Positions 1 through 60,884 of a stretch of DNA of 60,884 nt are shown here, in pieces; positions within the stretch are counted from its first letter, which is position 1, and each line of letters opens with the position of its first letter. Where the stretch lies: NCBI GenBank assembly GCA_021847925.1, contig JAJZNI010000164.1, positions 1 to 60,884 on the forward strand, given 5' to 3'. The position numbers and the translations under genes are program-made. This DNA is from a bacterium (GTDB taxonomy: Bacteria; Chloroflexota; Dormibacteria; Aeolococcales; Aeolococcaceae). The notes below the pieces were generated by a model, which worked only from the letters and a program-made list of their open reading frames with translations, made no database searches and was not told the origin of the DNA.

Positions 1-522
1 CACCGTCTGCCCCGCCGAGGTGTCCACGGGATAGAGCCCGGGTGGGCTGAACCAGTCGGACACCGTCTCCATGGTGGCGTTGAGGGCACCGATGTGCGGG
101 TCGACGCTCATCAGGCTGTTCCACACCAGCCCGGAGGCGGTCATGCTGAAGGCGATCGGCATGAAGACCACGGTTTTGAAGGCCGTTGACCAGCGTATCC
201 GCTCGGTGAGCACCGCAAAGACCAGGCCCAGGAAGGTCACCAGGAAGGGGAAGACGATGACCCAGATCACGTTGTTGCGGAACGCCACCAGGATGTCCGC
301 GGTCGAGAAGATGGTCCTGTAGTTGCCGAGGCCCACGAACTGGGTGGCCGTCTGGTTGTAGAAGCTGTCGCGGATCGTCATCACCAGCGGGTAGCAGACG
401 ATGACGCCGAGCCAGATCGCGCCGGGCGCGAGGAAGGCGAGGGAACCCAGGTGGCTGCGCCAGCCTCCGCCCGGCGGCCGGCCGACATCGACCGGCCCAT
501 CCTCGGCGGCGGGCTTCTCCAT
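1..522 (-). CDS. Carbohydrate ABC transporter permease (MalF/UgpA-like), N-terminal part; 3' end lies beyond the window start
   Basis: The minus-strand frame is open to the window edge, so it is absent from the ORF track. Hand translation gives MEKPAAEDGPVDVGRPPGGGWRSHLGSLAFLAPGAIWLGVIVCYPLVMTIRDSFYNQTATQFVGLGNYRTIFST..., typical of the N-terminus of sugar ABC permeases. ATG at 522 (alternative in-frame GTG at 537). High GC3. Confidence 0.75.
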   Translation of the reverse strand, partial: MEKPAAEDGPVDVGRPPGGGWRSHLGSLAFLAPGAIWLGVIVCYPLVMTIRDSFYNQTATQFVGLGNYRTIFSTADILVAFRNNVIWVIVFPFLVTFLGLVFAVLTERIRWSTAFKTVVFMPIAFSMTASGLVWNSLMSVDPHIGALNATMETVSDWFSPPGLYPVDTSAGQTV

Positions 523-699
523 CACCGGCGTGCTCACCGCACGCAGCAGTCCGTGACGCAGGTGCAGTCCTCGCGCCGCCACGCTCAGCGCCCCTCCACG
601 TGGAGTCGAGCGGCCCGGTGCCGCGGCATGCGCAGCACCGCCTCCGCTCCCTTCGCACCCGCCATGGTGCGCCAGATCCTATCCCCACGACGGCGGCTT

Positions 700-853
700 G
701 GCAACATCACTCCGATGGGGGACAGGGGCACCTGTCCATATCGCCAATGCGGCGGCAACATCACTCCGATGGGGGACAGGGGCACCTGTCCATATCGCCA
801 ATGCAGCGGCAACATCACCCCGGTGGGGGATAGGAGTCACTATCCCTTCGGCT
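700..853. repeat. 54-bp tandem direct repeat, about 2.8 copies (starts at 700, 754, 808); each unit carries a 7-bp-stem inverted repeat
   Basis: ggcaacatcactccgatgggggacaggggcacctgtccatatcgccaatgcggc occurs twice, differing only at one position near the unit end (gcggc/gcagc). The third copy is diverged. Palindrome ggacagg-ggca-cctgtcc sits at 720-737 and 774-791. The third copy has gggatag-gagtca-ctatccc at 827-846. Confidence 0.9.
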
Positions 854-945
854 CATGGTGAGAGGGGCACATCGGGCGTACGGTGCAAGCGGGGCGCGAG
901 CGCGTATCCGGCGGCTCGCTTGGCTGGGACAGGAGGAGAGCACGG

Positions 946-2340
946 ATGATGCACCAGAACCATCTGCATCGCTTGTCGACCGGGGCGGTGCTGCTCGCGG
1001 CGGTCACGCTGGGGGTTGCCGCGTGCGGCAGCTCCAGCACCGCCACCTCACCCGGCGCCTCGTCCAGCAGCGCGCCGTCATCCAAGATCGGTGGCTCGGT
1101 CACGGTGTGGGCCGAGTGGACCAGCACCGAACAGCAGGACTTCCTGGCGGCGCTCACGCCGTTCGAGACCGACACCGGCATCACGGTGAACTACACGGGC
1201 AAGGGCAGCAACATGGACCAAGCCCTCAACGCCGCGATCGCCGGCGGGGCGCCTCCCGACGTCGCCCTGGTCCCCGACCCGGGCGAGCTGAACTCCCTCG
1301 CCAGCCAGGGCAAGATCAAGCCGCTGGCGAGCCTCCTGGGAAGCCTGACCAGCAACTACAGCACCGCCTGGAACAACCTCGCGAGCCACAACGGCACTCT
1401 CTACGGTGTCTGGTTCAAGGGGGCCAACAAGAACACCATCTGGTACAACCCCGCCCTCTTCCAGAAGGCGGGGATCTCGTCGACACCGACGACGTGGGAG
1501 CAGCTGGTCTCGGACGCGACCCAGCTCCAGGCGGCGGGGGTCACCCCCTTCTCGCTCTGCTCGGACGTCGGCTGGCCGATCGCCGACTTCTGGCAGAACG
1601 TCTACCTCAAGACCGCGGGCGCGGCTGATTACAACAAGCTGGCCGCCCACGACATCCCCTGGACCGACGCGACCGTGACCACGGCGTTCAACACCATGGC
1701 CCAGATCGTGGGCAAGCCCTCCTTCCTGCTCGGTGGCACCTCGGGAGCCCTCAGCGAGACGTACCCGTCGTGCGTCGACAAGGTCTTCCCGAAGGCCGGC
1801 ACCGCGCCGCAGGCCGCCATGGTCATCGAGGCCGACTTCGTGGTCTCCGAGATCACCGGCAACGCCAGCACCTACAAGCCGGTCTCGAGCCCGACGGCGA
1901 CCGGGTGCACGACCGACGCGGCGACCGGCTGCTACGCCTTCTTCCCGTTCCCGGCGCCGGCCGCCGACAGCGCCAACGCCCAGGCCATCCAGGGCGCCGG
2001 CGACGTGGCCATGCTGCTCAACGAGACCCCGCAGGCCAAGGCGCTCATCAAGTACCTGGCCGGCCCCGAGGGCGCTGAGATCTGGGCCCACGCGGGCGGC
2101 TTCACCTCCCCCAACAACAAGGTCCCGCTCAGCGCCTACCCCGATCCCGTCTCCCAGGCCGACGCCAAGGAGCTGGTGGACGCGAGCGCGTTCGTGTTCA
2201 GCCTCGACGACCTCCAGGGGAGCTGGGAGCAGGACATGTGGGCCGACATGAAGAACTTCGTCGCCAACCCCAGCGCCTCCAACATCGCTTCGATCGAAGC
2301 CACCATGCAATCCCAGGCGACGGCAGCCCTGGGACACTGA
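946..2340 (+). CDS. Extracellular solute-binding protein (family 1) of a carbohydrate ABC transporter, lipoprotein
   Basis: ORF 883..2340. ATG at 946 is preceded by aggaggag (931-938). Lipoprotein signal LLAAVTLGVAACGSSS. The body (VTVWAEWTSTEQQDF..., ANKNTIWYNPALFQKAGI) is typical of sugar SBPs. Divergent from the permease at 1..522. Confidence 0.85.
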   Translation: MMHQNHLHRLSTGAVLLAAVTLGVAACGSSSTATSPGASSSSAPSSKIGGSVTVWAEWTSTEQQDFLAALTPFETDTGITVNYTGKGSNMDQALNAAIAGGAPPDVALVPDPGELNSLASQGKIKPLASLLGSLTSNYSTAWNNLASHNGTLYGVWFKGANKNTIWYNPALFQKAGISSTPTTWEQLVSDATQLQAAGVTPFSLCSDVGWPIADFWQNVYLKTAGAADYNKLAAHDIPWTDATVTTAFNTMAQIVGKPSFLLGGTSGALSETYPSCVDKVFPKAGTAPQAAMVIEADFVVSEITGNASTYKPVSSPTATGCTTDAATGCYAFFPFPAPAADSANAQAIQGAGDVAMLLNETPQAKALIKYLAGPEGAEIWAHAGGFTSPNNKVPLSAYPDPVSQADAKELVDASAFVFSLDDLQGSWEQDMWADMKNFVANPSASNIASIEATMQSQATAALGH

Positions 2341-2488
2341 GAACAGGGCGGGGATGGCCCGGGACCGCCGCGGCCCCGGGCCATCGCCGTGATGCGCGCC
2401 GGGCGCCCGCCATCCTCGATGGCCGCCGGCGGCGTGCCGGCCCAGCCTCGGCGCGGCGCGGCGGCCATCCCCCGGCGGGCGCGCGACG

Positions 2489-2962
2489 TCACCCGCCGCG
2501 ACGGCGCCGGAAGAACTCGGTGAGCAGCGCGCCGCACTCGCCGGCGAGGACCCCGCCGGTCACCTCGACGCGGTGGTTGTTGGCCGCGTGGCGGAGGACG
2601 TCGTACACGCTGCCGTCAGCCCCCTTCTTGGGGTCGCGCGCCCCGTAGACGCAGCGCTGGATGCGGCTCTGCACCATGGCCCCGGCACACATCGGGCAGG
2701 GCTCCAGGGTGACGGCCACGGTCACCCCCGCGAGCCGCCAGCCGCCCACCCGCCGCGCCGCCACCCGCAGCACCGCCATCTCGGCATGGAGGGAGGCGTC
2801 CCCGCCACGCTCCATCCGGTTCCCGGCCGCGGCGATGACCCGGCCCTCCAGCACCGCCACGGCTCCCACGGGAACCTCCCCGCGCGCCCCGGCCGCCCGC
2901 GCGAGGCGCAGAGCCCGGCGCATCAACCCCACGTCCGGGTCGCCGTCGGGGGGGGGCGTCAT
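2489..2962 (-). CDS. tadA: tRNA-specific adenosine deaminase
   Basis: 157-aa ORF with the CMP/dCMP deaminase zinc motifs HAEMAVL and PCPMCAGA. Size and layout are typical of TadA. Confidence 0.85.
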   Translation of the reverse strand: MTPPPDGDPDVGLMRRALRLARAAGARGEVPVGAVAVLEGRVIAAAGNRMERGGDASLHAEMAVLRVAARRVGGWRLAGVTVAVTLEPCPMCAGAMVQSRIQRCVYGARDPKKGADGSVYDVLRHAANNHRVEVTGGVLAGECGALLTEFFRRRRGG

Positions 2963-2972
2963 CCCCCGACGC

Positions 2973-3773
2973 TCAGCGCGACGCGACCTGGTCGGCGATC
3001 CGGCGCAGCGCGTCCTGCCAGCTCTCGGCCGGCGACTCCTCCGCCGCCGCCTGGGGCAGGGATCTCCGCAGCCGCTCCCGGGTCCGGTCGATCTCCCGGT
3101 CGCGGCGCCGCTCCTCGACGCTGCGCGCCGAGGAGAGCACCTGGTTCAACTCGCTGCCGATGCCGCGGATGGCCTCGACGTCGGCAGCGGACTGCAGCGT
3201 GCGCCGCAGGCGGCTCGCGATCTCCGGGGTCAGTCTCTCCCCCGCGTCGCGCAACTGGTCGCCGACGCGGCGGCGGACGTGATCCACCTCCTGGCGCCGT
3301 CGCGCCTGCGCCTCGGTCTCCCGACGGTTCGTCTCCACCAGCGCCCAGCCACCGTCGATCAGCTGAGGGTAGTGCCAGGCGAGGCTGAACCTGCCGGCGC
3401 TCATGCCATCGACGAGGGCGCGCACGTCCTGCTCGAAGCGCTGCCGGGGCTCCCCGGAGAGCTGCCCGAGCAGGTCCGCGAGGATCGGGCGCGCCTGCCC
3501 GTGGGCGCGCCGCACCCAGCCGGGCAGGTGGCGGTGCTGCGGCTCGGGGACGGCGCCGGGATGCGCCGCCGCGGCCAGCCCACCGGGCCGGCGGATGCGG
3601 GGCAGCTTGGGCCCGGGGGCGGATGGGGGGCGCTGCCCCGCGTCCCGCTGCCTCTGCCCCCCACGCCCGGGGGCCGACGGCGAACGCCCGCCCGGCTCGC
3701 CCCGATCAGCCCGCGCGCCGGCCCCCGCTCCCCCATCCGGCGCCTGCGCCTCGGGGCCCGTCTGCGCGGGCAT
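2973..3773 (-). CDS. Hypothetical protein (Pro/Arg/Gly-rich N-terminal part, charged helical C-terminal part)
   Basis: Part of ORF 2973..4052(-). High GC3 in this frame. The C-terminal part (...RRETEAQARRRQEVDHVRRRVGDQLRDAGERL...SVEERRRDREIDRTRERLRR...) looks protein-like. A start at 4052 would overlap the 3' end of nth by about 110 nt, so the internal ATG at 3773 is chosen (alternative GTG at 3842). The start is uncertain. Confidence 0.45.
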   Translation of the reverse strand: MPAQTGPEAQAPDGGAGAGARADRGEPGGRSPSAPGRGGQRQRDAGQRPPSAPGPKLPRIRRPGGLAAAAHPGAVPEPQHRHLPGWVRRAHGQARPILADLLGQLSGEPRQRFEQDVRALVDGMSAGRFSLAWHYPQLIDGGWALVETNRRETEAQARRRQEVDHVRRRVGDQLRDAGERLTPEIASRLRRTLQSAADVEAIRGIGSELNQVLSSARSVEERRRDREIDRTRERLRRSLPQAAAEESPAESWQDALRRIADQVASR

Positions 3774-3942
3774 GACGGCATCCAGCGGTTCGGCGTCGGC
3801 CGAATCAGCGGCGGGCGGGGTCGGAGCGAAGCTGACTGTCACTGCTGGCAGAGGGGGTTGAACGCTCGCATCGTACCTGAGCCCACCGCATTCTCGCCCC
3901 CGCGGCCCCCTGGGCCCGGGGTGGCGCGGGCGTCTCCCCGGC

Positions 3943-4632
3943 TCACCGCCCCGCCCGCACCCTCCCCGGGGCGACCGCGGGGAGCTGCGCCGACGGGCAG
4001 ATGTCGTTGAGCACGCACTCGGGGCAGCGCGGCCTCCGTGCCTGGCACACACGGCGTCCGTGGAGGATCAACCGGAGGCTGAGCGCCGTCCACTCCGACG
4101 CCGGGACGATGGCGCAGACGTCGCGCTCGATCTCCACCGGGTCGGTGGAGGCGGTGAGCCTGAGCCGCCCGGCAAGGCGGGTCACGTGCGTGTCCACGGC
4201 CAGACCCGGCCTGCCGAAGGCCACCCCGAGGACGACGTTGGCGGTCTTCCTCCCGACCCCGCGCAGGGTCACCAGGTCCTCCATCCGGTCCGGGACCCTC
4301 CCCCCGTAGCGCGCCACGAGGTCCTGGCTCATCTCGATGATCGCGCGGGTCTTGGAGCGGAAGAAGCCGGTGCTGCGGATCGCCTCCTCGAGCTCGGCCG
4401 CGTCGGCGCTCGCGAAGGCGGCGGCGTCGGGGTAGCGGCGGAACAGCCCGGGGGTGACCAGGTTGACCCGCTCGTCGGTGCACTGGGCCGAGAGGATGGT
4501 GGCGACGAGGAGCTGCAGCGGATCCCCGTGCACCAGGGCGCAGGCGGCGTCCGGGTACTCGGCGGCGAGCCGGTCGACCACCGTGGCGGCGCGCGAGCGC
4601 GCCCCGGCGGGAAGGCGGCGGGCAGCGGGCAT
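3943..4632 (-). CDS. nth: Endonuclease III (DNA-(apurinic/apyrimidinic site) lyase)
   Basis: C-terminal 229 aa of ORF 3943..5925(-). HhH-GPD region LVTLRGVGRKTANVVL and the 4Fe-4S cluster loop CQARRPRCPECVLNDIC. ATG at 4632. The upstream 431 aa of that ORF are antisense to mdh and spurious. Confidence 0.9.
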   Translation of the reverse strand: MPAARRLPAGARSRAATVVDRLAAEYPDAACALVHGDPLQLLVATILSAQCTDERVNLVTPGLFRRYPDAAAFASADAAELEEAIRSTGFFRSKTRAIIEMSQDLVARYGGRVPDRMEDLVTLRGVGRKTANVVLGVAFGRPGLAVDTHVTRLAGRLRLTASTDPVEIERDVCAIVPASEWTALSLRLILHGRRVCQARRPRCPECVLNDICPSAQLPAVAPGRVRAGR

Positions 4633-4743
4633 CGCCGGTGAATGGTAGAGCGCGGGCGGCGCCCACCCGCGCGCGGCGGGTGTTCGGGCGCCCCCTCCTA
4701 CAATCTGGTGTCGCAACCACCGCGTCGACCCCCGGAGGACCCT

Positions 4744-5724
4744 GTGCGCCACAAGATCACGATCATCGGCGCCGGCAACGTTGGTGCCACCCTGGCCCAG
4801 CGCTTGGCCGAGCGCGACTACGCCGACATCGTCCTGGTGGACATCGTGGAGGGCCTCCCCCAGGGCAAGGCCCTCGACCTCCTCGAGGCCGGACCGGTCG
4901 TCGGCTACGACAGCCTCATCACGGGCAGCAACGGCTACGCGGAGAGCGCCGGCAGCGACGTGGTGGTGGTGACCAGCGGCATCGCCCGCAAGCCGGGAAT
5001 GTCCCGCGACGACCTGGTCATGACCAACGCCGGCATCGTCGCCGGGGTGGTCCGCCAGGCGTCCGCCGCATCCCCCGACGCCGTGATCGTGGTGGTGAGC
5101 AACCCCCTCGACGTCATGGCGCAGGTGGCGCTGGCCGTCAGCGGATTCCCCCGCGAGCGCGTCGTGGGCATGGCCGGGGTGCTCGACACGGCCCGTTTCC
5201 GGGCCTTCCTCGCCCTGGAGCTGGGGGCCTCGGTGCGCGACGTCCAGGCCTACGTCCTGGGCGGCCACGGCGACACCATGGTGCCCCTCACCCACCTCAG
5301 CACCGTGGCCGGCGTCCCGGTGGCCGACCTCATCCCCGCCGAGCGCCTCGAGCAGATCGTGCAGCGCACCCGCGACGGCGGTGCGGAGATCGTCAGCCTG
5401 CTGAAGACGGGGAGCGCCTACTACGCGCCCAGCGCCGCGGTGGCCCAGATGGTCGACGCGATCCTCCTGGACACCCGCCAGGTCCTGCCCTGCAGCGTCC
5501 ACCTCCGCGGCGAGTACGGCATCTCCGGGGTCTTCAGCGGCGTCCCCGCGCGGCTCGGCGCCGGCGGCCTCCTGGAGGTGATCGAGGTGGCGCTGAGCGA
5601 GCCGGATCAGCGCGCCCTGGGCCGTTCCGCGGATGCCGTCCGCGAGGTCGTCGAGCTGATCGAGCGCAGCCGCACCCAGATCCAGGCCGACCTGCCCCCG
5701 CTGCTCGCCCCTCCGCCGGCCTGA
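4744..5724 (+). CDS. mdh: Malate dehydrogenase (LDH-like MDH family)
   Basis: [15 protein letters not shown] Rossmann motif, [13 protein letters not shown] substrate loop, and [11 protein letters not shown] with the catalytic His. GTG at 4744 follows ggagga (4733-4738). Confidence 0.9.
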
Positions 5725-5928
5725 CCGGCCCCGCCGCCCCTCTGCGGCGGGTCGGCGTCGAGCAGGTCGCGCGGCATGGCCGGCCCCGGGTGGACGCTGC
5801 GAAGACCGGGCGGCGCGGCGGGCGCCCGGCTGGCACCGCCGCTGCCACCTCCCTGCATGGCCCTCCCATGGTCGTGGGCCGCGGCCACCGCTCCGACCCC
5901 GGCCGCCCGGGTCCCCCGGCTTCATGGA

Positions 5929-6204
5929 TCATGCGCCCGCATCCGGACCCACCCCCTCGTCCTCGCTCGACAGGCGCACGCCGGCCGGGTCCGGGTCCCG
6001 GCCCGGGCTGGTGGCCACGGGCAGCTCGCGGTGCGGCTCGCGATAGCGCATCCCGAAGAGGGGCCCGAGGACCACCAGCAACCGCACCATGGCGATCCGC
6101 AGCTCGGAGTCCCCCCACTCCGGCGTCCTGGAGTGGACGTAGAAGGCGGCGACCGCCACCACCAGCACCCCCAGGATGCCGGCCATGATGATCACCGTGA
6201 CCAT
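5929..6204 (-). CDS. Small hypothetical membrane protein (about 2 TM helices) immediately downstream of sdhB
   Basis: 91-aa ORF. High GC3. Hydrophobic segments VIIMAGILGVLVVAVAAFYV and IAMVRLLVVLGPLF. Same strand as the sdh operon, 30 nt after it. Confidence 0.45.
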   Translation of the reverse strand: MVTVIIMAGILGVLVVAVAAFYVHSRTPEWGDSELRIAMVRLLVVLGPLFGMRYREPHRELPVATSPGRDPDPAGVRLSSEDEGVGPDAGA

Positions 6205-6234
6205 GGGCTCACCGCGTGGCGGGGCCGCCTGCCC

Positions 6235-7083
6235 TCAGGCGGCGCCGGCACCTCCTCCGCCCTCGCCGCCATCACCCGGGCCCCCCAGGGCACCGGCCGG
6301 GGCGGCCTCGCCGCCTCGGGTCCCGGGCCCGCCGCGCAGCCGCCGCGCCAGCCTGCGGAGCGGGTCCCAGTGCTCGTCCGCCACCCTCTCCTTGAGCGGG
6401 ATGATGGCGTTGTCGGTGATGTGGATGTGCTCGGGGCAGACCTCGGTGCAGCACTTGGTGATGTTGCAGAGGCCGAGCCCCCCCTCCTCGCGCACCAGTT
6501 CGCGGCGGTCAAGGATGTCCTTGGGGTGCATCTCGAGCCCGGCCACCCTGACGAAGAACCGGGGACCGAAGAACTGCGGTGCCAGGGCGTGACTGCGGTT
6601 GACGTGGCACACGTCCTGGCACAGGAAGCACTCGATGCAGCGCCGGAATTCGTAGAGACGGTCGATGTCCATCTGATCGATCCGCCAGGGCGAGCCGTCG
6701 TCGGGCGCCGCAGTGAACTGCGGGATCTGCCGGTTGATCTCGTAGTTCCGGGAGACGTCGGTGACCAGGTCCTTGATCAGGGGGAAGGAGCGCATCGGCT
6801 GGACGGTGATCGGTCCGTCGGAGAGCGTGTCCACCCGCGTCTTGCACATCAGCGCGGGCCGTCCGTTGACCTCGGCGCCGCACGAGCCGCACTTGGCGGC
6901 CTTGCAGTTCCACCGGCAGGCGAGGTCCGTGTCCAGGTTGCGCTGCACGAAGTGGACCGCATCCAGCACCACCATGCCCACCACCTCGGGGACCGCATAG
7001 GTGGCGTAGCTCTGCTCACCCTCCGGCAGGCCGCGGAAGATGCGCAGGGTGAGGGTCCGGCCGGTCAGCTGCCCGTCCGTCAT
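6235..7083 (-). CDS. sdhB: Succinate dehydrogenase/fumarate reductase iron-sulfur subunit
   Basis: 2Fe-2S motif CRWNCKAAKCGSCG...C and ferredoxin-type clusters CIECFLCQDVC and CNITKCCTEVCP. ATGA start/stop overlap with sdhA. Gly/Ala-rich C-terminal extension. Confidence 0.9.
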   Translation of the reverse strand: MTDGQLTGRTLTLRIFRGLPEGEQSYATYAVPEVVGMVVLDAVHFVQRNLDTDLACRWNCKAAKCGSCGAEVNGRPALMCKTRVDTLSDGPITVQPMRSFPLIKDLVTDVSRNYEINRQIPQFTAAPDDGSPWRIDQMDIDRLYEFRRCIECFLCQDVCHVNRSHALAPQFFGPRFFVRVAGLEMHPKDILDRRELVREEGGLGLCNITKCCTEVCPEHIHITDNAIIPLKERVADEHWDPLRRLARRLRGGPGTRGGEAAPAGALGGPGDGGEGGGGAGAA

Positions 7084-8879
7084 GCGTGAGCCTCCGGGCT
7101 GGCCGCCTCCCCGCCGATCACCCTCGCGTAGTGGGCGGGTATCACGGCGGTGGGGAAGAAACGGCTCTGCTGCAGGCGCCGGACCGCCTCGTCGGGCATG
7201 AGCGGCACCGGCCGCTCCTCGACGCGCATCTCGCCGCCGCGCCTCACCGCGACCAGGTTGATCCGGCTCCAGTGGTCCTCCTCATCGGGGAAGTCGAAGC
7301 GCCACTGCGAGCCGCGGGACTCGCGCCGCTCCAGCGCCGAGCGGACGATCGCCTCCGAGATGGTGAGCATGAAGCGGGCGTCCCAGCACGCGTGCCACCC
7401 GGGGTTGAGGACCCGGCCGCCGGCCACCCTGACCCGGGCGGCGCGCTCGCGCAGCTCGCCGATCGCGCCGAGCGCGCGTGTGAGCGACTCCTCGCTGCGA
7501 CCGATGCCGGCGTCGTCCTGCATCGCCTCCTGGAGGTCGCGGTGGAGCGTGTAGGGATTGTCCACGGTGTCCCCCCCTCCGGCGAGGGGCTCGACGATCA
7601 GCGCCTCGAGCTCGCGGAGCTGGGCCCCGGAGGGGGCGGGCTTCGAAGGCCGGCTCCGGGCGTGCTCGGCCGCCGCCTCCCCCGCCCTGCGGCCAAAGAC
7701 CAGGATGTCGCCGAGGGAGTTGCCACCGAGACGATTGGCCCCGTGCAGGCCGGCCGCGCACTCGCCGGCCGCGTAGAGGCCGGGCACGGTGGTGGCGGCC
7801 GTCTCGGCGTCGACCCGGAGGCCCCCCATCGTGTAGTGGATGGTGGGATACACCTCCATCGGCTCCCGGGTGATGTCCACCCCGGCCAGGGAGTGGAACT
7901 GCTCGTACATCGAGGGGAGCTTGCGGTGGATCTCGGCGGCCGGCAGCCGGGTCGCGATGTCCAGGAAGGCGCCCCCGTGGGGGGATCCGCGCCCCGCCTG
8001 CACCTCCTTGTAGATGGAGCGGGCCACCACGTCCCGCGAGGAGAGGTCCTTCTTCACCGGGTCATAGCGCTCCATGAAGCGCTCGCCCTCGGAGTTGCGC
8101 AGGATGCCGCCCTCGCCCCGCACCCCCTCGGTGACCAGGATGCCGCGCGCCCCTGGGGGCCAGACCATCCCGGTGGGGTGGAACTGGACGAACTCCATGT
8201 CCTGGAGCTCGGCGCCGGCCTCGTACGCCATGGCGGCGCCGTCGCCCGTACCCTCCCAGGAGTTGGACGTGTGGCGGTACATCCGCCCCCAACCCCCGCT
8301 CGCCATCACCACCGCCGCGGCGCGGATCAGCACCAGCTCCCCGGAGTTCCGGTCGTACCCGATGGCGCCGCCGACCGCGTCGCCGGAGAGGAGCAGGCGC
8401 ACCAGGGTGCACTCCATGAGCACCTCCGCGCCCGCGGTGTGCACCAGCCGATCCTGGCAGGTGCGGATGAGCTCCAGCCCGGTGCGGTCCCCGACGTGGG
8501 CGAGCCGCCGCCAGCTGTGGGCGCCGAACGCCCGCTGCATGATCCGCCCGTCGGGAGTGCGGTCAAAGAGGCCGCCCCACCGCTCCAGCTCGTAGACCCG
8601 GTCGATCACCTCGTGGGCGTAGAGCTCCACCATCCGCCAGTTGTTGATGACGTGGCCGCCCAGCATGGTGTCCGCGAAGTGGACCTCCCAGGAGTCGACG
8701 GAATCGACGTTGCCGATCCCGGCGGCGATGCCCCCCTCGGCCATCACGGTGTGCGCCTTGCCGAGCAGCGACTTGGTGACCACCACCGTGGAGCAGCCCG
8801 CCTCGGCGGCGGCGATGGCGGCACGCATCCCCGCCCCCCCGGCACCCACCACCAGCACGTCGCACTCACGTTCGATCAC
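7080..8879 (-). CDS. sdhA: Succinate dehydrogenase/fumarate reductase flavoprotein subunit
   Basis: DVLVVGAGGAGMRAA FAD motif, HTVMAEGG (covalent-FAD His region), HPTG, HGANRLGGNSL. 599 aa. Confidence 0.92.
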   Translation of the reverse strand: MIERECDVLVVGAGGAGMRAAIAAAEAGCSTVVVTKSLLGKAHTVMAEGGIAAGIGNVDSVDSWEVHFADTMLGGHVINNWRMVELYAHEVIDRVYELERWGGLFDRTPDGRIMQRAFGAHSWRRLAHVGDRTGLELIRTCQDRLVHTAGAEVLMECTLVRLLLSGDAVGGAIGYDRNSGELVLIRAAAVVMASGGWGRMYRHTSNSWEGTGDGAAMAYEAGAELQDMEFVQFHPTGMVWPPGARGILVTEGVRGEGGILRNSEGERFMERYDPVKKDLSSRDVVARSIYKEVQAGRGSPHGGAFLDIATRLPAAEIHRKLPSMYEQFHSLAGVDITREPMEVYPTIHYTMGGLRVDAETAATTVPGLYAAGECAAGLHGANRLGGNSLGDILVFGRRAGEAAAEHARSRPSKPAPSGAQLRELEALIVEPLAGGGDTVDNPYTLHRDLQEAMQDDAGIGRSEESLTRALGAIGELRERAARVRVAGGRVLNPGWHACWDARFMLTISEAIVRSALERRESRGSQWRFDFPDEEDHWSRINLVAVRRGGEMRVEERPVPLMPDEAVRRLQQSRFFPTAVIPAHYARVIGGEAASPEAHA

Positions 8880-8892
8880 GCCGGCATCCCGC

Positions 8893-9672
8893 TCAGAACC
8901 TGAGGTGCGGGTCGGGCATGCCCGCCTGCACCAGCCGCACGTAGACCTCGGCCCAGACCACGCTGAACATGCTCACCCAGGCCCACATGGGATGGTTGGC
9001 GTTGAGCACGCTCACCCCCCGCCAGAGCCGGAAGCGGCTCTTCCCCCCGCGGACGCAGGAGTAGCAGTCCAGCCCGCCCCCCGCCAGGTGGCGGAAGGCA
9101 TGGCACCCGAAGGTGTAGGCGGAGAGGAGCACGGCGTTGAGGAGGAGGAAGAGGGTCCCCAGTCCCAGGTAGAGGTGTCCGCGGTCGTCGAAGGTCTCGA
9201 AGGCCTCGATCCAGAGGAAGACGACCACGATCACGGCCGGGTACCAGAAGAAGCGGTGGAGGTTGTTGAGCACGAGCGGGAGCCGCGTCTCGCCGCGGTA
9301 GCGGCGGCGGATCTCGCCGACCGCGCAGGCCGGTGGGTCCCAGAAGAAGGAGCGGTAGTAGGCCTTGCGGTAGTAGTAGCAGGTGGCCCGGAACCCGAGC
9401 GGTGACCAGAGGACCCAGAGGGCGGGCGTGACCGGCCCCGTCTTCCACCAGAGCGGCGAGAAGAAGGGCGAGAGGTAGGGTCCGGCCTCGGCGACGTGGT
9501 TTGGCCCCGGGCCGAAGAACGAGGTCCAGATCGAGTAACCGGTGAAGGCTGCCAGCGCCGCGACGACGGTCAGCGGCTGGGCCCACCAGGGGGTGGCCCG
9601 GCGAAGCCTGCCCCATGTCCCCAGCCCCTCGCGGTGGGGGCGCGCGACGGCGGGCGGAGCCTCGGCAGCCAT
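8893..9672 (-). CDS. Putative Sdh membrane anchor / cytochrome b-like subunit (mycobacterial Sdh1 Rv0249c-like)
   Basis: 259-aa polytopic membrane protein directly upstream of sdhA-sdhB. Conserved His/Cys-rich helices (FGCHAFRHLAGGGLDCYSC). Gene order matches the actinobacterial Sdh1 operon. Confidence 0.7.
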   Translation of the reverse strand: MAAEAPPAVARPHREGLGTWGRLRRATPWWAQPLTVVAALAAFTGYSIWTSFFGPGPNHVAEAGPYLSPFFSPLWWKTGPVTPALWVLWSPLGFRATCYYYRKAYYRSFFWDPPACAVGEIRRRYRGETRLPLVLNNLHRFFWYPAVIVVVFLWIEAFETFDDRGHLYLGLGTLFLLLNAVLLSAYTFGCHAFRHLAGGGLDCYSCVRGGKSRFRLWRGVSVLNANHPMWAWVSMFSVVWAEVYVRLVQAGMPDPHLRF

Positions 9673-9923
9673 GTGCGCCGCGTAGGCTAAACGATCGTCC
9701 GCTTCGCGGGTCTTCGCGGTGCCGCGGCGCCTGCGCGGGACGGGTGCGGGCGGGATCGCCCGCCTCGCGGATGCCCTCGGCCTGGCGCCTCACCCGCGGT
9801 TCCTGGTACATTCGGGGGTCAAACCCACGCTGTCCCGCGCAGCCCGGAGGTCCCCCAGGGTCGCGCGGCGGCGGCGAGCGGGTCGTCCGCCAGCCCCGAC
9901 CACGGGAGCGCCCTCAGCCTCTC

Positions 9924-14447
<4,524 letters not shown>

Positions 14448-14473
14448 GCGCGAGCGCGCCGCGGGGCGCCGAG

Positions 14474-14607
14474 CTGGGCGGTGAGCGCCGCGCGGGGTGA
14501 TGGCCTCGCGGCCGCGCGCTGGGGGTGAGCGCCGCCCGGGGTGATGGCCTCACGGCCGCGCGCTGGGCGGTGAGCGCCGCGCGGGGTGATGGCCTCACGG
14601 CCGCGCG
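14474..14607. repeat. 45/44/45-bp tandem direct repeat (3 copies) in the convergent gltB / GT2 gap
   Basis: ctgggcggtgagcgccgcgcggggtgatggcctc(g/a)cggccgcgcg x3 (starts at 14474, 14519, 14563). Each unit can fold as gcgcgg..gtga-tggcc-tcac..ccgcgc. The GT2 stop codon (complement of 14595-14597) lies in copy 3. Confidence 0.85.
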
Positions 14608-16835
14608 GCGGGGGGTGACGACGGTGGGGTCGACCGGAGGGACGGGCGTGGCGTGGGCGACGCCGCCGGAGAGGCCGACGGGGAGGCCGACGGCGACGGG
14701 GACGCCGACGGGGAGGGGGACGCCGACGCCGATGGAGACGGAGACGCCGACGGGGAGGCCGACGGCGACGGGGACGGGCTGGGCGAGGCCGCAGGGGACG
14801 GCGTGTCCCGCGGGGTGGACGCCGGGCTCGGGGTTGCCGCCGGCGCCGGGGTGGCCGCCCCGCCGATCGGAGGGATGTTCGGGAAACGCGTGCCCGGAGA
14901 CGTGGACGGAGCGGCCCCCACGGCGGCGACGACGATCGCCACGGCCGCGGCCACCACGCCGCCGGCGCCGAGGGCGGTGAGCAGCGGCGCCATCGAGGGC
15001 CGGTCCCCCGTCGACTGCGGCGAGAGCAGGAAGGCGCGGCGCGCCGGCGTCATGGTGATCCTCTCGGCGGAGACGGCCGCCCACGGCGCGCTGGAGTAGA
15101 CGAAGGCCTCGAAGAGCAGGAGGATCGCGAGGAGGATGGTGGAGAGGCTGAGCGCCCGCACCAGCATCGCCGCGACGGCGAGGACCACGGCGACGGCGAT
15201 GGTGCTCTCCGCGGCGCTGTAGCGGATGCCCCTCAGCACCCGGCCGCCCTGGGTCACCTTGGGGGTTCGCAGGAAGGCGGCACCGCGCTTCACGGCGCCG
15301 CGCAGGCAGGCCAGAGACACGACCCAGGAGAGGGCGAACCAGACGCGCAGCGCGCGCAGCGCGTCCCCCCAGGTGCACCCCGTGGTCCGGCGCAGCGCCC
15401 AGAGGGCGCGCAGCACCCCGGTCACGAGGAAGACCAGGGGCACGGCCAGCACGGCCCCGGCCATCTGCCGGACGGGGAGCGGGTGGTGCGCGGCGGCCGC
15501 CGCCGCGGTGACCACCAGGATCAGGGTGAACAGGGCGGTGAGGAGATCCCCGAACCACTGCGCGGAGCCGAGCAGGAAGTGGACTCGCTGGGCGGTGCTG
15601 AGCCGGAGCCGGTGCCGCGCGAACGGCAGCACCTCGCGCCAGTGCGTGCGCAGCATCTGGATGCCGCCGAGGGCCCAGCGGAAGCGCTGCTTCTTGAGCC
15701 CGTCGAAGCTCAGCGGCATCAGCCCCGCGCCCCACGGCCGGGGGTCGTAGACGCCGGTCATCTCGCCGGGCAGGGCGAGCATGCGCAGGCTGCACTCGGC
15801 GTCCTCGGTGATGCAGGTCGGATCCCATCCCCCGGCCGCCTCCAGCACCGTGCGCCGGATCAGACCCATGGTGCCGCAGAAGATGATCGCGTTGCGGTGT
15901 GCCCGCGAGGGCATGGTCACGTCGAAGAAGTAGCGGTAGCTGAAGAAGAGCCCGCGCAGGTAGGCGTCATCCTCCCAGTCGCGATAGTGCTGCGCCGCCT
16001 GGACGAACGCGACGTGCGGGTCCGCGAAGTGGGGGGCCGTGCCCATCAGCCACCCCGGATGGACCTCGTAGTCGGCGTCGACCACCCCGATCACCTCGAC
16101 CTCGGCGGGCAGGCGCCGCGTCGCCTCGTTGAGGGCTCCCGCCTTGAACCCCGGCCACCGCTCCAGGTGCATGAACTGGAAGCGCGGCCCCAGCCTCTCG
16201 CAGACCGCCTCCAGCGCCCCCCACACCCTGGGGTCGGGCGTGTTGTTGTCGACCACCTGGACCATGTACGCCGGGTAGTCGAGACGGGCCAGCGCCTCGA
16301 GGGTGCGCTGCACCACCTCAACGGGCTCGTTGTAGGTGGGGACCTGGATGGCGACCAGGGGAGGCGGCCCGGTCCCGGGCGGCGGCGGCGGGGTCCCGCG
16401 CCGGCCGAGGACATCGAGCATCTCGAACGCGTAGGAGAGGCTCAGCGCGAGGGCCGCGACCTCGAGGAGGAGAAGGAGGCTGGAGGCAAGGGCAAACACG
16501 GGTCCCGTGGTCTGCGCCGCGGTCAGACCGCAGGCGTAGGCGACGTAGCTCAGCGCGGCGAGGGTGAGCATCGCGAACATGAGGGTTGCGAGCCCCTGCC
16601 AGTGCCGCAGCAGGAACCGGCCCGCCACCCAGGCGGCGAGGCCGGCGACCCCGAGCACCCTTCCCGCCGCCGGGTCCCCCGTGATGACGGCGGTGAGGAA
16701 CCCGCTCCCCGCCAGGATGGCGAGCCCGGCGGGGACCGCGAGCGGCCACGGCGCCGCCGGCGCCCGGGGCAGCAGGCAGGCCACCGTGGCCAGCCCGGCG
16801 GCGATGGCAAAGAAGGCAAGGATCTCGATCAGCAC
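14595..16835 (-). CDS. Membrane-embedded processive family-2 glycosyltransferase (cellulose/chitin/PNAG-synthase-like) with a Ser/Pro-rich C-terminal tail
   Basis: ORF 14595..16898(-). GT2 core QVPTYNEP, VVDADY, TEDAECS and the Q(R)xRW motif KKQRFRWALGG. Multiple TM helices on both sides. GTG at 16835 is preceded by gggagg (alternative ATG at 16898). Confidence 0.8.
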   Translation of the reverse strand: MLIEILAFFAIAAGLATVACLLPRAPAAPWPLAVPAGLAILAGSGFLTAVITGDPAAGRVLGVAGLAAWVAGRFLLRHWQGLATLMFAMLTLAALSYVAYACGLTAAQTTGPVFALASSLLLLLEVAALALSLSYAFEMLDVLGRRGTPPPPPGTGPPPLVAIQVPTYNEPVEVVQRTLEALARLDYPAYMVQVVDNNTPDPRVWGALEAVCERLGPRFQFMHLERWPGFKAGALNEATRRLPAEVEVIGVVDADYEVHPGWLMGTAPHFADPHVAFVQAAQHYRDWEDDAYLRGLFFSYRYFFDVTMPSRAHRNAIIFCGTMGLIRRTVLEAAGGWDPTCITEDAECSLRMLALPGEMTGVYDPRPWGAGLMPLSFDGLKKQRFRWALGGIQMLRTHWREVLPFARHRLRLSTAQRVHFLLGSAQWFGDLLTALFTLILVVTAAAAAAHHPLPVRQMAGAVLAVPLVFLVTGVLRALWALRRTTGCTWGDALRALRVWFALSWVVSLACLRGAVKRGAAFLRTPKVTQGGRVLRGIRYSAAESTIAVAVVLAVAAMLVRALSLSTILLAILLLFEAFVYSSAPWAAVSAERITMTPARRAFLLSPQSTGDRPSMAPLLTALGAGGVVAAAVAIVVAAVGAAPSTSPGTRFPNIPPIGGAATPAPAATPSPASTPRDTPSPAASPSPSPSPSASPSASPSPSASASPSPSASPSPSASPSASPAASPTPRPSLRSTPPSSPPAARP

Positions 16836-17021
16836 CCGTGCGTGACCTCCCTTCCTGGTCGCGGAGGAGCGCGCCTCCCCCGCCCCGGCGGAGCCCACCG
16901 GCCCCGCTCTGCATGCCCACCCTAACGGGCCTGTACCGCATCCCGTTTCTCCGCAGCGCTCGGGATCGGGCGCCTGCCGCCCTGCGCCCCCCGCCGCGGC
17001 CCCGGGCCGGCGGGCGTCCCG

Positions 17022-18488
17022 TCAGCGGGCGAGCGCGCCCGCCATGCGGTCCAGCGGTGCCGGAAGCACGGTGGTCCCCATCAGGTGGCGGTCGACCGCC
17101 GCGGCGCAGCTGCGACCCTCGGCGATCGCCCAGACGATCAGGCTCTGGCCGCGGCCCATGTCGCCGCAGACGAACACCCCGTCCTGGTTGGTCGCCCAAC
17201 CGTCGTCACGGGCCACCGTTCCCCGGGGGCCGAGCGCAACCCCGAGCTGCTCGAGCAGCGGAGACCGCTCGGGCCCGCTGAACCCGAGGGCCAGCAGGAC
17301 CAGGTCGCAGGGGACGCGGCGCTCGGTCCCCTCCACCACCTCGAAACGGGGCCTCCCGCCCTCCACGCTGAGGGCGCAGTCGGCGAGCTCCAGGGCCGCC
17401 ACCCGCCCCTCCGCGTCACCCAGGAAGCGCTGGGTGGACACCGACCAGAGCCGCTCGCCCCCCTCCTCGTGCGCGGCGGACGAACGCAGCTGCAGCGGCC
17501 AGAGCGGCCACGGCGTGCTCGGGTCGCGCAGCTCGGGTGGCCGGGGCATGATCTCGAGCTGGAGGACGGCCGTGGCCCCCTGCCGGTGGGCCGTGCCGAG
17601 GCAGTCCGCGCCGGTGTCGCCGCCGCCGATGATCACGACACGGCGTCCCGCGGCGGAGATCGGGGACTCGGTGAGGTCCCCCTCCTGCACCCGGTTGCTC
17701 AGGGTGAGGTACTCCATCGCGTGGTGGACGCCGCCCAGGTCGCGGCCGGGGACGGGGAGGTCCCGGGGCACGGTGGAGCCGCCCGCCAGCACCAGCGCGT
17801 CCACCTGGGAGCGCAGCTCGCCGGCGTGGAGGTCCCGGCCCACCTCGATCCCGGTCTCGAAGGCGACCCCCTCGGAGCGCATCTGGGCGAGGCGGCGCTC
17901 CAGCACCCGCTTCTCGAGCTTGAACTCGGGGATCCCGTAGCGGAGCAGGCCCCCGGGCCGGTCCGCCCGCTCGTACACGACCACGTGGTGCCCGGCCCGG
18001 GCGAGCTGCTGGGCCGCGGCCAGCCCCGCCGGCCCCGACCCGATCACCGCGACCCGCCTGCCGGTCCGCTGCTGGGCCGGCCGGGGCACCACCCAGCCCT
18101 CGCTCCAGGCAACGTCCGCGATCTGCTTCTCGATGGCCTCGATGGTCACCGGCTGGTCGTTGATGGCGAGCACGCAGGCGGGCTCGCATGGGGCCGGGCA
18201 GAGGCGCCCGGTGAAGTCGGGGAAGTTGTTGGTGGCGTGCAGGCGCTCCGAGGCCTCCCGCCAGTCCCCCCGGTACACGAGGTCGTTCCACTCCGGGATG
18301 AGGTTGCCCAGCGGACAGCCGCTGTGGCAGAAGGGGGTTCCGCAGCCCATGCAGCGCTGGGCCTGGGCGGCCGTCTCCTCCCGCGGGGTGGGCTCGTACA
18401 CCTCGCGCCAGTCGCGCAGGCGCACCTCGAGGGGACGGCGCGCCGGGGACCGCCGATCATGGGTCATGAAGCCGCGGGGATCAGGCAT
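17022..18488 (-). CDS. gltD: Glutamate synthase small subunit (NADPH)
   Basis: Fe-S motifs CMGCGTPFCHSGCPLGN and CPAPCEPACV. Two dinucleotide folds: VAVIGSGPAGLAAA and VVIIGGGDTGADC. Confidence 0.9.
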   Translation of the reverse strand: MPDPRGFMTHDRRSPARRPLEVRLRDWREVYEPTPREETAAQAQRCMGCGTPFCHSGCPLGNLIPEWNDLVYRGDWREASERLHATNNFPDFTGRLCPAPCEPACVLAINDQPVTIEAIEKQIADVAWSEGWVVPRPAQQRTGRRVAVIGSGPAGLAAAQQLARAGHHVVVYERADRPGGLLRYGIPEFKLEKRVLERRLAQMRSEGVAFETGIEVGRDLHAGELRSQVDALVLAGGSTVPRDLPVPGRDLGGVHHAMEYLTLSNRVQEGDLTESPISAAGRRVVIIGGGDTGADCLGTAHRQGATAVLQLEIMPRPPELRDPSTPWPLWPLQLRSSAAHEEGGERLWSVSTQRFLGDAEGRVAALELADCALSVEGGRPRFEVVEGTERRVPCDLVLLALGFSGPERSPLLEQLGVALGPRGTVARDDGWATNQDGVFVCGDMGRGQSLIVWAIAEGRSCAAAVDRHLMGTTVLPAPLDRMAGALAR

Positions 18489-18638
18489 GGAACCACCCCC
18501 GGCCGGTGAGGCCCACGGCGCACACCATGGAGGCCCCGAGGGTGTGCGTGAGCGCCCGGGGACTCCTCATCGTGCTTCGCAGATTACCGGAATCGGGCCG
18601 CGACGCCGGACTGCCGGCGGCTTGCTACGCTCCGCGGG

Positions 18639-19457
18639 GTGGCGGCCCGACCCTACCTGGACTCCCCCACCCCCTTCGGCATCGCCCACCGGGGCGGCTC
18701 CAAGGAGCACCCGGAGAACACCCTGGAGGCATTCCAGGCGGCGGTCGACCTCGGCTACCGGTACCTCGAGACCGACGCCCAGTTGACCCGAGATGGGGTG
18801 GTCGTCGCCTTCCACGACGAGGTCCTCGATCGGGTGACCGACCTCACGGGCAGGGTCGCCGACCACTCCCTGGCCCAGGTGAGGCGCGCGGACGCCGCCC
18901 ACCGCTTCTCCCTGGACGCCGGGCGCAGCTTTCCGCTCCGCGGCCGGGGGGTGCGCATCCCCACCCTGGAGCAGGTGATCGGCGCCTGGCCCGATGTGCG
19001 GATCAATGTGGACGCCAAGACCGAGGCGGTGGTCGGCCCCCTGGTCGCCCTGGTGGCGCGCCTCGACGCCTGGGATCGCGTCTGCGTGGGCTCCTTCTCC
19101 GACGCCCGCCTCCGCCGGGTGCGCCGCCTCTCCGGCGGGCGCCTCTGCACCTCGATGGGGCGGGGGGCCGTGGCCGCGGCGCGGACCGCCTCGCTGCGCG
19201 GCCGCTTCCCCACCCTGGGAGGGGACTGCGCCCAGGTGCCGGTGCGGCAGTGGGGGGTGCGGGTGGTGGACGAGGCGTTTGTCCGCGCGGCGCACCGGGC
19301 GGGCGTCCAGGTCCACGTCTGGACGATCGACACCCGGTCCGAGATGGGGCGCCTGCTCGACCTCGGGGTCGACGGGATCATGAGCGACCGGCCCTCGCTG
19401 CTGCGCGACGTGATGCTCCGGCGCGGGCTCTGGAGGAGCCCGACCGCGGGGCCGTGA
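18639..19457 (+). CDS. Glycerophosphodiester phosphodiesterase family protein
   Basis: GDPD signature IAHRGGSKEHPENTLEAF...YLETDAQLTRDGVVVAFHD. GTG start. Confidence 0.85.
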   Translation: MAARPYLDSPTPFGIAHRGGSKEHPENTLEAFQAAVDLGYRYLETDAQLTRDGVVVAFHDEVLDRVTDLTGRVADHSLAQVRRADAAHRFSLDAGRSFPLRGRGVRIPTLEQVIGAWPDVRINVDAKTEAVVGPLVALVARLDAWDRVCVGSFSDARLRRVRRLSGGRLCTSMGRGAVAAARTASLRGRFPTLGGDCAQVPVRQWGVRVVDEAFVRAAHRAGVQVHVWTIDTRSEMGRLLDLGVDGIMSDRPSLLRDVMLRRGLWRSPTAGP

Positions 19458-19490
19458 GCCCGGGGGCCACCCCGGGGCGCCTCCGCCCGC

Positions 19491-20744
19491 CTACGGCGCG
19501 GCGTCCCCCGGGAACGGCTCGAGCCGCCGTGCCCGCAGCATCCGCCGGCCGGCGAGCACCACCAGCGCGGCGGCCAGCACGGCCCCCGCGCACATGATCC
19601 AGGCCACCGCGTAGCCGGCGTGGGTCGCGACCAGCCCGAAGGAGAGCGGGCCCAGCACCCCGGCGAGGCGGTTCCCGGCCTGGGTGATGCCGGTGGCCCG
19701 GGCCGGCGCTCGGAGATGGCTGCGGGTCACGGCGAAGTTGAACAGACCGTTCCAGCCCCAGCCGGCTCCGAAGGTGACCACCGCGCCCACCACGAACAGG
19801 AGGGGGATCCGCAGCGCCGAGCCCGCGGCGAGGGCGAGGTAGCCGGCCGTCCCGCAGGCGAGCATGCCGGCCACCACGCGGAGGTGGGAGTGACCCCTGC
19901 GATCCGCCCGGGCCCCGGCCGCGATCCGGACGGACACGGCGGCGGCGCCGGCGAGGGCGGCGACCAGACCCGCGCCGGCCCTGCTCAGCCCGGCGGCCAC
20001 CGCGGACACGACGAGGAAGGTGGTGAGGCCCGTCGCCGCGAAGACCCCGAGGGCGAAACCGACGCTCAGGACCAGGAGCGGTCCCAGCGGCTCGGGCTTC
20101 CCCCTCGGAGCGCGCCGAGATCGGCGGTGCGCGGCGAGCGACCCCCGGGAGCGCGGGCTCAGGGTGACGGCGAGCACCGCGACCCCGGCCGCAGCCGCGA
20201 AGGCCCAGCGCCAGCCGATGGTCAGGCCGATGCCGGGGACGGCCAGGCCCCCGAGCAGCGTGGCCAGGGGGACCGCCGACTGCTTGACCCCGAACGCCAG
20301 ACCCTGATGCCGCTCGGGGATGCGGCGGACCAGGAGCAGGTTGGTGGCGGGCTGCATCGCGGCGGAGGCGACGCCGGCCAGCATCAGGAACGCCACGAGG
20401 GTCACGAAGGAGCCGGCGAGCGCGGCGACCAGGGCGGCGGCCACGGCGGCGAGGCCCGCCGCCAGCCGCATGGTCCGGGCTCCGCCGATGTGGTCCGCGA
20501 GCCGTCCCGAGGGCACCGCGGCGGCGGCGGAAGCCAGGTAGCAGAGGCTCACCGCGGCACCGAGAGCGCTGACGCTCAGGTCGATGGAGCGGCCGATCTG
20601 CACCGCGAGGGACCCGACCAGGAAGACGCTGAGCGCCGTGGCGGTCGAGCCCAGCGCCGCGGCCGCGACATCACGCGCGTCGTGTCGCGGAGCCGGGGCG
20701 GCCACCACCGGGCCGGTGGTGGGAGCCGCCAGGAGGTCATCCAT
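19491..20744 (-). CDS. MFS transporter
   Basis: ORF 19491..20951(-). About 12 hydrophobic helices and an MFS-like loop LLLVRRIPERHQG. ATG at 20744 is chosen because the longer ORF runs into tRNA-His. Confidence 0.75.
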   Translation of the reverse strand: MDDLLAAPTTGPVVAAPAPRHDARDVAAAALGSTATALSVFLVGSLAVQIGRSIDLSVSALGAAVSLCYLASAAAAVPSGRLADHIGGARTMRLAAGLAAVAAALVAALAGSFVTLVAFLMLAGVASAAMQPATNLLLVRRIPERHQGLAFGVKQSAVPLATLLGGLAVPGIGLTIGWRWAFAAAAGVAVLAVTLSPRSRGSLAAHRRSRRAPRGKPEPLGPLLVLSVGFALGVFAATGLTTFLVVSAVAAGLSRAGAGLVAALAGAAAVSVRIAAGARADRRGHSHLRVVAGMLACGTAGYLALAAGSALRIPLLFVVGAVVTFGAGWGWNGLFNFAVTRSHLRAPARATGITQAGNRLAGVLGPLSFGLVATHAGYAVAWIMCAGAVLAAALVVLAGRRMLRARRLEPFPGDAAP

Positions 20745-20908
20745 CACACGTTGGTCCAATCCGGGTCGACGGAGGTCACGGGACCGCCGCGCGGCCGCAG
20801 CCGAGCCGTCCCCCATTCGGACGCGTGCAGGCCATCGCCCTGCAGGGCCGCACCATGGTTCGCGCCGTCCCCCGCCCGGACGAGCCGTGGTCACCGGGGC
20901 ACCCCGGG

Positions 20909-20986
20909 TGGGGTGGCGGGAGGGATTCGAACCCTCGACCTCCTGATCCACAGTCAGGCGCTCTAACCAGCTGAGCTACTGCCACC
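20909..20986 (-). tRNA. tRNA-His (anticodon GTG), with encoded G-1 and CCA
   Basis: The reverse complement folds as G(-1) GTGGCAG TA GCTC AGCTGGTTA GAGC G CCTGA CTGTGGA TCAGG AGGTC GAGGG TTCGAAT CCCTC CCGCCAC C CCA. G-1:C73 is the His identity element. One A6:C67 mismatch. Confidence 0.9.
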
Positions 20987-21093
20987 GCGGGTGGCCCCCC
21001 GGGGGGCGTCCCGCGATTATACCGGGGCCGCCTCGCGGCACCCGGAGCCGGGCGGGGGGCCCTGGCGCGGGTGCGGGTACACTGGCCGGGCCG

Positions 21094-21170
21094 GCCCCCT
21101 TAGCTCAGCGGAATAGAGCGGCCGCCTTCTAAGCGGCGGGTCGCAGGTTCGAGTCCTGCAGGGGGCGCCA
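21094..21170 (+). tRNA. tRNA-Arg (anticodon TCT, reads AGA), CCA encoded
   Basis: GCCCCCT TA GCTC AGCGGAATA GAGC G GCCGC CTTCTAA GCGGC GGGTC GCAGG TTCGAGT CCTGC AGGGGGC G CCA. Perfect cloverleaf. Confidence 0.9.
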
Positions 21171-21302
21171 TCCAGCGGTCTCTGAATTGCGCGACCCTTC
21201 ACCGCCCACCATCCCCGGGGCCTCTACGAACCCTTCCATCTCCGCCAGATCCGCGCCATACTCCCCCAATCGGCAGGCAGTGGAGAGTGTCGGGGCCCAC
21301 CC

Positions 21303-23081
21303 GTGACCACACCGGAGACGGCGCCAACCCTGAAGCCGGGTGACGTGTTCGCCGGGCGGTATCGGATCAGATCCCGCCTCGGCGAGGGCCACCGGAAGGT
21401 CGTCTATCTCGCCCACGACGGCCGAATGTACCGCGATGTGTCCCTCGCCCTGCTCAAGCGGCACGCCTGGGAGCAGGATCCGACCGCGGCCGAGCAGGAG
21501 ATGCGAGTTCTCGGCGCGGTCGGCCGCCACGACAACATCGTCACCCCCTACGACACCGGGACGGTCGGAACCCAACACTACATGGTGTTCGAGTATCTCC
21601 CCGGTGGCACGCTGCTCGATCACCTCGTGCAGCTGCGTTCCCGAGGGCAGATGCTCCGTGGGGAGGACATACTCCGCCTCGGACGCCAGCTCTGCCGTGC
21701 CCTCTCGCACCTTCACGGGCGGGGAATCATCCACCGGGACCTGTGCCCGAAGAACGTCTGGCTCGACGAACGCCTCGCCGCCCACATCGGCGATTTCGAC
21801 ACCGCGATACTCGCTGCGGACGTCCCCCCTCGCCTCCGTCCGTTGACAAACGGCAGCTATGCGGCTCCCGAAGAGAGCACCGGAGGCCCGATCGATGAGC
21901 GTTCCGATCTGTTCTCGCTCGGAGGCGTCCTCTTCACAGCCGCCGCCGGCCCGGACACGACTCCGCGTCAGCCGGAAGCCCTGTGCGCCACACGCCCGGA
22001 TCTGCCACGCTCCTTCGCTCGTCTCCTCTCCCGACTTCTTTCCAACGATCCCGACGATCGGCCCTCGGACGCCGAGAGCGTGCTCAACTCCCTCCTCGAG
22101 ATCCGGGCGGACCTCGCCAAACATCGCCCGGATCAGGCGTCCAGCAGTATCGACTTCCCCACCCCTGATCCCGCCGAGCTCAGGCTCGCCGCTCAGGTGC
22201 AGCCGACCCGCTACTCGCCCGGCGACGTCATCGGGGGCCGCTTTGATGTGCTTGACCTCCTGGGGCAGGGCGGGTATTCACGCGTCTACCGTGTCCGGGA
22301 CACCGTGGAAGGCGAGGAACGAGCGCTCAAGCTGTTCGACAATGCGGCCGGCTATGAGGCTGTCCGACGCGAGCTCGGCGCTCTGAGGAAGATCCGCCAC
22401 CCGCGCGTCGTCGAAGTGTTCTGGGCCGACAAGACCGACGCCGGCGAATGGTACCTGGTCACCGAGTTCATCGATGGCGAGCCTCTCACCAAGTATGCGG
22501 AGGGCCAAGCTCGCCTTCCAGACCGTGAGGCGGTGGGTCTGTTATTGGATGTGCTCGATGCCGTGGTGGCGATACATCCGGACATCCAACGCATCGAGAC
22601 GCTGAAGGAGAAGGGAACGCGATCAGATCTGTCCGCTGACGAATTCTCCGAGCTCCAGCGCCTTCAGGACGCGGGACTTGTTCATCGTGACCTCAAACCC
22701 AGTAACATCATGCTCACCAGGAAGGGCGCACGGTTGCTGGACTTCAACATAGCATCGCGGGTCGGCGAGACTGTGAGGACCCAGTCCGGTACGCCCGCGT
22801 ATCAGGCGCCGGATTCCCTTCTCACTCGCTGGGATGTATCAACTGACCTGTTCGCGATCGGTGTCGTCCTGTGGAAGCTGCTGTGTGACGGCCAACACCC
22901 CTATCCCGGTGCCAAGCCGATGGTTGACGCGATCCCTCTCGACCCCCAGCAGCTCCGCCCCGACCTCCCTCCTCGCCTGGCCCATTTCCTCACCAAGGCC
23001 TGCGCTCCCGACCGGAGAGATCGATTCCAAAGTGCGGCCGCAATGCGAGACGAGCTCCTGGAGATCCGCGCACTTCTGTAG
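21303..23081 (+). CDS. Soluble protein with two tandem Ser/Thr protein kinase domains (tandem kinase)
   Basis: Domain 1: LGEGHRKVVY, ALLK, IIHRDLCPKNVWL, GDFDTA, YAAPE, DLFSLGGVLF. Domain 2: LGQGGYSRVYRV, ALKLF, LVHRDLKPSNIML, LLDFNIA, AYQAPD, DLFAIGVVLW. No TM or other recognisable domain. GTG start after ggagag. Confidence 0.8.
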   Translation: MTTPETAPTLKPGDVFAGRYRIRSRLGEGHRKVVYLAHDGRMYRDVSLALLKRHAWEQDPTAAEQEMRVLGAVGRHDNIVTPYDTGTVGTQHYMVFEYLPGGTLLDHLVQLRSRGQMLRGEDILRLGRQLCRALSHLHGRGIIHRDLCPKNVWLDERLAAHIGDFDTAILAADVPPRLRPLTNGSYAAPEESTGGPIDERSDLFSLGGVLFTAAAGPDTTPRQPEALCATRPDLPRSFARLLSRLLSNDPDDRPSDAESVLNSLLEIRADLAKHRPDQASSSIDFPTPDPAELRLAAQVQPTRYSPGDVIGGRFDVLDLLGQGGYSRVYRVRDTVEGEERALKLFDNAAGYEAVRRELGALRKIRHPRVVEVFWADKTDAGEWYLVTEFIDGEPLTKYAEGQARLPDREAVGLLLDVLDAVVAIHPDIQRIETLKEKGTRSDLSADEFSELQRLQDAGLVHRDLKPSNIMLTRKGARLLDFNIASRVGETVRTQSGTPAYQAPDSLLTRWDVSTDLFAIGVVLWKLLCDGQHPYPGAKPMVDAIPLDPQQLRPDLPPRLAHFLTKACAPDRRDRFQSAAAMRDELLEIRALL

Positions 23082-23292
23082 GCTCCCGCGGGGTTCGATC
23101 GGCCTGGCATCGTCGTACGTGAACCCCGCCTCGACCCCGAAGGACTTGGAGTCGCGCCCCGCGGATACCCGGGTGCAGCCGCCCATGGGGGGCTTCGCCG
23201 AGCGCGACGGTGGCGTGGCGGCCCTCGGGTTGGAAGGCGTCGAGCTGGGCGGTGGGCCACCCAGCCCCCTGTACCATGGGCGCACGCATGAC

Positions 23293-23910
23293 GTGCTGCC
23301 GCCGACCACGGGAGGGATCATCACGCCGGCACCGCTGCCCACGCCCACGCTGAGCACCGCTCGGCTGCGACTGCGTCCCTTCGACGATGCCGATGCGGAC
23401 GATCTCTTCGCGCTGCACAGCGACCCGCGCGTGCTCCGCTACTGGGATGCACCGCCGTGGAACGAGCGCGGGCGCGCCGAGCGGTTCATCGCCGCTTGCC
23501 GGCAGATGGCGGAGGAGGGCACCGGGGTGCGGCTCGCCGTGGATCGCGCCGGCGACACGGCGTTCATCGGCTGGTGCAGCCTGAACCGGTGGAATCCCGA
23601 CCATCGCAGCGCGTCGCTCGGCTACTGCTTCGATCGCGCGGCGTGGGGCCACGGCTACGCGACGGAGGCCGCACGCGCGGTGCTGCGGTGGGCCTTCGAC
23701 ACGCTGGACCTGAATCGCGTCCAGGCTGAGACCGATACGCGCAACGTGGCATCCGCCCGCGTGCTGGAGAAGCTGGGCTTCGTGCGCGAGGGGACGTTGC
23801 GCGAGGACTGCGTCGTGGACGGCGAGGTCTCGAGCTCGTGGGTCTACGGGCTGATCCGGCGAGAGTGGCGGCCGGCGGCCGAGCCGCCTGGGGACAGCCC
23901 CTCACGGTGA
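23293..23910 (+). CDS. GNAT family N-acetyltransferase (RimJ/RimL-like)
   Basis: C-terminal part of ORF 22834..23910: LRLRPFDDADADDLFALHSDPRVLRYW..., GYCFDRAAWGHGYATEAARAVLRWAF, NVASARVLEKLGFVREGTLRE. The start is uncertain. GTG at 23293 is chosen. A ggaggg at about 23310 has no canonical start close downstream. Confidence 0.75.
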   Translation: MLPPTTGGIITPAPLPTPTLSTARLRLRPFDDADADDLFALHSDPRVLRYWDAPPWNERGRAERFIAACRQMAEEGTGVRLAVDRAGDTAFIGWCSLNRWNPDHRSASLGYCFDRAAWGHGYATEAARAVLRWAFDTLDLNRVQAETDTRNVASARVLEKLGFVREGTLREDCVVDGEVSSSWVYGLIRREWRPAAEPPGDSPSR

Positions 23911-24137
23911 TCCCGACCCGGGCGAACGGGCGACCGGCCCTCGCCGCCCGTGCTCCCGACCCCAACGCCGTGGGCCGGGAGCACGGAGAGGGCCGTCCTC
24001 CATCACCGTCCCCGTCTGGAAGCGGGCTCAGGCAGGGGCGGGACGTTGCGGATGCCGGCTCACCGTCGCGGCGCCATGCACTCCCATCCCGTCGCCGAGC
24101 GCGGCACCGGGACCGGAAGCCTCCTCTCCGCGAGGGG

Positions 24138-24338
24138 TCAGGCGGCGCGGACCTGCGCCGCGCGCGGTCCCTTGACGCTGCGCTCGACCTCGAAGGCCAC
24201 GCGGTCACCCGCGGCGAGCTGGTCGAAGTTGAGCGAGCTGTCCAGTCCGCTGCGATGGAAGAAGTACTCCTCTCCATCGTCGGCCGCGATGAATCCGAAG
24301 CCGCGCTCGTTCACGACCTTCTTGACGATACCGTTCAC
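24138..24338 (-). CDS. Cold-shock protein (CspA family)
   Basis: 66 aa: VNGIVKKVVNERGFGFIAADDGEEYFFHRSGL...GDRVAFEVERSVKGPRAAQV. RNP1/RNP2-like motifs GFGFI and YFFH. GTG at 24338 is preceded by aaggaggg. The rest of ORF 24138..24863 is spurious. Confidence 0.9.
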   Translation of the reverse strand: MNGIVKKVVNERGFGFIAADDGEEYFFHRSGLDSSLNFDQLAAGDRVAFEVERSVKGPRAAQVRAA

Positions 24339-24481
24339 CGGGACGCCCTCCTTGCCTTCTCCAACGTGCAACCGAACGCTGCGCGTCCGTTCGAGAAGGA
24401 GAAGAGACCACGAGCGACCACTCACAGGAGGTGGGTGACCGAAGCGTACCATGCCGTGCCCGGGCGGGCGCCGCCGCGCGC

Positions 24482-25000
24482 CTACTCGCCGAAGGGCGTG
24501 CCCGCTCGCTCCGCCGAGACCACCTCGCCGATCGGCCGGCGGTTCTTCCTGCCCAGACCCACCCGGCCCGCCGGGTACCCGAAGGGCACCACCGCCAGCA
24601 CCTCGTACCTCGGGTCGAGGCCGACGTGCTCGCGCACCTCCTCCAGGCCGCCGAAGCCCGTCCAGTTGGACCCCACCCCCTCGGCCCAGGCGGTGAGGAT
24701 CATCGTCTGGATGGCGCGGCTCACGTCGGAGACACCGTAGGGACTGGACCGCTCGTAGGCGGCGACGATCGCGAACGCGGCCTGGGCCGTGTACGGCCCG
24801 GTGCTGACCAGCCGGCCCAGCGCACGCAGGCCCTCGCGGTCCCGGACCACCACGAAGTGCCACGGCTGCAGGTTGAGCGAGCTGGCCGACAGACGGCCGG
24901 CCTCCACGATCCGCGTGATCACCTCATCCGGCACCGGACGGTCCTGATAGGCGCGGATCGCGAGCACCGTCCGCACCGCTTCGAACACCTGGTTGGCCAT
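24482..25000 (-). CDS. Nitroreductase family protein
   Basis: MANQVFEAVRTVLAIRAYQDRPVPDEVITRIVEAGRLSASSLNLQPWHFVVV... is the typical nitroreductase fold signature. ATG at 25000 follows gaggag. Confidence 0.85.
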   Translation of the reverse strand: MANQVFEAVRTVLAIRAYQDRPVPDEVITRIVEAGRLSASSLNLQPWHFVVVRDREGLRALGRLVSTGPYTAQAAFAIVAAYERSSPYGVSDVSRAIQTMILTAWAEGVGSNWTGFGGLEEVREHVGLDPRYEVLAVVPFGYPAGRVGLGRKNRRPIGEVVSAERAGTPFGE

Positions 25001-25279
25001 GGCTCCTCGCCTCCGATGGATGCACTCGCCGCGCGACCGGTCCCGGATGAGCTCACCCCGGGGGAGCGGCCGGATCACCCGGTGCTGGCCGGCCCGCTCC
25101 ACGCGGTGCCGCCTCTGTGCTCCTCCCGGTACCGGGCGCTCCGCTCCCGCCGCGGCCTCCGACCCAGAGCATCGCACACCGCTCCGCCCTCCATGAGCGT
25201 CCGCTGCGCCTCCGAGCCCGGGCCCGCATGCGCGGTCCGGGCCCCTGGCGGCCGGCCACCCTCCCTACAATCCCGACCC

Positions 25280-27727
25280 GTGCCCGACGCGGCGCTCCTC
25301 TCGCTCGTCGCCGCCCGCTGGGAGGCGCACCCGGCCACCGGGACGTCGGCCCCCCTGGTCCTCGCGGCGTTCCGCGGCCGCGAGGCGGTCCTGGGGGTCC
25401 TCGAGGGAGAGGACGGCGGCGGTGCCACCACCGAGCCCGCGGCGTCCCGGGCGCCCGATCCCGTGCACCTCGCCGCCATCACCGTCGAGGGGTTCCGCGG
25501 CATCGGCGAGCGCGCCACCCTCCGCCTCCACCCGGCCCCGGGCCTCACCCTGGTCGTGGGGCGCAACGGGTCCGGCAAGTCCTCCTTCTCCGAGGCGCTC
25601 GAGATCCTCCTCCTCGGGACCAACCGGCGCTGGGACAGGCGCTCCCCGGTGTGGCGCGACGGCTGGAGGAACCTCCACCATCGCCACACCGTCATCGAGG
25701 CCCGCTTCGCCGCCGACGGACGCCGGGAGCCGCTCGTCGTGAGCCGCCGCTGGGACGACGGCGCCGGCCTCCAGGAGTCGACGCTCTCGGTGGGCGGGCG
25801 GCAGCGCTCCCTGGAGAGCATCGGTTGGGCGCAGCCCCTCGCCTCGTACCCGCCGCTGCTCTCCCACCACGAGCTGGAGAGCGCGCTGGACGACACGCCG
25901 TCGCACCTGTACGACGCCCTCGCCGGGATCCTCGGCCTGGGCGACCTGAGGGCGGCCCAGGAGACCCTTCGCGGGGTCCGCCTCGACCTGGAGCGCGCCG
26001 TGAGAGCGGCCGGCGACCCCGTCGACGCGCTGGTCCGCCGTCTCGAGGACTCCGCCGACGAGCGGGCCGCGACGGTGCTCGCGGCCCTGCGCAGCAGGCC
26101 CTGGGACCTCGATGCCATCGGCGAGACGCTGAGCGGGGAGGCCGCCGCGGACGAGGGGAGCACGCTGCGCCGGCTCTCCGACCTGGCCGCGCTCCCCGTG
26201 CTGGCACGCGAGGAGCTGGAGGCGACCGTCCGCGGCCTGCGCGACGCGGACCGCCTGGTGACCGAGCTCCAGCGCGGCGAGGGCGCGCGCGCCGACGAGC
26301 TGGCGGACCTCCTGGAGAGGGCGCTCGAGGTCCACGCCCACGCCGCCGGTCAGACCGCCTGCCCGGTGTGCGGGACCGAGGGCGTGCTGACGTACGCGTG
26401 GCGCCGGCACACGGGAGAGCGGCTTCGGTCGCTGCGGGAGGATGCCGAGGCGCTGCGCGCGGCCCGTGCGAGACGGGAGGCGGCGATCGCCGGCGCGACC
26501 CTGCTGGTCACGGCGGTCCCCGCGCCGCTCACGGAGTCGGGGGACCCCGGGGTGCCCGTGGAACCGGCGCTGCAGGCCTGGCGGCGCTGGAGCGCGATCC
26601 CGGAGGGTGGAGATGCCCAGCGGCTCGCCGCCCACCTCCAGGAGCGGGGACAGCAGCTCATCGCCGCCGTCGCCGAGCTGCGCCGCAGCGCGAGGGAGGA
26701 GCTGGATCGGCGCCAGCGCACCTGGCGACCGATCGCCGACACCCTCGTCACGTGGCTGCCGGCCGCGCGCGACGCCCGGGCCGCCGCGGAGCGGGTCCCC
26801 GCCGTTCGCGCCGCCGAGACGTGGCTGCGCGACGCCCACGACGAGCTGCGCGACGAGCGCTTCCGCCCCATCGCCGAGGCGGTCCAGGCCAACTGGAGCG
26901 CCCTGCGCCAGGACAGCAACGTGAGCCTGGGCGTGCTGCGCCTCGCCGGGGCGAGCACGCGGCGGCAGCTCGTCCTCGACGGGAGCGTGGACGGGGAGGC
27001 GGCGCCGCTCCTCGGGGTGATGAGCCAGGGCGAGTTGAACTGCCTCGCCCTCTCGCTCTTCCTCCCCCGCGCGTCCCAGCCCGAGTCCCCATTTCGCTTC
27101 GTGGTCATCGACGACCCCGTGCAGGCCATGGATCCCTCCAAGGTCGAGGGGCTGGCGACGGCGCTGGCGGCCGCGGCGCGGGACCGCCAGGTGGTGGTCC
27201 TCACCCACGACACGCGCCTGCCCGAGGCGGTCCGGTTCCTCCGCCTCCCCGCCACGGTGATCGAGGTTGCGCGCCGCGAGGGATCGATCGTCGAGCTGCG
27301 CGAGCTGGACAGCCCGGTGCGCCGTCACATCGACGACGCCCTGGCGGTGGCCCGGAGCGACGGGCTCCCCCCGGAGGCCCGCCGGGTGGTGGCGGGCTTC
27401 TGCCGCATGGCCCTGGAGGCGGCGGCCACCCGGGCGGTGGCGCAGAGGATGCGCCGGGAGGGCAGGCGCTTCGCGGACGTGGAGGCTGAGCTGGAGCGTC
27501 CCACCACGCTCCTCATGCTCCTCGCCCTGGCGCTCTTCGGCGACGCGTCGCGCTCCGCCGACGTCGTCCCCCGGCTGGCGCGCGACGAGCCGGGCGCGGC
27601 CGAGACGCTGCGCATCTGCAACCGGGGCGCGCACGGCGGGGCGATCCCCGGCGATCCCGCCGCCTTCGTGAGGGTGGTCGAATCCCTGACCCGGCTGCTC
27701 GCACCGCCGGAGCCGGCCGGTGGCTGA
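25280..27727 (+). CDS. Rad50/SbcC/RloC-like ABC ATPase with coiled-coil insertion, CxxC zinc hook and a C-terminal HEPN/DUF4145-like domain
   Basis: C-terminal 815 aa of ORF 24431..27727. Walker A GRNGSGKSS, signature MSQGELNCLALSLF, Walker B FVVIDDPVQAMD, H-loop VLTHDTRL. About 350 aa of helical, Arg/Glu/Ala/Leu-rich sequence lie between the head halves, with CPVCG at aa 361-364 (nt 26360-26374). C-terminal motif LRICNRGAHG (R778...H785, nt 27611-27634). GTG at 25280 lies 8 nt after TACAAT (alternative ATG at 25193). Confidence 0.8.
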   Translation: MPDAALLSLVAARWEAHPATGTSAPLVLAAFRGREAVLGVLEGEDGGGATTEPAASRAPDPVHLAAITVEGFRGIGERATLRLHPAPGLTLVVGRNGSGKSSFSEALEILLLGTNRRWDRRSPVWRDGWRNLHHRHTVIEARFAADGRREPLVVSRRWDDGAGLQESTLSVGGRQRSLESIGWAQPLASYPPLLSHHELESALDDTPSHLYDALAGILGLGDLRAAQETLRGVRLDLERAVRAAGDPVDALVRRLEDSADERAATVLAALRSRPWDLDAIGETLSGEAAADEGSTLRRLSDLAALPVLAREELEATVRGLRDADRLVTELQRGEGARADELADLLERALEVHAHAAGQTACPVCGTEGVLTYAWRRHTGERLRSLREDAEALRAARARREAAIAGATLLVTAVPAPLTESGDPGVPVEPALQAWRRWSAIPEGGDAQRLAAHLQERGQQLIAAVAELRRSAREELDRRQRTWRPIADTLVTWLPAARDARAAAERVPAVRAAETWLRDAHDELRDERFRPIAEAVQANWSALRQDSNVSLGVLRLAGASTRRQLVLDGSVDGEAAPLLGVMSQGELNCLALSLFLPRASQPESPFRFVVIDDPVQAMDPSKVEGLATALAAAARDRQVVVLTHDTRLPEAVRFLRLPATVIEVARREGSIVELRELDSPVRRHIDDALAVARSDGLPPEARRVVAGFCRMALEAAATRAVAQRMRREGRRFADVEAELERPTTLLMLLALALFGDASRSADVVPRLARDEPGAAETLRICNRGAHGGAIPGDPAAFVRVVESLTRLLAPPEPAGG

Positions 27728-28148
27728 GGAGAGCGACCCCCACGCCCTGGTCGCCGCCGCCCGCGATGTGGCCCGCATCGAGACGGAGGCCACCGCCGGG
27801 CTGTGGCCCAGGGCGGCCGCCCTCCTCACCCGCCAGGCCCTGGAGGCCGCGATGGCACGCCTCTGGGCGGCCACGGCCCCGGGGCTGGAGCGCACCTCCG
27901 GTCGCTGCCAGGTCCTCTGCGTGGGCACCCTCCTCGGCGACCCGGACCTCGGCGGCCGCGTCACTCTCGCCTGGAACGTCCTCTCGGAGGCCTGCCACCA
28001 CCGCGTGTACCGGCTGCCCCCCACCGCCTCCGAGCTGGAGCGGGCTTTCGAGGCGGCGTGGGACCTCGCCGAGGCGACGGAGGCCCTGGCCTGCGAGGCC
28101 GCGGAGAGGCGCGGGCGGCTCCCCCCCCGCGCTGAGGGTCTCCCGTGA
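27720..28148 (+). CDS. Small helical protein, apparent paralogue of the upstream ATPase C-terminal domain (motif Arg replaced by Asn)
   Basis: 142-aa ORF with very high GC3. Its GTG overlaps the ATPase stop (GTGGCTGA). By-eye alignment: TRQALEAAMARLW vs CRMALEAAATRAV, GTLLGD vs LALFGD, WNVLSEACHH vs LRICNRGAHG. Confidence 0.6.
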   Translation: MAEESDPHALVAAARDVARIETEATAGLWPRAAALLTRQALEAAMARLWAATAPGLERTSGRCQVLCVGTLLGDPDLGGRVTLAWNVLSEACHHRVYRLPPTASELERAFEAAWDLAEATEALACEAAERRGRLPPRAEGLP

Positions 28149-28206
28149 CCCGCGGCAGCCCCTCCCCCGCCGCCGTCCCCTCCCTGTGCGACGTTTCAAC
28201 CAGTAC

Positions 28207-28235
28207 TTGACAGCTTCAACAACCACTGGTAATGT
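28207..28235 (+). promoter_or_regulatory. Sigma-70-type promoter candidate for the YheO-like regulator operon
   Basis: TTGACA (28207-28212), 17-nt spacer, TAATGT (28230-28235), in a locally AT-rich stretch 55 nt upstream of the GTG at 28290. The TTCAAC direct repeats (28195-28200, 28215-28220) flank the -35 box. Confidence 0.5.
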
Positions 28236-28289
28236 CCCGCGCCACCACAAGTCCCGCGGACGAGGACGCAGCGCATCCGAGGCACCGAG

Positions 28290-29171
28290 GTGGCACAGCA
28301 GAGATCCCCTGCCCTCGCCGGCGAGCGAGACCACGCGCGGCTCGCCCGGAGCACCGCGCGGGAATCGACGGCCGCTCGGGAAGCGGTGGTGGCCACGCTC
28401 CGATCCCTGGTGGAGCCTCTCGCCACGGCGCTGGGACCCGGCAACGAGGTCGTCGTCCACGATCTCGCATTGCTCCCCAACTCGATCGTTGCGATAAGCG
28501 GTGGCGTCACCGGACGGTCCATCGGGGGGCCGGCCACCGATCTCCTGCTCCAGGAGACGCGGCGGGGGCGGGGCGAGGACCTGCTCCGCTACAGGAGCAG
28601 CACGCGGGCCGGCGTCCCCCTGCTCTCGTCGACCATCTTCGTCAGGGACGCGAACGGAGTCCCGATCGCGTCCCTGTGCATCAACACGGACCAGTCCGCC
28701 TGGCTGCAGATGCAGCCCCTGGTCCTGCCCGCCACCGGGGCCCCCGCCCGGGCGCCGGCCCCGACGCCCGGCTCCGAGCACGCCGCCGGGCCGGCCCAGG
28801 AGACGTTCCCGGCCTCGGTCGAGAGCCTCACCGCCAGCATGGTCGACCAGGCGATCCTGAGCATCGGCGTCCGGGTCGAGCTGATGCAGCGTGCCCACAA
28901 GCTGGAGGTGGTGAGGAAGCTCGAGGCGGGGGGTGTGTTCCTCATCAGGGACGCGGTGGACTACGTGGCCGGCGCTCTCCAGGTCACGCGCTACACGATC
29001 TACAACTACCTGAGCGAGATCCGCGAGCAGTCATCGGGAGTGCGCGCCAACGGCAGGAGGGCCACCATGAAGCGACTTCCGTTGGGGCCGGCCGCCGCCC
29101 CGGAGACGGACGGCGCGGCGCCGGGATCCGCCGCGTGCCGCCGGCCCTCGAAGGCGCGGGGGGTTGCGTAG
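28290..29171 (+). CDS. YheO/DauR-like transcriptional regulator (PAS_6-type sensor + C-terminal HTH)
   Basis: NEVVVHDLALLPNSIVAISGGVTGRSIGGPATDLLL is the YheO-like PAS signature. The C-terminal part KLEVVRKLEAGGVFLIRDAVDYVAGALQVTRYTIYNYLSE is HTH-like. Confidence 0.8.
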   Translation: MAQQRSPALAGERDHARLARSTARESTAAREAVVATLRSLVEPLATALGPGNEVVVHDLALLPNSIVAISGGVTGRSIGGPATDLLLQETRRGRGEDLLRYRSSTRAGVPLLSSTIFVRDANGVPIASLCINTDQSAWLQMQPLVLPATGAPARAPAPTPGSEHAAGPAQETFPASVESLTASMVDQAILSIGVRVELMQRAHKLEVVRKLEAGGVFLIRDAVDYVAGALQVTRYTIYNYLSEIREQSSGVRANGRRATMKRLPLGPAAAPETDGAAPGSAACRRPSKARGVA

Positions 29172-29174
29172 GCC

Positions 29175-29570
29175 ATGGCCACCCCCGCACCGATCGGACA
29201 CTACTCGCCCCTGGTCGTCACACCTCCTGACGTGCGCATGGTCTTCCTGTCGGGTCAGTTGCCGATCGACCCCGCCACCGGGGCCATCGCCGACGCCGAT
29301 GTCCCCACCCAGGCCCGCCAGGCGCTCGCCAACGCCCTCGGGGTGCTGGCCACGGTCGGGGGGACCACGGCCGACGTCATCAAGGTCACGCTCTACCTGA
29401 CCGATCTTGCCGAGTACGCACGGCTCAACGAGGTCTACGCCGAGTTCATGGGGGCGGCGCGCCCAGCCCGGACCGTCGTGGAGGTGTCGCAGCTGCCGCG
29501 CGGGGCCAAGGTGGAGGTGGATCTCACGGCCGCCGTCGCGAGCGACCGCCTCCCTGTGGCCCCGTCGTGA
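29175..29570 (+). CDS. ridA: RidA/YjgF/TdcF family reactive-intermediate deaminase
   Basis: APIGHYSPLVV...VFLSGQLPIDPATG...DVIKVTLYLTDLAEYARLNEVYAEF...PARTVVEVSQLPRGAKVEVD. Confidence 0.9.
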   Translation: MATPAPIGHYSPLVVTPPDVRMVFLSGQLPIDPATGAIADADVPTQARQALANALGVLATVGGTTADVIKVTLYLTDLAEYARLNEVYAEFMGAARPARTVVEVSQLPRGAKVEVDLTAAVASDRLPVAPS

Positions 29571-30832
29571 CGGATGCCTCAGCGATGGCAGAGCTCACCG
29601 GATTCGCGTGCATCCGGTGTGGCCGCGCATACCCGGCAACCCGCGACCACTGGGGATGTCCGGCGTGCGCCGGCGAGGTCGCAGCGAATCTCGCCGTGAC
29701 GTACGCGGCACCGCCGCAGCCCGGAGCGGATTCGCCGAGCGCGAGCCACGACGGCATCTGGCGGTACGCCGACTCGCTTCCCCTCGCCTCGAGCAACGCG
29801 GTGTCGCTGGGAGAGGGGCGGACCCCCCTGCTGAGCTGTGAGCGCCTCGGCGCGACCCTCGGCCTGCCCCGGCTGATGCTGAAGATGGAGTCGCAGAACC
29901 CCACCGGCTCGTTCAAGGATCGGATGGCGTCGGTGGGCGTCTCCTGGGCGATGGTGGCGGGACGCCCCGGCATCGCGGTCTCGTCGTCGGGGAACGCCGG
30001 GATCTCCGCGGCGGCCTACTCGGCGCGTGCCGGGATCCCCTGCGTCGTCTTCGCCACGGCCAGCACGCCGCGGATCATCCTCCGAACCATCGGGGCCCTC
30101 GGCGCCATGGTGGTCACGACCACCACCCTGGAGGAGCGCTGGCTGCTGAACCGGGAGGTTGCCGAGGCGTGGGGATGGCTGCCGCTCTCGAACGCGGCCG
30201 ACCCTCCCGTCGGGAGTCACCCCATCGCCGTCGAGGGCCACAAGACACTCGCCTACGAGATCGCCGAGGCATTGGAATGGACGGCTCCCGATGCGGTGAT
30301 CGCCCCCGTGGCCTACGGCGACGCGCTCTGGGGCATGCTCCGCGGCTTCCAGGAGATGAGGGATGGCGGGGTGCTGAGGGCGGTCCCGAGGCTGATCGCC
30401 GCGGAGGCGTATCCCACCCTCTCCACGGCCCTCGCGTCGGATTCCGAAGCACCGCTGCGGGTTGCGGGCAGCGGATCGCGGGCCCGCTCGATCGCCACCA
30501 ACATCGGCACGTACCAGGCGCTGGAGGCCATCCGGCGCTCGGGGGGCACGGCGGTCCACGTGCCCGAGGACGAGGCGATCAAGGCCCAGGCGGCGCTGGG
30601 CAGGGACCCCGGCACCCTGGTGGAGCTGAGCTCGGCGATGCCGCTGGCGGCGGCCGCAGCCCTGGCCCGTGCCGGCGTCCTGCAGCCGGATCAGCTCGTC
30701 GTGGTGGTGGCGACGGCGACCGGGGCCAGGGAGGTCGAGGAGAGCTTCTCGGGGTCGGAGCCACCGCCCGCCGGGGGGTCCCTGGAGTCGTTGGCCGCGG
30801 TGCTCGCGAGGGAATATGGGTTCCGCGTGTAG
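29567..30832 (+). CDS. PLP-dependent threonine synthase-like enzyme with N-terminal zinc ribbon
   Basis: CIRCGRAYPATRDHWGCPAC ribbon. PLP-lysine motif ESQNPTGSFKDRMA. GTGA overlap with ridA. The specific activity (ThrC or another beta-family PLP enzyme) is not determinable by eye. Confidence 0.75.
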   Translation: MTDASAMAELTGFACIRCGRAYPATRDHWGCPACAGEVAANLAVTYAAPPQPGADSPSASHDGIWRYADSLPLASSNAVSLGEGRTPLLSCERLGATLGLPRLMLKMESQNPTGSFKDRMASVGVSWAMVAGRPGIAVSSSGNAGISAAAYSARAGIPCVVFATASTPRIILRTIGALGAMVVTTTTLEERWLLNREVAEAWGWLPLSNAADPPVGSHPIAVEGHKTLAYEIAEALEWTAPDAVIAPVAYGDALWGMLRGFQEMRDGGVLRAVPRLIAAEAYPTLSTALASDSEAPLRVAGSGSRARSIATNIGTYQALEAIRRSGGTAVHVPEDEAIKAQAALGRDPGTLVELSSAMPLAAAAALARAGVLQPDQLVVVVATATGAREVEESFSGSEPPPAGGSLESLAAVLAREYGFRV

Positions 30833-31844
30833 CCTGGGGCTCCTGCTCCTTCCCGAGATCGCGGTCACGGCCCTGGAACGGCGGGCGGTGAGCGCCGAAC
30901 AGCTCGGATACCACTCCGTCTGGGTTGCCGATGAGAAGTTCTACCGGGACCCCTGGATCGTTCTCGCGTCGATCGCCCGCGCCACCCGGCGGGTCGTCCT
31001 GGGCACCGGCGTCACCGAGCCGTACGCGCGCCACCCGGCGCTGCTGGCGATGGCCATCGCCACCCTCGCCGAGGTCGGCGGCGACCGGGTCGTTCTGGGC
31101 CTCGGGGCTGGAGGCAGCGGGTTCCCGGCTATGGGTACCGCCCGCGAGCGGCCGGCACTGGCCATCCGCGACGCCGCCGCCATCATCCGCTCCCTCCTCG
31201 CGGGCGACAGCGTGACCCACGAGGGGGCCGTGCTCTCGGTGAGGAACGCCCGGCTGAACTTCGCCGCCGCACCGGTCCCCATCTACATCGCCGCGCGGGG
31301 CCGCGCCATGCTGCGGGCGGCGGGAGCCGTCGGCGACGGCGCGATCATCGCCCCCTTCGCCTCGCCGGAGGCCGTGGCCGGGGCGCTCACGAGGGTGGAG
31401 GCCGGTGCCCGCGCCGCGGGTGTCCAGCGACCCCGCATCATCGTGCGCGTCGACGTCTGCGTCGGGCGGACCGAGGCCGAGGCTCGAGATGCCGTGGGGT
31501 ACTTCGTGGCGCTCCCGCTCTGGAGCAGCTATCCAGACTTCGGGTATGTCGAAGACCTCGGCATCCAGGTTCCCGAGCCAGCCCGCGAGATCCTCGCCCG
31601 CAGGGACTATGGGGCCATCCCGGAGGTGAGCGCCTCCCTGCCACCGGAGATGATCGACCACTTCGCGGTCGCCGGCACGCGCGAGCAGGTCGTCGACCGG
31701 CTCGCCACCCTCGCGGGCATCGCCGACGAGATCATCGTGCACCCGGTGCCATCGGCCTCGGTCGACGTGGATGAGCTGATCACCCTCGTGGCCACCGCCT
31801 GGCCCGCGGCGACCGCCACCCCGCTGCGAGGTGCCGTGCGATGA
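30816..31844 (+). CDS. LLM-class (luciferase-like) flavin/F420-dependent oxidoreductase
   Basis: Part of ORF 30669..31844: LGYHSVWVADEKFYRDPWIVLASIA...VVLGTGVTEPYARHPALLAMAIATL...LGLGAGGSGF. ATG at 30816 overlaps the upstream stop by 17 nt. Confidence 0.8.
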   Translation: MGSACSLGLLLLPEIAVTALERRAVSAEQLGYHSVWVADEKFYRDPWIVLASIARATRRVVLGTGVTEPYARHPALLAMAIATLAEVGGDRVVLGLGAGGSGFPAMGTARERPALAIRDAAAIIRSLLAGDSVTHEGAVLSVRNARLNFAAAPVPIYIAARGRAMLRAAGAVGDGAIIAPFASPEAVAGALTRVEAGARAAGVQRPRIIVRVDVCVGRTEAEARDAVGYFVALPLWSSYPDFGYVEDLGIQVPEPAREILARRDYGAIPEVSASLPPEMIDHFAVAGTREQVVDRLATLAGIADEIIVHPVPSASVDVDELITLVATAWPAATATPLRGAVR

Positions 31845-32854
31845 GGTTTGGCGTCGGCCTCCCCACCTGCACCGCGGGGATGATGTATCCAGCCCCCTTC
31901 GCGAGCGCCCAGGACGTGGTGGGCATCGCGATCGAGGCGGAGCAGCTCGGCTTCTTCGAGGTGGCCGGCAACGATCACCTCAGCACCCAGGAATACGTGC
32001 GCCGGGAGTGGAGCGTGCCGCCCGACTTCTTCGACCCGCTCATGATCCTGTCCCACTGCGCGGCGCACACCTCGACCGTCAGGCTGATGACCGGGATCCT
32101 GGTCGTACCCATGCGCCACCCCGTCGTCCTGGCCAAGCAGGTCGCCACCCTCGACCAGCTGAGCCGGGGCCGCGTCATCCTCGGGGTGGGCATCGGCGCC
32201 TACCGCGAGGAGTTCACCGCCTGCTACCCGGAGCGTGCGGGGGTGGCACGCTCCGAGCTCCTCAGCGAGGGCGTCGCGCTGATGCGCCGGCTGTGGACAG
32301 AACGCACCGTGACCTTCGCCGGCAGGCATGTCACCGTCAGCGATGTCGAGATGTTCCCGAAGCCCGTGCAGGACCCGCTGCCCGTCTACTTCGCCGGGAA
32401 CGCGCTCGGCTCCATCCGCCGCGCCGCAGAGCACGGGCAGGGGTGGATGCCGGCCGGGATCGGCCCGGACGCCGTGGGCTCCGGGAGGCGCCGACTCGAT
32501 GCGCTGGCGCTCGCCGCGCAACGCCGCCCCGGCGACATCGTCACGGCTCCCCAGGTGGTGGTCTCGCTCGGCGCCACGCATGCCGAGGCGGTGGCGACGT
32601 TCGAGTCCTCACAGCTCTTCAAGCACCTGGTGTCGCTGAAGGATTCCACACTCAGGAATGCCGACATGAGCCGGCTCACGGAGGGGAACCTCGTGGGCAC
32701 TCCAGACGAGGTGTGCTCGCGGATCGCGGAGTACGCGAGCGCGGGCGCAACCCACCTCTCCGGCCTCCTCTTCGTCGGCAACACCGTCGAGGAGCTCATG
32801 CGCGGCATGCGCTGGTTCTCGCGTGATGTGATTCCCGGATTCGCGGAGGTGTAG
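31841..32854 (+). CDS. LLM-class F420-dependent oxidoreductase
   Basis: MRFGVGLPTC...LGFFEVAGNDHL...LMTGILVVPMRHPVVLAKQVATLDQLSRGRVILGVGIGAYREEF. ATGA overlap with the previous gene. Confidence 0.85.
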   Translation: MRFGVGLPTCTAGMMYPAPFASAQDVVGIAIEAEQLGFFEVAGNDHLSTQEYVRREWSVPPDFFDPLMILSHCAAHTSTVRLMTGILVVPMRHPVVLAKQVATLDQLSRGRVILGVGIGAYREEFTACYPERAGVARSELLSEGVALMRRLWTERTVTFAGRHVTVSDVEMFPKPVQDPLPVYFAGNALGSIRRAAEHGQGWMPAGIGPDAVGSGRRRLDALALAAQRRPGDIVTAPQVVVSLGATHAEAVATFESSQLFKHLVSLKDSTLRNADMSRLTEGNLVGTPDEVCSRIAEYASAGATHLSGLLFVGNTVEELMRGMRWFSRDVIPGFAEV

Positions 32855-33036
32855 GCCCATCTAGAGCAGTGTTGGCACGAACCGGTCCGGCGGAGAGCAC
32901 GGGGTGACACGGTTGCGGACCCTCTGTGATGTCGCGACAAGGTGTTCCCCGCCGGGAGCACACGTATCGGTTGGGAGACCGGCCCGCGGGGGGCTTGGAA
33001 GCCGCCGCGCAGGCCGGAATTGGTGGAGAACATCTG

Positions 33037-34269
33037 ATGAGATTCAAGAGAATGCGGCGGGACGCCCTTGTGAGCACGGACCGCCGCCTGATGATGGTGG
33101 CCGGCCTCGTCGGCTGCGGCGTGGCGGTGGCGGCGTGCGGCAGTGGCGCGGCAACGGGGGCCTCGACACCGGGCCACCCCGCGGCGGCCGCCACGCCGTC
33201 CGGCACCGCCACTGCGAGCCCGGGCGTGACCGAGGCAGAGCAGCTCGCCACCCAGTCGGAGGCACCGAGCACCTGGACCGCGCCCGGCCCGTCCATCGAC
33301 GTCAAGGGTCTCGCCGGCAAGACCGTGTACCTGATCACCAACGGGGCCAACCAGTTCACCGAAACGGTGGGAGCGGGGATCGTGGCTGCGGGCCAGAAGG
33401 CTGGCGTCCACGTCGTCACCGACTACACCACAGGTGGCCTCTCTTCGGCTGACCAGGGCTTCGCGGCCGCCGAGTCCCAGCACGCGAGCGCCATCATCGT
33501 GATGTCGTTTCTGACCAGCGCTCTGTCCACACCCATCAAGCAGGCCACCAGCAGCGGCATCCCGGTCATTCAGATCGGCGAGCACGATCCCGGACCGCTG
33601 ACCTCCACCGACCAGGCTGCTGGCGTGTACCAGAACGTGAGCCCCAGCTACTCGGAGGCCGGAAGCCTGATGGCCGACTTCGTCGTGGCCGACTCCAACG
33701 GCCACGCCGACGTCCTGCTCCTGAACAGCCCCGACGTGGGCGACGCCAACGTGGAGACCCAGGCCTTCCAGGCCCAGCTGGCCAAGCTGTGCCCCACCTG
33801 CAAGGTGAAGGTGGATGGGATTCCCGAGGTCGATCGCACGACCCAGCTGCCGCCAGCGGTGTCGAGCGCCATCGTCGCGGACCCGAACCTGAACTACATC
33901 GTCCCCGTGTTCGACACCATGTACCCTGACTTCGCCTCGGCCCTGGCCGCGAGCAGTGCCGCCTCTCGCATCAGCCTGGTCGGCTTCGACGCCAGCGCGG
34001 CGGAGATGTCCCTGCTCCAGCAGGGGTCGGGCGGCTGGAAGGCGGACGGAGGATACGATGACACCTGGCTGGGGTGGGCCGTGATGGACGAGACGTTCCG
34101 GGCCCTTCTCCATCAGACGGCGGTCGCCAACGAGGACATCCCCTTGCGCTTCTTCACCAATTCGACCGTTCAGGGACTGGACTTCTCGGCCGGCGCGCCG
34201 GTCGACCCATGGTTCGGCAACCCCGCGTACCAGAGCGGCTTCCTCAAGCTCTGGTCGCTGAGCAGCTGA
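33037..34269 (+). CDS. Sugar ABC transporter substrate-binding lipoprotein (type-1 periplasmic binding fold)
   Basis: ORF 32926..34269. ATG at 33037 follows ggtggag. Signal/lipobox MVAGLVGCGVAVAACGSG. PBP1-like body. Confidence 0.8.
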   Translation: MRFKRMRRDALVSTDRRLMMVAGLVGCGVAVAACGSGAATGASTPGHPAAAATPSGTATASPGVTEAEQLATQSEAPSTWTAPGPSIDVKGLAGKTVYLITNGANQFTETVGAGIVAAGQKAGVHVVTDYTTGGLSSADQGFAAAESQHASAIIVMSFLTSALSTPIKQATSSGIPVIQIGEHDPGPLTSTDQAAGVYQNVSPSYSEAGSLMADFVVADSNGHADVLLLNSPDVGDANVETQAFQAQLAKLCPTCKVKVDGIPEVDRTTQLPPAVSSAIVADPNLNYIVPVFDTMYPDFASALAASSAASRISLVGFDASAAEMSLLQQGSGGWKADGGYDDTWLGWAVMDETFRALLHQTAVANEDIPLRFFTNSTVQGLDFSAGAPVDPWFGNPAYQSGFLKLWSLSS

Positions 34270-34342
34270 GCTCAGGGTCAGGAGTCAGCAGGGTCGATGG
34301 TCTCGCGCGGCGCGGCTCGGAGTGAGTGGGAGAGCAACCTCC

Positions 34343-35902
34343 ATGGCTGAGGTGCTGTCCCTCGAGGGCGTCTCCAAGAGCTTCGGCGGCAGCCGGGTTC
34401 TCCGGGATGTGAACCTCCGAGTTCGCGCCGGCGAGGTGCACGCGCTGGTCGGGGAGAATGGCTCCGGCAAGTCGACCCTCGTGAAGATCCTCTCCGGCTA
34501 CCACCGCGCTGACAGCCTCTCACGCGCCGCGATCGGTGGCGTGGAGGTCAGGCTGCCGCTATCGGGAGCCATGGCGTCGCGGGCGGGTCTCGGCTTCGTG
34601 CACCAGGATCTGGGGCTGCTGGACAGCGGCTCGGTCGTCGAGAACCTGCTCCTGGGCCGGTTCCACACGCGGCTGGCGTGGCGGATCCCCTGGTCGGCGG
34701 AGCGACGTCGCACCCGTCAGATCCTGGACCAGTACGGCCTCGGCGAGGTCCGCCCCACCGATCTCGTCGGTTCCCTGGGCGGCGCTCAGCGTGCCATGCT
34801 GGCGGTTGCGCGCGCCGCGCTGGCCCTGAATCGCGAAGCGCACGCGACGTCGACACCGCCTGCCGGCGGCCTGCTGGTGGTGGACGAGGTGACGGCCTAC
34901 CTGCCCGAGGACGCGGTGCGTCGTGTGCTCGGCACCTTCCGCCGCACGGCCGACCTTGGATTTGGCGTGCTCTTCGTCACACACCGGCTCGAGGAGGTGT
35001 TCGCGGCGGCGGACCGGGTCACCGTCCTGCGCGACGGGGCGGTGGCACGCTCCTGCGCTGTGAAGGAGGTGGCTCGGAACGAGCTGGTCGGGCTGATGAT
35101 CGGGCGGGTCCTCGACGAGGGCAGGCTGAGCGTCCCACCCTCCGCCTCACCTCGACCGGCGCCACGAGCGGCCGTCGAGGTGAGCGAGCTCTCCTGCGAC
35201 AAGGTGCGTGGGGTCAGCTTCGCCGTGGGACCCGGAGAGGTGGTCGGTCTCACCGGGTTGGTGGGATCGGGTTTTGAGTCCATTCCGTATGCGATCTTCG
35301 GGGCCATGCGCGCGGAGGGTGCGCTCACCGTCGGAGGCGACCGCCTGCGCCTGCCCGGGCTCACGCCCCGACGCGCGCTGGACGCCGGGGTGGCCCTGAT
35401 CCCGGCCGGGCGCCTCTCGCGCGGAGCGGTGGGCAGCGCGACCGTCGCCGAGAACATGTCGCTGCTGACGGCGGCGCGCCTCTGGCGGCGAAGCTTCCGC
35501 GGCCCCCGAGAGGAGGTGCGCCGAGCGGTAGACATGATCGAGAGGTTCGACATCCGCCCGCGCTCGCCCAATGCCGAGCTTGCACGGCTCAGCGGTGGAA
35601 ACCAGCAGAAGGCGATCATCGCCAAATGGCTCACCAGCGACGCCTCCCTGTTTGTGATCCATGAGCCCACCCAGGGCGTCGACGTCGGTGCCAAGGGGGA
35701 GATTCTGCGGGCCATCCGGAGCCTCGCCGAGATCGGCAAGGCCATCCTCGTCGCCAGCGCGGATCAGGTGGACCTGGCTCGCGTGTGCGACCGGGTGCTG
35801 GTGTTTCGTGACGGCGGGATCCACTCCGAGCTCACGGGACCGCACGTCACCGAGACCAACATCACCGCCGCCGCCCATGGCCTGTCCGTGGCGACGGCCT
35901 AG
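34343..35902 (+). CDS. Sugar ABC transporter ATP-binding protein (duplicated ABC domains, RbsA/MglA-like)
   Basis: Walker A GENGSGKST, LGGAQRAML signature, LLVVDEVT. Second half LSGGNQQKAIIAKWL, FVIHEPTQGVDVGAK. ATG at 34343 (MAEVLSLEGVSKSFGG). Confidence 0.85.
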   Translation: MAEVLSLEGVSKSFGGSRVLRDVNLRVRAGEVHALVGENGSGKSTLVKILSGYHRADSLSRAAIGGVEVRLPLSGAMASRAGLGFVHQDLGLLDSGSVVENLLLGRFHTRLAWRIPWSAERRRTRQILDQYGLGEVRPTDLVGSLGGAQRAMLAVARAALALNREAHATSTPPAGGLLVVDEVTAYLPEDAVRRVLGTFRRTADLGFGVLFVTHRLEEVFAAADRVTVLRDGAVARSCAVKEVARNELVGLMIGRVLDEGRLSVPPSASPRPAPRAAVEVSELSCDKVRGVSFAVGPGEVVGLTGLVGSGFESIPYAIFGAMRAEGALTVGGDRLRLPGLTPRRALDAGVALIPAGRLSRGAVGSATVAENMSLLTAARLWRRSFRGPREEVRRAVDMIERFDIRPRSPNAELARLSGGNQQKAIIAKWLTSDASLFVIHEPTQGVDVGAKGEILRAIRSLAEIGKAILVASADQVDLARVCDRVLVFRDGGIHSELTGPHVTETNITAAAHGLSVATA

Positions 35903-35910
35903 ATCACCGA

Positions 35911-36999
35911 ATGGAGATACCGAGGTGCGAGAAGCCGGAATCGGGGCGGGACGTGGAGATGCAATCCGAAGAACGTGATCCGCAGACGGCCGCGGCGATG
36001 CCGGCCGAGGCCCAGGCCGTGCCTGGGCCAGAGATGGAGATGCGCGCTTCGCCGGGAGAGACTGCCGGCCGGGTGTTGACGCGGTCGCTGGAGCGCTACG
36101 GCCTCGTCCTGGCCTGGGCCGCCCTGATCGGCATCTTCTCGGGCCTCGCGCCTCACACCTTCCCCACCGCGCTCAACTTTCAGACCATGTTCAGCACCGG
36201 CTCCGTGCTGCTGCTGCTCTGCCTCGGCATCCTCCCCTCGCTCACCGCCGGAGAGATCGACCTGTCGTTCGCGGGCACGTTCGGCCTGGCGGCGGTTCTC
36301 GTCGCGTACACCAATGTCAACCTGCATTTCCCGATCGGGCTCTCGGTGGTGATCGCGCTCGCGGCCGGGCTCGTGGTCGGGCTGGTGAACGCGGGGCTGT
36401 CTATCGGGTTGGGCATACCCTCCCTGATCGTCACCCTGGGGATGGGATCGCTCCTCGCCGGCATTGCTCTCGGGGTGACCTCGCTGCCCATCGCGGGCGT
36501 GTCCAACCAGATCGTGTCGCTCGCCACCGGCAAGCTGGGCGGGTTCGAGTACGTCTTCTTCTACGCGATCCTGGCCACCGCCACGATGTGGTACGCATAC
36601 CGCTACACCCCGCTCGGCAGGTACCTGGTATTCGTCGGCTCCGGACGCGAGGTGGCGCGCCTGTCCGGCCTTCCCGTCCGCCGTCTCGCCGGGGGTTCCC
36701 TGGTTTTCGGCGCCTTTGCCGCCGCCCTCGCAGGCGTGCTCCTGGTGGGCACCCAGGGCTCGGCGGATCCCACCGCGGGCCCGACCTACCTTCTGCCCGC
36801 GTTCGCGGGCGCCTTTCTCGGGAGCACCGCGATCACGCCGGGGCGGTTCAACCCCGTCGGCGCCTTCGTCGCGGTTTTCTTCCTTCAGACCGGCACCCAG
36901 GGCCTGGAGATCCTTGGTCTGAGCGGCTGGGTGGACCAGACGTTCTATGGGGCGTCCCTCATCGTGGCCGTCGTGATCGCGTGGATCGGCAGAAGATAG
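35911..36999 (+). CDS. Sugar ABC transporter permease (RbsC/AraH-like)
   Basis: Polytopic membrane protein with ...LTAGEIDLSFAGTFGLAAVL... typical of the BPD_transp_2 family. The start is uncertain (35911, or downstream in-frame ATGs up to about 36037). Confidence 0.8.
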   Translation: MEIPRCEKPESGRDVEMQSEERDPQTAAAMPAEAQAVPGPEMEMRASPGETAGRVLTRSLERYGLVLAWAALIGIFSGLAPHTFPTALNFQTMFSTGSVLLLLCLGILPSLTAGEIDLSFAGTFGLAAVLVAYTNVNLHFPIGLSVVIALAAGLVVGLVNAGLSIGLGIPSLIVTLGMGSLLAGIALGVTSLPIAGVSNQIVSLATGKLGGFEYVFFYAILATATMWYAYRYTPLGRYLVFVGSGREVARLSGLPVRRLAGGSLVFGAFAAALAGVLLVGTQGSADPTAGPTYLLPAFAGAFLGSTAITPGRFNPVGAFVAVFFLQTGTQGLEILGLSGWVDQTFYGASLIVAVVIAWIGRR

Positions 37000-37089
37000 C
37001 CGGCGCTCGCCGGTTTCGGGGTGCGGCGAGGCAGACGGCGTTGACGATAGCGCCCGCCCCAGTGATGCTGCGGCAGGAGGTGATCAGGC

Positions 37090-38322
37090 GTGTTGCTGAA
37101 CGTTGAGCGGGCCGGGCGGCTCATGGAGGCCGCCGGGCTCGACGGATTGGTCTCGGCCACCCTCGAGAACGGCTTCTACATGAGCGGGGTCTGGAACATC
37201 GGGCAGGAGCTGTTCCCCCATGACACCGAGGCATACGTGGTGGCTCGTGCCGACGAGTTGACGCGACCCGTCATGGTCACCTCCCTGGGCGATGCGGACC
37301 TGGCCGTAGCCGCCGACGTCCCCCTGCGCGATCTCTTCGGCTACGGTCGGTTCTATCGCGATGTGCTCGAGGGCGCGGAGCTCAACGTCGACGAGAGGTG
37401 GGTGAAATCGACCACTCTGGATCGCGAGGCGAGCCCCACCGCCGTGGAGGCGCTGGTCGCGGCCCTGCGCCTGTGCGGGCTCGATCGGGGAGTGATCGCC
37501 GTTGACGAACGTGGGGCAAATCGGGATCTCATCGCCCAGCTGGGTGCGCGCCTGTCCGATGCCCGGTTCGTCCCCGGCGCGCAGCTGTTCCGGCAGATCA
37601 GGATGGTGAAGACGGGCGAGGAGCTGGTGAGGCTCGAGCAGGCCCTGCGCATCACGGAGGCGGCGATGCGCGCGACGGTGGCCGCTGCGACGCCCGGCGT
37701 GACGGAGCGCGAGCTCCACGGCGTCTTCGAGAGCGCGATCGTGGCGGGCGGGGCCCGGCCCGGCTTCACCTTGCTGCGATTCGGTCGGGGCATGGCCCTC
37801 GGCCAGGTGCCATCGGGCGACACCCGCCTCGAGGAGGGCGACTTTCTCTGGTTCGACGTCGGCTGCACCTACAGGGGGTATCGATCCGACATCGGGCGTA
37901 TCTTCCCGGTCGGGGAGCCGAACCAGCACCTCACCCACCTGTTCTCCGCGATCCGGGCGGGGCAGGATCGCGCCATCGAGCTGATGGCGCCCGGCCGTCT
38001 CGCGTCGGAGGTCTTCGCCGCCGCCGTGGCCAGGGTGCGGGAGGCCGGCATCCCCCATTACCGGCGACACCACGTCGGCCACGGGATCGGCGTCGAGTAC
38101 TACGACCTGCCGATCCTCGCTGAGCGGAGCGACCAACCCCTGGAGGTTAACATGATCTTCGAAGTCGAGACACCGTACTACGAGCTGGGGTTCGGCGGCG
38201 CCTTCATCGAAGACACCGTCCTGGTGACGCCTGGCGGCAGCCGGATCCTCACCACCCTCAGCCGTGAGCTGACCTCGACCGAGGCCGCTGCCGGAGGGAG
38301 GCGCGCAGATGGAGGTCAGTGA
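37090..38322 (+). CDS. M24 family metallopeptidase (Xaa-Pro peptidase/creatinase-like)
   Basis: Pita-bread metal ligand pattern FDVGCTYRGYRSDIGR, HVGHGIGVEYYD, MIFEVETP, AFIEDTVLVT. Confidence 0.85.
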   Translation: MLLNVERAGRLMEAAGLDGLVSATLENGFYMSGVWNIGQELFPHDTEAYVVARADELTRPVMVTSLGDADLAVAADVPLRDLFGYGRFYRDVLEGAELNVDERWVKSTTLDREASPTAVEALVAALRLCGLDRGVIAVDERGANRDLIAQLGARLSDARFVPGAQLFRQIRMVKTGEELVRLEQALRITEAAMRATVAAATPGVTERELHGVFESAIVAGGARPGFTLLRFGRGMALGQVPSGDTRLEEGDFLWFDVGCTYRGYRSDIGRIFPVGEPNQHLTHLFSAIRAGQDRAIELMAPGRLASEVFAAAVARVREAGIPHYRRHHVGHGIGVEYYDLPILAERSDQPLEVNMIFEVETPYYELGFGGAFIEDTVLVTPGGSRILTTLSRELTSTEAAAGGRRADGGQ

Positions 38323-39310
38323 GGGCAAGCTGCAGCTCTCGTTCGCGTGTGGCCGGTACGACCGAATGGCACCCATCCAGTCGGGTGAGGTTGCGCCCGA
38401 GGGCATTCGCCTGGTGACCATGATCCTGTCGCCCGCCGACACGTTCTTGCGCGTGGCTCGCGGTGCGGAGTTTGACATAGCGGAGATGTCGCTCTCGGGA
38501 CACATCCTCCACACCGCGCGCGGGGACGGTCAGTATGTGGGGCTTCCTGTCTTCACGTCGCGGACCTTTCGGCACGACGGAGTGATCGTCCGCAGGGAGA
38601 TCGAGGATCTGGACCAGCTCGTGGGCAGGCGGGTGGCGGTTCCCGAGTACCACATGACGGCGGCGCTCTTCATGCGCGGCCTGCTGGCCGACGATCGGGG
38701 GTTCGACCATCGCAGCGTCACCTGGGTGCAGGCAGGGCAGTATGCCCGCGGCCGCGTCGAGCGCGAGCGGCTCACCCTGCCGCCCGATGTGCGCGTCGAA
38801 CGGGTGGCGGATCGCACCATCGATGAGATGCTCGACGCGAACGAGGTGCAGGCCGCTCTCACCCCCTACCGGTCGGCGCTCTTCGACCGCCCGGACGCGC
38901 CCATACGCACGTACTATGCCGACCCCAGGGCGGCGGCCGAGGACTGGTACCGGCGGACCGGTGTTTTCCCCATCATGCACCTGGTGGTCGTGCGCAGGTC
39001 CATCGTGGAGCGGCATCCCTGGGTCGCCGCCAACCTCGTCCGCGCGTTCACCGTGGCCAAGGATCTGTGCCTGGAGCGCATGGAGGGCATCGGTGGCCAT
39101 CCCCCGGTGGCGCTCCCCTTCTTCCTGGATCAGATCGCCCAGGCCAGGGCCCTCTTCGGTGGAGATCTCTGGCCCTACGGCGTGGATCCGAACCGTGCGA
39201 CGCTGGAACGCGCCTGCCACTACTCCCTGGACCAGGGTCTCAGCGACCGCCTGGTGAGCGTGGAGGAGCTGTTCGCACCCGAGGTCGTGGCGCCGCCCTA
39301 CGTGGACTGA
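38309..39310 (+). CDS. NMT1/THI5-like PBP-fold protein resembling 4,5-dihydroxyphthalate decarboxylase
   Basis: KLQLSFACGRYDRMAPIQSGEV...FDIAEMSLSGHILHTARGDGQYVGLPVFTSRTFRHDGVIV...VAVPEYHMTAALFMRGLL resembles PhtD-type sequences from memory. ATG after ggagggagg. Confidence 0.65.
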   Translation: MEVSEGKLQLSFACGRYDRMAPIQSGEVAPEGIRLVTMILSPADTFLRVARGAEFDIAEMSLSGHILHTARGDGQYVGLPVFTSRTFRHDGVIVRREIEDLDQLVGRRVAVPEYHMTAALFMRGLLADDRGFDHRSVTWVQAGQYARGRVERERLTLPPDVRVERVADRTIDEMLDANEVQAALTPYRSALFDRPDAPIRTYYADPRAAAEDWYRRTGVFPIMHLVVVRRSIVERHPWVAANLVRAFTVAKDLCLERMEGIGGHPPVALPFFLDQIAQARALFGGDLWPYGVDPNRATLERACHYSLDQGLSDRLVSVEELFAPEVVAPPYVD

Positions 39311-39549
39311 CCAGAGCGTCGAGCGTGGATCGGTGCAGCGGTGGTCGCCCGGAGCGCAAGGCGGACGCCCGTTCCATCCAGGGAAGGTGAGCGGGCGCCG
39401 AGTCTCCCGTGAGCGGATCTCGAGCCTGGCTCTCGGTCGCCTGCCCAACCACGCTCCCTGCGGGCTGGCTCCAGCAGCCGCCACCGAGACGCCCGCCGAT
39501 TGGCGACCATGGTAGCCGTGCCGGCCGTCCGGAGAACCGAGGAGGTAAC

Positions 39550-40485
39550 GTGGTCCAGCTGCGCATCTTCACCGAGCCCCACGTGGGTGCGACGTACGAC
39601 GAGATCCTCGCCGCGGCGCGCGCCACCGAGCAGGGCGGCTTCGACGGCTTCTTCCGATCCGATCACTACCTGTGGTTCGGAGAGGGCGGCGAGCCGGGAC
39701 CGACCGACGCCTGGGCCACCCTTGCCGGCCTCGCTCGCGAGACCCAGCGCATCCGCCTGGGCACCCTGCTCACCGCGGCCACCTTCCGCCTCCCCGGCCC
39801 CCTGGCGATCACCGTGGCGCAGGTCGATGCGATGAGCGGCGGGAGGGTCGAGCTCGGCCTGGGAGCCGCGTGGTTCGAGGCGGAGCACAGCGCCTACGGC
39901 ATCCCGTTCCCGCCGCTGCGCGAGCGCTTCGACCGGCTCGAGGAGCAGCTTCAGGTCATCCGCGGACTGTGGGAGACGCCCGCGGGCGAGCGCTTCTCCT
40001 TCTCCGGACGCCACTACCGCCTGGTGGATTCTCCGGCCCTGCCCAAGCCGGCGCAGTCACCGCGGCCGCCCATCATCGTCGGCGGCCGCGGCGCCGTCCG
40101 CACCCCTGCCCTCGCCGCGCGCCATGCGGACGAGTACAACGTGCCGTTCGCCTCGGTCGACACCTGCACGCGCCAGTACCGCCGCCTCGGCAACGCCTGC
40201 GACAGAGTGGGACGCGACCCCTCCGCCCTCGTCCACTCCGCGGCCGTCACCGTGTGCTGCGGCCGGGACCGCGAGGAGGTGCGGCGCCGCGCCGCGGTCG
40301 TCGGGCTGGACGGCTCGGACCCCGAGCGCGGCGCGATCGTGGGGTCGCCAGACGAGGTCCTCACCGCGCTCGCCGCGTATCGCGACGCGGGAGCCTCGCG
40401 GCTCTACCTCCAGCTCATCGATCTGCGCGACATCGCCCACGTCGAGCTCCTCGCCCAGGAGGTTCTGCCTCACGCCGGCACGTGA
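39550..40485 (+). CDS. LLM-class F420-dependent oxidoreductase (Rv1855c-like)
   Basis: Part of ORF 39409..40485. GTG at 39550 follows ggagg. VQLRIFTEPHVGATYDEIL...FFRSDHY...LGTLLTAATFRLPGPLAITVAQVDAMSGGRVELGLGAAWFEAEH. Confidence 0.85.
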   Translation: MVQLRIFTEPHVGATYDEILAAARATEQGGFDGFFRSDHYLWFGEGGEPGPTDAWATLAGLARETQRIRLGTLLTAATFRLPGPLAITVAQVDAMSGGRVELGLGAAWFEAEHSAYGIPFPPLRERFDRLEEQLQVIRGLWETPAGERFSFSGRHYRLVDSPALPKPAQSPRPPIIVGGRGAVRTPALAARHADEYNVPFASVDTCTRQYRRLGNACDRVGRDPSALVHSAAVTVCCGRDREEVRRRAAVVGLDGSDPERGAIVGSPDEVLTALAAYRDAGASRLYLQLIDLRDIAHVELLAQEVLPHAGT

Positions 40486-40819
40486 GCGCCCCAGCGGGGG
40501 CGCGCGCGCGGTCTCAGCCGGGCTGTCCGGGCCGCCCCCCCACGCCCGGGACGGGCACGCCGCGGCTCGGGGCGCGCTCGAGGCGTCCATCCCCGTGATG
40601 CCGCGAGCACGTCGAATGCTGTCGACAGCGCAGTCAGGCGCGGAGGCTGCGTGGCGCGGCCGCCCGCGTGCCCGTTCGCATGACAGTCCAGACAGTCGTC
40701 GTGACTGCGCCATCCGGGCCCCCCGGGCTCCGGTCGGACCCGTGGCGCATGTGCTAGCGTCGGTCCGCCGATCGGACCTCGGCAGCGATGCCCGCCGCGG
40801 GGCGAGCTGAGGGCAACCC

Positions 40820-41287
40820 ATGAGCGATCTGCCGCCGGGCATGGGCCCGCAGCCGGGAGGGCGGGGTGGCCCTCCGGAACAGCCGCCCGCACCGGGCGGC
40901 GCCGCGCATCCTGCGTACCCGCCACCAGCCACACCGGGATACCCGCCACCCCACCCGCCCGTCCAGCCGCCCGGATACCCGCCCGCGTACCCGTACCCCC
41001 CGGCGCCACCCGGTTACGGCTTCATGCCGGTGGCGCGTCCGGGAAACGGGATGGCGGTGGCCGGGTTCGTGTTTGGCCTCCTCAGCGTCATCCTCAGCTT
41101 CCTGGGGCTCGTCACCCTGGTGGAGATCATCCTGGCGATCGTCTTCAGCTCCTCCGGCATCGGCCGGGCCAACCGCGGAGCTGCGCACCGCGGCCTGGCC
41201 ATCGCGGGTCTCCTCCTCGGCATCGTCGGCGCCGTCTTCTACCTCCTCTTCGGGCTGATCTCCCTGGGCGCCGGCTGGCTCGTCTGA
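40820..41287 (+). CDS. DUF4190-like membrane protein with Pro/Tyr-rich N-terminal region
   Basis: Proline-rich repeats (PPGYPPAYPYPPAPPGYG) followed by two TM helices (AVAGFVFGLLSVILSFLGL..., IAGLLLGIVGAVFYLLF). Confidence 0.7.
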   Translation: MSDLPPGMGPQPGGRGGPPEQPPAPGGAAHPAYPPPATPGYPPPHPPVQPPGYPPAYPYPPAPPGYGFMPVARPGNGMAVAGFVFGLLSVILSFLGLVTLVEIILAIVFSSSGIGRANRGAAHRGLAIAGLLLGIVGAVFYLLFGLISLGAGWLV

Positions 41288-41489
41288 AAGCCTCCCCGCA
41301 CAGCCAGCGCGCGGCACCCGCCACGGCAGGTGCGGCGCAGCAATCGGCGGGCGGGCGCCCAAGGCTCCGCTGTGGCCCCCGGGTCACAGCACGGCCCCGG
41401 AGCCATGACGTCCCCGCCGCCGGACAGTCGGGGGGACAGCATGGGGGTGCCGATGCCCGACAGTGTCCGCTGTTGACGTGCCGAGCCCG

Positions 41490-43997
41490 ATGGTCCGCAC
41501 ACCGCACGATCAGCCGTTGCGATTGGGGGTGCTGGCCCCGCTGATCGCCGGGGCCTACATGACCCGGGTCATGGCCGGGGCGGTGCGCGTGGCCGCGGCC
41601 GCGGGCGCGCGCGTCATCGCCATCCAGACCCTGGACCCGGGGACGTGGGGAACGGAGATCACGGCGCCGCCTCGCGAGCCGGGAGGCGGCGCCAACGCCG
41701 TGCCCGCGGAGCCGGTCAACGCCGAGGCCGCGGTTCCCCGCTACGCGCTGCGGACGGCCTGGGACCGGGTCGCCGGGTTCCTCGTCATGCTCAGCGCGGT
41801 CGAGCCCGCGCACCTGCGCGCCCTGCGCGACGCGGGCATGCCGGTGGTGCTCGTCAGCGAGGACGCGGAGGGGTTCACCGGCCCCGTGGTGCGCGCCGAC
41901 AACCGCGTCGGCGTCACCGAGGCGGTCTCGCACCTTGTCCAGCATGGCCATCGCCGGATCGCCTTCGCCGGCAGCCTGCGTCAGGCCGACATCCGGGACC
42001 GCCTGGATGCCTACCGGGACGCCCTCGCCGCCCACGGCATCGAGCCCGACCCCGGCCTCCTCTTCCCGGCGACGGACAACCTGGAGGCGGGCGGCGAGAT
42101 CGCGGCCCGGAGGATGCTCGCCGCCGGGCTGCCCTCGACGGCCGTGGTCGCCGCCACCGACTACAACGCCCTCGGGATCATGAGCGTCCTCACCGAGGCG
42201 GGTCTCTCCCTCCCCCACGACCAGGCGATCGTCGGCTTCGACGACGTCGAGGCGGCGGCCGCCGTGCGTCCCACCCTCTCCACCGTCCACCAGGGCCCGG
42301 AGGCGATCGGAGCCACCGCGGCGCGCCTGCTTCTCGAGCTGGTGCGCGGCGAGGCGGTGGCGGACGGCAGCCACCTGGTCCCCACCCGCTTCGTGGTGCG
42401 CGAGTCCTGCGGCTGCACCCCGGAGGCGAGCGTGGACATGGTTCCGGACCCCGACCCCGGCGCTCCCTCCGCGCCGCGCGAGCTGCTGCGGCACCGCCTC
42501 GAGCGCCTGCTGATCTCAGGGGAACCGGCGACCGCGGTCCAGGGGGCCGCCCTCGATCGCGCGGCGGAGCTGCTCGCCCGGAGCGCGGGCACGGCAGACG
42601 CCAGCCCGGACCACGGCACCCGGGACCTCCCCGAGGCGGCGGCGCTGCTCTGCGAGGTGAGCCCCCGCTGGACCACCGTGGCCACCGCGATCGCCTGCCT
42701 GCGCCGCTACGGGGACGAGATCTCGCGCCCGGCCGGCGGCGACCACGACCGCGTCGAGTTCGAGCGCATGGTGAGCCGGTTCACCATGGAGCTCAGCCGG
42801 GCCATGGCTCAGCAGGAGGCCACCACCCGGACGGCCCTCCAGGTCGCCATGGACCAGGAGCACGACGTGGACAGCTCGCTGATCCGCGGCAGCACCGGCG
42901 ACCCGCGACTCCTCGGGTGGCTCTGGTACACGCCGGTCCGCGCCGCCTGCCTCGGCCTCTGGCCCGTGGACGGCGCGGGCGCCAGGATGGACCGGGCCTC
43001 CCTGGAGATCGCCGGCACGTACGCCAGGGAGGGGGAGCCCCCCCGCATGCCCGCGCGCTGCCGGGTCGAGGCGTTCCCGCCGGTGGAGCTCGTGGACGCC
43101 GGCGCCGGCAGCGACGGCGGCGAGATCGTCGTGGTCCTCCCCACCATGACGACGAGCAGCGACCTGGGGCTCCTGGCCATGATCACCCGCGTCGAGGCCA
43201 CGGCGGTGGCGGGACGCGACCGGCTCTTCGACAAGGGCGCTCTCCTCGGGATCGCGATCGAACGCGAGCTGATGAACGAGAGGCTGCGCCGCGTCAGCGC
43301 CGACCTCACGACCTTCAGCCAGGCCATGGCCCACGAGCTGCGCAACCCGGTGGCGACCATCTCCATGTGGGCCGCCGTGGCGCGCTCCCGCGCGGGGGTC
43401 GGTGAGGAGTGCGAGCCGCTGCTGCGCATCGTCGACGAGATCCGGCGCGTGGCGGGATACGCCGGCGACCTGGTCGGGGACCTGCTCCGGTACACCGAGG
43501 TGGACGCCGCCGCGGCGCCCCGCGTGCCCGTCGACCTCAACCTGGCCGCGGGACGCGCCCTGGCGACGCTCGACCCCCTGATCACCCGGCACCGCGCGGT
43601 GGTCGAGACGCGACCGCTCCCGACCGTCACCGGGACCTTCAGCGACCTGGAGCTGGTGCTGCGCACCCTCATCGAGAACGCGATCCAGCACGGTGGCGCC
43701 GCGCGGCCACGGGTGCGGGTGGACGCCGCCCTCGACGGCGGCCACTGGACCGTCCGCTGCCGGGACAATGGCCGCGGCATCGCCCCCGAGCTCCGGGAGA
43801 CAATCTTCGAGCCCTTCGCCCGCGGGGCCGCCGTCGCGCCGGGCAGCGGCCTCGGCCTCGCCACCTGCCGCCGCATCGTCCGGGGACTCGGCGGCCGGAT
43901 CTGGGTCGAGGCCAGCCGGAGGAGTGGAGCGACGTTCGCCTTCACCCTGCCTGCGGCACCGGAGGGGACGGCCGGCCCCGCCCGCGAACCGCGCTGA
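41490..43997 (+). CDS. Cytoplasmic sensor histidine kinase with N-terminal LacI-type (PBP1) ligand-binding domain, no HTH, no TM
   Basis: ORF 41463..43997. LacI effector-domain pattern (VVRADNRVGVTEAVSHLVQHGHRRIAFAG...YNALGIMSVL...IVGFDD). A middle GAF-like region. HisKA FSQAMAHELRNPVATI. HATPase NAIQHG...DNGRGI...GSGLGLATC. The start is set by analogy with the paralogue (MVRTPHDQPLRLGVL). Confidence 0.8.
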   Translation: MVRTPHDQPLRLGVLAPLIAGAYMTRVMAGAVRVAAAAGARVIAIQTLDPGTWGTEITAPPREPGGGANAVPAEPVNAEAAVPRYALRTAWDRVAGFLVMLSAVEPAHLRALRDAGMPVVLVSEDAEGFTGPVVRADNRVGVTEAVSHLVQHGHRRIAFAGSLRQADIRDRLDAYRDALAAHGIEPDPGLLFPATDNLEAGGEIAARRMLAAGLPSTAVVAATDYNALGIMSVLTEAGLSLPHDQAIVGFDDVEAAAAVRPTLSTVHQGPEAIGATAARLLLELVRGEAVADGSHLVPTRFVVRESCGCTPEASVDMVPDPDPGAPSAPRELLRHRLERLLISGEPATAVQGAALDRAAELLARSAGTADASPDHGTRDLPEAAALLCEVSPRWTTVATAIACLRRYGDEISRPAGGDHDRVEFERMVSRFTMELSRAMAQQEATTRTALQVAMDQEHDVDSSLIRGSTGDPRLLGWLWYTPVRAACLGLWPVDGAGARMDRASLEIAGTYAREGEPPRMPARCRVEAFPPVELVDAGAGSDGGEIVVVLPTMTTSSDLGLLAMITRVEATAVAGRDRLFDKGALLGIAIERELMNERLRRVSADLTTFSQAMAHELRNPVATISMWAAVARSRAGVGEECEPLLRIVDEIRRVAGYAGDLVGDLLRYTEVDAAAAPRVPVDLNLAAGRALATLDPLITRHRAVVETRPLPTVTGTFSDLELVLRTLIENAIQHGGAARPRVRVDAALDGGHWTVRCRDNGRGIAPELRETIFEPFARGAAVAPGSGLGLATCRRIVRGLGGRIWVEASRRSGATFAFTLPAAPEGTAGPAREPR

Positions 43998-46678
43998 TGG
44001 GCGGCCGGGATCGGGGGCACGACCTGAGGCTCGGGGTGCTGACCCCGCTCATCGCCGGCGCCTACGCGAACCAGATCCTCGACGGAATCGCCACGGCGGC
44101 CGGCACGGCCGGAGCCCGGGTGGTCGCCGTCCAGACGCTGGACCCCTGGGGGTGGGGCATGGAGGCGAGGGCCCTGCGCTCGACCCTCGACGTGACCGCG
44201 GCGGGCGAGCGGGTTCACCACCCACCGGTCATCGACTCCATCGCCCCGGACTTCGACCTCCGGCTCGCCTGGAGCTGGGTGGACGGGTTCCTGGTGGTCC
44301 TGGGAGCCGTCCCCGCCGCCTATCTGCGGGCGCTGCAGCAATCGGGCAAGCCGGTGGTCCTGGTGAGCGACGAGGTCGAGGGCGTGCTGTGCCCCGTGGT
44401 GCGTGCCGACAACCGGACCGGGATCCTCGAGGCCGTCTCGCACCTCGTGAGCCACGGCCACCGCCGCATCGGCTTCGCCGGCAGCCTGCACCAGGCCGAC
44501 ATCCGCGACCGGCTGGCGGCGTACCGGGAGGCGCTCGCGACACACGGCATCGAGACCGACGAGCGCCTGGTCTTCGCGGCCGGCGACAACCTCGAGGGCG
44601 GTGGTGAGGCAGCCGGCCGGCGCATCCTCGACGCCGGGGTGCCGACCACGGCGGTGGTCTGCGCGAACGACTTCAACGCGATCGGCGTGGCCCGGGTGCT
44701 GCGCGACGCGGGCCTGCGGCTCCCCGAAGACCAGGCGATCACGGGCTTCGACGACATCGACGTCGCCTCCTCGGTGCACCCCGCCCTGACCACCGTCCGG
44801 CAGAGCCCGTCCGAGATCGGCCGGGTGGCCGCCGGCCTCATGCTGCGGATGCTGAGGGGTGATGAGGTGGCCCCGGAGCGGCACGTGGTCCCGGCGCTCC
44901 TCATCCGAAGGGAATCATGCGGCTGCAGCCCCGAGGCCGCCCTTGCGGGCCTGAGCCTCCCCCTGGACAGCCGCGCCGCCACCCCGCGGGAGCGCCTCCG
45001 CAGCCGCCTGGAGCGCCTGCTGGTGCGCACCGGGTCGCCGACCGACCGCGAGTCCGAGGCGCTGGAGCGCGCCACACAGCTGATCCAGGAGATCCTGGAT
45101 CGCCCGGAACAGGAGAGGGCGCCGAGCTGGATGCCCCGGCAGGCCGCCGCGGCGCTCTGCGCGGTGGACCCACGGCAGGCGACCATCACCGCGGCGGCGG
45201 CCTGCGTGAGGCGGTACTGGGAGGAGCTCGGCGAGCCGCGGCGCGGCGACGGCGAGCGGGCTCACCTCGAACGGTCGGTGGCGGAGCTGACCGCGGAGCT
45301 CGCCCGTGCGGTGGCCCTCCGGGAGGCGCAGGCGCGTGCCGAGCTGGAGCTGGCCATGGACAGCGAGCACGATCTGACGAGCTCGCTGTTCCGCGCAAGC
45401 AGCGGTGACCCGAGGACCCTCGCCTGGCTGGAGCACACGCGGGCGCGGGGCGGGTGCCTGGGCCTCTGGCCCTCCGACGGCGACGCCGGGGCACCCAGCG
45501 CCGGAGCCGGGGGTGGCGCCGCGGGCGATCCGGTCCGCGGGCGGGCCCACCGGGTCGCGAGCCAGCGGGTGCTCACCGTCGCGGGATGCTGGATGCGGGA
45601 CGGCGGAGCTCCGCCCGCCCTCCCCGCGCGCGTGTCTGCCGAGGACTTCCCGCCAGAGAGCTTCCTCGCATCCGTGGAGGCGGAGCCGGGCGTGATCACG
45701 GCCCTCCTGCGCACCACCGGCCCCGGGGGCGACCTCGGCGTCCTGGCCCTCGCCGGGCGGGTCGGCGCCACCCGGGCGACCGGGCCCGACCGCGTCTTCG
45801 ACAAGGGGGCCCTGCTCGGCGCCGCGATCGAGCGCGAGGTGACCCTCGAGAGGCTGCGGCGGTCCAACGACGACCTCGGCACCTTCAGCCAGGCGATGGC
45901 TCACGACCTGCGCAACCCCCTGGCGACCATCTCCATGTGGGCGTCGCTCGCGGCCTCGCGCGCCGGCCCCACCGACCCCGCCCAGCCGGTCCTCGACATC
46001 GTCGAGCGGATCCGGGAGGTCGCCGGTTACGCCGGCGAGCTGGTGGGCGACCTGCTCCGCTACGCGGAGCTGGAGCGTCGCCCGACGGCCCCGGAACGGG
46101 TGGACCTCAATCTCGCGGCCGGGCGGGCGCTCTCCACCCTGGAGGCGCAGGTCGCAGAGCAGGGCGCGCTGGTGGAGACGGGGGACCTCCCCACGGTGAT
46201 GGGCAGCTTCTCGGGCCTCGAGCTGATCCTCCAGAACCTCATCTCCAACGCCATCAGGCACCGGGGTGAGCGCCCTCCCCGAATCCGGGTCGACGCGGTT
46301 CGCGACGGCCCGGCGTGGAGAGTTCGCTGCCGGGACAACGGCGCGGGCATCCCCGACGAGGTGCGCGCGCGGGTCTTCGAGCCCTTCGTCCGCGGCAGCG
46401 GCTCCGTCCCGGGAAGCGGCCTGGGGCTCGCCACCTGCCGCCGGATCGTGCAGGCCCACGGGGGGCGGATCTGGGTCGAGGAGAGCGGCGCCGGGGGCAC
46501 GACCATGAGCTTCACCCTCCCCGTCGCCCGCGAGGCACACGCCCGCAGCGGCGGGGGGAGCCCGGCGAGACGTGCGCTCAGGCCCTCGACCGGCGCGGCT
46601 CCACACCCGGGCCGCCGGCCGCGGGCGGCTCACGACGACACCCCGTCGCGACCCGGCCGCGCTCCGACCCCGCGATGA
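43997..46678 (+). CDS. Paralogous LacI-PBP-domain sensor histidine kinase
   Basis: Part of ORF 43409..46678. The ATG overlaps the upstream stop (TGATG). Same architecture: VVRADNRTGILEAVSHLVSHGHRRIGFAG, FSQAMAHDLRNPLATI, NAIRHRG...DNGAGI...GSGLGLATC. Confidence 0.8.
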   Translation: MGGRDRGHDLRLGVLTPLIAGAYANQILDGIATAAGTAGARVVAVQTLDPWGWGMEARALRSTLDVTAAGERVHHPPVIDSIAPDFDLRLAWSWVDGFLVVLGAVPAAYLRALQQSGKPVVLVSDEVEGVLCPVVRADNRTGILEAVSHLVSHGHRRIGFAGSLHQADIRDRLAAYREALATHGIETDERLVFAAGDNLEGGGEAAGRRILDAGVPTTAVVCANDFNAIGVARVLRDAGLRLPEDQAITGFDDIDVASSVHPALTTVRQSPSEIGRVAAGLMLRMLRGDEVAPERHVVPALLIRRESCGCSPEAALAGLSLPLDSRAATPRERLRSRLERLLVRTGSPTDRESEALERATQLIQEILDRPEQERAPSWMPRQAAAALCAVDPRQATITAAAACVRRYWEELGEPRRGDGERAHLERSVAELTAELARAVALREAQARAELELAMDSEHDLTSSLFRASSGDPRTLAWLEHTRARGGCLGLWPSDGDAGAPSAGAGGGAAGDPVRGRAHRVASQRVLTVAGCWMRDGGAPPALPARVSAEDFPPESFLASVEAEPGVITALLRTTGPGGDLGVLALAGRVGATRATGPDRVFDKGALLGAAIEREVTLERLRRSNDDLGTFSQAMAHDLRNPLATISMWASLAASRAGPTDPAQPVLDIVERIREVAGYAGELVGDLLRYAELERRPTAPERVDLNLAAGRALSTLEAQVAEQGALVETGDLPTVMGSFSGLELILQNLISNAIRHRGERPPRIRVDAVRDGPAWRVRCRDNGAGIPDEVRARVFEPFVRGSGSVPGSGLGLATCRRIVQAHGGRIWVEESGAGGTTMSFTLPVAREAHARSGGGSPARRALRPSTGAAPHPGRRPRAAHDDTPSRPGRAPTPR

Positions 46679-46733
46679 GGTGGCGCGAACCGGGTTGAGG
46701 AGCGGCTCGCGGCCCGCTCGCCGGGGCGGCCTC

Positions 46734-47672
46734 CTACGCGTGGTGCGCGAAGAGCTCGATCGCCGCGGGTCCCAGCAGGATCAGGAAGATGCAGGGGAAG
46801 ATGCAGCCCATCATCGGGAAGAGCATCAGGACCGGGGCCCGGTGCCCGGCCTCCTCCGCCCGCTGCCGGCGCAGCCGGCGCAGCTCCTCGGACTGGATGC
46901 GCAGCACACTCGCCACGCTCACACCGAGCGGCTCGGCCTGGACCATGGCTCGGACGAAGCTGGAGAGCTCCTCCACCCCGTTGCGCTCGGCCATCGCCAT
47001 GAGGGCCTCGCCGCGTGGCCGCCCCAGGCGGATCTCGTTGAGGGCTTTCTGGAACTCCTGGGCGAGCAGGCTGGTGTCGTACTCGCTGACGCGCATCATG
47101 GCCATGTCCAGGGAGAGGCCGGCCTCCATGCAGACGGTGAGGAGGTCGAGCACCCCGGGAAGCGCGAGCAGCACCAGCTTCTTGCGCTTCTTGGCCTTGC
47201 GCTCCAGGGCGAGCGTCGGGTACATGTAGCCGGCGACCACGCCGATCCCGGGGATCAGGAAGTTCATGGGTGGCTTCACGCTGCCCGAGGCGAGCAGCGC
47301 CAGACCGAAGCCGATGACGCCGAACACGACCGGGAGGACGAGCCGGAGCGCGAGCACCGACTCCGGCCGCTGGCGCGACCCCGCGTGTCCGACCAGCGCT
47401 CGCAGGTGCTGGAGCTGGCCCTCCTTGGTCCGCTTGGCGACCATGCTGCCGAGGGCGCCCAGGATGGGGAGGACGATCCGTTCGAAGGCCGGCTGGGTGA
47501 ACTCGCCGGTCAGCAGATCGATGTCATAGCCGCCCGTGTCCGGAAGGCTGGCCAGGCGCTGCTCCAGGAGGCTCGTGGCCTGGGTGGCGGGCATGAGCAG
47601 CCAGACCGCGAGGAACACGGCCACCACGACAGCCGCCCCGGCCACCAGCATGACGAGGGTGCCGTCGCTCAT
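46734..47672 (-). CDS. tadC: Type II secretion system F family protein (Tad pilus TadC-like)
   Basis: C-terminal 312 aa of ORF 46734..48353(-). GspF/T2SSF-domain pattern ...LPGVLDLLTVCMEAGLSLDMAM...LRLGRPRGEALMAMAER. ATGA overlap with tadB. Confidence 0.8.
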   Translation of the reverse strand: MSDGTLVMLVAGAAVVVAVFLAVWLLMPATQATSLLEQRLASLPDTGGYDIDLLTGEFTQPAFERIVLPILGALGSMVAKRTKEGQLQHLRALVGHAGSRQRPESVLALRLVLPVVFGVIGFGLALLASGSVKPPMNFLIPGIGVVAGYMYPTLALERKAKKRKKLVLLALPGVLDLLTVCMEAGLSLDMAMMRVSEYDTSLLAQEFQKALNEIRLGRPRGEALMAMAERNGVEELSSFVRAMVQAEPLGVSVASVLRIQSEELRRLRRQRAEEAGHRAPVLMLFPMMGCIFPCIFLILLGPAAIELFAHHA

Positions 47673-48649
47673 ACCTGGATGTTCACGATCTTGCGGATGA
47701 AGCCGTACCCCATCAGCACCATCAACCCGGAGGTGCCGAGCAGCACCATCCCGATGGGGTTGCTGAACATGGGCCCGAAGTAGGCCGGGGCGATCATCTC
47801 CAGGATCCCGGTCATGGCGAAGGGGAGCGCGATGAGAACCCATCCGGATGCGCGCGCCTGGCCGGTGAGCGCCTTGATCTCCCCCTTGATGCGCACGCGC
47901 TCGCGCACCGTGAACTCGATGGTGTCGAGGATCTGGGCCAGGTTGCCGCCCACCTGGCTCTGGATCTGGACGGCGATCGCCATCAGACGGAGGTCGTCGG
48001 AGTCGTTGCGCCGCACCATGCGGTTGAGAGCCTCGTTCATGGGCAGCCCGAGCTGGACCTCGCGGGTGACCCGGGCCAGCTCGCTGCCCATCGGCGCCGG
48101 CGTGTTCTTGGCGACCAGGTCGACGGCCTGGGCGAAGGTGTAGCCGGCCTTCATCGAGCTGCTGATCTGCAGGATGGTCGGTGAGAGCTGCTTCATGAAG
48201 GCCTTGGACCGCTTCGAGATGCGCTGGCGGAGGAAGAGCTGCGCCGCGACATAGCCCACCAGGAGACCGGGGAAGGTGGCGACCAGGGTGCCGAAGCGAA
48301 GCCCGGCGGCGGCCGCGACCAGAACGGCGAAGCCGCTGCTGATGATGATCCACTCCGTGGGGCGCACCCTCAGGTCCGCGCGCGCCAGCCGGTCGGCGAG
48401 CCTGTTGCCCCTGTCGGTGCGTTCGAATCTGGCTCCGACGAGCGCCTGCACGCCACGGCGCACCTGCTGCACGAGGTCACGTGGCGGGCGCTGCTGCTGC
48501 TCCTCCTGGGGTCCCAGCGGGACCAGGGCCTCCAGGTGGCGAAGGCGGCTGTGCAGCATGGAGTCCGCGCCGGGCGCGATGGCGACCAGCACGCCGACGA
48601 AGAGGGCGACGGCACCCACGCCCGCGAGGATGAGGACGGATCCGCTCAT
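47669..48649 (-). CDS. tadB: Type II secretion system F family protein (Tad pilus TadB-like)
   Basis: 326 aa. ...FMKQLSPTILQISSSMKAGYTFAQAVDLVAKN...VQLGLPMNEALNRMVRR..., N- and C-terminal TM helices. Confidence 0.8.
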   Translation of the reverse strand: MSGSVLILAGVGAVALFVGVLVAIAPGADSMLHSRLRHLEALVPLGPQEEQQQRPPRDLVQQVRRGVQALVGARFERTDRGNRLADRLARADLRVRPTEWIIISSGFAVLVAAAAGLRFGTLVATFPGLLVGYVAAQLFLRQRISKRSKAFMKQLSPTILQISSSMKAGYTFAQAVDLVAKNTPAPMGSELARVTREVQLGLPMNEALNRMVRRNDSDDLRLMAIAVQIQSQVGGNLAQILDTIEFTVRERVRIKGEIKALTGQARASGWVLIALPFAMTGILEMIAPAYFGPMFSNPIGMVLLGTSGLMVLMGYGFIRKIVNIQV

Positions 48650-48676
48650 CTCGGCTCGATCACGGCGCCGCGGCGC

Positions 48677-49582
48677 TCAGCCCCCGATGAACGATGTGTA
48701 GTTGCCGGAGTTCACGGACTGAGGCGCACCCGCCGGCGACGGTCCCGTGATCGGCTGCGGCCCGGGGGCCCCATTCTGGGGATAGTCACCCTTGGCCACG
48801 AGCACGTACTGGAGGAAGACGTTCTTCGCGTCCTTCATGTACATGAGCGCGGCCGCGTCCTGCTGCGGGACCTGGATCATGATCAGCCCCCCCACGCCCG
48901 TGGGCCGGGCGCTGGGCGACGCGCTCGCGCTGGGGCTGGGAGCGGTGGTGGTGGCCGGCTGCCCGACCGCCAGCACCAGGACGTTCTGGTAGGCCCAGCT
49001 CATGGTCCCGAGCGTGTTGTTCGGGTTCGGGATCGGGTCCACCTCGGCCAGGATGTCGATGCGGTCGCCGGCCGCGAGGTAGCCTCCCGTGCCGTCGCCG
49101 TCCACCTCGCCCTGGGCCGAGGTGGCCGTGTAGGGCAGCGCCATGGCGACGTATCCCCTGGGCACGTCCCAGGTGGTCCCGGGGATCGCCGGGTTGCCGG
49201 CGGCGGCCGCGGTGGTGGTCACCATGGTGCTGGTGATCACCTGGCCGGCGGGGATCTCGGAGCTCGCGTAGGTCCTGGTGCCGGTGAGGGCCGCGACGCT
49301 CGTGAAGTACGGGGCGGGGGTGCCCGAGGGCAGGTACTTCACGGGCACCGGCGCGGTGGTGAGATCCGCCGCCGTGAGCGCGGTGCCCGCGGGGATCGAC
49401 CTGCTCGCCTCCACGACCGTGACGGCGGGAAGCTGCGGGGCGCTCGCCCCGCCCGGCCCCGACGTGCCACCGGAGGCGGGCTTGCTGGAGTAGCTCAGGG
49501 CCAGGACGAACGCGCCCGCGGCGATGAGGGCCGCCACCACGGCGACGAGGACACGGCGACGCCGCTGCGCACTGACCGCCAC
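48677..49582 (-). CDS. cpaB: Flp pilus assembly protein CpaB/RcpC-like (SAF domain)
   Basis: N-terminal TM anchor RRRRVLVAVVAALIAAGAFVL, then VVEASRSIPAGTALTAADL (SAF-like) and a ...YQNVLVLAVG... C-terminal domain. Confidence 0.75.
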   Translation of the reverse strand: MAVSAQRRRRVLVAVVAALIAAGAFVLALSYSSKPASGGTSGPGGASAPQLPAVTVVEASRSIPAGTALTAADLTTAPVPVKYLPSGTPAPYFTSVAALTGTRTYASSEIPAGQVITSTMVTTTAAAAGNPAIPGTTWDVPRGYVAMALPYTATSAQGEVDGDGTGGYLAAGDRIDILAEVDPIPNPNNTLGTMSWAYQNVLVLAVGQPATTTAPSPSASASPSARPTGVGGLIMIQVPQQDAAALMYMKDAKNVFLQYVLVAKGDYPQNGAPGPQPITGPSPAGAPQSVNSGNYTSFIGG

Positions 49583-49793
49583 TGCCTTCTCTCGACGCTC
49601 CCCGAGAGCCGCCCCGCGTGCGCCGGCGACGCGGGGAGGCGTTGGACCGTGGGGCTCGGCTTCCCGCGCCCCGTTCCCCGTGATCGTCGCCGGGGACCAA
49701 GGCGCTCAAACGCTTCCGTCATCGATTCGTCAAGACCCTGCGGCATCGCGCCACCCGCGTGGCGGGGGGGTTGTTGCGGGGTACCATCGGCCG

Positions 49794-50447
49794 GTGCCCC
49801 CCATCCACCGCCTCTACCTCGTCCGCCACTGCGACGTCGCCAACCCCAACCGGACCCTGTACGGCTTCCTCCCGGGCTTCGGGCTGAGCACGCGGGGCAT
49901 CGCCCAGGCCGAGGCGATCGGGAGGTATCTCGAGGGCCAGCCGGTGCGGATGATCCGCACGAGCCCCCTGCAGCGGGCTCAGCAGACCGCGGCGATCATC
50001 GCCCGCCACCTCGGCTCCCCCCCGGTGGTCGCCGACGACGACCTCCTGGAGGCGCGCTTCAGCCGCTACCTGCAGGGCATTCCCTACGCGCAGATTCCCT
50101 GGCGGCGGCCGCTGTGGTGGGTCCACATGCTGATGCCGGGGCTGCTCCGTCGCGACGAGACCGTGGGAGCGATGGCGGCCAGGGTGCAGCGCTCGCTGGA
50201 ACGCCTGCTCGACGAGCACCCGGGCGAGGCGGGGGTCTGCGTGAGCCACGGTGACCCCATCCAGGCCTTCTGGATCCGGCATCTCGGCCGCCCCGCCTGG
50301 GCCCTGCACCGCATCCAGTGTGCCAAGGGCGGTCTGCTGGTGCTCGACTACGAGGGGCGTCGCCTGAGCCGGCTCACGTACGTGCCTCCGGAGGCGCACG
50401 GGGCTCCCGCGGTGCCCTCCTCGGCACCCGGGACCGCGCACGTATGA
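49794..50447 (+). CDS. Histidine phosphatase family protein (phosphoglycerate mutase-like)
   Basis: Part of ORF 49524..50447. GTG at 49794. LYLVRHCDVANP (RHG-type motif) ...RTSPLQRAQQTA... VCVSHGDPI. Confidence 0.8.
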   Translation: MPPIHRLYLVRHCDVANPNRTLYGFLPGFGLSTRGIAQAEAIGRYLEGQPVRMIRTSPLQRAQQTAAIIARHLGSPPVVADDDLLEARFSRYLQGIPYAQIPWRRPLWWVHMLMPGLLRRDETVGAMAARVQRSLERLLDEHPGEAGVCVSHGDPIQAFWIRHLGRPAWALHRIQCAKGGLLVLDYEGRRLSRLTYVPPEAHGAPAVPSSAPGTAHV

Positions 50448-50483
50448 GCGCGGCCCGTCGCCCCGCCCGCTCAGCACGTCGGG

Positions 50484-50513
50484 TTGACGCCGCGACCGGG
50501 GCCCCTGTATGAT
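50484..50513 (+). promoter_or_regulatory. Sigma-70-type promoter candidate of the lysine (AAA pathway) operon
   Basis: TTGACG (50484-50489), 18-nt spacer, TATGAT (50508-50513), about 200 nt upstream of the first lys-cluster gene. Confidence 0.55.
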
Positions 50514-50635
50514 CCGCCGCACCGTGTCCGTATCGCGCGCCCTCAAACCGCTCACCGGTCGCAAAGCCCTCGCGGGGGCCATCGTCGCCGGGACCAGGTA
50601 GAGGCGCGCGCCGCACGGCGCTCCCGCCGCCGGCG

Positions 50636-50676
50636 GAAGAGGGCTCCCTTCGAGCGAGGGAGCCCTCTTCGTTTGT
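50636..50676 (+). terminator. Intrinsic-terminator-like hairpin (candidate attenuator) in the lys operon leader
   Basis: gaagagggctccct-tcgagcg-agggagccctcttc: a perfect 14-bp stem followed by gtttgt. It lies between the promoter and the ATG at 50711. Confidence 0.65.
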
Positions 50677-50710
50677 CAGGACCTGACCACAGCCAGCACA
50701 CGGGAGCCAC

Positions 50711-51853
50711 ATGGAGAGCCAGCCGATCGCCACCACGGGTGGAGGCCACCCTCGGTCCGGCCGCGACCACGCGCGCGTCGCGGTGCTCCCCGGCGACGGG
50801 ATCGGGCCCGAGGTCACGGCCGCGGCCGCCGCCGTCCTGCAGCGGGTGGCTGCCGCACACGGGCTCACCCTCGAGCTCGCCGAACGTCCCGTCGGCGGAG
50901 CGGCCATCGAGAGCGAGGGAGCCCCCCTGCCCGAGGCGACCCTCCGGCTCTGCCGCGAGAGCGACGCCGTCCTCTTCGGTGCGGCCGGCGGGCCGCGCTG
51001 GGATCACCTGCGCGGCGACGCCCGGCCCGGGGCCGCGACGCTGCGGCTGCGCCGCGAGCTCGGCCTCTGCGTGAACCTCCGTCCGGTCCGGGCCTTCCCC
51101 GCGCTCTGCGGTCGCAGCCCGCTCCGCCCCGAGGTGATCCGGGAGGCGGACTTCGTGATCGTGCGCGAGCTCACCGGGGGCGCCTACTTCGGCGAGCACG
51201 CGCGGTCCGGCTCGGGCATGGACGAATCGGCCCACGACACCATGGTCTACACCCGCCGCGAGGTGGCCCGCGTGGTGGGCTTCGCCTGCCGGCTGGCGCG
51301 CTCCCGCCGCGGCCGCCTCACCTCCGTGGACAAGGCCAACGCCCTGTGGAGCGGCCGCCTGTGGCGCGACGTGGCCACCGAGGTCGCGGCCCAGCACCCG
51401 GACGTGAGCGTCGAGCACGCCCTGGTGGACAGCTTCGCGCTGCGGATGCTCCAGGATCCCGCACGCCTCGATGTGGTGGTGGCGGAGAACCTCTTCGGGG
51501 ACATCCTGAGCGACGAGGCGGCGGCGATCCCCGGCTCGCTCGGACTGATGGCCTCGGCCAGCCTCAACCCGGAGGGGGGCCCGGCCCTGTACGAACCCAT
51601 CCACGGCAGCGCCCCCGACATCGCGGGGCGGGGGATCGCCGACCCGATGGGGGCAATCCTCAGCGCGGCCCTCATGCTGGAGCATTCCCTCGGGCTGCCT
51701 CAGGCCGCTCGCGAGGTGCGCCAGGCGGTGGACCGGGCCCTCGAGGCCGGCATCCTCACCCCGGATCTCGGCGGCACCTCGACCACGGAGGAGATGACCG
51801 CCGCGGTGCTGCGCGCGCTCCCCGCCCCGGCCACCCTGGGAGCGGGGTCATGA
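50711..51853 (+). CDS. 3-isopropylmalate dehydrogenase-family enzyme, presumed homoisocitrate dehydrogenase of the AAA pathway
   Basis: VAVLPGDGIGPEV...GGAAI...DAVLFGAAGGPRWD...NLRP...ENLFGDILSDEAA...GSAPDIAG is a LeuB-type signature. First gene of the lys cluster. ATG after gggag. Confidence 0.85.
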   Translation: MESQPIATTGGGHPRSGRDHARVAVLPGDGIGPEVTAAAAAVLQRVAAAHGLTLELAERPVGGAAIESEGAPLPEATLRLCRESDAVLFGAAGGPRWDHLRGDARPGAATLRLRRELGLCVNLRPVRAFPALCGRSPLRPEVIREADFVIVRELTGGAYFGEHARSGSGMDESAHDTMVYTRREVARVVGFACRLARSRRGRLTSVDKANALWSGRLWRDVATEVAAQHPDVSVEHALVDSFALRMLQDPARLDVVVAENLFGDILSDEAAAIPGSLGLMASASLNPEGGPALYEPIHGSAPDIAGRGIADPMGAILSAALMLEHSLGLPQAAREVRQAVDRALEAGILTPDLGGTSTTEEMTAAVLRALPAPATLGAGS

Positions 51854-52980
51854 CGGTCTCCCGCCTCGCCATCGTCGACACCACGCTGCGCGAGGGCGAG
51901 CAGTTCGCCGGCGCGCACTTCACCACCGAGCAGAAGCTGGAGCTGATCGCCGCCCTGGATGCGTTCGGTGTCGAGTACGTCGAGATGACCTCGCCCGTCG
52001 CCTCCCCGCGGTCGGAGGCCGATCTGCGCCGAGCGGTGGCGGCCCGGCCCCGGGCGCGCATCCTCACCCACACGCGCTGCCGCCTCGACGACGTGGAGCG
52101 GGCGCTGGACTGCGGGGTCGATGGGGTGAACGTCCTCTTCGCGACCTCGGACGTGCTGCGCCGCGCCAGCCACGGCCGCTCCCTGGAGGAGATCGCCGAG
52201 ATCGCCTGCGAGGTGGTGGAGCACGTGCGCCGGGCGGGCCGCGAGATCCGCTTCAGCTGCGAGGACACCTTCCGCTCCGACCGCCGAGAGATCCTCGACA
52301 TCTACCGCGCGGTCGGCTCCTGCCACCCCGACCGGGTCGGGATCGCCGACACCGTCGGCATCGCCACCCCGCGCCAGGTCGAGGAGCTGGCCGCGGCGGT
52401 GCGCTCGGTGGTCGACACCGACATCGAGTTCCACGGGCACAACGACACCGGCTGCGCCGTCGCCAACGCGCTGGCGGCGCTGGAGGGCGGCGCGACCCAC
52501 ATCGACACCACCATCCTCGGCATCGGAGAGCGCAACGGCATCGCCTCGCTATCCGGGCTGATCGCCCGGGTCGGCTCGCTGCAACCGGAGGCGGTCGAGC
52601 ACTACCGCCTCGACCTGCTCCCCTCCCTGGACGCGCGGCTCGCCTCCATCCTGGAGATCCCGGTGCCGTTCAACTCGCCGATCACGGCCCCCACCGCATT
52701 CACCCACAAGGCCGGGATGCACAGCAACGCCGTGCTCCGCGACCCCCGCAGCTACGAGGTGCTCGACCCCACCCGTTTTGGACTTGATCGACAGATACTC
52801 AGGGGGCACCGCCTGGTCGGTCGCAACGCCATCCGCGACCGTGCCGGGGCGCTCGGCATCGCCCTCAGCGAGGAGCAGATCTCCGCGGTGACCACCGAGA
52901 TCAAGCGCCTCGCCGACGGCGGGCCCCTCGACGACAGCCAGGTGGACGCCCTGCTCGCCACCTGGGCCACGCCCGCCTGA
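51850..52980 (+). CDS. Homocitrate synthase
   Basis: IVDTTLREGEQFAGAHFTTEQKLELIAALDAFGVEYVEMTSPVASP...IEFHGHNDTGCAVANA...THIDTTILGIGERNGI...FTHKAGMH closely resembles Thermus HCS as recalled. ATGA overlap with the upstream gene. Confidence 0.9.
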   Translation: MTVSRLAIVDTTLREGEQFAGAHFTTEQKLELIAALDAFGVEYVEMTSPVASPRSEADLRRAVAARPRARILTHTRCRLDDVERALDCGVDGVNVLFATSDVLRRASHGRSLEEIAEIACEVVEHVRRAGREIRFSCEDTFRSDRREILDIYRAVGSCHPDRVGIADTVGIATPRQVEELAAAVRSVVDTDIEFHGHNDTGCAVANALAALEGGATHIDTTILGIGERNGIASLSGLIARVGSLQPEAVEHYRLDLLPSLDARLASILEIPVPFNSPITAPTAFTHKAGMHSNAVLRDPRSYEVLDPTRFGLDRQILRGHRLVGRNAIRDRAGALGIALSEEQISAVTTEIKRLADGGPLDDSQVDALLATWATPA

Positions 52981-53088
52981 CCACGGCGCGGGAGGAGCCG
53001 GAACCGAGATGAGAACCGAGAGCCAACTCATGCGGGTGCGGGGGGGCCGACCCCCCGCACCTTCCGCAGCGACGCCATAGGAGCCACC

Positions 53089-54321
53089 ATGGGAACACTC
53101 GTCGAAGAGATCCTGAGCCACCGGCTGGGCCGCAGCGTCCGGGCCGGCGAGACCGTCGTCGCCGAGGTCGACGCGGTCATGGCCCACGACGTCACCGGCC
53201 CGCTGGCCATCGACGCCTTTCGAAGCCTGGAGATGCCGCTCTGGAACCCGGACCGGACCATCTTCAGCTTCGACCACGTCTTTCCCTCCAACAGCGTCGC
53301 CGCCAGCGCGCTGCACCGCCGCATCCGCGAGTTCGCGGTCGAGCACGGGGTCCGCAACCTGCTCGCCGAGGGGATCTGCCACGTGGTGATGGTGGAGCGC
53401 GGATTCGTGCGTCCGGGCGGGGTGGTGGTGGGGGCCGATTCCCACAGCACCACGTACGGAGCCCTGGGCTGCTTCGCCACCGGCATGGGCTCCACGGACA
53501 TCGGCGTGACCATGGCCACCGGCCGCTCGTGGTTCCGGGTCCCGGAGACGGTGCGGGTGGAGGTGCGCGGCGACCTTCCCCGGGGCGTCCAGGCCAAGGA
53601 CGTCGCGCTCCACGTGATCCGCGCCCTGGGCGCCGAGGGCGCCAACTACATGGCCGTCGAGTGGGGCGGGCCCACCGTCTCCGCGATGGGGGTGTCGGAG
53701 CGGCTCACCCTCGCCAACCTCTCGGTGGACATGGGCGCCAAGTGCGGGCTCTGCGAGGTGGACGCCAGCACGTGGGCCTACCTCGGGCTCCCCGACGGGG
53801 GCGAGATGCGCGCCCACAGCCCCGCGTACGCGCGCGTCTTCGAGGTCGACGCCGCCACCCTGGAGCCCCAGGTGGCGGCCCCGCCTCAGATCGACAACGT
53901 CCTGCCGCTCTCCGAGGTGGCCGGCACCCGGCTCGACGAGGTCTTCATCGGAAGCTGCGCCAACGGTCGCATCGAGGACATGGCGATCGCGGCCGGCATC
54001 CTCGAGGGACGCCAGGTCAATCCCGGCACCCGCACCATCGTGGTGCCGGGGAGCCGGCGCACCTACGTGGAGGCGCTGGAGCGCGGCTACATCGACACCT
54101 TCGTGCGGGCCGGGGCCCTGGTGATGGCGGCGGGATGCGGCCCCTGCCTGGGCCGCCAGCACGGCACCCTGGGAGCGGGCGAGCGCGCCCTCTCCACCAG
54201 CATGCGCAACTACCCGGGCCGGATGGGAAGCCCGGAGGCGGACATCTACCTGGCGAACCCGGCGGTGGCGGCCGCGTCCGCTCTGGCCGGGGCCATCGCC
54301 GATCCACGGGAGGTGCGGTGA
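53089..54321 (+). CDS. lysT: Homoaconitase large subunit (LysT/HacA; LeuC family)
   Basis: VMAHDVTGP, GADSHSTTYGALG, GSCANGRIEDM, CGPCLG aconitase-family cluster ligands. Confidence 0.9.
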   Translation: MGTLVEEILSHRLGRSVRAGETVVAEVDAVMAHDVTGPLAIDAFRSLEMPLWNPDRTIFSFDHVFPSNSVAASALHRRIREFAVEHGVRNLLAEGICHVVMVERGFVRPGGVVVGADSHSTTYGALGCFATGMGSTDIGVTMATGRSWFRVPETVRVEVRGDLPRGVQAKDVALHVIRALGAEGANYMAVEWGGPTVSAMGVSERLTLANLSVDMGAKCGLCEVDASTWAYLGLPDGGEMRAHSPAYARVFEVDAATLEPQVAAPPQIDNVLPLSEVAGTRLDEVFIGSCANGRIEDMAIAAGILEGRQVNPGTRTIVVPGSRRTYVEALERGYIDTFVRAGALVMAAGCGPCLGRQHGTLGAGERALSTSMRNYPGRMGSPEADIYLANPAVAAASALAGAIADPREVR

Positions 54322-54818
54322 TGGGCCGGGTCTTCGCGTTCGGCGACGGCATCTCGACCGACGCCATCATGCCGGGTCGTTACAACCTGACCACCGACGC
54401 CGCCCAGCTCGCCAAGGCCTGCTTCGTCGAATACCGTCCGGGTTTCGCCGACGCGGTGCGCCCGGGCGACGTCATCGTCGCCGGCAGCAACTTCGGCTGC
54501 GGCAGCTCCCGCGAGCACGCCCCGCTCTCCATCAAGGCGGTGGGGATCGGCGCCGTGGTGGCTCGCTCGTTCGCCCGGATCTTCTATCGCAACGCGGTCA
54601 ACCTCGGGCTGCCGGTCATCCGCTGCCCGGAGCTGGTCGACGCCGTGCGGGAGGGCGACGAGATCGAGGTGGACGTCCTGAGCGGCATCATCCGCAGCGG
54701 TGGTCGCGCCTACCAGGGGGAGGCCCCCTCCGCCGTGGCCCGCCGCATCAGCGAGGCGGGGAGCCTGGTGGAGCTGATCCGGACCCGCGGCTGGGCCGCC
54801 ATCGAGGAGGTGATCTGA
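54321..54818 (+). CDS. lysU: Homoaconitase small subunit (LysU/HacB; LeuD family)
   Basis: [14 protein letters not shown]...[18 protein letters not shown]...[16 protein letters not shown]. The ATG overlaps the lysT stop by 1 nt. Confidence 0.9.
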
Positions 54819-54822
54819 CCCC

Positions 54823-55002
54823 ATGACGACGGAGATCACGGGCGTGTGCCCCGAGTGCGACGCGCAGGTCCGGCTCGGCGCCGACGCCGAGGTCGGCGAG
54901 ATCGTGACCTGCACCGAGTGCGGCGCCGACCTGGAGGTGCGCAGCATCTCCCCGCCTCGGCTGGAGGTGGCGCCGCCCGAGGAGGAGGACTGGGGGGAGT
55001 GA
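54823..55002 (+). CDS. lysW: Amino-group carrier protein LysW
   Basis: Not in the ORF track (59 aa). Hand translation gives [59 protein letters not shown]. It has a CxxC...CxxC zinc ribbon and the diagnostic C-terminal EDWGE tail. It sits between lysU and lysX. Confidence 0.9.
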
Positions 55003-55880
55003 GCCCCGTGCGGGTGGCCCTGCTCTGCTCCCGCGTCCGCGTCGAGGAGAAGCTGCTGCTCCAGGCCTTCCGAGCCCGGGGGGTGGAGCCGGAGCGCATC
55101 GACGACGAGACCGCGGTCCTGGACATCGGGGCGGAGCTCCCCGCCTGGGACGTGGTGCTGGTGCGCAGCCTGAGCCAGTCGCGAGCCCTGGCGGCGCTGC
55201 GCGTCCTCGAGGCGAGCGGCGTTGCCACGGTGAACCCGGCCCGGGTCGTCGCGACCTGCGGCGACAAGGTGGCGACCAGCGCGGCCCTGGCCGCGCACGG
55301 GGTGCCCACCCCCAGGACGCGCATCGCCTTCAGCCCCGAGGCCGCCCTCGCGGCGATCGAGGAGCTGGGCTATCCGGTGGTGATCAAGCCCCCGGTGGGG
55401 TCATGGGGTCGCATGGTGGCGCGGCTCAACGACCGCGACGCCGCCGAGGCGGTCCTGGATCACAAGCACCACCTCGGCACCGCCCAGGACTCGGTCTTCT
55501 ACCTGCAGGAGCACATCGACAAGCCGGGCAGGGACATCCGCAGCTTCGTCGTCGGGGACGAGACCATCTGCGCCATCTACCGGCATTCCGAGCACTGGGT
55601 CACCAACACGGCGCGCGGCGGCCGGGCCAGCAACTGCCCGGTCACCGCGGAGGTCGACCGACTCTCCCGCGCCGCCGCGGAGGCGGTGGGGGGAGGCGTG
55701 GTCGCGGTGGACCTCATGGAACGGCCCGACGGCGGCCTGGTGGTGTCCGAGGTCAACCACACCATGGAGTTCCGCAACAGCATCGACACGACCGGGGTGG
55801 ACATCCCCGGCCGCATCGCCGACCTCGTCCTCTCCCGTGCGCGCACGGCCCGTGCCCAGCCGGTGGGAGCGTCGTCATGA
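54999..55880 (+). CDS. lysX: LysW--alpha-aminoadipate ligase (RimK-type ATP-grasp)
   Basis: Part of ORF 54846..55880: [19 protein letters not shown]...[15 protein letters not shown]...[20 protein letters not shown]...[10 protein letters not shown]...VVAVDL...[13 protein letters not shown]. The start is GTG at 54999 (GTGA overlap with lysW), 55008 or 55014. Confidence 0.9.
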
Positions 55881-56938
55881 GCGTCGCCGTCGCGGGCGGC
55901 GCCGTCACCGCCGCCGACCTCCTGCTGGAGATGCTCGCCATCCCGAGCCCCACGGGGAGCGAGTGGCGCCTGGCCGCGGCCCTGCGCGAGCGCCTCGAGG
56001 GCCTGGGCTTCGACGCCACCATCGACCCCGCCGGCAACGTCATCGCCACCTGGGGCACCGGGCCGGAGGAGGTGATGCTTCTCGGCCATCTCGACACCGT
56101 GGCCGGCACCATCGCGGTGCGTCGCGAGGGCGGCGTGATCCACGGCCGAGGCGCGGTCGACGCGAAGGGACCGCTCGCAGCCGCGATCGCCGCCGTGCTG
56201 GGGCAGCCGCGCCGTGGCGGGACGCGCCTCACCGTCGTGGGGTGCGTCGACGAGGAGGGGGACTCCCGGGGCGCGCGCCAGGTTGCGACGCGCGCGGCAC
56301 CGGCGCACCTGATCGTGCTCGAGCCCAGCGGCTGGGACGCGGTGACCCTCGGGTACCGGGGCATCGTCCGGGCCGAGCTGCGCCTGGAGGATGACGTCCG
56401 CCACCGGGCCGCGCCGGAGGCCACGGTCGCCGACCGCATGGTGGGCACGCTGGCCCGCCTCCAGGCGGAGCTGGCCGGGCGCAACGCGGGCCTCAGCCCG
56501 TTCCATCGCACCGACCTGCGGGTGACCCGGCTTGACGTGACCGGCACCGGGCTTCGGGAGACGGCGACCGCGACGTTCCAGCTCCGCCTTCCCCCCGGGC
56601 TCGGGACCGCGGCGACGCTCGACTGGCTGGACGCGCGGCGGGGCGAGGCCGAGCTCCTGGTCCAATTCGCCGTGGACGCGGTGCACGCGCCGCGCGACGG
56701 GCGCGCCGCGCGCGCCCTCACACGCGCCATCCGCCACCGCGGCGGGGCGGCGCGCCACAAGGTGAAGACGGGGACCGCCGACATGAACCTGCTGGTGCCC
56801 CGGTGGGCTTGCCCGGCGGTCGCCTACGGTCCGGGGGACTCCCACCTGGACCACACCCCGGACGAGGCCATCTCCATCGCCGATCTGGAACGCGGGGCCG
56901 GCGTCCTGGCCGACGCGCTGGCGGAGCTGGCGCGGTGA
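55877..56938 (+). CDS. lysK: [LysW]-lysine hydrolase (M20 peptidase, ArgE-like)
   Basis: Part of ORF 55403..56938. ATGA overlap with lys[15 protein letters not shown]...LLGHLDTV...[14 protein letters not shown]...DEEGDSRGA...[13 protein letters not shown]. Confidence 0.85.
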
Positions 56939-58032
56939 CGGGCCCGCTCCTCGACCCCTCCCCGGCCTCCGCGGGCGCCCCACCCGCCCTCACCGCCGCG
57001 ATCGTGGGCGGGTCCGGCTACGTCGGGGGCGAGCTGCTCCGGCTGCTCGCCGGCCACCCCCACCTGCGCGTGGCGCAGGTCACCTCGGAGCGGCTGCGCG
57101 GCCGCCCGCTGGCGTCCGTCCATCCCCAGCTGCGGGGTCGCACCGAGATGCGCTTCGTGGGTCGCGACGACCTGGAGCCGGCCGACGTCGTCTTCAGCGC
57201 CCTCCGCCACGGGGAGACCGCCCCCGGCTTCGACGCGATCTCGGCGGTCGCCCCCCTGGTCGTCGACCTCTCCGCCGATTTCCGCCTGCGTGACCCGGCC
57301 GGTTACCCGCGCTGGTACGGCTGGGAGCACCCGCGGCCGGAGCTGCTCGGCGGGTTCGTGAGCGGCCTGGCCGAGCTGCACCGCGACGAGATCGCGGGCG
57401 GCGACCGGCTGGCGATCGGCGGCTGCGTCGCCACGGCGTCGATCCTGGCCCTCGCCACCCCGGTTCGGGCCGGTCTGGTCGACCCCACTCTTCCCGTCGT
57501 CGTCGACGCCCTGGTGGGCTCCTCCGCCGCCGGCTCGGAGCCGTCCGCCACCTCCCACCACCCGCACCGGAGCGGGGCGATGCACAGCTACGCCCCCACC
57601 GGGCACCGCCACACCGCCGAGATCGCCCAGGAGATGGACGGCCTCGGCGGGGTCGGCGAGGTGGCGCTGAGCGTCACGTCGGTCGAGGCGGTGCGGGGCA
57701 TCCTGGTCACCGCCCACCTCTGGCTGCGCGAGCCGCTGGAGGAGCGGGAGCTCTGGCGGGTGTTCCGCGCCGCCACGCGCGGGGAGCCCTTTCTTCGCGT
57801 CGTCAAGCAGGCGCAGGGCCTGCACCGCCATCCCGACCCCCGGCTCCTGGCCGGGACCAATCTCTGTGACATCGGGTTCAGCCGCGATCCCGGCTCGCGG
57901 CGGCTGGTCGTGACCGCCGCCATCGACAACCTGATGAAGGGCGCGGCGGGCCAGGCGGTGCAGGCGGCGAACATCCGCCTCGGCCTCCCCGAGACGGCCG
58001 GCCTCGACCTCCCGAGCCTCTACCCACTGTGA
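56935..58032 (+). CDS. lysY: [LysW]-aminoadipate-6-phosphate reductase (ArgC-like)
   Basis: Part of ORF 56803..58032. GTGA overlap with lysK. AIVGGSGYVGGELLRLL...IGGCVATASILAL (catalytic Cys)...AIDNLMKGAAGQAVQ. Confidence 0.9.
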   Translation: MTGPLLDPSPASAGAPPALTAAIVGGSGYVGGELLRLLAGHPHLRVAQVTSERLRGRPLASVHPQLRGRTEMRFVGRDDLEPADVVFSALRHGETAPGFDAISAVAPLVVDLSADFRLRDPAGYPRWYGWEHPRPELLGGFVSGLAELHRDEIAGGDRLAIGGCVATASILALATPVRAGLVDPTLPVVVDALVGSSAAGSEPSATSHHPHRSGAMHSYAPTGHRHTAEIAQEMDGLGGVGEVALSVTSVEAVRGILVTAHLWLREPLEERELWRVFRAATRGEPFLRVVKQAQGLHRHPDPRLLAGTNLCDIGFSRDPGSRRLVVTAAIDNLMKGAAGQAVQAANIRLGLPETAGLDLPSLYPL

Positions 58033-58084
58033 CCCCCATCGGGCTCGCCGCGCCCGGCGCGGCGGCGCCGCCGGGAGAGCGGCG

Positions 58085-58912
58085 ATGACCGGCCTCATCG
58101 TGGTCAAGGTCGGGGGCAGCCTGGAGCTCGACGCCGCGGGGCCGCTGCTCGACGAGCTGGCCGCCCTCCCCGCCCCGCTGGTGGTGGTGCACGGCGCGCA
58201 CCGCCAGCTCGACCGCCTCGCCACCCTCCTGGGCCATCCCCCGCGCATGGTGACGTCGGCGCGGGGCGAGGTCACCCGCTACACGGACGCCCAGACCATG
58301 GATCACTTCCTCATGGCGTACTGCGGGCTGGTCAACAAGCGCCTCGTCGAGGGGCTTCGCCGGCGCGGTGCGGACGCCGTGGGGCTCTCCGCGCTGGACG
58401 GCGGCATCGCCGTGGGCCGGCGGCGGCCGGACCTGCGGATCGTCGACCGGGGGCGGGCCAGGGTGCTCCACGACGACCACGCGGGGACCGTCGAGGAGGT
58501 GGACACCTCCCTGCTCCGCCTGCTCCTGGACAGCGGGCGCCTGCCGGTGCTCACCCCCCCGGCGATCTCGCGCGAGGGTGTGGCGCTGAATGTCGACGGG
58601 GACCGGCTCGCCGCCGAGGTGGCCGTGGCCCTCGAGGCCGAGCGGCTGGTCATCCTCATGGACACCCCCGGCCTGCTTCGCGACCCCGCCGACCCCACGA
58701 GCCTGGTGGAGCGGATCGAACCCGCCGCGCTCGAGGATCACCTTCCCCTCGCCCGCGGCCGGGCGCGCGTGAAGCTGAGAGCCGCACAGCGGGCCATCGC
58801 CGGCGGGGTCCGCGCCGTGGTGCTGGGGGATGGGCGGGGCGAGCGCCCCCTGGCACGCTGCGACCGGGGGGGTGGCACGTGGGTCACGGCCGGCGGCGGG
58901 CCGCCGCGCTGA
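58085..58912 (+). CDS. lysZ: [LysW]-aminoadipate kinase (ArgB-like)
   Basis: IVVKVGGS...VVVHGAHRQLD...YCGLVNKRLV...NVDGDRLAAEVAVAL...LVILMDTPGL amino-acid kinase family pattern, in the lys cluster. Confidence 0.85.
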   Translation: MTGLIVVKVGGSLELDAAGPLLDELAALPAPLVVVHGAHRQLDRLATLLGHPPRMVTSARGEVTRYTDAQTMDHFLMAYCGLVNKRLVEGLRRRGADAVGLSALDGGIAVGRRRPDLRIVDRGRARVLHDDHAGTVEEVDTSLLRLLLDSGRLPVLTPPAISREGVALNVDGDRLAAEVAVALEAERLVILMDTPGLLRDPADPTSLVERIEPAALEDHLPLARGRARVKLRAAQRAIAGGVRAVVLGDGRGERPLARCDRGGGTWVTAGGGPPR

Positions 58913-58987
58913 CCTGACCGCTCCAGCAGGTGGAGCTGCGCCGCTCCGCCGCGCAGAATGGCAGCGAACGCCCCGAGCAACGAGACC

Positions 58988-60884
58988 ATGAGCACCGCCC
59001 ACACCGCTCTCCGCATCGCGGTCGCGGCCGTCTTCCTGCTGGCCGCCCTGCTGGCGCTCCGCGACTGGCTGCGAGGCCGTGACCGCAGGCGCGGCTACGT
59101 GGCGGCCGCGCTCGGCTGCCTCGGGCTCGTCACCCTCAACGGACCGCTGGGACCGCTCGTCGGGCATCGCCCCATCGAGCTCTCCGTCGTGATCGTCCTC
59201 CTGATGGCCTCGGCCGCAGGGCTCCTCCTCTACCGCAACTCCATCGTCCGGCTCCCCCTCTGGGGCGCGGCCGTCGCCACGCTGGGGATCCTCGGCGCGA
59301 TCGCGGCCGCCTTCGCATCGGGGCTGCCCGCGGCTCATGGGCCCACGCTCGCGGGGAGCACCCCGCTGCAGCGCTCGGCCGCGGACGCCCTCATCGCCGT
59401 CTGGTGCCTCGCCGTCGTGGAGCCGGCGTACCGGCTGATCCGGGTCGCCTCCGGCCTCCCCCGGGTCCAGCGCTCGCGGCTGCGCTCGCTGGGCACCGGC
59501 TACGCCGTGGTGGCGGCCATCCTCGTCATCGGGGTGATCGCGGCGGAGTCGGCCGACGACCCCCGCGTGAGCCTCGGACTCGAAGCCCTCGCCCTCTGCT
59601 GCTCGCCGCTCTTCGTGGCCGGCTTCACGCCCCCGCGCGGCTGGCGCCGCCGCTGGCGCCAGGCCGAGCAGGAGGACCTGACCCGGGCCACGCGCGAGCT
59701 TCTGCTGGTATCCCCCGATCGCGCCACGCTCGCACGGCGCGCCCTGGAATGGGCGGTGCGCCTCCTGGGAGGCGCGGGCGGGCTCGTCGCCGGGATCGAG
59801 CCGGAGCTGCTCGCCGTGCAGGGGATGACCGAGGAGGAGGCGAGGGTGCTCCTCTCCGACCCCCGGCTGCGCGGGGCGGCGGCACCGGTCAGGGTGGGGC
59901 CGCGCGGACGGCAGGCGGTGGCCCGGACACTGCCGTTCGGGGCTGGCGAGGGACTTCTCGCGGTCGTCTCGGGCACCCTCTCCCCTCCCTTCGGGAGGGA
60001 CGACGTCGAGTGGCTCGACGCCTACTCCACCGCGCTGACCCTCGCCCTCGACCGCGTCCACGTGGCCGAGCTGTCGGCCCGCACCGAGGCCGAGCTGCGG
60101 TCGGCCCGCGACCTCGCCGAGGAGGCGAGCCGCGCCAAGAGCGAGTTCCTCTCCCGGATGAGCCACGAGCTGCGCACCCCGCTCACCGCCATGATCGGTT
60201 TCGCCGAGCTGCTGCTCCTCGAGGAGCTGAGCGACACGCAGCGCCACCACGTCCGCACCATCCTCAAGGCGGGCGACCACCTCCTCGCCCTGATCAACGA
60301 CATCCTGGACATCGCGCGCATCGAGGAGGGCCGGCTCGCCCTCGCCCCCGAGCCCGTCGCGGTGGCGGCCATCGTGAGCGAGGTCCTCGACCTGGTGCGG
60401 CCCATGGCCGCCGAGCGGGAGGTGGCGGTGGACGCCGGCGGGGTGGGCGCGGAGCTGCGCGTGGACGCCGACGGCCAGCGCCTCACGCAGGTGCTGCTCA
60501 ACCTCGTGAGCAACGCGGTGAAGTACAACCGGCGCGGAGGCCGCGCGGAGATCTCGGCCGCGCGCCGCGGCGAGGCGGTGCGCATCTCGGTGCGGGACAG
60601 CGGCCCCGGGCTCAGCGCCGACGAGGTGGGGAGGCTCTTCTCCCCCTTCGAGAGGCTCTCCGCGGCGGCCTCCGGGATCGAGGGGACGGGGCTGGGCCTC
60701 GCGCTCTCCAAGTCTCTCCTGGAGGCGATGGGGGGCCGGATCGGCGTCGACAGCTCCCCGGGGCACGGGAGCACCTTCTGGGTGGAGCTGCCGGCCGGGG
60801 CCGCGGCTGGCGCGGGGGAGCCCCGCGCCTCCCCTCGCCGGCGCCCACGGGTGCGCGACGGGGACGGCACGGCGCCGAGGTCCG
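58988..60884 (+). CDS. Membrane-bound sensor histidine kinase (3' end beyond the window)
   Basis: The frame is open from ATG 58988 to the window end (absent from the ORF track). N-terminal TM helices (AVAAVFLLAALLAL..., SVVIVLLMASAAGLLLY...). HisKA KSEFLSRMSHELRTPLTAMIGF. HATPase NLVSNAVKYN...DSGPGL...GTGLGLALSKSL. Confidence 0.8.
   Translation, partial: MSTAHTALRIAVAAVFLLAALLALRDWLRGRDRRRGYVAAALGCLGLVTLNGPLGPLVGHRPIELSVVIVLLMASAAGLLLYRNSIVRLPLWGAAVATLGILGAIAAAFASGLPAAHGPTLAGSTPLQRSAADALIAVWCLAVVEPAYRLIRVASGLPRVQRSRLRSLGTGYAVVAAILVIGVIAAESADDPRVSLGLEALALCCSPLFVAGFTPPRGWRRRWRQAEQEDLTRATRELLLVSPDRATLARRALEWAVRLLGGAGGLVAGIEPELLAVQGMTEEEARVLLSDPRLRGAAAPVRVGPRGRQAVARTLPFGAGEGLLAVVSGTLSPPFGRDDVEWLDAYSTALTLALDRVHVAELSARTEAELRSARDLAEEASRAKSEFLSRMSHELRTPLTAMIGFAELLLLEELSDTQRHHVRTILKAGDHLLALINDILDIARIEEGRLALAPEPVAVAAIVSEVLDLVRPMAAEREVAVDAGGVGAELRVDADGQRLTQVLLNLVSNAVKYNRRGGRAEISAARRGEAVRISVRDSGPGLSADEVGRLFSPFERLSAAASGIEGTGLGLALSKSLLEAMGGRIGVDSSPGHGSTFWVELPAGAAAGAGEPRASPRRRPRVRDGDGTAPRS

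Follow-up and report, generated by a model that had tools for sequence, protein, structure and literature searches.

The 815-amino-acid protein encoded at positions 25280–27727 of the window (that is, the whole stretch of 60,884 nucleotides that was analysed) is an SMC/Rad50-type ABC ATPase, and its gene is the larger member of a conserved, autonomous two-gene operon that is widespread and has no name; the second gene encodes a small protein with a predicted HEPN-like fold. On the present analysis, the operon probably serves soil bacteria as a defence or stress module that senses nucleic acids, for which we keep the label putative, as the defence role is read from its architecture and from its patchy, partly plasmid-borne or defence-island contexts. 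In its more specific form, in which a zinc-hook ATPase would be the sensor that controls a pair of arginine-less HEPN-like domains, we hold this reading tentatively and give it slightly less than an even chance.

The large gene (forward strand, as are all features given below) opens with a GTG and has a third-position GC content of 0.92–1.00 throughout, which confirms the 815-residue reading frame of the original prediction. More than 1,600 homologues were found at E <= 1e-5, with a uniform length of approximately 810–820 amino acids, and the best 120 of these share 50–99% identity with the ATPase. The start at 25280 is backed by a conserved family N terminus (MPDxALLxLV); some database records give an 844-amino-acid product from an ATG further upstream. 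The hexamer TACAAT (25266..25271), read directly from the sequence, ends 8 nt before the GTG and may be the −10 element of a transcript with a short leader or none; the sequence before 25280 holds no Shine–Dalgarno-like purine run, and a consensus promoter scan gave no match in the region of TACAAT and the start. The proposal that the gene lies in an accessory patch has weak support at best, and the GC content of the gene (0.76–0.78) is not deviant; a low-GC stretch (0.63–0.69) lies at 21–23 kb, adjoining two tRNA genes. The protein begins with an extension (amino acids 1–62; 25280..25465) made up of a conserved segment of approximately 45 amino acids (MPDxALLxLVxxRL...LVLAAFxG) and a variable linker, in which A29 is invariant and L6, L9, V10, R13, A30, F31 and G33 are at least 90% conserved (alignment A1). 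This extension has no match in Pfam, and we know of no counterpart of its 62 amino acids in Rad50.

All of the ATPase motifs that had been quoted were found at their positions in the translation, and the nucleotide-binding motifs are intact throughout. Counted over 79 diverse homologues, Walker A (GRNGSGKSS, amino acids 94–102; 25559..25585) is kept in 77–78 sequences at most positions and in 76 at S98, and the ABC signature MSQGE (amino acids 581–585; 27020..27034), which opens the stretch MSQGELNCLALSLF at amino acids 581–594, is kept in all 79. Walker B and the D-loop (FVVIDDPVQAMD, amino acids 607–618; 27098..27133) retain D611, D612, P613, V614, Q615, M617 and D618 in 79/79, with D612 occupying the place of the catalytic glutamate of most ABC ATPases; RecF also has 'DD' at this position. 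The H-loop (VLTHDTRL, amino acids 640–647; 27197..27220) likewise keeps H643 and D644 in every sequence. With more than 1,600 homologues and complete retention of the key residues in the 79 (C361, V363, C364, MSQGE, DDPVQxMD and H643), the motif pattern is not a product of chance. Pfam SMC_N matches the protein at 9.8e-16, above its cut-off, and profile matches, which fall on the heads of SMC and Rad50 proteins (the Rad50 N-lobe among them), range from 1.6e-11 to 1e-8.

Within the ABC head lies a helical arm of approximately 290 amino acids (approximately 225–510; 25952..26809), recognized in the 79 sequences by a 3.5-residue hydrophobic periodicity at approximately 228–270, 298–340, 382–410 and 438–508. 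The periodicity breaks at approximately 270–298 and 410–438, symmetrically about the motif CPVCG (amino acids 361–365; 26360..26374), leaving the arm in two segments; the PADLOC model for LmuB covers amino acids 212–649 and the NCBIfam ASRP model matches amino acids 320–400. C361, V363 and C364 are kept in 79/79 homologues, as is W374, and P362 in 78/79. The placing of CPVCG near the midpoint of a helical stretch was thus borne out by the invariant CPVC and the symmetry of the periodicity about it, and on the same evidence CPVC is predicted to be a zinc hook at the apex of the arm.

The ABC head extends approximately 30 residues past the H-loop, and the extra C-terminal domain, which had been put at approximately 170 amino acids, instead comprises approximately 140 (amino acids 678–815; 27311..27724), modelled by AF2 as an all-alpha, seven-helix bundle (pLDDT 91). 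Its invariant core is C708-R709-x3-E713 on the long second helix (27401..27418; C708 in 79/79, R709 in 78/79 and E713 in 79/79). The sequence LRICNRGAHG (amino acids 777–786) had been taken to contain a HEPN motif, R778-x6-H785, but residue 778 is arginine in 30, lysine in 28 and another residue in 21 of the 79 homologues and, because R778 is not conserved, the ATPase has no canonical Rx4-6H. What is kept is found where the penultimate helix ends, as defined by conservation and AF2 helix boundaries (C780-N781-R-G-A-H785; 27617..27634), where H785 is present in 72/79 and N781 in 58/79 and position 780 is C, V, A or L; this stretch is in register with the HEPN pattern R-[NDH]-x3-H, with Cys, Val, Ala or Leu at the place of the arginine. 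The suggested DUF4145/HEPN assignment was not recovered by sequence, with no HEPN or DUF4145 Pfam match in 148 C-terminal domain and partner sequences even at E <= 10, nor did the C-terminal domain match any model in Pfam, NCBIfam or PADLOC. In structure space, the top Foldseek match is a HEPN protein (1wwp), at a weak E = 1 and TM 0.40/0.46, and the model of this domain can be called no more than weakly HEPN-like.

The ATPase had also been described as stand-alone, which does not hold, as a 142-amino-acid open reading frame with coding third-position GC (27720–28148) overlaps its stop by 8 nt, and a homologue of this partner (typically approximately 129 amino acids) follows the ATPase in 78/78 testable loci from five phyla. 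The overlap is usually 4 or 8 nt (4 nt in 36/74 loci), the second gene is translationally coupled to the first, and the same pair is found on two Streptomyces plasmids. The partner, annotated in records only as 'hypothetical', belongs to a family with 1,019 representatives at 50% identity; searches of Pfam, NCBIfam and PADLOC and a PDB profile search gave no match. Its AF2 model (pLDDT 90.9) is an up–down bundle of four helices in which an insert separates helices 2 and 3, as in solved HEPN domains. The Foldseek list for this model is mostly HEPN (2hsb, 1wwp, 2q00, 7ae8/9, 7bxo, 6m6u, 1wol, 1ylm and 3o10), and the best matches are close in shape (2hsb, TM 0.65/0.72, rmsd 2.9, probability 1.0; HepT 7bxo, TM 0.62/0.66; 2q00, TM 0.58/0.66; approximately 15 further HEPN chains, TM 0.45–0.66), with E-values that all fall at 0.2–2 and are not significant on their own. 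The clearest predicted HEPN-like fold of the module belongs to the partner, a gene missed by the original prediction.

Conservation in the partner is concentrated in two places. On the long helix 2, R38-Q-A-L-E42 (27831..27845) has R38, Q39 and E42 invariant in alignment A3; where helix 4 ends and the loop leading to the last helix begins, L88-S89-x-A-C92-H93-H94-x2-Y97 (27981..28010) has L88, S89, C92, H93 and Y97 invariant in the same alignment. In 140 diverse sequences R38 and H93 are each kept in at least 95%. The second stretch occupies the HEPN active-site position, with L88 and S89 where R-[NDH] is expected and no arginine. Aligned with hhalign using diverse profiles, the partner and the C-terminal domain of the ATPase match at P = 7e-4, and with less diverse alignments at P = 0.027, the register of the second half then being different. 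When 148 sequences were aligned jointly with MAFFT, five columns were at least 90% conserved, three of them being R709/R38, E713/E42 and H785/H93. Both domains have the R-x3-E on helix 2 and, where the penultimate helix ends, a histidine. The fused C-terminal domain and its free counterpart, the partner, resemble copies of a single domain that have diverged and, judging from sequence and models, their shared R-x3-E...H appears to sit at the HEPN active-site positions with the canonical arginine missing. This placement agrees with the published description of the topology of the HEPN site, and families that keep the histidine but are without the arginine are on record (PMC3710099), the precedents including PaREP1/8 (PDB 2q00) and c2405. 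Because the canonical catalytic arginine is absent, RNase activity is doubtful. The predicted fold of the partner matches 1wwp, 2hsb and HepT, all of which are MNT-associated, and two conserved residues add to the likeness to HEPN domains, a histidine where core helix 3 ends and an acidic one on helix 2; the pair differs from these in having R-x3-E rather than E-x3-[KR], no adjacent MNT gene and no sequence-profile match.

At least 559 of approximately 185,000 species genomes carry the ATPase, scattered over five phyla (Dormibacterota, Chloroflexota, Acidobacteriota, Actinomycetota and Gemmatimonadota, all with the pair), with 41–67% identity across phyla, a patchy spread and two paralogues in some MAGs. 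Among cultured actinomycetes, the collections searched yielded only two Streptomyces plasmids and one Nocardia replicon. Besides the partner, no conserved neighbour was common to 42 non-redundant loci. Plasmid islands with the pair hold genes for DUF6119, NB-ARC/TPR, a UvrD-like helicase and a methyltransferase, and MADS, DrmD, type III methyltransferase, PIN toxin–antitoxin modules and SRA-HNH occur sporadically near it. With such variable neighbourhoods, some plasmid-borne copies and some defence-like islands, a conflict or stress-sensor role is plausible. Several observations count against a defence reading, however: neighbours are mostly metabolic or housekeeping genes, synteny is stable in one Dormibacterota clade (approximately 21 loci), no phage-borne copies of the pair were found, and a mean column identity of 69% with uniform length is unusually conserved for a defence gene.

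These last features would suit a housekeeping Rad50/RecF/RecN-like ATPase of DNA repair or chromosome maintenance whose task is to tether or sense DNA ends; the C-terminal domain and partner would then be non-catalytic adaptors or regulators and the module would have no immune function, an explanation that we consider unlikely although far from negligible. SMC and Rad50 heads are the closest solved relatives, the 'DD' Walker B is RecF-like and accompanied by a weak NCBIfam RecF match, the catalytic HEPN arginine is absent, one locus lies beside sbcCD, and the high conservation, uniform length, stable synteny and metabolic neighbours point the same way. Counting against it are the patchy spread over five phyla, the occurrence in the cultured actinomycetes searched on two Streptomyces plasmids and one Nocardia replicon only, the two copies in some genomes and a variable context that includes toxin–antitoxin, restriction–modification, MADS and STAND genes; no nuclease or recombinase partner is conserved. 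The earlier view that the protein is not a repair SbcC was upheld, because no Mre11/SbcD partner is conserved; locus L072 (1/80), the exception, has a separate complete sbcCD beside the pair. As a candidate family, Rad50/SbcC was rejected on scores of 10–19 bits against cut-offs of 450–1087 for the NCBIfam Rad50 models, and the SbcC models are also far below their cut-offs. The hook at the arm midpoint is a likeness, the same CPVCG hook motif being present in archaeal Rad50, whereas the arm here is much shorter and the N-terminal extension and C-terminal domain are extra. RloC is a wobble-nucleotide-excising anticodon nuclease whose C-terminal HEPN domain has a conserved Rx4-6H, with R and H both essential. 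An RloC-type stand-alone anticodon nuclease, the architecture first proposed, would place a HEPN tRNase acting through R778 and H785 under the gating of the zinc-hook ATPase; on paper, both put into a single chain an ABC head in two halves, a CxxC hook on the helical stretch inserted between them and, C-terminally, a helical domain whose histidine is conserved, and both follow the general logic of an ATPase sensor that governs a C-terminal output. We regard it as highly improbable, as R778 is variable, no HEPN-type Pfam match was obtained, the C-terminal domain has no significant fold match, and Pfam AAA_13, which we take to be the model covering RloC and PrrC, stays below its 36-bit cut-off at 25.7 bits, with a match confined to amino acids 580–651 (the ABC C-lobe). 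A plasmid homologue reaches 34.1 bits, also below the cut-off. RloC moreover acts as a single polypeptide (PMC3710099), whereas the partner here is obligatory (78/78 loci) and the organisms are Dormibacterota, Acidobacteriota and Actinomycetota from soil; PrrC works with type Ic restriction–modification, and no restriction–modification genes are conserved beside the pair. ABC–HEPN fusions as such are established (PrrC/RloC and ERFG_01251; PMC3710099), and the ERFG_01251 type, an ABC ATPase with a classical MNT-type HEPN in defence contexts (Anantharaman et al. 2013), is set apart by description only, in that it keeps Rx4-6H and has another N-terminal domain.

A compacted Lamassu-like system, in which an LmuB homologue carries a C-terminally fused effector and the partner takes the role of LmuC as a bridging or sequestering subunit close to the hook or head, is in our view improbable. 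LmuB (DdmC/ABC-3C) gives the best PADLOC match (PDLC03859, 3.7e-16, amino acids 212–649), and it too has a Rad50-like core of approximately 600 amino acids (here amino acids 63–675), a short arm, a zinc hook and a non-canonical Walker B; its folding point 1, at amino acids 266–276 and 416–432, falls at nearly the same residue numbers as the mid-arm breaks described above. However, an E-value of about 1e-16 is ordinary between any two ABC ATPases (HEC-01A, MAD3, PDC-S06 and AriA score about as well), the Walker B glutamate is replaced by glutamine in LmuB and by aspartate here, and the effector-like domain here is fused to the ATPase and accompanied by a partner with a predicted HEPN-like fold. 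Membership of Lamassu was rejected, as the operon has two genes with no LmuA or LmuC homologue and PADLOC gave no match to either the C-terminal domain or the partner. The system-level search (PADLOC-DB v2.0.0) gave no named defence system, the ATPase gene drawing only generic ABC-ATPase-level matches and the partner gene none, and NCBIfam does not recognize the pair as a defence system either. The pair could instead be a stress or second-messenger signalling module in which the ATPase senses cellular state and the helical pair relays it to, for example, cyclases or kinases. Rare variants do carry a fused class III cyclase-like domain (locus L052; three protein clusters), in one locus a cyclase-TPR gene lies 10 nt past the partner, and both the window and plasmid pM92 have Ser/Thr kinase genes close to the pair. 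Such cyclase links are rare, however (3 of the 120 best listed), kinases are abundant in these genomes and account for 2/139 surveyed neighbours, and cyclase outputs also occur in immune systems; we consider signalling decidedly improbable. The class III cyclase of the rare variants sits where the output of the module would be, which we count in favour of the sensor reading.

Building on the gene pair, motifs, conservation, predicted folds and variable context that were observed directly, a zinc-hook sensor module can be imagined to work as follows. By analogy with RloC, Lamassu and Rad50, two ATPase chains would dimerize through a zinc ion shared at their hooks, and the heads would sense a nucleic-acid cue (for example, DNA ends or foreign or damaged DNA). 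ATP-driven engagement of the heads might then rearrange the C-terminal domain and the partner, which we infer to be in contact, and this pair would be the output, binding or perhaps cleaving RNA or a nucleotide ligand and so leading to growth arrest or abortive infection. In its boldest version, the gene pair would represent an undescribed, widespread immune or abortive-infection family in which sensing of DNA ends or foreign DNA triggers a composite effector of two arginine-less HEPN-like domains, one fused and one free, with the missing catalytic arginine perhaps relocated to helix 2 (R709/R38); we see this as possible but doubtful.

Public records label the family wrongly (as EcfA2, RecF, SbcC or "double-strand break repair"), and its partner and C-terminal domain are without a family model in Pfam, NCBIfam or PADLOC. 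To our knowledge, defence has received little study in Dormibacterota, Vicinamibacteria, Acidimicrobiia and Chloroflexota. Should the module be an immune or stress sensor, it would add a large family (at least 559 species-level genomes, with more than 1,000 partner clusters at 50% identity) to the ABC-ATPase/SMC-type defence repertoire and, if the proposed reading is true, would provide a natural test case both for HEPN domains that keep the histidine while losing the arginine and for the control of a fused output by a zinc-hook ATPase.

The ATPase encoded at 25280–27727 (+) was originally predicted to stand alone, a view that does not hold: an ORF at 27720–28148 (+) overlaps its stop by 8 nt, shows coding-type third-position GC (GC3) and encodes a 142-aa protein (hereafter, the partner). 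We compared 80 homologous loci, taken from species-level genomes in five phyla (Dormibacterota, Chloroflexota, Acidobacteriota, Actinomycetota and Gemmatimonadota); the ATPase itself has matches in at least 559 genomes. In 78 of the loci, which are all those where the contig extends past the ATPase gene, a homologue of this small ORF follows it; the other two contigs end at the ATPase. The commonest junction is a 4-nt overlap (36 of 74 loci), and all-against-all clustering of the ORFs in the 80 loci yielded no third family-wide gene. The partner is annotated as a "hypothetical protein" everywhere and has no match in Pfam, NCBIfam or PADLOC, and its family comprises 1,019 representatives at 50% identity (E ≤ 1e-3). 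One Dormibacterota locus (L084, 7622–8008) and 20 more (ORFs ending at ~6008) encode a lineage-specific protein of ~128 aa, in which a Pro-rich linker connects an N-terminal transmembrane segment to a small C-terminal domain. Its ORF shares 8 nt with the beginning of the ATPase gene and a three-gene operon is therefore present in that clade; the gene is missing from the window.

The GC content of the window is high (about 0.73), and third-position GC is 0.92–1.00 throughout the ATPase frame. The motifs on which the original prediction was built were all recovered at their assigned residues in the 815-aa translation from GTG 25280. Some public records begin at an ATG further upstream and so list an 844-aa product, a start that was rejected: we kept the one at 25280 because the conserved family N-terminus (MPDxALLxLV) begins at residue 1 of the 815-aa form and because a TACAAT hexamer, with no Shine–Dalgarno sequence, lies 8 nt 5′ of this GTG. 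A scan of 24900–28400 for consensus promoters and terminators gave no match. Public labels of homologues (EcfA2, Mn/Zn transporter ATPase, RecF, SbcC and the GO term "double-strand break repair") appear to stem from generic ABC-domain matches.

In the Pfam scan of the ATPase, SMC_N exceeded its cut-off (9.8e-16), the generic AAA_21/23/15 models also matched, AAA_13 remained under its cut-off, and no NCBIfam model came close to its cut-off. The top PADLOC matches (LmuB, 3.7e-16 over aa 212–649; HEC-01A, MAD3, PDC-S06 and AriA) represent the similarity expected from any ABC ATPase, and the nearest proteins of known structure are the heads of SMC and Rad50. Among 79 diverse homologues, Walker A, MSQGE, VIDDPVQxMD (with Asp where the catalytic Glu is usual), H643, the hook residues C361, V363 and C364, and W374 are invariant or nearly so. 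Averaged hydrophobicity shows a 3.5-residue periodicity over about aa 228–270, 298–340, 382–410 and 438–508, with breaks at ~270–298 and ~410–438 that lie symmetrically around the hook (aa 361–365), compared with a folding point at aa 266–276 and 416–432 in LmuB. Judged from sequence, this pattern fits an antiparallel, two-segment, LmuB-like arm; for the N-terminal extension and the arm, the Pfam, NCBIfam and PADLOC scans yielded nothing past generic ABC matches.

The partner and the C-terminal domain of the ATPase are both confidently modelled by AlphaFold2 as helical domains (five helices, pLDDT 90.9, and seven helices, pLDDT 91.1, for aa 674–815, respectively). HEPN proteins dominate the Foldseek matches of the partner in the PDB, yet no E-value is significant; the matches include 2hsb (TM 0.65/0.72, rmsd 2.9), the HepT structures 7bxo and 6m6u (TM up to 0.62/0.66), 7ae8 and 7ae9 (TM about 0.6), 2q00 (TM 0.58/0.66) and, as further HEPN matches, 1wwp, 1wol, 1ylm and 3o10. 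Of these, 1wwp, 2hsb and 2q00 are listed among the HEPN-superfamily structures in PMC3710099. The C-terminal domain likewise has a HEPN protein, 1wwp, as its top match, although a weak one (E = 1, TM 0.40/0.46), followed by HepT and 8xeh (TM about 0.3); no match was obtained in the viral BFVD with Foldseek, or in Pfam, NCBIfam and PADLOC scans. The HEPN/DUF4145 assignment first proposed for this domain found no Pfam counterpart at E ≤ 10 among 148 C-terminal domains and partners, and PDB sequence-profile searches with either domain returned only noise.

The two domains look related to one another. When diverse profiles were compared (one of 75 C-terminal domains, the other of 75 or 140 partners), hhalign gave P = 7e-4 over 108 columns, pairing CRxALEAA of the C-terminal domain with ARQALE of the partner, and NRGAH with ACHH; with less diverse alignments P was 0.027 and the register shifted in the second half. 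When 43 C-terminal domains were aligned together with 105 partners in MAFFT, five columns were conserved at ≥90%, including R709/R38, E713/E42 and H785/H93. Both models place R-x3-E on helix 2, which is long, and the conserved histidine where the penultimate helix ends, ahead of the loop to the last helix. The HEPN active site combines an acidic residue on helix 2 with a motif at the end of helix 3 (PMC3710099), and in the predicted structures the R-x3-E and histidine of both domains occupy exactly these positions. In register with the canonical R-[NDH]-x3-H, the C-terminal domain has [C/V/A/L]-N-x3-H and the partner L-S-x3-H, that is, both retain the HEPN histidine and have lost the arginine, for which PaREP1/8 and c2405 are precedents (PMC3710099). 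The arginine of the motif initially read as R778-x6-H785 is not conserved (R in 30, K in 28 and another residue in 21 of 79 homologues). At the nucleotide level, a 41-nt direct repeat (71% identity, 27384–27424 and 27811–27851) connects the coding sequence of GFCRMALEAA (C-terminal domain) with that of LLTRQALEAA (partner); it is consistent with the proposed paralogy, and high-GC codon bias could be an alternative cause.

In the window, the pair lies between a nitroreductase gene (− strand) and a cluster encoding a YheO-type regulator, RidA, PALP and a monooxygenase, an arrangement that is identical in a sister genome. TTGACA-N17-TAATGT (28207–28235) precedes the gene for the YheO-like PAS/HTH regulator (28290–29171), which suggests that the regulator–RidA–PALP–luciferase-like monooxygenase cluster is transcribed apart from the pair. 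On the other side, an ORF at 23950–24438 (+) was rejected as probably spurious: it has no matches, and its GC3 signal fits a 66-aa cold-shock (CSD) gene on the opposite strand (~24138–24338, −), as called in the syntenic contig L081. Further away, tRNA-His(GTG) (20909–20985, −) and tRNA-Arg(TCT) (21094–21170, +) stand back to back, and the sole low-GC stretch of the region (0.63–0.69, 21–23 kb) begins directly after them. This junction could be an old island boundary; att-like direct repeats of nearby tRNA genes, sought to delimit an island, were absent downstream. The low-GC gene (21303–23081, +) encodes a 592-aa protein with tandem kinase-like domains, the N-terminal one (aa 10–220) resembling StkP/PknB and the C-terminal one (about aa 450–587) PknG.

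The original prediction assigned the ATPase to defence; the main rival of the mechanism proposed below is a non-immune role of the module in DNA maintenance, favoured by its high conservation, its stable synteny in Dormibacterota and its mainly housekeeping neighbours. Among 139 flanking proteins from 42 non-redundant loci, no family is common and the majority are metabolic, with sporadic matches to MADS, DrmD, a type III methyltransferase, HEC-05, PD-(D/E)XK, Uma2 and IrrE; two long-contig copies have PIN toxin–antitoxin modules and SRA-HNH and ERCC4 genes nearby. A Dormibacterota MAG (L072) carries a complete canonical sbcD–sbcC (102–4354) ~600 nt upstream of the module, and therefore the family is no substitute for SbcC in that genome. 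Some MAGs carry two paralogues, and tblastn found no copy in phage genomes. Two Streptomyces plasmids, pM92 (Streptomyces sp. M92) and one of S. anthocyanicus, carry an ATPase copy ~40% identical together with a 138-aa partner, in a common island with genes for a DUF6119 protein, NB-ARC/TPR STAND-like proteins, a 1185-aa UvrD-like helicase and a DNA methyltransferase; the island's Ser/Thr kinase is annotated solely on pM92. Ser/Thr kinase genes are found close to the pair both there and in the window. The S. anthocyanicus ATPase is split into two ORFs and may contain a frameshift.

The module also has two independent associations with class III cyclases. In an Acidimicrobiaceae MAG (L052, 5387–8868), a 996-aa ATPase variant has an adenylate/guanylate cyclase-like domain fused after a degenerate C-terminal domain/motif, with the partner gene divergent and upstream; such variants are rare (three protein clusters among the matches listed). 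In L045 (5573–8521), a 983-aa cyclase–TPR gene starts 10 nt past the partner stop.

The module departs from each of RloC, Rad50/SbcC and Lamassu in at least one defining feature tested. Anatomically it resembles an ATPase sensor that carries its output as a fused domain and is co-translated with a paralogous subunit. In a proposal modelled on these systems, the ATPase chains would dimerise through their hooks and the heads would sense nucleic acid, after which an ATP-driven rearrangement may alter the pair formed by the C-terminal domain and the partner, which could then bind or cut RNA or a nucleotide ligand. We regard the ATPase and its partner as an uncharacterised two-gene module, a variation on the known ABC-ATPase/HEPN theme.

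Follow-up and report, generated by a model that had tools for sequence, protein, structure and literature searches.

The window analysed here, a stretch of 60,884 nucleotides, contains two overlapping genes on the forward strand, one for an ABC/Rad50-like ATPase and one for a small protein (Table 1). The ATPase matches the Pfam families SMC_N, AAA_21 and AAA_23, and the PDB sequences closest to it are the heads of SMC and Rad50 proteins. With the GTG at 25280 as the start codon the product has 815 residues, in agreement with the N-termini of its homologues and with the numbering used in the original prediction. The CPVCG motif is found midway between the Walker A and signature motifs. Rad50 and RloC are defined in part by a CXXC hook within a coiled coil (PMC2610378). 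Upstream of the ATPase gene, a nitroreductase gene on the minus strand ends at 25177.

Table 1 Features of the ATPase and small-protein genes (positions are those of the window)
Feature	Position	Strand	Remarks
ABC/Rad50-like ATPase gene, 815 aa	25280-27727	+	Head, long helical insert with zinc hook, C-terminal helical domain
Walker A / P-loop GRNGSGKSS, aa 94-102	25559-25585	+	Invariant in 57 full-length homologues
CPVCG, aa 361-365, CxxC zinc-hook-like motif	26360-26374	+	Mid-insert between the ATPase half-sites; invariant in 57 homologues
ABC signature MSQGELN	27020-27040	+	ATPase motif, located and invariant
Walker B/D-loop FVVIDDP	27098-27118	+	ATPase motif, located and invariant
H-loop LTHD	27200-27211	+	3' of the Walker B/D-loop in the ATPase gene
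ATPase tail, aa 676-815, 140 aa, helical	27305-27724	+	Putative HEPN-like paralogue of the small protein
Tail R709-x3-E713 (RMALE)	27404-27418	+	In a long helix; R702 precedes
Tail motif R778-I-C-N781-R-G783-A-H785	27611-27634	+	Conservation assessed in 117 homologues
Coupling junction	27709-27727	+	GGAG 27709-27712, small-gene GTG 27720-27722, ATPase stop TGA 27725-27727
Small-protein gene	27720-28148	+	142-aa protein, five-helix HEPN-like fold predicted; downstream partner of the ATPase
Small-protein R38-x3-E42 (RQALE)	27831-27845	+	In helix 28-52; R31 precedes
Small-protein motif W85-N-V-L88-S-E-A-C92-H93-H-R-V-Y97	27972-28010	+	Conservation assessed in 117 homologues

The small gene starts with a GTG inside GTGGCTGA and overlaps the ATPase gene, stop codon included, by 8 nt; the GGAG of the junction precedes this start by 7 nt. 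The GC3 of the small ORF is 0.94 in its own frame, compared to 0.80 and 0.61 in the remaining two frames. The coordinates, the GTG start, the overlap and the strong coding signal, as originally described, were all borne out on rechecking. Long spurious ORFs are frequent on both strands of the window, and this speaks for a chance frame in high-GC DNA. Against such a reading, the high GC3 is confined to the frame of the small gene, hundreds of homologues of the same length with invariant residues occur in at least five phyla, and the placement beside the ATPase is conserved across loci. The homologues, the size of the family and the pairing in both directions refute it, and its probability is negligible. 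The small ORF is a genuine and very conserved gene.

The small gene is also a near-obligate, tightly coupled downstream partner of the ATPase gene, in whichever direction the pairing is assessed. An ATPase homologue was present directly upstream on the same strand in 77 of the 79 genome loci found via the small protein, and the small gene directly downstream in 76 of the 78 metagenome loci found via the ATPase tail, which answers the question of co-occurrence across genomes raised with the original prediction. In at least 33 genome loci whose ORFs were cleanly called, the junction ranged from −8 to +7 nt, and the divergences of the two partners correlate tightly (r = 0.93). The genes flanking the pair within the window are metabolic and no copies of the pair were found on plasmid or viral contigs; the genomic context thus gives a defence role no support. 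In Dormibacterota the synteny is conserved, with an SDR gene upstream in 37 loci and GroEL downstream in 22. Four MAGs each carry two divergent copies (L042/L044, L043/L050, L052/L059 and L072/L074), pseudogenised copies exist (L049), and the phyletic spread of the pair is patchy and crosses phyla.

The small protein belongs to a large, unannotated family of 1011 clusters at 50 % identity. At E ≤ 1e-3, 247 homologues were obtained, most of them about 129 aa long and 60-76 % identical, across phyla, and the small protein had no match in Pfam, NCBIfam or PADLOC. In the alignment of 117 homologues R38, E42, L88, H93 and Y97 are invariant, while W85 is found in 116 and R31 in 115. H93 is located at the end of helix 75-92 in the AF2 model. 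The spacing in R38-x3-E42-x50-H93 falls within the Arg-X3-Glu-X36-52-His range of RloC, as a match of pattern only, and R47 is at +5 from E42, not at +4 as in the HEPN acidic motif of the Ex3[KR] type. The tail, likewise without a match in Pfam, NCBIfam or PADLOC, has a similar set of conserved residues: R709 and H785 in all 117 homologues, E713 and G783 in 116, R702 in 110 and N781 in 105.

The arginine of a canonical Rx4-6H motif is not conserved in the small protein and at best partly conserved in the tail. In the small protein, the positions −5 to −7 from the invariant H93 are L88, itself invariant, V87 and N86, and N86 is variable (N, H, S, R, A or Q). Position 778 of the tail is K or R in only 81 of 117 homologues, which leaves [KR]778-x6-H785 in the same 81. 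The original prediction had set the Asn at position 86 against R778 and regarded the small protein as a catalytically altered, Arg-less copy. The difference holds in this sequence but is uninformative: with R778 conserved no better than N86 the contrast vanishes, and both proteins keep R-x3-E...H invariant or almost so. A catalytic alteration of the small protein is not supported.

The fold of the small protein was predicted with confidence (pLDDT 90.5) as five helices. HEPN proteins made up 13 of its best 50 Foldseek matches in the PDB and had the highest TM scores (2hsb 0.61/0.68, 7ae8 0.62, 2q00 0.57-0.67), with 9-17 % identity in the structural alignments. The statistical support for a HEPN fold is modest, as all Foldseek E-values were above 0.1. 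Helical bundles match promiscuously in structure searches. The tail model (pLDDT 91; helices 64-76, 83-111, 116-123, 129-138, 141-154, 158-170 and 178-192 in the numbering of a 200-aa query) gave weak HEPN matches to 1wwp, 6m6u and 8xeh, with TM scores of 0.2-0.37; 1wwp was matched by both models. No HEPN Pfam family was detected among 83 small-protein members or 36 tails, a PDB sequence search with the small protein and the tail gave no matches, and no sequence method gave a significant link of either protein to known HEPN or RloC/PrrC families. Based on the models, the small protein probably has a HEPN-like fold, the same as that of the tail, in line with the original assignment.

The block-by-block similarity between the small protein and the tail that had been noticed by eye was reproduced in a formal alignment but is statistically weak. 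BLASTP was not significant (E = 4.2), while hhalign placed ARDVARIE/ALAVARSD, TRQALEAA/CRMALEAA and GTLLGD/ALFGD collinearly in a single alignment. The hhalign P value was 0.054 with a shallow profile, 0.0009-0.005 with deeper profiles (109-114 collinear columns) and 0.035-0.05 against a third tail alignment; overall P was in the range 0.0009-0.05 over 88-114 collinear columns, with a probability of only 1-23 %. Reversed-partner controls scored 8-16 (P 0.3-0.6), compared to 16-28 for the real comparison, and when the whole ATPase was scanned against the small protein in 26 windows and both orientations, the tail was the top-scoring region. In both proteins the long helix carries R-x6-R-x3-E, and a His stands at the end of the penultimate helix. 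H93 aligned with H785 in one hhalign run and in two others the register was shifted by four residues, with C92 opposite C780; the originally proposed register of the two histidines is favoured because both end the penultimate helix in the predicted secondary structure. With the deeper profiles giving a signal that the reversed controls fail to give, distant paralogy is plausible, and the small protein is likely a distant paralogue of the tail.

The relation between the two proteins is further illuminated by residues that are lost together. In one sub-clade, four independent loci (L160, L162, L163 and L164) have lost both H785 of the tail and R38 of the small protein, while the 152 remaining pairs keep both and no pair is discordant; as the loss is seen in one clade, it may represent a single evolutionary event. 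Of the 20 conserved columns of the small protein and 13 of the tail, only R38, G783 and H785 are changed throughout this degenerate sub-clade. The co-loss points to composite sites across a tail:small-protein heterodimer, to which the small protein would contribute residues, and composite, dimer-type sites of the kind originally proposed thus appear likely. The reciprocal loss also suggests that of two pseudo-symmetric sites one is dispensable. E42 of the small protein remains conserved in the degenerate sub-clade, and this is not expected from a strict two-site model. Rather than acting as a toxin with its inactive cap, tail and small protein probably share a nuclease-type site.

We infer the following mechanism, to which we assign a probability of roughly 45 % as the best explanation overall. 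The HEPN-like small partner would bind the paralogous tail in a pseudo-symmetric heterodimer with two composite RNase-type sites across the interface, one built from R709 and E713 of the tail with H93 of the small protein, and the other from R38 of the small protein with H785 of the tail. If RloC/PrrC and other HEPN dimers are a guide, the heterodimer would cleave RNA without a metal ion and might be an anticodon nuclease. The hook-bearing, ATP-driven ATPase would gate it on a signal related to DNA or to infection, and the pair would then have a role in conflict or defence.

The known enzyme that this arrangement recalls is RloC, a wobble-nucleotide-excising anticodon nuclease with an Arg-X3-Glu-X36-52-His catalytic triad (Davidov and Kaufmann 2008, PMC2610378). 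R-x3-E...H has the pattern of the RloC/PrrC triad defined by experiment, and RloC shares with the present ATPase an ABC head split by a long helical insert that bears a CXXC zinc hook (PMC2610378), an all-helical C-terminal domain with a conserved Arg-X3-Glu...His, a GTG start and the usual absence of linkage to R-M genes. RloC is, however, a single polypeptide for which an obligate small partner is not described, whereas a second, free copy of the putative nuclease-type domain is encoded downstream here in about 97 % of the loci. The spacing between E713 and H785 of the tail is 71 residues, outside the 36-52 stated for RloC. The match of the ATPase to the PrrC/RloC family AAA_13 (PF13166) scored 25.7 bits, below the gathering cut-off of 36, and was confined to the Walker B region (aa 595-666 of an 830-aa query), without reaching the tail; of 36 tail fragments four matched, with E of at least 0.12, and RloC and PrrC were absent from the top PADLOC matches of the ATPase. 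Membership in the RloC family proper was rejected on this score and on the presence of the obligate partner gene. The designation RloC-type in the original prediction thus stands as an architectural resemblance only, for the ABC head with all its motifs and the CXXC hook in a helical insert, and not for the sequence family or for a self-contained polypeptide.

In PrrC and the ABC-HEPN proteins APECO1_4465 and ERFG_01251, a C-terminal RNase domain of the HEPN type is under the control of an ABC ATPase, and such proteins are predicted or shown to be suicide or defence nucleases (Anantharaman et al. 2013, PMC3710099). Unlike the present ATPase, PrrC has no coiled-coil hook and requires a linked type I R-M system; no free HEPN paralogue is described as a partner of these proteins, and no match to them at the HMM level was found here. 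Structurally, the small protein matches HEPN-T/Parep1 and AF_0298-type proteins (2q00, 2hsb) and HepT (7ae8) best, with TM scores of 0.57-0.68. Like the small protein, HEPN proteins of the Parep1 type keep the His in the absence of the motif Arg, for which conserved basic residues at other places may substitute (PMC3710099). They and HepT have no detectable sequence similarity to the small protein, and their partners are MNT nucleotidyltransferases instead of an ABC ATPase. In HEPN homodimers such as RnlA the catalytic site is formed by two facing HEPN domains, and cleavage by Las1 needs two HEPN motifs. The same principle is proposed here for a fused and a free copy, each with its own gene in a coupled pair.

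PARIS (AriA-AriB) and Lamassu (LmuB with LmuA/LmuC) are also multi-gene systems which combine an ABC/SMC-like sensor ATPase with a nuclease effector, but the type of effector differs and here one domain copy is fused to the ATPase. No conserved neighbour of the Toprim (AriB), LmuA or LmuC type was found at the loci. The ATPase head gave weak PADLOC matches to LmuB (57 bits), AriA (47 bits) and GajA-type proteins, in generic head and coiled-coil regions only. With the partial LmuB match as the best score and no model matching the small protein, Lamassu, PARIS and the other PADLOC systems were rejected. As the original prediction had supposed, searches of Pfam, NCBIfam, PADLOC and the searchable literature gave no description of such an arrangement. 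The pair may be classed among the ABC-HEPN (RloC-like) conflict systems, with a presumptive RNase activity, interaction and role. A more specific reading, which we put forward tentatively and hold to be rather doubtful, is that of an undescribed, widespread two-gene split-RloC system, a heterodimeric nuclease with two composite sites of which one is evolutionarily dispensable. In each site Arg/Glu and His would come from different subunits, and catalysis would need the separately encoded subunit. The split-RloC reading places the pair in soil bacteria, namely Dormibacterota, Acidobacteriota, Actinomycetota and Chloroflexota.

It is also possible, as the original prediction had it, that the small protein is an inhibitor or antitoxin-like cap, a non-catalytic mimic of the tail which sits on its dimerisation surface and blocks a tail:tail nuclease site until a trigger removes it. 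Silencing of HEPN toxins by a partner, e.g. RnlB or MntA, is common (PMC3710099), and a cap would be compatible with the obligate, translationally coupled pairing, with the HEPN-like fold and probable paralogy, and with the poor conservation at the canonical Arg position, N86. A steric cap would not require the invariant R38, E42, H93 and Y97, and the specific co-loss of R38 and H785 suggests shared function, not blockade. Type II antitoxins neutralise their toxins and are typically labile, fast-evolving and encoded first. The small gene is encoded second, and its product is slightly more conserved than the tail (mean identity 54 % compared to 49 %), unlike a typical fast-evolving antitoxin; a type II antitoxin was rejected on these grounds, and a mere cap is rather unlikely. 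Still less probable is a sequestered effector, held by the tail and released to homodimerize and cleave RNA in the manner of AriA-AriB. The complete, invariant R-x3-E...H of the small protein with its RloC-like spacing, the free-standing HEPN toxins among its structural neighbours (e.g. HepT, 7ae8) and the weak AriA, LmuB and GajA-type matches of the ATPase head would agree with this, and PARIS shows ABC ATPases to be capable of serving as sensors that release a nuclease (PMC10802264). A docking domain would, however, not need R709, E713 and H785, which are invariant or nearly so in the tail, and the co-loss is hard to explain, since loss of R38 would cripple a homodimer to which H785 is irrelevant.

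The two genes could, on the other hand, encode an SMC/Rad50-type DNA-handling ATPase for repair or for chromosome or plasmid surveillance, with a helical, non-catalytic adaptor whose HEPN likeness is generic and whose conserved polar residues serve binding. The SMC and Rad50 heads as the nearest solved sequences, the invariant zinc hook, the lack of a significant sequence match to nuclease families, the Dormibacterota synteny with SDR and GroEL neighbours, the metabolic surroundings in the window and the lack of plasmid or viral copies are all in its favour. However, HEPN proteins are strongly enriched among the structural matches and have the best TM scores, and the invariant Arg, Glu and His follow the pattern of a proven RNase triad. 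In addition, the MAGs with two copies, the pseudogenised copies and the patchy spread across phyla fit conflict genes better than housekeeping genes. We consider this reading rather unlikely as well.

PrrC, RloC and other ABC-ATPase-HEPN nucleases are textbook examples of enzymes for abortive infection, and to our knowledge no structure of a PrrC or RloC nuclease domain has been solved. A natural pair of one fused and one free domain, with an evolutionary signature of residues that act in trans, would offer a tractable handle on the assembly of the active site and the gating of ABC-HEPN nucleases. More than 1000 clusters of hypothetical proteins, most of them of uncultured soil phyla, would also gain an annotation. 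If the pair should instead be a non-catalytic SMC accessory, it would still be a new conserved Rad50-like complex in these phyla; as a heterodimeric nuclease, it would possibly represent a new RNase module gated by ATP or DNA damage.

The small ORF immediately downstream of the Rad50/RloC-like ATPase gene is a real gene and a member of a large unannotated family. Its GC3 is 0.94 in its own frame compared to 0.80 and 0.61 in the alternative frames, the ATPase gene having a GC3 of 0.95, and inspection of the sequence places a GGAG 7 nt 5' of the GTG start codon. Long ORFs overlapping the small gene (e.g. 27513-28898 on the reverse strand) were rejected as high-GC artefacts, as both conservation and coding signal are those of the forward frame. 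The ATPase most likely starts at the GTG at 25280, giving 815 aa, since this start agrees with the N-termini of the homologues and reproduces the residue numbers of the original prediction. A promoter and terminator scan of 24900-28450 found none. The window, 60,884 nt long, makes up a complete public contig.

Features in and around the gene pair
Feature	Position	Strand	Remarks
592-aa ORF, two Ser/Thr-kinase-like halves apparent	21303-23081		by eye
Cold-shock-domain-like stretch ('GFGFIAADDGEEYFFH')	24138-24350	-	C-terminal part of ORF 24138-24863; by eye
Nitroreductase gene	up to 25177	-	Pfam-confirmed
Small gene	27720-28148	+	142 aa, GTG start inside GTGGCTGA
ATPase stop TGA	27725-27727	+	8 nt overlap with small gene
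YheO-like PAS + HTH regulator	28290-29171		Pfam-confirmed
RidA-like protein	29175-29570		by eye
PLP-dependent threonine-synthase-like protein	29567-30832		by eye

A search of 5.8 billion proteins returned 247 homologues of the small protein at E<=1e-3, mostly of about 129 aa and 60-76% identical, which are found in Dormibacterota, Solirubrobacteraceae, Dehalococcoidia and other groups and are called 'hypothetical protein' wherever named. With a profile of the family, 1011 clusters were matched at E<=1e-3 among 50%-identity representatives. None of 83 diverse family members had any Pfam match, and the protein of the window, which is present in NCBI, Logan and ENA (P0393 in our homologue set), had none in NCBIfam or PADLOC. 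All 79 genome loci returned were contigs of metagenome-assembled genomes (MAGs), and the family is therefore known almost only from uncultured bacteria. Two homologues of unusual form may be assembly artefacts: in P0371 about 100 unrelated residues precede the small-protein domain, and in P0315 frameshifts lead to a read-through that fuses the small gene to the ATPase tail.

The predicted partnership of the small gene with the ATPase is real and strong. An ATPase homologue was present immediately upstream on the same strand in 77 of the 79 loci, all from species-representative genomes, that were found via the small protein; one exception had only 498 nt of upstream sequence and the other a 2.3-kb gap. 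The ATPase tail (aa 676-815) gave a sample of 80 metagenome loci, 78 of them with room downstream, and the small gene followed directly in 76. The two exceptions (L108:949-4216 and L144:1039-5054) encode ATPase homologues with intact R...E...H tails and have no small gene downstream; the next ORF in L108 resembles by eye an ORF6N/antirepressor-type protein, and in L144 small ORFs follow, one PIN-like in appearance. The tight coupling is conserved and not peculiar to this contig, because in at least 33 of the loci with clean ORF calls the two genes are spaced by -8 to +7 nt. The divergence of the tail and that of the small protein are correlated (r=0.93), the small protein being slightly more conserved (mean pairwise identity 54% versus 49%). 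Comparison of the neighbourhoods revealed no further gene conserved across the loci.

The ATPase is of the SMC/Rad50 type, with Pfam matches to SMC_N, AAA_21 and AAA_23, SMC and Rad50 heads as its nearest PDB sequences, and conserved Walker A, signature motif, Walker B and H-loop. A CPVCG motif, invariant in the homologues, is located in the middle of a long insert, and the tail forms a helical domain of 140 aa after the H-loop. In RloC an ABC head is combined with a coiled coil bearing a CXXC hook and, at the C-terminus, a nuclease domain with the motif Arg-X3-Glu-X36-52-His (PMC2610378); the ATPase resembles RloC in its ABC head, the CXXC-type hook in the long insert and the C-terminal helical domain. 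Membership of RloC was unsupported by sequence: the match to Pfam AAA_13 (25.7 bits, cut-off 36) was confined to the Walker B region, and the PADLOC matches, led by LmuB with 57 bits, were all generic to ATPase heads. No family in Pfam, NCBIfam or PADLOC matched the tail; DUF7931 matches on tail fragments were dismissed, being weak, below threshold and located at the end of the ATPase lobe. The sole named match of the tail from a cultured isolate is a 229-aa 'hypothetical protein' of Streptomyces sp. P9-A2 (P0225, WP_332427095.1) whose N-terminus is not homologous. It has the appearance of an ATPase remnant left by truncation, and its cluster also includes a 715-aa relative (P0404).

The small protein was predicted to consist of five helices (pLDDT 90.5). 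No Foldseek match of this model reached E<=1e-3, and searches against viral structures gave nothing significant. HEPN proteins made up 13 of the top 50 PDB matches and had the best TM scores, i.e. AF_0298 (2hsb, 0.61/0.68), HepT (7ae8, 0.62) and Parep1 (2q00, 0.57-0.67), with 1wwp and 1wol as further HEPN matches. Matches of the tail model were poor, probably due to its 200 aa including part of the ATPase lobe; there were three HEPN entries among them, including 1wwp, which is thus common to both models. HEPN HMMs and PDB sequences gave no match to either the small protein or the tail, and PDB profile searches with three alignments gave only chance matches. A HEPN-like assignment is thus supported at the level of the fold only.

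From blocks of similarity the small protein had been read as a paralogue of the tail. BLASTP between the two gave no support (E=4.2), whereas profile-profile comparison produced a single long collinear alignment containing these blocks. With hhalign, a shallow small-protein profile aligned to the tail over 88 columns (P=0.054), 83 diverse small proteins to 36 tails over 114 columns (P=0.0009, probability 23%), and about 200 small proteins to about 150 tails over 112 columns (P=0.0027). Controls of the same composition, in which one partner was reversed, scored 10-12 (P 0.3-0.6). When an alignment of 57 full-length ATPases was cut into 26 pieces, each compared forward and reversed, pieces from the tail scored best (16.3-17.4), while elsewhere scores did not exceed 13.6 in forward and 15.6 in reversed orientation. 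More than 100 columns were aligned only in the two pieces spanning the whole tail, compared to at most 50 in those not reaching the tail. Common to both proteins are R-x6-R-x3-E in a long helix (R31, R38 and E42 in the small protein; R702, R709 and E713 in the tail) and an invariant His at the C-terminal end of the penultimate helix. The register of this His is ambiguous, H93 being paired with H785 in one alignment and C92 with C780 in two others; the positions of the predicted secondary structure favour the former. Homology of the small protein to the tail is likely, and we would put its probability at roughly 0.65-0.7.

In 117 complete gene pairs W29, R38, E42, L88, H93, Y97 and E105 of the small protein were invariant, as were R709 and H785 of the tail, and E713 was Glu in 116. 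Mutation of the Arg-X3-Glu...His triad abolishes the activity of RloC and PrrC (PMC2610378). Compared to the RloC spacing of 36-52 residues, that of the small protein (X50) is inside the range and that of the tail (X71) outside it. From the presence of N86 opposite R778, the original prediction had read the small protein as apparently catalytically altered and proposed that, lacking the Arg, it could cap, inhibit or regulate the ATPase-linked domain. Such a catalytic alteration is unsupported. Position 86 is variable (N, H, S, R, A or Q), and R778 is not a defining residue of the tail family, because it is Lys or Arg in only 81 of the 117 tails. HEPN families with the His and without the motif Arg are known, e.g. 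Parep1 (PMC3710099). With R38, E42 and H93 invariant, and R38 lost together with H785 of the tail as described below, the small protein is probably not an inactive, Arg-less cap.

This joint loss was seen in a sub-clade with four loci readable on both sides (L160, L162, L163 and L164). H785 and G783 are lost from their tails (local sequences, as listed, RRCEAGREVKA, RRCADSAEIPP, EPIDAGARELTA and RRCEAGGEMKA), and the small proteins of the same loci have lost R38 (replacements listed as G, C, L and G). All of the 152 other pairs readable at both positions retain both residues, and no pair is discordant. Columns conserved at >=95% number 20 in the small protein and 13 in the tail. Of these, R38 alone in the former and G783 and H785 alone in the latter are changed throughout the sub-clade; E42, H93 and Y97 of the small protein and R709 and E713 of the tail are intact. 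Two apparent exceptions were set aside: a 'T' at position 785 in L156 results from a BLAST register shift, the His being present, and L049:5640-6400 is a decayed, pseudogenised pair with a frameshifted ATPase and an in-frame stop in the small gene ('RIHAA*HGLSRSCRIQTYEL'), in which H93 is lost.

Had each domain a triad acting in cis, neither would be functional in the sub-clade, and their remaining catalytic-type residues would be drifting; no such drift was seen. On the simplest reading of the sequences, R38 and H785 would cooperate in one site, while R709 and E713 of the tail together with H93 of the small protein would make up a second, which would persist in the sub-clade. Two sites of this kind would imply that tail and small protein form a heterodimer whose sites are composite, like those of other HEPN dimers. 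The conservation of E42 in the sub-clade is not required by a strict two-site model, and the reciprocal loss may represent one evolutionary event, as all four loci come from a single clade. A contribution of catalytic residues by the small protein to a heterodimeric module is more likely than an inactive cap.

In the window, genes of metabolic or regulatory type flank the pair, the nitroreductase and the YheO-like regulator being confirmed by Pfam, and the three genes directly downstream (28290-30832) appear to form a separate operon with overlapping junctions. The locus is in conserved synteny in Dormibacterota. A further ORF, absent from the window, is conserved in 22 Dormibacterota loci (e.g. 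L003:6525-7799), where its start lies about 135 nt 3' of the small gene. Its product of about 356-424 aa contains a PD-(D/E)xK-like stretch ('GDFLITL...VAVEAKSG') and matched nothing in Pfam or PADLOC. This ORF may represent a third component specific to the lineage, or its position may reflect synteny alone. The pair is patchily spread over at least five phyla, and viral contigs and plasmids searched contained no relatives of it. Four MAGs each have two divergent copies on different contigs (L042/L044, L043/L050, L052/L059 and L072/L074), which differ in identity to the window; these could be true paralogous systems or result from bin contamination. PIN or nucleotidyltransferase genes adjoin some loci.

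No prior description of the pair was found in the literature, the 2020 NAR ABC-ATPase classification being outside the material covered, and as far as this search goes it represents a hitherto undescribed arrangement of the ABC-HEPN/RloC kind. The small protein would make up one half of a heterodimeric HEPN-like module and supply it with catalytic residues, and the module would be attached to a Rad50/RloC-like sensor ATPase. By analogy with RloC, a role of the pair as a conflict or stress nuclease is plausible.
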